Below are positions 1 to 19,368 of a DNA stretch of 19,368 bases, piece by piece. Under the pieces are notes generated by a model. It saw only the letters and a list, made by a program, of their open reading frames with translations, was not told the DNA's origin and did not search any database. The position numbers were made by a program, and so were the translations under genes. Each line of letters opens with the position of its first letter. The stretch's first letter is position 1. The stretch is from Promethearchaeota archaeon (lineage in GTDB: Archaea > Asgardarchaeota > Hermodarchaeia > Hermodarchaeales > Hermodarchaeaceae): positions 1 through 19,368 of the forward strand of contig JBHLPH010000030.1 of assembly GCA_048939625.1 (NCBI GenBank), in the 5' to 3' direction.

Positions 1-489
1 TCCTTGCTAGTTAATGGTACCGTAGTACCCTTCCCATGGATGTTCTTCCAACTCCCAGCAATCATCGTGTGCCTCACCTTTGTAATCACTGGAATATTTG
101 ATGGTGCAGTGAATGTAGTCCAGCAGCGGCTAATCCTGGATTTGATTCCTGATCGAACCCGAAATTCCCTATACAGCCTGTTTCCAACACTTACACTGAT
201 TTTCGCGGCACCTCAACTAATATTCTTCAGCAGTCTTCTTCCAGTCGTGGGTCCCTCTCCTATTCTCATCGGCCTTAGCCTTGTCAGCACCAGTGGGTGC
301 ATGTTCATTGCCCTTGGAATGCACTATAGACCAAAATCTAAGGAGCCAGAGAAACGGTCCATAAAAGACTCGGCGAAAGAGGTAAAGGAACCTTCGGAGC
401 CCCAAAAAGAAGGAGCTCAAGAAAATTCCATCGAGCTTCCAGATGAAATACCCCCAAAGAGAGCAGAAGAAACTCATGAAGAGGTGTAG
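1..489 (+). CDS. MFS transporter, C-terminal part (5'-truncated by the window)
   Basis: Frame is open from base 1. Three hydrophobic helices with an MFS-like loop 'LIPDRTRNSLYSL' between TM10 and TM11, then a charged, low-complexity cytoplasmic tail. Confidence 0.75.
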   Translation, partial: SLLVNGTVVPFPWMFFQLPAIIVCLTFVITGIFDGAVNVVQQRLILDLIPDRTRNSLYSLFPTLTLIFAAPQLIFFSSLLPVVGPSPILIGLSLVSTSGCMFIALGMHYRPKSKEPEKRSIKDSAKEVKEPSEPQKEGAQENSIELPDEIPPKRAEETHEEV

Positions 490-582
490 AGCTATTCTTA
501 GGTGACGTTTTTGTTTGGTTATGTTGGAGCAAAAAAGTAAACGATTTATAGTGGTCCTAATTTTGCTTGTTAGTATTCAACT

Positions 583-598
583 AAAGAAGGATATTAAG
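583..598 (+). promoter_or_regulatory. Candidate archaeal BRE/TATA promoter for the GNAT-OB gene
   Basis: Purine-rich AAAGAAGG followed by ATATTAAG (591-598), about 29 nt upstream of ATG 627. An alternative TTTATA lies at 545-550. Confidence 0.35.
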
Positions 599-626
599 GC
601 GTTTTCCCGATTTCGTGGTGTTAGGA

Positions 627-1424
627 ATGAATCAATCTCGTGATGTGTCTCTACAGAATGCATCGATTGCAGATGCGGAGATCCTGACAAATACATGTAA
701 GAGAGCATTTGAGTCGGACTTGGAGTTTGGTGCACCTGGTCCGGGTGGACCACCCGGATATGACTCGATTGAATGGAATACTAAGGTAATTCAAAATAAG
801 TGGCTGCAGTATCGTAAGATTCTGTTGGGTTCAGAGGTTGTTGGGGGATTCATTGTAGGAAATCGAGGGCCTGGGTATCAAGTCTGTGAGAGAATCTGGA
901 TCGATCCAGATTATATGAGAAGTGGGATTGCGACAAAGGCTTTCGAACTTGTCTGGGAGCTATACACGTCTGCAGATTTGTGGGTGTTAGGGACTCCAGA
1001 GTGGAATGTTCGAACGAATCCATTCTATAAGACTCTGGGATTTGTCCAGATTGGGACCACCCATGATAATCCCACGTGGACCGGCATCTACTATGAAAAA
1101 CGGATTTCCGATGAATTTCCACAAGCCATGTCACGGATTGCAGATATCCAGAACGGTCAGCAGAGAGTTCTGGTTGAAGGAATGGTGGAGGAGATCTCAA
1201 AGCCTCGCACGGTTTTTTCGAAAAAGACTGGTGAAGAGCTCAAGGTTGCTGAAATAAGGTTTTCAGATGAGACGGGTTCTATCAAACTTGTCATCTGGAA
1301 TGAGCAGATTAGACAGGTAAAAGAGAACACATCTATTCGAATCGAAGAAGGGTATGTCAAAGAATTCAGAAATGAACTCCAGCTTAGTATCGGGAAATGG
1401 GGAATGATCATCACACTACTTTAA
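627..1424 (+). CDS. GNAT N-acetyltransferase fused to a C-terminal SSB/RPA-type OB-fold domain
   Basis: GNAT motif A 'IWIDPDYMRSGIATK' and motif B 'NPFYKTLGF'. The last ~98 aa ('DETGSIKLVIWNEQ...IRIEEGYVKEFRNELQLSIGK') match the archaeal SSB/RPA OB pattern. ATG 627 follows GGTG (617-620); GTG 615 is an alternative start. Confidence 0.88.
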   Translation: MNQSRDVSLQNASIADAEILTNTCKRAFESDLEFGAPGPGGPPGYDSIEWNTKVIQNKWLQYRKILLGSEVVGGFIVGNRGPGYQVCERIWIDPDYMRSGIATKAFELVWELYTSADLWVLGTPEWNVRTNPFYKTLGFVQIGTTHDNPTWTGIYYEKRISDEFPQAMSRIADIQNGQQRVLVEGMVEEISKPRTVFSKKTGEELKVAEIRFSDETGSIKLVIWNEQIRQVKENTSIRIEEGYVKEFRNELQLSIGKWGMIITLL

Positions 1425-1595
1425 ACTATTTCAGCAATTGTTACAGGGCTTGACGAGTAAGGAGTTTCACCAACACTCATTTTTGGGCAGCATCGAGACG
1501 TCCGTATTGTGCGGAGTCGAAGTAGCAGCTTAGTGGTTCTTTTTCTAGGTTGCTGAGAGAAGAAGCTATTAGCAGGATGCATTACTGCGTAGGTC

Positions 1596-2408
1596 ATGAA
1601 GTTTGGGATTAGCATCGCTAATTTCGGAGTTAGTGTTCGACCACAGGATTATGCGAGGTTAGCGCGAGAAGCCGAAGAGGTTGGCTGGGATGGCTTCTTT
1701 CTCTGGGATCATGTTCATTTTGGACGAGGGAATTCCAACCTTGATCCGTGGATTGTACTTGCGGCCATTGCATGCAATACGGAAAGTATTCGGATAGGCA
1801 CTCATATCACACCGCTTCCGCGTAGGCGTCCGCAAAAGGTAGCGAGAGAAGCCGTCTCACTCGATTATCTATCTGATGGCCGCATGATTCTCGGAGTTGG
1901 GCTTGGAGAACCTTCCAAGACAGAGTTTGCAGTGTTTGGAGAACCGACTGACCTCAAGGTCCGAGCGAAGATGCTTGATGAATCCTTAGAGATTATCACA
2001 TGTCTTTGGTCGGGTAAGCCTTGTAACTATGAAGGAGTCTACCGAAAGGCGATGGGAGTGAGGTTTGAGCCACAGCCACTCCAGAAGCCACGGATCCCCA
2101 TCTGGGTGGGAGGTAGATGGCCTAAAAAGGGTGCATTTAAACGGGCGGCGCGGTTTGATGGGGTTACCCCAATTGGGGTTGGGAATCCATCACGATTTCA
2201 AGCCATGATGGAGTATGTGAATAGGCATCGTAAAAATAAGGGAAAATTTGACTGGATCTGTTACAACCCATATCTGTCGAAGCCGAAACGGAATCAGGTC
2301 GCATCTGAATACAAAGATATTGGGGCAACGTGGTATCTCGAATCGTGGGGAGCTCTCCCTTTGGACCGTCAGCTCAAGAGACTGGCACGAGGTCCTCCTG
2401 ACATCTAA
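1596..2408 (+). CDS. LLM-class (luciferase-like) flavin/F420-dependent oxidoreductase
   Basis: 'AEEVGWDGFFLWDH', 'DPWIVLAAIA..TESIRIGT', 'LDYLSDGRMILGVGLG' and 'PQPLQKPRIPIWVGG' are LLM family signatures. Confidence 0.93.
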   Translation: MKFGISIANFGVSVRPQDYARLAREAEEVGWDGFFLWDHVHFGRGNSNLDPWIVLAAIACNTESIRIGTHITPLPRRRPQKVAREAVSLDYLSDGRMILGVGLGEPSKTEFAVFGEPTDLKVRAKMLDESLEIITCLWSGKPCNYEGVYRKAMGVRFEPQPLQKPRIPIWVGGRWPKKGAFKRAARFDGVTPIGVGNPSRFQAMMEYVNRHRKNKGKFDWICYNPYLSKPKRNQVASEYKDIGATWYLESWGALPLDRQLKRLARGPPDI

Positions 2409-2468
2409 TGCTTAATCAAATACATAGGAGAAGAATCAAGTATCGAATTGAAAAATGGGGATATTAAG

Positions 2469-3269
2469 ATGGAGCCTTCTGTTGGCGTCTTAGAAGCGTT
2501 TGGTGTTTGTGGCAGCCCGATTCCATTGCCGGGTGGTCAAAGAACGACATTTCGTGTGGGGGACATCGTTCTGAAGCCTGCACAAAGTGAGGTTGAGGCG
2601 ATCTGGGTGATTGAAGTCTTGGATGGAATTGTGGAAGATGCGTTTCGTGTTCCTCATTTCCTGTCTTCAGATACTGGAGAGTTGCTTGTTGATGGGTGGA
2701 TGGCGTACGAGTTTCTTCCGGGAAAGATGGTGCAAGATCATTGGATTGAAAAGCGCGAGGTACTTGAACGGTTTCATTGGGTCTTGAAAGATGTGCCATT
2801 TCCCCCGTTTTTCGCACATCGAGATGACCCTTGGGCACTGGCAGATTTCATGGTTTGGGGAGAAATGCCGATTAGCTGCCATGCACGGTTAAAACCTGCT
2901 GTTGAGAAGTTGGTTGGGTTCTTGGAACCGATTGAGGTTACGAACCAGATAATCCAAGGAGATCCGGATAATATACTGTTTGCAGAAAACTTTCCGCCTG
3001 CGATAATTGATTTTTGTCCTTATTGGCGACCAGCCAACTTTGCCTTAGCCGTGTTAGTCGTTGATAAGTTAGTTTGGAGTGGAGCAGATGAATCGATTGT
3101 GCAGGTTTTTGCCGATATTCCGGAGTTTCCTCAGTTGTTGATAAGAGCGGAGCTGCGTCGTGTGCTTGAGATTGATGGGCATTTTCACCAGTTTGGAAAA
3201 GACTGTTTAGATGAAGTAGATGCCCATTTACCTACAATTGGGTTCATTTGTTCATTGGCACAAGGTTAG
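2469..3269 (+). CDS. Aminoglycoside-phosphotransferase-like kinase (TIGR02569-like)
   Basis: 'VLEAFG...PLPGGQ....RVGDIVLKP', catalytic-loop-like 'QIIQGDPDNILF' and 'PAIIDFCPYWRP'. ATG 2469 follows GGGGA (the ORF track starts at TTG 2448). Confidence 0.8.
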   Translation: MEPSVGVLEAFGVCGSPIPLPGGQRTTFRVGDIVLKPAQSEVEAIWVIEVLDGIVEDAFRVPHFLSSDTGELLVDGWMAYEFLPGKMVQDHWIEKREVLERFHWVLKDVPFPPFFAHRDDPWALADFMVWGEMPISCHARLKPAVEKLVGFLEPIEVTNQIIQGDPDNILFAENFPPAIIDFCPYWRPANFALAVLVVDKLVWSGADESIVQVFADIPEFPQLLIRAELRRVLEIDGHFHQFGKDCLDEVDAHLPTIGFICSLAQG

Positions 3270-3288
3270 AAGACTTCAGAAGCAGAGG

Positions 3289-3939
3289 TTAAATTTTTAA
3301 TTTCTTATTCTTCTCAGGAATAAGGCATTTCGCTTTGGGAAACTCGGTTTTGAAGTGTTTACAGAAGCCTTTGGGACTTCGAAAGACCCAGTGCATAGGA
3401 ACAATGGTTGGTAGGGGTCGATCGAATTTCGTTAACTCCTCTATGGCCCGTTTGGGAGATGCTGTAAATCCTCCGAAAATCGGTATAGCAAGAACATCGA
3501 GTTTAGCCCTTGCAAACCCACCGAATCGGACAGCATCACCAACGTGTCCGAAGGCAAATTCATCAGTTCGGACGATGACACCAAGATTCATTTTGCCTTT
3601 AGTAACGCCATGAGGCTCCTCTATAAATCTTAAGCTCCATGGACCTTGTTGGACAAACTCACCTGATGAGACGACAATGGTTCGGTGGGTCCAATGTTTG
3701 AATTTCTTCGCAACTTGAGTGCTGCCCATTAGGAAGGCGACTGGATTTTGTTCCATGAAGACATTCACGCCACCAGTATGATCTGGGTGGTCGTGTGTGC
3801 AGTAGACGATATCGCCTTCACGGTCACCCGAGGCTTTGTTCTGTGGATCAATTACGATAGATGAATCTTGAAATTCTAGAAGAAACCCAGAATTGCCGAG
3901 AAAAGTGAGGAGTGGTTTTGTTTGCAAAGCGTTTCTCAA
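3289..3939 (-). CDS. MBL-fold metallo-hydrolase (UlaG/UPF0173-like)
   Basis: HxHxDH motif 'THDHPDH', 'IVIDP', 'HVGD' and 'PMHW'. Confidence 0.9.
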   Translation of the reverse strand: MRNALQTKPLLTFLGNSGFLLEFQDSSIVIDPQNKASGDREGDIVYCTHDHPDHTGGVNVFMEQNPVAFLMGSTQVAKKFKHWTHRTIVVSSGEFVQQGPWSLRFIEEPHGVTKGKMNLGVIVRTDEFAFGHVGDAVRFGGFARAKLDVLAIPIFGGFTASPKRAIEELTKFDRPLPTIVPMHWVFRSPKGFCKHFKTEFPKAKCLIPEKNKKLKI

Positions 3940-4080
3940 CTCGTTTTACAGAGGTTGGTGCTTTTAACAGGCTTAAAGACTAAAAGCGTAACTTCTCTGT
4001 CAGAAATGGTGGGAATAACTTTATTCTGAAGTTGGGTGCCCATTGGGAAATACGAAAATGAAGCTCGTTCCAACTGGACA

Positions 4081-4893
4081 TCAAAAGCGTATTGAACAGC
4101 CCTTCGATTTTAAGAATCGAAGCCAATCTTCAAACTCTGGAGCAAGTCTGTGGATTGAGTTTTTTTCGAGACGCAGCACTTTGAGAGATATGAGCTTAGT
4201 GATGCTTGGAGGGAGCCTAGAGAGTTTGTTTGAATGGACAGAAAGAACTTCAAGTGCACTAAGGCGACCGATTTCCTCTGGCAGGGCCTTGAGTTTGTTA
4301 TTGTGAAGAATCAACCTTCGAAGGTTAGTCAGTTTACAAAAGGTTTCGGGGATGGATGTAAGTTGGTTTGTCGAAGCAATGAAATCCCATAAGTTAGTAA
4401 GCTGTCCAATGCTATCTGGGATAGACTCTAACTGAACGTTGAGAAGACCTAATCTTTCAAGAGATTGAAGACTCCCAATATTTTGGGGAAGGGCTGGAAT
4501 GAAATTTCGAGAGAGATCAAAACGACGAAGCTGGTGGAGATTTCCAATACGTTCAGGAAGGTAGGTGATGTGGTTATTGAAGATGTCAAGATTCTTTAGG
4601 TTTGAGAGATTTCCGATGACGGATGGAAGATTAAGGAGTCTATTATCTCGAAGGTAGAGATGTTCAAGATGGGTAAGCGCTTGAATCGAATCGGGCAGAT
4701 TAGTTAATCTCTTTTTATGTAGACTTAAACCAACGACATGTTTATTCTGATATGCAAATCCAGTTTTGTAAAAAGCGATTCCGCCCGAAGGAATTGGCTG
4801 GGAAAGTAGTTCTTCAATTTCCTGTAGAACCGCAACCTCGCTGCTATAGAGTTGGATACCGCGATAAAATGAAGTAATCTTTTTGCTTGACAT
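4081..4893 (-). CDS. Leucine-rich repeat protein (~9 repeats of 23 aa)
   Basis: Tandem LxLxxNxLxxLPxxIGxLxxL repeats, with an N-cap ('EVAVLQEIEELL...GFAYQNKHVVGLSL') of the kind common in Asgard LRR proteins. Confidence 0.95.
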   Translation of the reverse strand: MSSKKITSFYRGIQLYSSEVAVLQEIEELLSQPIPSGGIAFYKTGFAYQNKHVVGLSLHKKRLTNLPDSIQALTHLEHLYLRDNRLLNLPSVIGNLSNLKNLDIFNNHITYLPERIGNLHQLRRFDLSRNFIPALPQNIGSLQSLERLGLLNVQLESIPDSIGQLTNLWDFIASTNQLTSIPETFCKLTNLRRLILHNNKLKALPEEIGRLSALEVLSVHSNKLSRLPPSITKLISLKVLRLEKNSIHRLAPEFEDWLRFLKSKGCSIRF

Positions 4894-4900
4894 CGTCGAA

Positions 4901-5530
4901 TTACTCTTCTTGGGAAGGTTTTGGCCTTCGGATTCGCGGGAAGAATCGTCCGGTTCGGTTCATATAAGTTTGATATTGAGCTCCGAACTCATTGAGGAGC
5001 ATTTGTTCTTCACGTTTCGAGATGGGATAAAGTGAGAAGCAGACTACGAGTCCGAAGATGGTTACGAAAAGATTAGCAGCAAGGAGCACAGTAGCCAAGG
5101 TAAAGAGAATGAATGTTGTATACATTGGATGACGGATCCGAGAATAGGGACCACTAGTCATGAGCTTGTGTTGAGTTTGGATTTCTAATTCAGCGGAGTA
5201 GAAACGATCAAGAGTTCGGTGAGTCCAAACTAGCAACGGAATTACGCTGAAGCCTAGAATTACACCCGCCCACCGAAGAAGGTAGGGGAAGGGTAAGGGA
5301 AACCAAGGTATCCAAGGTGGAATGAGCAAAAAGAGAGCATATGCGACAAACATTCCCACAATACCAATGGAGATTGTGACGTGAGCCCAGGTTCGAGGAG
5401 GACGTTTAGCGGGTGTATCACTGAATGCCTTTTGCGTCTTTGCCGTTTTACGTCGGTAATAGATACGAAACCCCCCAAAAAGGAGGTATAGGACGACAAA
5501 GAGAAGACGAAAGAGGAGTTCTTCGAACAA
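4901..5530 (-). CDS. Isoprenylcysteine carboxyl methyltransferase (ICMT/Ste14/PEMT) family membrane methyltransferase
   Basis: 'HKLMTSGPYSRIRHPMYT' and 'KREEQMLLNEFGAQYQTYMNRTGRFFP' motifs and several TM helices. Likely start is TTG 5530 (GGTGG RBS upstream) or GTG 5539, not 5926. Confidence 0.88.
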   Translation of the reverse strand: MFEELLFRLLFVVLYLLFGGFRIYYRRKTAKTQKAFSDTPAKRPPRTWAHVTISIGIVGMFVAYALFLLIPPWIPWFPLPFPYLLRWAGVILGFSVIPLLVWTHRTLDRFYSAELEIQTQHKLMTSGPYSRIRHPMYTTFILFTLATVLLAANLFVTIFGLVVCFSLYPISKREEQMLLNEFGAQYQTYMNRTGRFFPRIRRPKPSQEE

Positions 5531-5659
5531 TCCAACCACCGCCCTATGGTGAATCGAAGTCGTATTTGTATGCAATGATAGCGGGCATTTCATTGGGTTA
5601 GCCGGTAACATAAAGGTAAAAACGCGTGAATCTGGAATCCTGTGCAGTTGGTGATTGTT

Positions 5660-5881
5660 GTGGAACGCAACTCCCGACTTGAAGATCGGCTCGAAGTTGC
5701 AATGGGCTTTTTGGCGTTTGTCGGGGTTGGGATAGCAATGGGTATACCCTTCATTCTCATTTTCTCGAGTATACTGCTTCATATCCCATATCTTGAGGTC
5801 ATGGTTTTGATTTGTCAAGTGGGAGGTTGCATCATGACAGGTATTGCTTTGGGGTATTTCATTTGCCGCAAAGAAATGTGA
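5660..5881 (+). CDS. Small two-TM membrane protein (73 aa), hypothetical
   Basis: GGTGA RBS at 5650-5654 and GTG at 5660; two hydrophobic helices; fills the gap left once the ICMT start is corrected. Confidence 0.6.
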   Translation: MERNSRLEDRLEVAMGFLAFVGVGIAMGIPFILIFSSILLHIPYLEVMVLICQVGGCIMTGIALGYFICRKEM

Positions 5882-5940
5882 TTGCGACTCACTATTTCTA
5901 AAAAAGGAGGGAATGCAGATCAACAAGTGATTTGACGCTG

Positions 5941-6303
5941 CTAGGCGGCTTCTTCTGGGATGACGGCTCCGGCGATTATCACTAGTAAACCTGGAATCAC
6001 TCCTGTGAAGATGAGGGCAAGAACACCTGTTAAGATGAGTTTTTGTTTATATTCGGTGGGAGCGTCACGCCATCGAAGCCAGGAAATACCAAAGAGGAGC
6101 GCAAGGATTCCAAAGACTATCAGCGGAACACCAGGGATGAACACCCAGATCCAATCGAGGGGGTCACTGATGCCACCAAGGAGAAATCCTATGGCGGTGC
6201 CTATGCTGCTTCCAGCGCCTCCGATGAGGAGAAAGATAGCGATGATGATTTGGAATATTGCTCCAATGAGAATGAGAGTTGTTGCTGTTGTTTCGTCTGA
6301 CAT
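5941..6303 (-). CDS. Small membrane protein (3-4 TM, DUF4064-like), hypothetical
   Basis: Strongly hydrophobic and Gly-rich; ends 'GVIPGLLVIIAGAV'; GGAGG-like RBS upstream of the ATG. Confidence 0.75.
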   Translation of the reverse strand: MSDETTATTLILIGAIFQIIIAIFLLIGGAGSSIGTAIGFLLGGISDPLDWIWVFIPGVPLIVFGILALLFGISWLRWRDAPTEYKQKLILTGVLALIFTGVIPGLLVIIAGAVIPEEAA

Positions 6304-6404
6304 CAGAAGGAAATCCTCCGAATCATGTAAGAGTGGAGAGCCTTTGTTGCCTAAGTTTGCCTAATTAAGCCTTTGCGATATTTGAGGTTCTCTTGAGCCA
6401 GAAA

Positions 6405-7364
6405 CTAGAATGCATAAAGGCGTTGTCCATTTTCCCAATACAAATCCCTAAGTACGCGGTCCGGCAGATTAAGACCATTAATGAAGGTTCCTCCGCTTGC
6501 TTCAGTATCAGCATCTGGGAAAGGGAGAGGCGTATTTCTTTCAGTTGTTTCCCAAAGTATTCGCTGGGCAATATACCGTGCTTTGTAAGGAGACAAACCT
6601 GCGCGTTTGCCCCAGGATCTGTTTGCATTTAATGTTGAATCGGTTCCGAAGAGGATGCGTTTGGAAAACCGGATAAGAAAATTCCGAGCTGCATAAGGAT
6701 CTTTGCTCAGTTCACGAGCCATCCAGCGAGAAGACGCCGTATCAACAACAATATTATCAAAGGTTTCGAACCACGTGGCGAGACGAGGTAAGCGGTGGAT
6801 TTCTGGTTGCGCACCGAAATGGGCAAGTTGAAATTGAAGTTTGGGATTGTTCGCTATGAGCGTTTCTAATTCATCGAGATGCGCATCCTTTGTACCAAAG
6901 ACTTCAGTATTCGCGTAATTGGTAGCATAATAGGTATCCGGATCGGACATATGAAGAAGTAAAGGAAACCCTTCAGCAGCAAGTTTATCAAAAATAGGCT
7001 GATAGCGCTCATCGGTAATTCGAAAGTCGGCTTCATAATTTTTGAAGTAGTTACGCCAACCCGGAGCCGCCCACATCTTCGCCAGCGAGAACCCGTTTTC
7101 ACGCATCTGATCAATTTCAGAGAGAACAAAATCAATTTTTGAACCGATGATATTCTGGGTTGACAAATACTTGGCAAACACAAATTTTCCCGGATAATGT
7201 TGTTCAGTAAAATTCCGAACCGCAGTGAGATGAGCGATTACTAGCTGGGATTTGATTCCAAGTGTCTCTTGTTCTTCAATAGTTTGGTTGATATTAGTGG
7301 TTTCCCAGACATGGGTATGAGCATCAAAAATCGGACCTTTAAATTTGAAAGAGTGACCTTGCAA
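6405..7364 (-). CDS. Amidohydrolase-family (Amidohydro_2) TIM-barrel metallohydrolase
   Basis: 'IFDAHTH', 'PLLLHMSD', 'LAHFG', 'VDTAS', 'RILFGTD' and 'LYWENGQRL'. Confidence 0.9.
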   Translation of the reverse strand: MQGHSFKFKGPIFDAHTHVWETTNINQTIEEQETLGIKSQLVIAHLTAVRNFTEQHYPGKFVFAKYLSTQNIIGSKIDFVLSEIDQMRENGFSLAKMWAAPGWRNYFKNYEADFRITDERYQPIFDKLAAEGFPLLLHMSDPDTYYATNYANTEVFGTKDAHLDELETLIANNPKLQFQLAHFGAQPEIHRLPRLATWFETFDNIVVDTASSRWMARELSKDPYAARNFLIRFSKRILFGTDSTLNANRSWGKRAGLSPYKARYIAQRILWETTERNTPLPFPDADTEASGGTFINGLNLPDRVLRDLYWENGQRLYAF

Positions 7365-7470
7365 TTGCTAAATCGCCAGGGAACAATTCGGGGGGAGTGG
7401 AAAAGTGTGTTGGATTGTACTAATCCGTTGGATTCAGGTTAAAATTCGAAAATACGTTAAGCGAATACTC

Positions 7471-7797
7471 TTAGTCACCACGTGGATTTAAGGAGACGGG
7501 TTCAAACATCAAGACATATGAGGGTTCAAGGCTTTTGGGAGAATGCTCGACGCCTCGAGGAATCACGGTCATTTTTCCTTCCGTTAGAGTCAGATCAGGC
7601 TGTCCTTTTATACGAATGGTTATTTTCCCTTTCAAAATGAAGAAGAGTTCGTCAGCATTGGTGTGTTTGTGCATGGGAAACTCTCCATCGAAAAGAGCTA
7701 GCCGAATCACCTGATTATTTACTCGGGCAATTTCCTGAGGGTTCCAGGGTTGTTTCATTTGCTTGACATGTTCCCAAATGTCAATGATTGAAGTCAT
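7471..7797 (-). CDS. Cupin-domain protein
   Basis: 'GEFPMHKHTNADELFFILKG' and 'VIPRGVEHSP' metal-binding cupin motifs. ATG 7797 with a GAGG RBS avoids overlap with the upstream gene. Confidence 0.92.
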   Translation of the reverse strand: MTSIIDIWEHVKQMKQPWNPQEIARVNNQVIRLALFDGEFPMHKHTNADELFFILKGKITIRIKGQPDLTLTEGKMTVIPRGVEHSPKSLEPSYVLMFEPVSLNPRGD

Positions 7798-7844
7798 GAT
7801 CTTTGTCCTCGAGCCGTGGATACTGATTGTGTTGTGTCCATTCC

Positions 7845-8249
7845 TTATGTTCGCTTCGGTTCTGGTCGGCTGCAAAGGTTAATGAAAGCACCTAAGGCAC
7901 CCAAAAAGATGGCGAATAAAGTGATGCTCATGAATGCGCCGAACAGCGAGATGACACCGCCATAAGGCCATGATTTCTCGAAATAAATGATTGCAGCGCC
8001 TCCATACATGAGAAGCACTCCAATGACAATGATAACGTCGAGAATGAGATAGTTATAGATTTGGAATCCCATCCAAGGTGGAATTGAGGGAAGAAACACA
8101 AAGAGCTGAAGATAAACGCTGTAAATAATATTCATCGTTGCAATTAGGGCACCAAAAAAAACGAGGCCAAACGCAATATAACTTGAGGCAGAACGTGATT
8201 TAGCTTCAAGAGATACAGCAGTTGTAGGAACGAAAGGTAATTCGGTCAA
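7845..8249 (-). CDS. Hypothetical membrane protein (3-4 TM)
   Basis: Hydrophobic helices; GGTGA RBS upstream of TTG 8249. Confidence 0.7.
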   Translation of the reverse strand: MTELPFVPTTAVSLEAKSRSASSYIAFGLVFFGALIATMNIIYSVYLQLFVFLPSIPPWMGFQIYNYLILDVIIVIGVLLMYGGAAIIYFEKSWPYGGVISLFGAFMSITLFAIFLGALGAFINLCSRPEPKRT

Positions 8250-8440
8250 AAGGGATTCACCGTTGATGAACCAGTTATTCTGAACTTAAATTCTCGGTTG
8301 CCTGCAAATAAGCGCCTCGATGTCCACCAGATTCCGAACCAACTCGTTCTCAAAAATGTCTAAACAGATCATTTTTGTGTCTAATTTTTGACTGACCGAT
8401 TTCCGAGCATATTTGTTAAATCATTCCGAGAATAGAACCG

Positions 8441-9379
8441 ATGGTGCGTATGCAAAAGCAAATTTTAATTTCAAATGGATACCGACCCGTATTGCTCTTT
8501 AATTTTCTTTTTCTGTTTCTCTTGCTTTGTCTCATCGGTGGGCCCCATAGGCTAGTTACTGGCCAGCAGTCTACAAATCTTTCAGGGGTTCCTGTTGCAG
8601 TTTACACTGGCGGACATTCAGATGAGAATTTAGCAAGCCGAACAGCATTAATTCATCTGCTGGAATGGTTAGATGCAGATCTGACTTTACTTTCACCAGA
8701 AGGCGTACTGAATGGTTCATTGGACGAGCAAGCAATGTTTGTTATGCCCGGAATCTCTCCCTACACTCTACGCGATGAAATGACACCCGTATGTTATGAT
8801 ATCATTCGAAACTTCATTGCTTCTGGTGGAGCCTATATTGGAATCTATGGTGGAACCTTCTTTGAGTGGACCCATTTCGAACTCTTTAATATAGAACTTC
8901 AAAACTACCTGCCTGAACTTCCTGCTGGAAAGAACCTTGTTACGGTGAACATCCACAAGAACGGAACTGGACCTGACCTATCAGCACTTCCGAATTCGTA
9001 TCAGATACTAAGTTGGACGGGAAGTTATTTCGATGCCCCAGACATGTCCCATGTAACCACGATTGCAAGCTACGCCCTCAATGATCTACCTTGTATGGTT
9101 TCTTTCAGGTATGGTAGTGGAGCCGTGTTTCTTTCCAGCCCCCATCCAGAAATCGAAGAAGGTGATATTCGGGACGGGACAACTTTCCAGGATGGATTGA
9201 ATGATCCCGACTCTGAATGGAATCTAATGCGAATTATTGCATGCTGGTTGATTGATACTGCCAGAGTTACACCAAGTAACCCAAATCCAATATTTGTGGT
9301 TACCCTAGCGATCGTTTCAATAATTGTAATTGTTATTGTTGCTTCAGTGCTCTATTGGAAAAGACTTCGAGTTAAGTAA
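8441..9379 (+). CDS. BPL-N (biotin-protein-ligase N-terminal / class I GATase-like) domain protein with signal peptide and C-terminal TM anchor
   Basis: 'VAVYTG', 'FVMPG', 'IRNFIASGGAYIGI', 'YGSGAVFLSSPHPE'; N-terminal hydrophobic leader; C-terminal TM followed by a basic tail. Confidence 0.82.
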   Translation: MVRMQKQILISNGYRPVLLFNFLFLFLLLCLIGGPHRLVTGQQSTNLSGVPVAVYTGGHSDENLASRTALIHLLEWLDADLTLLSPEGVLNGSLDEQAMFVMPGISPYTLRDEMTPVCYDIIRNFIASGGAYIGIYGGTFFEWTHFELFNIELQNYLPELPAGKNLVTVNIHKNGTGPDLSALPNSYQILSWTGSYFDAPDMSHVTTIASYALNDLPCMVSFRYGSGAVFLSSPHPEIEEGDIRDGTTFQDGLNDPDSEWNLMRIIACWLIDTARVTPSNPNPIFVVTLAIVSIIVIVIVASVLYWKRLRVK

Positions 9380-9464
9380 AATGAACTTGTGACTAGTTGG
9401 AATTTCCAGTTTAAAATCTGGAAATCCGCCTGATAGTGCGGCAGTTGAGATAATGGAACTAGGT

Positions 9465-10283
9465 TTATTCAGGTCCTTTGTAGTATTGGATAAGGTTGGA
9501 TTTCTTTAGATATGGAATGAGGATCATTCCGATAACTAAGATGATTGCTATGGCAATGGCTGAGTAGAAGATGATGGGGACAGTAATCCATTTCACTCCA
9601 ATTCCAGCTCCTGCCCATAGGAAGACTAGAGCAAACCCATAATCGCGGCGAAGATAGACCATGAGCAATGCGAGAAATACTGCTACGAAGAGCATGGCAG
9701 CAGTAGCAAGATGTTGAGTTTCAGTAGGAATGGCTGGAACTAAGATGTTAATGGAGGAGGCGATAGCCGCAACGGTGGCGACGGAAATCCATCCAAGATA
9801 GACGCTGAAATGCAGATGCACGGCTAGCTTCTCGTTTCGTGGCACTTTTTCTACTCCAACACCTAACCGGATGTAGGCTAGTAATAGCATTAGGAATACG
9901 ACTATTAGGAGTACAAGGGATGCTAGGAAGAAAGGTGGATTTGCCACCATGAAAGCGTAGGAGTAGTGGAAGACAAAAATCCAGCCGATATTGGCTAGTC
10001 CGCCAAGGAAGTAGAAGAGATTGATTTTTTGGAGGTAATCTTCGCTTCGTTGACTCGGTCGGGCTTGATAGATCATGAAGATTATGGCTTGGATGTAGAT
10101 GATGAACCAGATAGAGAATACGTACCCAGCAGGGGTGAAGAAGTTCGGGTAAGAATCAGAAACCTGCCCGGTATTTACTCCAAAGATAGGAAGTGCATTT
10201 GCAAGAATGTTAACGATAATCACTGAAATGACTGTGATGATGTTTAAGACCTGAAAAAGTAGGTAACTTCTTTTTTCAGTCAT
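9465..10283 (-). CDS. TspO/MBR-related (tryptophan-rich sensory protein-like) polytopic membrane protein
   Basis: 'VNILANALP...TGQVSDSYPNFFTPAGYVFSIWFIIY' and 'FSVYLGWISVAT' motifs; about 8 TM helices. Confidence 0.8.
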   Translation of the reverse strand: MTEKRSYLLFQVLNIITVISVIIVNILANALPIFGVNTGQVSDSYPNFFTPAGYVFSIWFIIYIQAIIFMIYQARPSQRSEDYLQKINLFYFLGGLANIGWIFVFHYSYAFMVANPPFFLASLVLLIVVFLMLLLAYIRLGVGVEKVPRNEKLAVHLHFSVYLGWISVATVAAIASSINILVPAIPTETQHLATAAMLFVAVFLALLMVYLRRDYGFALVFLWAGAGIGVKWITVPIIFYSAIAIAIILVIGMILIPYLKKSNLIQYYKGPE

Positions 10284-10306
10284 GGCGCGACTTGTAACGT
10301 TTTTCC

Positions 10307-10312
10307 TTATAA
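10307..10312 (-). promoter_or_regulatory. Candidate TATA box for a near-leaderless transcript of the TspO-like gene
   Basis: TTATAA 24 nt upstream of ATG 10283, with no RBS visible. Confidence 0.45.
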
Positions 10313-10411
10313 CTCTAGAAGGTGTTATGATTGGCGAGGACTGCCGGAATCCCTAAACTTTAAGAACGCAGCGCGGTAGTCTTGCCACTCATCTTACTGT
10401 GGACCGAATCT

Positions 10412-11776
10412 ATGAAAGCAAAGGTCGTATCCGCTTCATTTGGCTGCTTAATCTGCTTAATTGTCCTTTTTGCACCCATAACATATGCAAGCAGCACTCA
10501 ACTTCCTATCGGATCTGATGTGATATGGCATACTACTTTTGGAGGAACGCTTGCTGATTATGGAAATGACATAATTGAAAGACAGACTGGTGGATATGTG
10601 ATTGTGGGTGGAACTTTGAGTTCAGGTATCACCCATACTGACCTGTTGCTTGTTGGTTGCGATTGGAATGGGAACGAACTATGGAATCAGACAATTGGTG
10701 GTCCTAATGATGATGTTGGCTATGCAATAATCGAATGCACGGGAGGAGGATTCGCAATGACAGGATATTCGCGTAGCAATCCGTCCGGTCGTTCTGATGC
10801 ATGGTTGGTGCGGACGACAGCAGATGGAACACATCTGTGGAATCGTTCGTTTGGCGGACTTGATAATGACCAAGGCTTTGACATAATTGAAGTCGCAGCA
10901 GGCGGTTTTGCACTTGTTGGGAGCACGCGAAGTTATGGATCCGAAGACCCAATCACCCACCTACAAACCTATGACATTTGGTTGATTCGAACTGATGCAA
11001 TGGGCAATATATTGTGGAACCGAACTTATGGCCAAACCGGTGATGACATTGGTCGAACACTAGTTGAGTTAAGTGATGGCGGATTTCTTCTTCTCGGGGA
11101 GATTAACAGTAGCTTCGCCACTCTTGATCATTCTGGGCAATATACCGAATACCACCCCGATGCATGGCTTATCCGCACCAACCAAATGGGCGAGCAAATA
11201 TGGAATCAGACTTATGGTGGCGAATCAAATGACTTCATCCGTTCAGCTGTGATAAATGAGGATGGAGGATTCACCATTGTTGGCTTCACGAACAGCTATA
11301 GTACTTCGACCTATGATGGCTGGCTTCTGTTCACCGCTAGCGACAGTACCGAGGAAAACAGAATAACATATGGAAGTCATGCTGACGATTATTTCCGAAC
11401 TCTCCTAGAATGTGAATCGGATGGATATGCGTTGATTGGTTACACGTATCTCTCGTCTTCAGCAGACCTTTGGCTGACTCGGACGAACGTTCACGGCGTC
11501 CCCCTTTGGGCACGCGTTTTTGGCGGTCTGGAAGACGATGTTATTAGAGGAGGAATCCGAAGTCAGGGTAATTTCATTCTAGTCGGATATACATTTAGTT
11601 TTGGTGCAGGTTCACGGGATGTCTGGTTAGTAAAAATCGCTGATGAAGTTCCCTTAGTAAATCCCTTCCTTACAGCATTTCCAATTATACTAGTCGTGTC
11701 TGGAATTGTACTGATTGCTGTATTTTTAATTTCTAGCTATATACTTTATAGATGGCGAACGAATCGAATTTCATAA
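10412..11776 (+). CDS. Cell-surface beta-propeller repeat protein with signal peptide and C-terminal TM anchor
   Basis: Seven ~50-aa repeats of WNxT(F/Y)GGxxxD...GG(F/Y)xxxGxTxS...DxWLxRTD; N-terminal signal peptide from ATG 10412; C-terminal TM and basic tail. Confidence 0.88.
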   Translation: MKAKVVSASFGCLICLIVLFAPITYASSTQLPIGSDVIWHTTFGGTLADYGNDIIERQTGGYVIVGGTLSSGITHTDLLLVGCDWNGNELWNQTIGGPNDDVGYAIIECTGGGFAMTGYSRSNPSGRSDAWLVRTTADGTHLWNRSFGGLDNDQGFDIIEVAAGGFALVGSTRSYGSEDPITHLQTYDIWLIRTDAMGNILWNRTYGQTGDDIGRTLVELSDGGFLLLGEINSSFATLDHSGQYTEYHPDAWLIRTNQMGEQIWNQTYGGESNDFIRSAVINEDGGFTIVGFTNSYSTSTYDGWLLFTASDSTEENRITYGSHADDYFRTLLECESDGYALIGYTYLSSSADLWLTRTNVHGVPLWARVFGGLEDDVIRGGIRSQGNFILVGYTFSFGAGSRDVWLVKIADEVPLVNPFLTAFPIILVVSGIVLIAVFLISSYILYRWRTNRIS

Positions 11777-11793
11777 TGAACTATGGTTTTGAA

Positions 11794-13143
11794 TCACCAT
11801 TTGCCCATAAGGTCCATAATCACAACCAGTCGTTGCATAGCCTTGACAAAGTTATCTACGGGTACACTTTCGTTAGGTGAATGAGCACGAGAGTTATAAT
11901 CTCCAATACCAATTGAGACCATAGGCACATATTCTTTGAATAGGTAAAGTGGACCTGAGCCTGGACAGGTAGGATGGATTCGTATGGGGTGGCCAAAAAC
12001 TGCTTCATTAGCCTTGCTAATGATTTTGACGAAGGGATGGTCCACAGGAGTTTTAGCAGCCGGGTAGCCTTCGTACCATGCGATTTTGACATCAGTGAAT
12101 CCATGGTTATTAAGATGGGTTCGGAGCTTTCCGACGATATCCTTGGGCTGTTGGTTCTCAACCAACCGAAAATCAATTTTCGCTGAAGCTTTAGCAGGTA
12201 GAACAGTCATTGAGCCTGCTTCCTGGTAACCACTAGTCAAACCGTCGATGCTAAGATGAGGTTGATAATAATAGGCTTCACGAAGAGCATCGCCTTCATA
12301 GTGTGCAACAAAGCCATCGATACCATAGAATTTCTGCCGGGCTTCTTCTTCGAAATTAATCTTTGAGATGAATTTCTTTTCTACATCCGTCATCGGGACA
12401 ACGTCATCATAAAAACCCTTGATTTGAATCCGTTCAGTTTCATCCTTTAATGAACTGAGGGCCCATACTAAACGAAAGGGTGCTGATGGGAGAATTGCAG
12501 AGTTACTGGAATGTGCGTCATGAGAAAGCCGTTCAACTTCCAATTGCACGTATAAGATTCCCTTTAGCCCTAACCAGGCTTCTTGGGTTCCATCATATCC
12601 AGCGCTGCCGAATTCCCAAATTCCGCCATCAGCTTTGAGGAATTCATGATGTTTTCTAGTGAAATCGGGGAGGTTGGGGCTGCTGATTTCCTCTTCACCT
12701 TCAATTACAAATTTGATATTTACTGGAGGCTCCACGCCAGCATCCTTGAATGCGTTCACTGCCCAAATCCGTGAAATCGTATCTCCCTTATTGTCCGCAA
12801 TTCCCCGAGCATAAAATCGACCTTCACGAATCTCCGGGTCAAAGGGCGGGGAAACCCAGAGATCGAAGGGTTCAGCGGGTTGCACATCATAATGATCATA
12901 GAAAAGGAGTGTTCGTTTCGCGCCGACATCTAAGAAGCCGGTGACAACAGGGGCTCCGGAGGTAGAGTGTAATTCTGAGGGGATTCCAGCGTCATTGAGC
13001 ATTTTTTGTACAAGTTCTGCGGTTTCTTCGATTCCTTTTCCTTGCGCAGCCACTGTTGGGATGCTGCAGATTTTTTTCGCTGCATCAAGTGCCTTGTCGG
13101 CGTTTTGATCGATTTTTTCCAATACCTGACTAACCATTGACAT
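11794..13143 (-). CDS. M20/M25/M40 metallopeptidase (ArgE/DapE/dipeptidase-like)
   Basis: 'YDHYDVQP', 'RGIADNKG', 'EGEEEISS' and 'HSPNE'. Real start is probably ATG 13143 or 13137. Confidence 0.93.
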   Translation of the reverse strand: MSMVSQVLEKIDQNADKALDAAKKICSIPTVAAQGKGIEETAELVQKMLNDAGIPSELHSTSGAPVVTGFLDVGAKRTLLFYDHYDVQPAEPFDLWVSPPFDPEIREGRFYARGIADNKGDTISRIWAVNAFKDAGVEPPVNIKFVIEGEEEISSPNLPDFTRKHHEFLKADGGIWEFGSAGYDGTQEAWLGLKGILYVQLEVERLSHDAHSSNSAILPSAPFRLVWALSSLKDETERIQIKGFYDDVVPMTDVEKKFISKINFEEEARQKFYGIDGFVAHYEGDALREAYYYQPHLSIDGLTSGYQEAGSMTVLPAKASAKIDFRLVENQQPKDIVGKLRTHLNNHGFTDVKIAWYEGYPAAKTPVDHPFVKIISKANEAVFGHPIRIHPTCPGSGPLYLFKEYVPMVSIGIGDYNSRAHSPNESVPVDNFVKAMQRLVVIMDLMGKW

Positions 13144-13290
13144 TAACCCTAAACTAAAGAGTGGAAACTTTGTCTTTAATGTTGTAGCTTGTTCTGAGAA
13201 CCACTGGGGGCGTTTCCTTGCGCAGGCATCAGACTTTTCTACTTGCGAGCTTAACCGAGGAACCTCACCAATAGATATGGATAGATTCCT

Positions 13291-14601
13291 ATGGCGAAGA
13301 AAGTTGGTATCCGCCGTGAAAACAAAGACTTTGAACTGCGAACTCCCATCGTTCCCAAGGACGTTGAAGAGCTGATTAAATCTCATGGCTTTGAATTTGT
13401 AGTAGAACCTTCAGAGCAGCGCGCTTTTTCAGAAGCGAGTTACAAGAAGTCGGGAGCGGCAATCGCGGATCTTCAGGGTAAGGAAGTTCCGGTCATTTTT
13501 GGGATTAAAGAGATTCCCAAAGAGGTTTTTGAACCAGGAAAGGTATACCTGTTTTTCGCGCACGTCATCAAAGGTCAAGATTACAACATGGGAATGCTGC
13601 GACAAATTCTTGATGTGGGGGCGACTCTGATTGATTATGAACGAATAGTCGAAGTGGACTCAGGTCGCCGTTTAGTCTTTTTCGGTAACTGGGCAGGATA
13701 TGCTGGCATGGCAGAAACCCTTCGTGGATTCGGTGAACGATTAAGGGTGAAGAGTATTAGACCGAACCCCTTTGCCACCCTCAAACCGACCTACAAGTAT
13801 TCAGGGATGGATGAGTTACAGGCAGCAATTGAATCCGTTGGAGAGCAAATCCGAACAGAAGGCTTTGCCAAGGAACTGGCTCCATTGGTAGTTGGGCTCA
13901 TTGGTTACGGAAATACCTCACGGGGTGCCCAAGCAATCTTCGATATCCTTCCCCACAAACAGATAAATCCAGATGAGTTGTCAAATCTTGAACCAAATAA
14001 CAAACTACTATACAAGGTTGTTTTTCGTGAAGAGGATACTGTCCATTCTATTGATCCATCTGATACATTCGAATTACAACATTATTATGCTCATGGCAAG
14101 GCGAAGTACCAATCTACCTTTTTCAAGTACCTCCCATACCTCACTGTATTAATGAACTGCATTTATTGGACTGATAAATATCCACGCATGATAAGAAAAC
14201 AAGAACTGAAACATTTATGGGAAGATTTTCAGGGCCATCCACGACTCGTCATTGTTGGAGACATCAGTTGTGACATCCATGGTGCTATCGAATTCACTGT
14301 GGATTGCACGAAACCAGATCATCCAACCTTTGTGTACAATCCACTGACAGAAAAAGCAGAACTGGGTGTAGCTGGGGAAGGCGTGGTCGTAATGGCGGTG
14401 GACAACCTTCCTACGGAATTACCACGAGAGGCCTCGACATCATTTAGTGAAACACTCCAGAGGTTCATCCCGTCAATTGTGAAAGCTGATTACTCAGTAC
14501 CGTTTGAGGAATTAGATCTTCCTCCAGAAGTAAAGACTGCTGTTATCGTGTATCAAGGGAAACTCACACCTGATTACAAGTATCTCAAAAAGTATTTGTA
14601 A
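13291..14601 (+). CDS. Lysine-ketoglutarate reductase (saccharopine dehydrogenase, lysine-forming; LKR domain of AASS type)
   Basis: 'GIRRE..FELRTPIVP', 'FFAHVIKGQ', 'LIDYERIV', 'FGNWAGYAGM', 'GYGNTSRGAQ', 'NCIYW..KYPR', 'DISCD..GAIEF' and 'DNLPTELP' follow the AASS LKR domain as I recall it. Confidence 0.92.
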   Translation: MAKKVGIRRENKDFELRTPIVPKDVEELIKSHGFEFVVEPSEQRAFSEASYKKSGAAIADLQGKEVPVIFGIKEIPKEVFEPGKVYLFFAHVIKGQDYNMGMLRQILDVGATLIDYERIVEVDSGRRLVFFGNWAGYAGMAETLRGFGERLRVKSIRPNPFATLKPTYKYSGMDELQAAIESVGEQIRTEGFAKELAPLVVGLIGYGNTSRGAQAIFDILPHKQINPDELSNLEPNNKLLYKVVFREEDTVHSIDPSDTFELQHYYAHGKAKYQSTFFKYLPYLTVLMNCIYWTDKYPRMIRKQELKHLWEDFQGHPRLVIVGDISCDIHGAIEFTVDCTKPDHPTFVYNPLTEKAELGVAGEGVVVMAVDNLPTELPREASTSFSETLQRFIPSIVKADYSVPFEELDLPPEVKTAVIVYQGKLTPDYKYLKKYL

Positions 14602-14638
14602 CGCAAGAGCACGAAACAATGCCAAGAGGTATCAAGGA

Positions 14639-15961
14639 ATGAAACATGTATTGGTTCTTGGTGCAGGGTTGGTTGCCCGTCCATACGTGAATTATATGCT
14701 TGACCATGACTACCAGGTCACTGTTGCGAGCCGAACCGTAAGCAAGGCTATGAATCTAATTGGAGATCACCCAAATGGTGAAGCTAGAGCCTTTGATATT
14801 AGTCGACAAGCAAAGGAACTCAAGAACCTGGTGAAACCTGCTGACCTTGTCGTATCTCTTCTTCCCTACACATTTCACGTTCAAGTCGCTCGCGAATGCC
14901 TGCGTCACAAAGTGAACATGGTCACGACCTCATATGTATCAGATGAGATGCGCACTTTGGATGGTCAAGCAAAACGAGCAGACGTTATCATCCTAAACGA
15001 GTGTGGGGTGGATCCAGGACAAGACCATATGTCTGCCATGAAAATCATTCATGAAGCCCAAGCTCAGGGAGGGAAAATCTTGGCATTTACCAGCTTCACT
15101 GGAGGATTACCTGCACCCGATGCAAATACTAACCCATTTGGTTACAAGCTTTCATGGAGTCCACGTGGTGTCCTTTTAGCAGGACGAAATTCTGCCCTTT
15201 TCCAACGCGATGGCAAAAGAATCGAAATTCCAGCGGAAGAACTCTTCAACAGCTGTCATATCGAGTCTGTACCCGAACTTGGCGATTTTGAAGGGTACCC
15301 GAACCGTGATTCCCTTCAGTATATTGACATTTATGGTTTACAAGGCATCCAAACCATGTTACGTGGAACCCTTCGATATCCCGGCTGGTGTAAAACCATA
15401 TACAATATTGGTAAACTAGGCTTATTAGACATAGAGGAACAACCCCTTCGTGACCTGACGTACGCTCGATTTTTACGTCAATATCTCAAGTTGTCAGCTG
15501 GAGCCAACGTGAAAGAAGAGGTAGCAGCCCGACTCAAGCTTTCAGTTGACGATGAGGTAATAGAACGTTATGAATGGTTAGGACTCTTTGGAGATCATGA
15601 CATTCCACTCACTCAAGGTGCACCTATTGATGTTCTCGTGTCCCTCTTTCAAGAAAAGCTGCAGTATGCCCCGGGTGAACGCGATATGATCGTAATGCAG
15701 CACCAGTTTACAATAGAACACTCTGATAATTCGCATGAAAAGGTGCGTTCAACACTTATTGATTACGGGATTCCAAATGGCGATTCCTCCATGAGCCGTA
15801 CCGTTGCTCTTCCTGCCGCGATTGCCTCTCACTTGATTCTAACCGGTGAGATACAACTGAAAGGCGTCCAGATTCCCATTGTGCCCAAACTCTATGAACC
15901 AATTCTCCAAGAGCTAGAAACTTTTGGTATTCATTTCAAGGAAGAATCCACAACAACCTAA
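14639..15961 (+). CDS. Saccharopine dehydrogenase (L-glutamate-forming; Lys9 / AASS SDH domain)
   Basis: Rossmann motif 'VLVLGAGLVARP', 'VSLLPY', 'NECGVDPGQDH', 'NPFGYKLSWSPRG', 'FEGYPNRDS', 'RGTLRYPGW' and 'MSRTVALP'. Confidence 0.95.
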   Translation: MKHVLVLGAGLVARPYVNYMLDHDYQVTVASRTVSKAMNLIGDHPNGEARAFDISRQAKELKNLVKPADLVVSLLPYTFHVQVARECLRHKVNMVTTSYVSDEMRTLDGQAKRADVIILNECGVDPGQDHMSAMKIIHEAQAQGGKILAFTSFTGGLPAPDANTNPFGYKLSWSPRGVLLAGRNSALFQRDGKRIEIPAEELFNSCHIESVPELGDFEGYPNRDSLQYIDIYGLQGIQTMLRGTLRYPGWCKTIYNIGKLGLLDIEEQPLRDLTYARFLRQYLKLSAGANVKEEVAARLKLSVDDEVIERYEWLGLFGDHDIPLTQGAPIDVLVSLFQEKLQYAPGERDMIVMQHQFTIEHSDNSHEKVRSTLIDYGIPNGDSSMSRTVALPAAIASHLILTGEIQLKGVQIPIVPKLYEPILQELETFGIHFKEESTTT

Positions 15962-16039
15962 CTCCACTCAGTAGGCGTCAAGAACCTTTTAGTAGGCTTT
16001 CCACTCTTCCTAGATAACGGGAAGACGAGGTGTCCTTCA

Positions 16040-17032
16040 ATGGAACGAAAGACTTACTACATCGTTTTATTAGTCATGATTGGCTTTATCACCCTAGACG
16101 TCACATGGGCAATTCTCAACTATATTTTGCCAATGGTAATCTATGGATGGATTGATATCGTCCCAATCATACCGGGAAGTGGCGTCACAGATTGGCTTAT
16201 CCTCTTCTATCTCCTGCCACTGCTGGCAATTCCATTTTACCTAGTAATGGCTGTTATTACCCCTCGATGGCTGGTTTTGCCCTTAAACCGAATCCTCAAT
16301 CCAGGAAGTGAAGTCTACTACTATGGGGTCGACACCAAGAACCCCTCCGAGCTTTATACGATCTTTCGACGAGCGGTGTTCGCACTGCTCTTAACCTTTG
16401 GTCTCTCCTTAACCGTCGCTGCTTATTTTGGTGAACTTTTCATTTACTGGGTACCTGAATTACCCTTGGTTGTAAATTCCTGGAACATCGCGGTCATAAT
16501 TTTCCCCGTCGTGTTTGTTGCGTTAGGGGTTATTTTGCCCTCATCGTGGTTAATTGACGACACGAAAATCCTTTTTCATAGCCAACCACCCAGTGGGTCC
16601 CAAGAACTCTTTAGTGCGGGACGAGTTCTCACTTATTTACTAGCTGGATATGCTGGAATATCGGTAATCGTTTTTTACGGTGGCATTATCTTCTACATCG
16701 GTTTAATATACGCAACGGCATCTGCAACAATCTGGCCCTGGGTCCCAGCCTGGTTTGTGGTCCTAATTACCTTACTCAACCCCTTCATCGTTATTTACAT
16801 CCCTCTGTTAATGCTATTAGCCTACGACCGATATCTTCCTTGGCTCCAGAAACATCTCCGAGACTACATGGATTCTCGTGGAACACAAGAATTGCGGCAG
16901 ATGTGTGTGGTAGACGTAGATATTTCTGAATATCTCGGTTCAGATCAAACGGATGAACCTCTGCCAAGTGTATCACCTAGGGAAGGCGAAGAAAGTAGTA
17001 AAACCCACATAATTAGCAATGATGATAACTAA
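16040..17032 (+). CDS. Hypothetical polytopic membrane protein (~6 TM)
   Basis: GAGGTG RBS at 16027-16032; multiple TM helices; acidic C-terminal tail; no family recognised. Confidence 0.8.
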   Translation: MERKTYYIVLLVMIGFITLDVTWAILNYILPMVIYGWIDIVPIIPGSGVTDWLILFYLLPLLAIPFYLVMAVITPRWLVLPLNRILNPGSEVYYYGVDTKNPSELYTIFRRAVFALLLTFGLSLTVAAYFGELFIYWVPELPLVVNSWNIAVIIFPVVFVALGVILPSSWLIDDTKILFHSQPPSGSQELFSAGRVLTYLLAGYAGISVIVFYGGIIFYIGLIYATASATIWPWVPAWFVVLITLLNPFIVIYIPLLMLLAYDRYLPWLQKHLRDYMDSRGTQELRQMCVVDVDISEYLGSDQTDEPLPSVSPREGEESSKTHIISNDDN

Positions 17033-17079
17033 TTCAGTGTCCGACAAAGCAATATGTACCTTTTATCGTACTATTCCGT

Positions 17080-17673
17080 ATGGATCCTATTCGCCTTTCA
17101 AAACAACTCGAATTTATTTCTGAAATTGACAAGCTAAAGCAAGTACTCCGTGAATCATGGCTTGTTGACGCCAGTCGTAAAGAAACAGATGCAGAACATT
17201 CCTGGCATATTACCGTCATGGCACTTTTGCTAAGTGAATATGCCAACCAACCCGATATCGATCGTTTCAAGGTACTGAAGATGCTACTTATTCATGATAT
17301 TGTCGAAATCGATGCGGGAGACACTTTCATTTATGACAAAGAACATGCCAAAGACCAACATGAACGAGAAACAAAAGCCGCACATCGCCTCTTTGGATTA
17401 CTCCCAACAGACCAACAAAACGAATTCCTCAATTTGTGGAAAGAATATGAGGCTCAAACCACATCCGAAGCAAAATTTGCCAGGGCAATTGATTCCATGC
17501 AACCCCTTCTCCTCGCATACCTCAATGGTGGTTGTTCTTGGAGACTCCATTCCATAATCAAACCCCAAGTCATCGAGACTAAGAAACACATGGGTCACGG
17601 ATCCAAATTGCTGTGGGAGTACACACAAGAAATACTTGAGGATGCAGTAAAAAAGGGAATCCTCAACGAATGA
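17080..17673 (+). CDS. HD-domain phosphohydrolase (YfbR/HDDC2-like 5'-deoxynucleotidase family)
   Basis: 'EIDKLKQVLR', 'ETDAEHSWH', 'LLIHDIVEIDAGDT' and 'EAKFARAID'. Confidence 0.92.
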   Translation: MDPIRLSKQLEFISEIDKLKQVLRESWLVDASRKETDAEHSWHITVMALLLSEYANQPDIDRFKVLKMLLIHDIVEIDAGDTFIYDKEHAKDQHERETKAAHRLFGLLPTDQQNEFLNLWKEYEAQTTSEAKFARAIDSMQPLLLAYLNGGCSWRLHSIIKPQVIETKKHMGHGSKLLWEYTQEILEDAVKKGILNE

Positions 17674-17752
17674 GTTATTTCTGCAAGGTTTGTAATTAGA
17701 GTTCTTTTTTGCATCCGAAAGATTCAAACTGTTCAAGGAATACAGCTAAGCC

Positions 17753-18706
17753 ATGAAACTTGGAGACATCTACCATCTAATAGTCGAAATGGGGAAAAAA
17801 GCCGATCCCCGTGGCGAAGAGAAAGTCCAGAAGGTCCTTGAGGCATCCAAAAAGAAGCTAGAGAAACTGGAAGGCAAGAAAAAAGACCTTGCCGACAAAG
17901 ATGTCACTTGGAACCCGTACACAGATTGTCGTTTATTGTACGGAGAACCCGACCGAGAAATTAAAAGCCTCCTAGCCGGAATCGACATCACCCCCGGTGA
18001 AATCGTGCTTGCAGACCGACTTCGAGACAAGGGCAAACCCATCGATTTGGTCTTAGCCCATCACCCACATGGCCTAGGCACTTCTCGACTCGATTTTGTT
18101 ATGCGCCTCCAACCTGAACACTGGGCTAAAGTCGGCGTACCAATTGCTCAGGCTGAATCTGCGATGGCGAAACGCCTCAAACAAGTCCACTGGGCAACAA
18201 AAGCCAGAAACCATACACAAACTATTGATGCTGCTCGATTGATCGATATGCCATTCATGTGTTCCCACACCCCAGCTGATTCACTAGGATATCAATACCT
18301 AACCAAGTTCCTCAAAGAAAAGAATCCAATTACCTTAGGGGATCTAGTCGATACGCTCCTTGAAATTCCTGAATACCAAGAAGCCGAGAAAGTAGGGGCA
18401 GGGCCTGAAATCCTCATTGGCAACCCTGAAGGAAGTGTAGGTGAAAAATTCGTATTCTTTACAGGTGGAACAAGCCCTGGACCGGAATCTATCCCCAAAC
18501 TTGGCCGAGCAGGGGTTAGCACCATTATCACAATGCATTGGACAGATGAGCTCAAGAAAGAAACCGAAAAAGAAGGCATCTATGTCGTCATCGCTGGGCA
18601 TGATAGCTCCGATTCTATTGGGATGAATCTAATTCTCGACGAATTGGAAAAGAAAGGCATCAAACCGTATGCATGCTCAGGTTTCTTCCGACACAAACGC
18701 TCATAA
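17753..18706 (+). CDS. NIF3 (NGG1p-interacting factor 3 / YbgI-like) dinuclear metal-centre protein
   Basis: 'NPYTDCR', 'AGIDI', 'AHHPHG', 'HTPADS', 'TGGT', 'MH' and 'AGHDSSDSIGMN'. Confidence 0.88.
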   Translation: MKLGDIYHLIVEMGKKADPRGEEKVQKVLEASKKKLEKLEGKKKDLADKDVTWNPYTDCRLLYGEPDREIKSLLAGIDITPGEIVLADRLRDKGKPIDLVLAHHPHGLGTSRLDFVMRLQPEHWAKVGVPIAQAESAMAKRLKQVHWATKARNHTQTIDAARLIDMPFMCSHTPADSLGYQYLTKFLKEKNPITLGDLVDTLLEIPEYQEAEKVGAGPEILIGNPEGSVGEKFVFFTGGTSPGPESIPKLGRAGVSTIITMHWTDELKKETEKEGIYVVIAGHDSSDSIGMNLILDELEKKGIKPYACSGFFRHKRS

Positions 18707-18777
18707 CTTTTACTTTTGAATAAAGATGTTTGGGTATTCGCTGAGAAGAAGCTGAGGTGTGCGCCTCTGATTAAGAC

Positions 18778-18818
18778 AAATAAAAGAAGGGAGCCGGTGA
18801 ACGAAGGGTCCAACCGGC
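18778..18818 (-). terminator. Hairpin plus U-rich tract downstream of the minus-strand MFS gene
   Basis: Minus strand reads GCCGG-T-TGGAC-CCTTC-GTTCA-CCGGC (18818-18793), then TCCCTTCTTTTATTT; lies between convergent genes. Confidence 0.5.
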
Positions 18819-18837
18819 ACGAGTTCGCTGTGTTTGG

Positions 18838-19368
18838 CTACTTCTCTTTGTCAATGACTTCCAGTACTTTGCCTTTGGTTTCATAGGGCTTCGTAAGGAA
18901 TGAGAGCAATGGAAAGATCATGAAAACTCCTGCTACCATCCAGAAGATCATCCAATTATTGACAAAGACAGAGAGCAGGACAAAAGCGATGAGTGGAGCC
19001 AGGACATAGCCCAGTCGTGAAGCCGTGACGGCAATACCAACGCTTGAGGACCGCACCTTCGTCGGGAAGATTTCAGTCACGTAGGTGTAAATCCAGGCGA
19101 GGACCATCGCCATGAAGAAGTAAACACCCCAGAAGAATGCGGGTAACGAGAAGAGACCTAATCCAAAGAAGCACACAATTGAGCCAATTGTTCCAAGAAC
19201 CAGTGTATGGTTACGTCCAACTCGCTCCAGCAAAATACCAGAGATAATTGCACTTAGTGGGAGCATGAGGCCACCAATGGTAAGAATTGTATTCCACTCT
19301 GCAGGTGTCAGAAAGGTTAGGAAAAAGACACCAGACCAAGTTGTTCCGAGTTTGAAGGCGATTGTCCA
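18838..19368 (-). CDS. MFS transporter (sugar-porter / aromatic-acid type), C-terminal part (5'-truncated by the window)
   Basis: Frame is open to the window end; 'LLERVGRN' motif A repeat, 'YVTEIFPTKVRSSSVG' and 'ETKGK.LE'. Confidence 0.9.
   Translation of the reverse strand, partial: WTIAFKLGTTWSGVFFLTFLTPAEWNTILTIGGLMLPLSAIISGILLERVGRNHTLVLGTIGSIVCFFGLGLFSLPAFFWGVYFFMAMVLAWIYTYVTEIFPTKVRSSSVGIAVTASRLGYVLAPLIAFVLLSVFVNNWMIFWMVAGVFMIFPLLSFLTKPYETKGKVLEVIDKEK

Follow-up and report, generated by a model that had tools for sequence, protein, structure and literature searches.

Introduction

Several GNAT acetyltransferases carry a fused ligand-binding domain that sets their activity or their target, as in the GNATs with cNMP-binding or ACT domains and in Pat/YfiQ. 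Some GNATs acetylate aminoacyl-tRNA or cytidine, and GNAT toxins are known. Eukaryotic chromatin and the damage response depend centrally on the acetylation of proteins and polyamines at DNA and RNA; to our knowledge, little has been established about how acetylation is targeted in archaea.

The crenarchaeal SSB of S. solfataricus (SsoSSB; PDB 1o7i, 2mna, 7wcg) and human hSSB1/SOSS-B1 (5d8f, 4owt) share a single OB domain of the PF21473 family. In the SsoSSB-ssDNA structure (2MNA), the W56/W75/F79 triad stacks on the bases, and this face is also a high-affinity site for RNA (PMC5346138); the canonical crenarchaeal SSB also acts as an RNA chaperone (PMC10684826).

Here we analyze a 19,368-nucleotide contig ("the window"; JBHLPH010000030.1) of a Promethearchaeota archaeon of the Hermodarchaeaceae, which encodes an acetyltransferase hard-wired to an SSB-type domain, an arrangement whose conservation extends over Asgard archaea, Bathyarchaeia, and Theionarchaea. 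Its logic is that of the cNMP-binding and ACT domain GNATs and of Pat/YfiQ, with the difference that the attached domain is an SSB-type OB. The original prediction, made from the window sequence, knew of no characterized protein of this architecture, and neither the PDB structures nor the literature searched describes a combination of a GNAT with an SSB-type OB. The fusion is unstudied in that literature, where we found no paper on it, and a preprint on Asgard histone acetyltransferases does not mention OB, SSB, or RPA.

Results and Discussion

The fusion is encoded by one uninterrupted open reading frame on the forward strand (627–1424, 265 residues plus stop), as originally proposed, and both of its domains are supported by Pfam and by AlphaFold2/Foldseek comparisons; full-length homologues are 63%–85% identical. 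The start codon, ATG 627, is the one that homologues use, and an alignment of the upstream DNA of the window, the C2 variant of the same genome, and four relatives shows it to be conserved. A TTTATA element (545–550, forward strand), ∼77 nt 5′ of the start codon, is invariant in this alignment and is a candidate archaeal TATA box, which suggests that the fusion gene has its own promoter. The proposed junction methionine at ATG 1128 and the proposed length of ∼98 residues for the OB domain both agree with the model, where Met168 (codon 1128–1130) is the first residue of an OB domain spanning residues 168–265 (98 residues). Production of a free OB protein from this internal ATG was considered, but the window sequence has no Shine-Dalgarno-like sequence ahead of it and many relatives have a leucine, isoleucine, or threonine in place of Met168. 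The source MAG shows strain heterogeneity (contamination 6.3%), and a copy of residues 1–31, 97% identical, sits at a second contig end of the MAG.

Absence of the fusion from related genomes had been named as an outcome that would refute the original prediction; instead, hundreds of independently assembled genomes contain the same architecture. Both length and architecture are matched by about 460 database proteins at 63%–85% identity, and full-length cluster representatives reach down to 32%. In genomes that each represent a species, tblastn confirmed 113 such stretches, of which the 80 that were listed carry the titles Thor-, Hermod-, Hod-, and Heimdallarchaeota, Bathyarchaeia, and Theionarchaea. 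The fusion is conserved in more than 100 sediment archaeal species, and full-length matches in the relatives' genomes are nearly all free of stops. Among 400 Asgard genomes, 81 give a match at E ≤ 1e-30, some of them through a stand-alone GNAT paralogue only, and the full-length fusions are concentrated in a few families. The fusion is present in 9 of the 15 genomes of the window's own genus and is rare (3/135) in the largest Asgard family sampled, a patchy distribution implying that it is not part of the core machinery.

The GNAT domain comprises residues 1–163 (627–1115, forward strand) and is recognized by Acetyltransf_1 (PF00583; 24.8 bits versus a cutoff of 20.7, residues 66–139) and, at a borderline score, by Acetyltransf_7 (PF13508; 26.9 bits versus 27). 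Foldseek likewise relates the N-terminal half of the AlphaFold2 model to GNATs, and VIA-align superimposes it on 9mto with a Z score of 19.3 and an rmsd of 1.6 Å over 138 residues, more than 300 chains reaching Z ≥ 8. The acetyl-CoA pyrophosphate-binding loop of motif A (Met97-Arg-Ser-Gly100-Ile-Ala102; 915–932, forward strand) keeps the [Q/H/M]-x-x-G-x-[G/A] pattern, with Gly100 present in 40 of the 42 aligned fusions and glycine or alanine at position 102 in all 42, which bears out the earlier reading of the acetyl-CoA motifs as intact. Tyr134, the usual catalytic tyrosine of helix α4, is present in 42/42 fusions and in 22/22 stand-alone relatives. With both the acetyl-CoA loop and the α4 tyrosine of the superfamily in place, the domain is predicted to be catalytically competent.

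This GNAT belongs to an uncharacterized subfamily, with stand-alone members, that is marked by a GGPPGYDS loop and a TPEWN motif. The signature loop (Gly35–Ser47, GAPGPGGPPGYDS; 729–767, forward strand) lies between helices α1 and α2, and its Gly41, Pro42, and Tyr45 are invariant in the 42 fusions and the 22 stand-alone relatives; the α1-α2 loop of GNATs lines the acceptor site on one side, and we take Gly35–Ser47 to do the same. Conserved acidic residues (Asp31, Asp46, Glu88, and Glu125) line the GNAT. Fused and stand-alone GNAT domains do not differ in charge, so that an extended basic path across the GNAT is not indicated.

The best profile and Foldseek matches, which cover nearly the whole GNAT domain, are PaiA, the B. 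subtilis spermidine/spermine N-acetyltransferase (1tiq; PDB profile match to the GNAT half, E = 1.3e-12), and 8osp, a canavanine-selective GNAT of Lactobacillus curiae (VIA-align Z = 19.1). Both have the same cofactor loop and tyrosine as the fusion, but they are only 18%–22% identical to it and lack the GGPPGYDS loop, the TPEWN motif, and the OB domain. Assignment to the PaiA/SSAT polyamine acetyltransferase family was rejected (NCBIfam NF053587, 14.9 bits versus a cutoff of 250), as was assignment to the RimI/Ard1 N-terminal acetyltransferases (TIGR01575, 14.4 bits versus 86.4), for which the fold match is not discriminating: RimI (9mto, 5isv) and archaeal Ard1/Naa10 (4pv6, Z = 18.9; 4r3k, Z = 17.1) are structurally tied with the small-amine GNATs. 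The tie of small-amine and N-terminal acetyltransferases at Z 17–19 means that the fold picks no substrate class. The fusion also lacks the ribosomal or Naa15-type partner context of RimI and Ard1/Naa10, enzymes which in turn have no OB domain. An RNA cytidine acetyltransferase of the TmcA/Nat10 type was likewise rejected, as the 265-residue protein consists of GNAT and OB only and has no helicase/ATPase or tRNA-binding modules.

The OB domain (1128–1421, forward strand) is of the SSB type. Ssb-like_OB (PF21473) matches residues 183–261 with 39.3 bits (cutoff 24), and the tRNA_anti-codon OB family (PF01336) matches with 32.8 bits (cutoff 27), the SSB/RPA models fitting the fused OB better than the anticodon-binding family does. 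Superimposition of the OB half on SsoSSB (1o7i) by Foldseek gives an rmsd of 1.4 Å over 98 columns, and the HMMER alignment with SsoSSB (1o7i/2mna; E = 2e-6) places Trp56SsoSSB, Trp75SsoSSB, and Phe79SsoSSB opposite Trp224 (1296–1298), Tyr243 (1353–1355), and Phe247 (1365–1367; all forward strand), the aromatic residues of the "VIWNE" and "GYVKEF" segments that the original prediction had picked out in a Sulfolobus-type OB. Trp224, the counterpart of the base-stacking Trp56SsoSSB, is invariant in 42/42 fusions, position 243 is aromatic in 38/42, and position 247 is tyrosine or phenylalanine in 42/42. In an alignment of ten OB sequences, among them the stand-alone SSBs of the same genome, Trp224 is again invariant, as are Arg194 and Val196; thus, the fused OB conserves the three stacking residues of SsoSSB as well as its strand 2 R/V pair, and it aligns with the genome's own SSBs almost free of gaps (one single-residue gap). 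The fused OB domains are on average basic (median pI 9.35); that of the window has a pI of 6.6 and is charge-neutral.

Compared with SsoSSB and hSSB1, the fusion has an added N-terminal enzyme domain, and no flexible C-terminal extension of the acidic or RGG kind follows its OB, whose final strand forms the end of the protein. The stand-alone SSBs of this genome, in contrast, have tails that are acidic, RGG-type, or basic. The NCBIfam PRK06461 SSB models match at E = 4.6e-19 with 69 bits, relative to an equivalog cutoff of 188, and this score together with the missing tail led us to reject a canonical archaeal SSB. Replication protein A was rejected as well, since there is a single OB only and all RPA models remain far below their cutoffs (e.g., 43.9 bits versus 362). 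SSBs and an RPA are encoded separately in this genome, the latter as a multi-OB RPA-like open frame of 589 residues with two OB matches on another contig, so that the fusion is not the general SSB of the cell.

The AlphaFold2 single-chain model (pLDDT 94.2, pTM 0.88) has an ordered linker (pLDDT ∼94). When the GNAT and OB domains were folded as separate chains, the predicted pair reached an ipSAE of 0.86, as compared with 0.01 for the best of three controls; among reference pairs, 58 of 80 solved complexes attain this mark, as do 2 of 110 mismatched pairs, counts that apply only roughly here because a custom alignment was used. At least 97% of contacts are shared between the separate-chain runs, with partner pLDDT values of at least 91. 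As the two chains are halves of one chain, this result speaks for intramolecular packing, and recall of a known complex is unlikely because no solved structure spans both domains. The model is that of a rigid two-domain body with a confidently predicted interdomain interface.

The predicted docking surface for the OB is GNAT strand β6 and the start of the β6-β7 loop (residues 141–147; 1047–1067, forward strand), and the last OB strand (residues 260–265, MIITLL; 1404–1421, forward strand) is predicted to pair with β6, the lowest-error contacts being those of residues 142–146 with 261–264. The named interface residues of the model are 80–81, 84, 141–147, 149, and 155 on the GNAT side and 180, 182, 226, 229–230, 238, 240–241, and 260–265 on the OB side. 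The Trp224/Tyr243/Phe247 triad, Arg194, and Val196 are absent from these named residues, although unnamed residues count only as "uncertain." The predicted contact zone flanks the acceptor-site loop (β6-β7) of the GNAT, and Trp224 lies two residues ahead of an OB helix (226–230) that contacts residues 145–147 of this loop in the model. Several interface positions are specific to the fusions: Gln141 (39/42 fusions), Gly143 (42/42), and tryptophan or threonine at position 144 are conserved in the fusions and not in stand-alone GNATs, and position 155 is aromatic in 40/42 fusions and leucine in the stand-alone forms. In the last OB strand, Ile262 is kept in 35/42 and Leu264 in 38/42 fusions.

For 80 species loci, we clustered all open reading frames lying up to 3 kb from the fusion, and we inspected three long contigs besides. 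No operon partner is conserved across the 80 loci, and no replication, repair, chromatin, or RNA-processing gene recurs beside the fusion in them, which leaves the proposed link of the enzyme to replication, repair, or chromatin sites without backing from gene context. In one locus, an intein-containing PolB is encoded nearby. Recurrent neighbors encode an ICMT/PEMT-like membrane methyltransferase (13 loci), MFS transporters of different families (11 and 4 loci), oxidoreductases, an aldo-keto reductase, and cupins. Their side, strand, and family vary among loci, and the MFS of the window is not homologous to that of the Thor clade at E = 1e-5. As side and strand vary, the explanation proposed below is not built on gene context.

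From the established architecture and conservation, and from the intact cofactor-binding and stacking residues, we infer nucleic acid binding, a coupling to catalysis, and the kind of acceptor. We propose, with a probability of about one-half, that the OB docks the acetylase on single-stranded nucleic acid and that an amine located there is acetylated. The protein would be a compact two-domain enzyme in which a predicted-competent GNAT is packed rigidly on an OB of the crenarchaeal SSB/hSSB1 type with its base-stacking residues. The OB would anchor the enzyme on a single strand, RNA being as plausible as DNA, and acetyl-CoA would be spent on an amine at the anchor site; candidate acceptors are a lysine or the N terminus of a nucleic acid-bound protein, or a nucleic acid-bound polyamine. 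Placement of the OB against the β6-β7 element that borders the acceptor site suggests that nucleic acid binding could gate or activate catalysis and not merely tether the enzyme.

The neutral charge of the window's own OB and the patchy distribution of the fusion count against such docking. Two further lines of evidence do so as well and lead to a different view of the protein, as an acetyltransferase whose substrate is a small-molecule amine, be it a polyamine, an amino acid analogue, or a xenobiotic. The closest solved GNATs by sequence, PaiA and the canavanine-selective 8osp, are small-amine enzymes, and the gene context, with its methyltransferase, MFS, and oxidoreductase genes, along with the aldo-keto reductase and cupin genes, fits small-molecule metabolism better than a nucleic acid role; stand-alone GNATs of the subfamily are likewise found in detoxification-like contexts. 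The OB would then extend the acceptor site, as a structural element or as one that binds the ligand, as its direct packing on the β6-β7 element that shapes this site in the model would allow, or a protein-interaction module, and its aromatic residues would be kept for ligand binding or barrel stability. We regard this as rather unlikely. The identity to PaiA and 8osp is low and the PaiA family score far below its cutoff, the structural comparison ties the small-amine folds with RimI and archaeal Ard1, and the neighbors vary from locus to locus; moreover, the exact stacking residues of SsoSSB are retained in a domain whose alignment with the SSB paralogues of the genome has only one single-residue gap. 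Distinctly improbable, in our view, is a reading in which the acetyl group goes to the nucleic acid: the OB would hold a single strand, and the GNAT would acetylate an amine on that strand, for instance the α-amine of aminoacyl-tRNA, an exocyclic amine of a base, or the amine of a modified nucleoside. GNATs that act on aminoacyl-tRNA or cytidine provide a precedent, the OB also matches PF01336, and the position of Trp224 near the helix that touches the acceptor loop suggests that one end of the binding groove may lie close to the active site. Nevertheless, the anticodon-binding family is outscored by the SSB/RPA models, there is neither a helicase, THUMP, or other RNA-modification module nor an antitoxin-like neighbor, stand-alone relatives with the same acceptor-loop motif have no nucleic acid-binding domain, and the acidic residues lining the GNAT would be unfavorable for a polyanion.

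The original prediction had also drawn a comparison with the GNAT toxins that acetylate aminoacyl-tRNA. The patchy distribution and the existence of such toxins would suit a toxin of a toxin-antitoxin pair, or an anti-virus effector triggered by nucleic acid, but the comparison finds no support and we consider either very improbable. A toxin of the TacT/AtaT/ItaT type was rejected for want of an adjacent small antitoxin gene, no antitoxin-like or small conserved partner gene being found in the window or the loci examined; PADLOC, whose library is not a complete toxin catalogue, gave no match, no relative was found in 2.9 million viral contigs, and a family of probably single origin whose orthologues are 63%–85% identical in several archaeal lineages is unlike fast-evolving conflict genes. 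That two separate genes were joined by misassembly or gene calling can scarcely be credited: an in-frame methionine does stand at the junction, and the strain heterogeneity, contamination, and second copy of residues 1–31 in the MAG are of the kind that could mislead, but the same uninterrupted protein of ∼265 residues recurs in hundreds of independent assemblies, the modeled linker is ordered, interface residues are conserved specifically in the fusions, and ATG 1128 is not preceded by a Shine-Dalgarno-like sequence.

Docking of the acetylase on a single strand, our preferred reading, has a stronger form that we judge improbable, in which ssDNA or RNA on the OB switches on or redirects acetyl transfer and the fusion is a single-stranded-nucleic-acid-gated acetyltransferase. 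In this way, the exposure of a single strand, as under replication stress, in R-loops, or in unstructured RNA, would directly give rise to an acetyl mark, placed on a bound protein, a polyamine, or the nucleic acid itself; this would be a signaling principle without a described counterpart among prokaryotic GNATs, occurring in archaeal relatives of eukaryotes. The 265-residue protein is small and soluble-looking and should therefore be easy to express. The identity of its acceptor would reveal either that these archaea mark proteins or ligands specifically at exposed single strands or that an SSB fold has been recruited to a role outside nucleic acid binding; in both cases, two folds that have been studied very thoroughly would gain a new function.

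A search for longer architectures gave only one unrelated GNAT-FapA protein. In the GNAT tree, the 42 fusions lie on one side of a branch (SH-aLRT 94) and the 22 stand-alone relatives on the other, in keeping with a single fusion event that may have been retained over a long time. The stand-alone relatives occur in heterogeneous contexts that include MFS, GyrI-like, methyltransferase, and aldo-keto reductase genes, and in a single case a stand-alone relative lies two genes from a WYL-domain regulator.

Domain Architecture of the GNAT-OB Fusion

The fusion gene is a single 265-codon open frame (627–1424, + strand), which bears out the original prediction of a GNAT domain and an SSB-type OB domain in one polypeptide. 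Both domains are matched in Pfam: Acetyltransf_1 (24.8 bits, cutoff 20.7) and Acetyltransf_7 (26.9 bits, cutoff 27) for the GNAT, and PF21473 (Ssb-like OB; residues 183–261, 39.3 bits, cutoff 24) for the OB. The in-frame methionine proposed as the junction (ATG 1128) is Met168. ATG 627 is the start codon in all close homologues and is kept in an alignment of upstream DNA, in which a TTTATA element (545–550, + strand) is invariant; from these two features the gene is predicted to be transcribed, probably, from its own promoter.

NCBIfam SSB/RPA models match only the C-terminal 100 residues (best E 4.6e-19), with scores all far under the equivalog cutoffs. A PDB sequence search aligned SsoSSB (1o7i, 2mna, and 7wcg) with residues 171–257 (E ~2e-6), and further OB matches were to a Methanobacterium RPA-related OB (2k50) and hSSB1. 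In the SsoSSB alignment W56, W75, and F79 lie opposite W224, Y243, and F247, exactly the aromatic triad positions that had been named. Curated thresholds and defining residues thus assign the protein to the GNAT superfamily and the Ssb-like OB family; it falls under the curated thresholds of canonical SSB, RPA, PaiA, and RimI, and the partners or modules that define GNAT toxins and ac4C writers are absent. Hundreds of copies are already in public databases, annotated generically (“GNAT family N-acetyltransferase,” “replication factor A1”).

Known themes include both GNATs to which a sensor or targeting domain is fused and single-OB SSBs with differing effector tails. The combination of a GNAT with an SSB-type OB is undescribed as far as the PDB and searchable literature reach, in agreement with the earlier statement that no characterised protein is known to have such an architecture.

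The GNAT Domain and Its Subfamily

The acetyl-CoA motifs are intact, as predicted: in the pyrophosphate loop (M97-R-S-G100-I-A102), 40/42 fusions have G100 and all 42 have Gly or Ala at position 102, and Y134 (the tyrosine of helix α4) is invariant. On sequence grounds the domain is a distinct, uncharacterised GNAT subfamily, marked by a Pro/Gly-rich α1-α2 loop (G-A-P-x-x-G-G-P-P-G-Y-D-S; G41, P42, and Y45 invariant) and a W-x-L-x-T-P-E-W-N-x-R-x-x-x-F-Y motif. Glutamates E88 and E125 are kept in 36/42 and 40/42 fusions, respectively, versus 3/22 stand-alone forms in each case. A stand-alone paralogue of the subfamily is encoded on another contig (C58) of the same genome. Judged by its members, the GGPPGYDS-loop subfamily picks up accessory domains repeatedly; the metagenomic proteins P0134, P0167, and P0195 are fusions to a SWIM zinc finger, pentapeptide repeats, and a transglutaminase-like core.

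The OB Domain and the Genome’s Own SSBs

The same genome encodes three stand-alone single-OB SSB paralogues (L003:650–988, + strand; L005:1483–1977, + strand; L005:2082–2558, − strand), two of which are convergent neighbours on contig C61. The fused OB aligns with them with one single-residue gap, and R194, V196, V207, D214, W224, I228, G242, G256, and G259 are invariant in this alignment. Whereas the fused OB ends at its last strand, the paralogues run on into differing C-terminal tails, one short and acidic, one RGG-rich, and one basic. The median pI of the fused OB domains is 9.35, and the OB encoded in the window is neutral. Contig C36 has, in addition, a separate RPA-like open frame of 589 aa with multiple OBs.

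Predicted Structure and Domain Interface

The AlphaFold2 model of the fusion (132-sequence alignment) has a pLDDT of 94.2, a pTM of 0.88, and an ordered linker. In Foldseek and in an exhaustive VIA-align comparison with 48,161 PDB representatives, the GNAT and OB halves were matched separately, with no solved chain covering both. For the GNAT half, the VIA-align matches include RimI-like 9mto (Z 19.3; 138 residues at rmsd 1.6 Å), 8osp, which is the canavanine GNAT (Z 19.1), 3fnc (Z 18.7), and archaeal Ard1 (Z 18.9 and 17.1); Foldseek matches include PaiA, SpeG, and Naa50. Since the VIA-align matches are tied at Z 17–19, the fold is silent on acceptor class.

Folded as two chains, the GNAT and OB domains gave an ipSAE of 0.86, whereas none of three controls exceeded 0.01, with at least 97% of contacts agreeing between runs and a partner pLDDT of at least 91; this mark is reached by 58/80 solved complexes and 2/110 mismatched pairs, counts that are rough because our own alignment was used. 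As the chains are halves of one polypeptide, the score argues for a fixed intramolecular packing and does not speak for a binding event. Residues named in the predicted interface are 80–81, 84, 141–147, 149, and 155 of the GNAT and 180, 182, 226, 229–230, 238, 240–241, and 260–265 of the OB. In the model the last OB strand runs along GNAT strand β6, and the short OB helix contacts the start of the β6-β7 loop, which in GNATs borders the acceptor site. Conservation specific to the fusions occurs on the GNAT side at Q141 (39/42), G143 (42/42), and position 144 (Trp or Thr); position 155 is aromatic in 40/42 fusions and leucine in the stand-alone forms. W224, Y243, F247, R194, and V196 are not among the named residues, which is compatible with, and no proof of, an exposed OB binding groove.

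Distribution and Origin

The architecture is present in related genomes, an outcome set beforehand as a test of the original prediction: a 5.8-billion-protein index yielded 461 relatives, and tblastn confirmed 113 stretches in species-representative genomes. The best 120 of the 461 are all ~260–300 aa, have GNAT and OB Pfam marks, share 63–85% identity, and carry Thor-, Hermod-, Hod-, Sif-, or Promethearchaeota names; among named relatives, Candidatus Hermodarchaeum yapensis is the closest (81% identity). The 80 stretches listed of the 113 are from Thor-, Hermod-, Hod-, and Heimdallarchaeota, Bathyarchaeia, and Theionarchaea. When 1.84 billion cluster representatives were scanned exhaustively without a profile, about a dozen more full-length clusters came up, with identity down to 32%, below which were stand-alone GNATs of ~160 aa (35–45% identity) and multi-OB RPAs (~30% identity to the fused OB). 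An assembly or gene-calling artefact is excluded.

Matches at E ≤ 1e-30 occur in 81/400 Asgard genomes, part of them via a stand-alone GNAT paralogue alone. Full-length fusions are concentrated in few families (9/15 genomes in the window’s genus, versus 3/135 in the largest family), implying a widespread but accessory gene. In a maximum-likelihood tree of the GNAT domain one branch (SH-aLRT 94) splits the 42 fusions from the 22 stand-alone relatives, and a single fusion event may lie behind them all.

The only “bacterial” copy among the loci listed (L070, titled Krumholzibacteriaceae bacterium) is flanked by two gene families common to Bathyarchaeia loci L061, L062, and L076, and its contig is therefore probably misbinned. 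At the end of contig C2 of the same genome (C2:3–95, − strand; L004:1–260) is a 97%-identical copy of fusion residues 1–31 plus upstream region, probably a co-assembled strain variant; the MAG contamination estimate is 6.3%.

Proposed Function

With GNAT and SSB-type OB both intact and locked together, the protein is most simply read as an acetyltransferase acting on or at single-stranded nucleic acid, and we propose this role. The aromatic triad of SsoSSB-type OBs stacks on three ssDNA bases, and this face is also a high-affinity binding surface for RNA (PMC5346138); in Crenarchaeota, replication can do without the canonical SSB, which acts as an RNA chaperone (PMC10684826). By this analogy, DNA and RNA are equally likely platforms. 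A cationic amine acceptor, such as a polyamine, lysine, or N-terminus, is suggested by conserved acidic residues around the acceptor site and by affinities to PaiA and the canavanine GNAT; protein acceptors also stay plausible, since the fold resembles RimI and Ard1 just as closely. Given that the OB lies against the loop at the acceptor site, catalysis might be gated by nucleic acid.

The genes around the fusion either say little or point away from DNA transactions, which gives no backing to the predicted action at replication, repair, or chromatin sites and keeps alive a small-molecule role with a re-purposed OB, a reading we nevertheless regard as doubtful. Across 80 loci no gene is consistently adjacent to the fusion, and those archaeal loci plus three stand-alone relatives have no recurrent repair neighbour, with one WYL-regulator and one PolB case. 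An ICMT/PEMT-like membrane methyltransferase lies within 3–4 kb in 13/80 species loci, from Thor, Hermod-like, and Heimdall-type clades; other recurrent neighbours are MFS transporters of unrelated families, aldo-keto reductases, a cupin, and ArsR/MarR-type regulators, and their side and strand vary. The suggested likeness to aminoacyl-tRNA-acetylating GNAT toxins finds no support, and the protein is unlikely to be a toxin or to act in defence: there is no antitoxin-like neighbour in the window or the loci covered, no PADLOC match, and no copy in 2.9 million viral contigs, and the family, possibly of single origin, has well-conserved orthologues in several archaeal lineages.

The ICMT/PEMT-like gene is also present in the window (4904–5926, − strand) and on the variant contig, where it adjoins the partial fusion copy (L004:387–983); other copies (e.g., L014:1573–2190, L016:5050–5682, L027:2300–2836) are among those with 25 to 67% identity to the window copy. 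Directly downstream of the window copy, in the same orientation, is a gene for a 270-aa leucine-rich-repeat protein (LRR_14, LRR_4, LRR_8; 4084–4893, − strand). A single locus, that of Candidatus Hodarchaeum mangrovi, has a family-B DNA polymerase with an intein (L088:4084–6768, − strand; LAGLIDADG and intein splicing domains) convergently downstream of the fusion gene. A 273-aa ORF in the window (2448–3266, + strand), without a Pfam match, has 67% identity to copies near the fusion in two close relatives (L016:134–922, L018:1148–1945).
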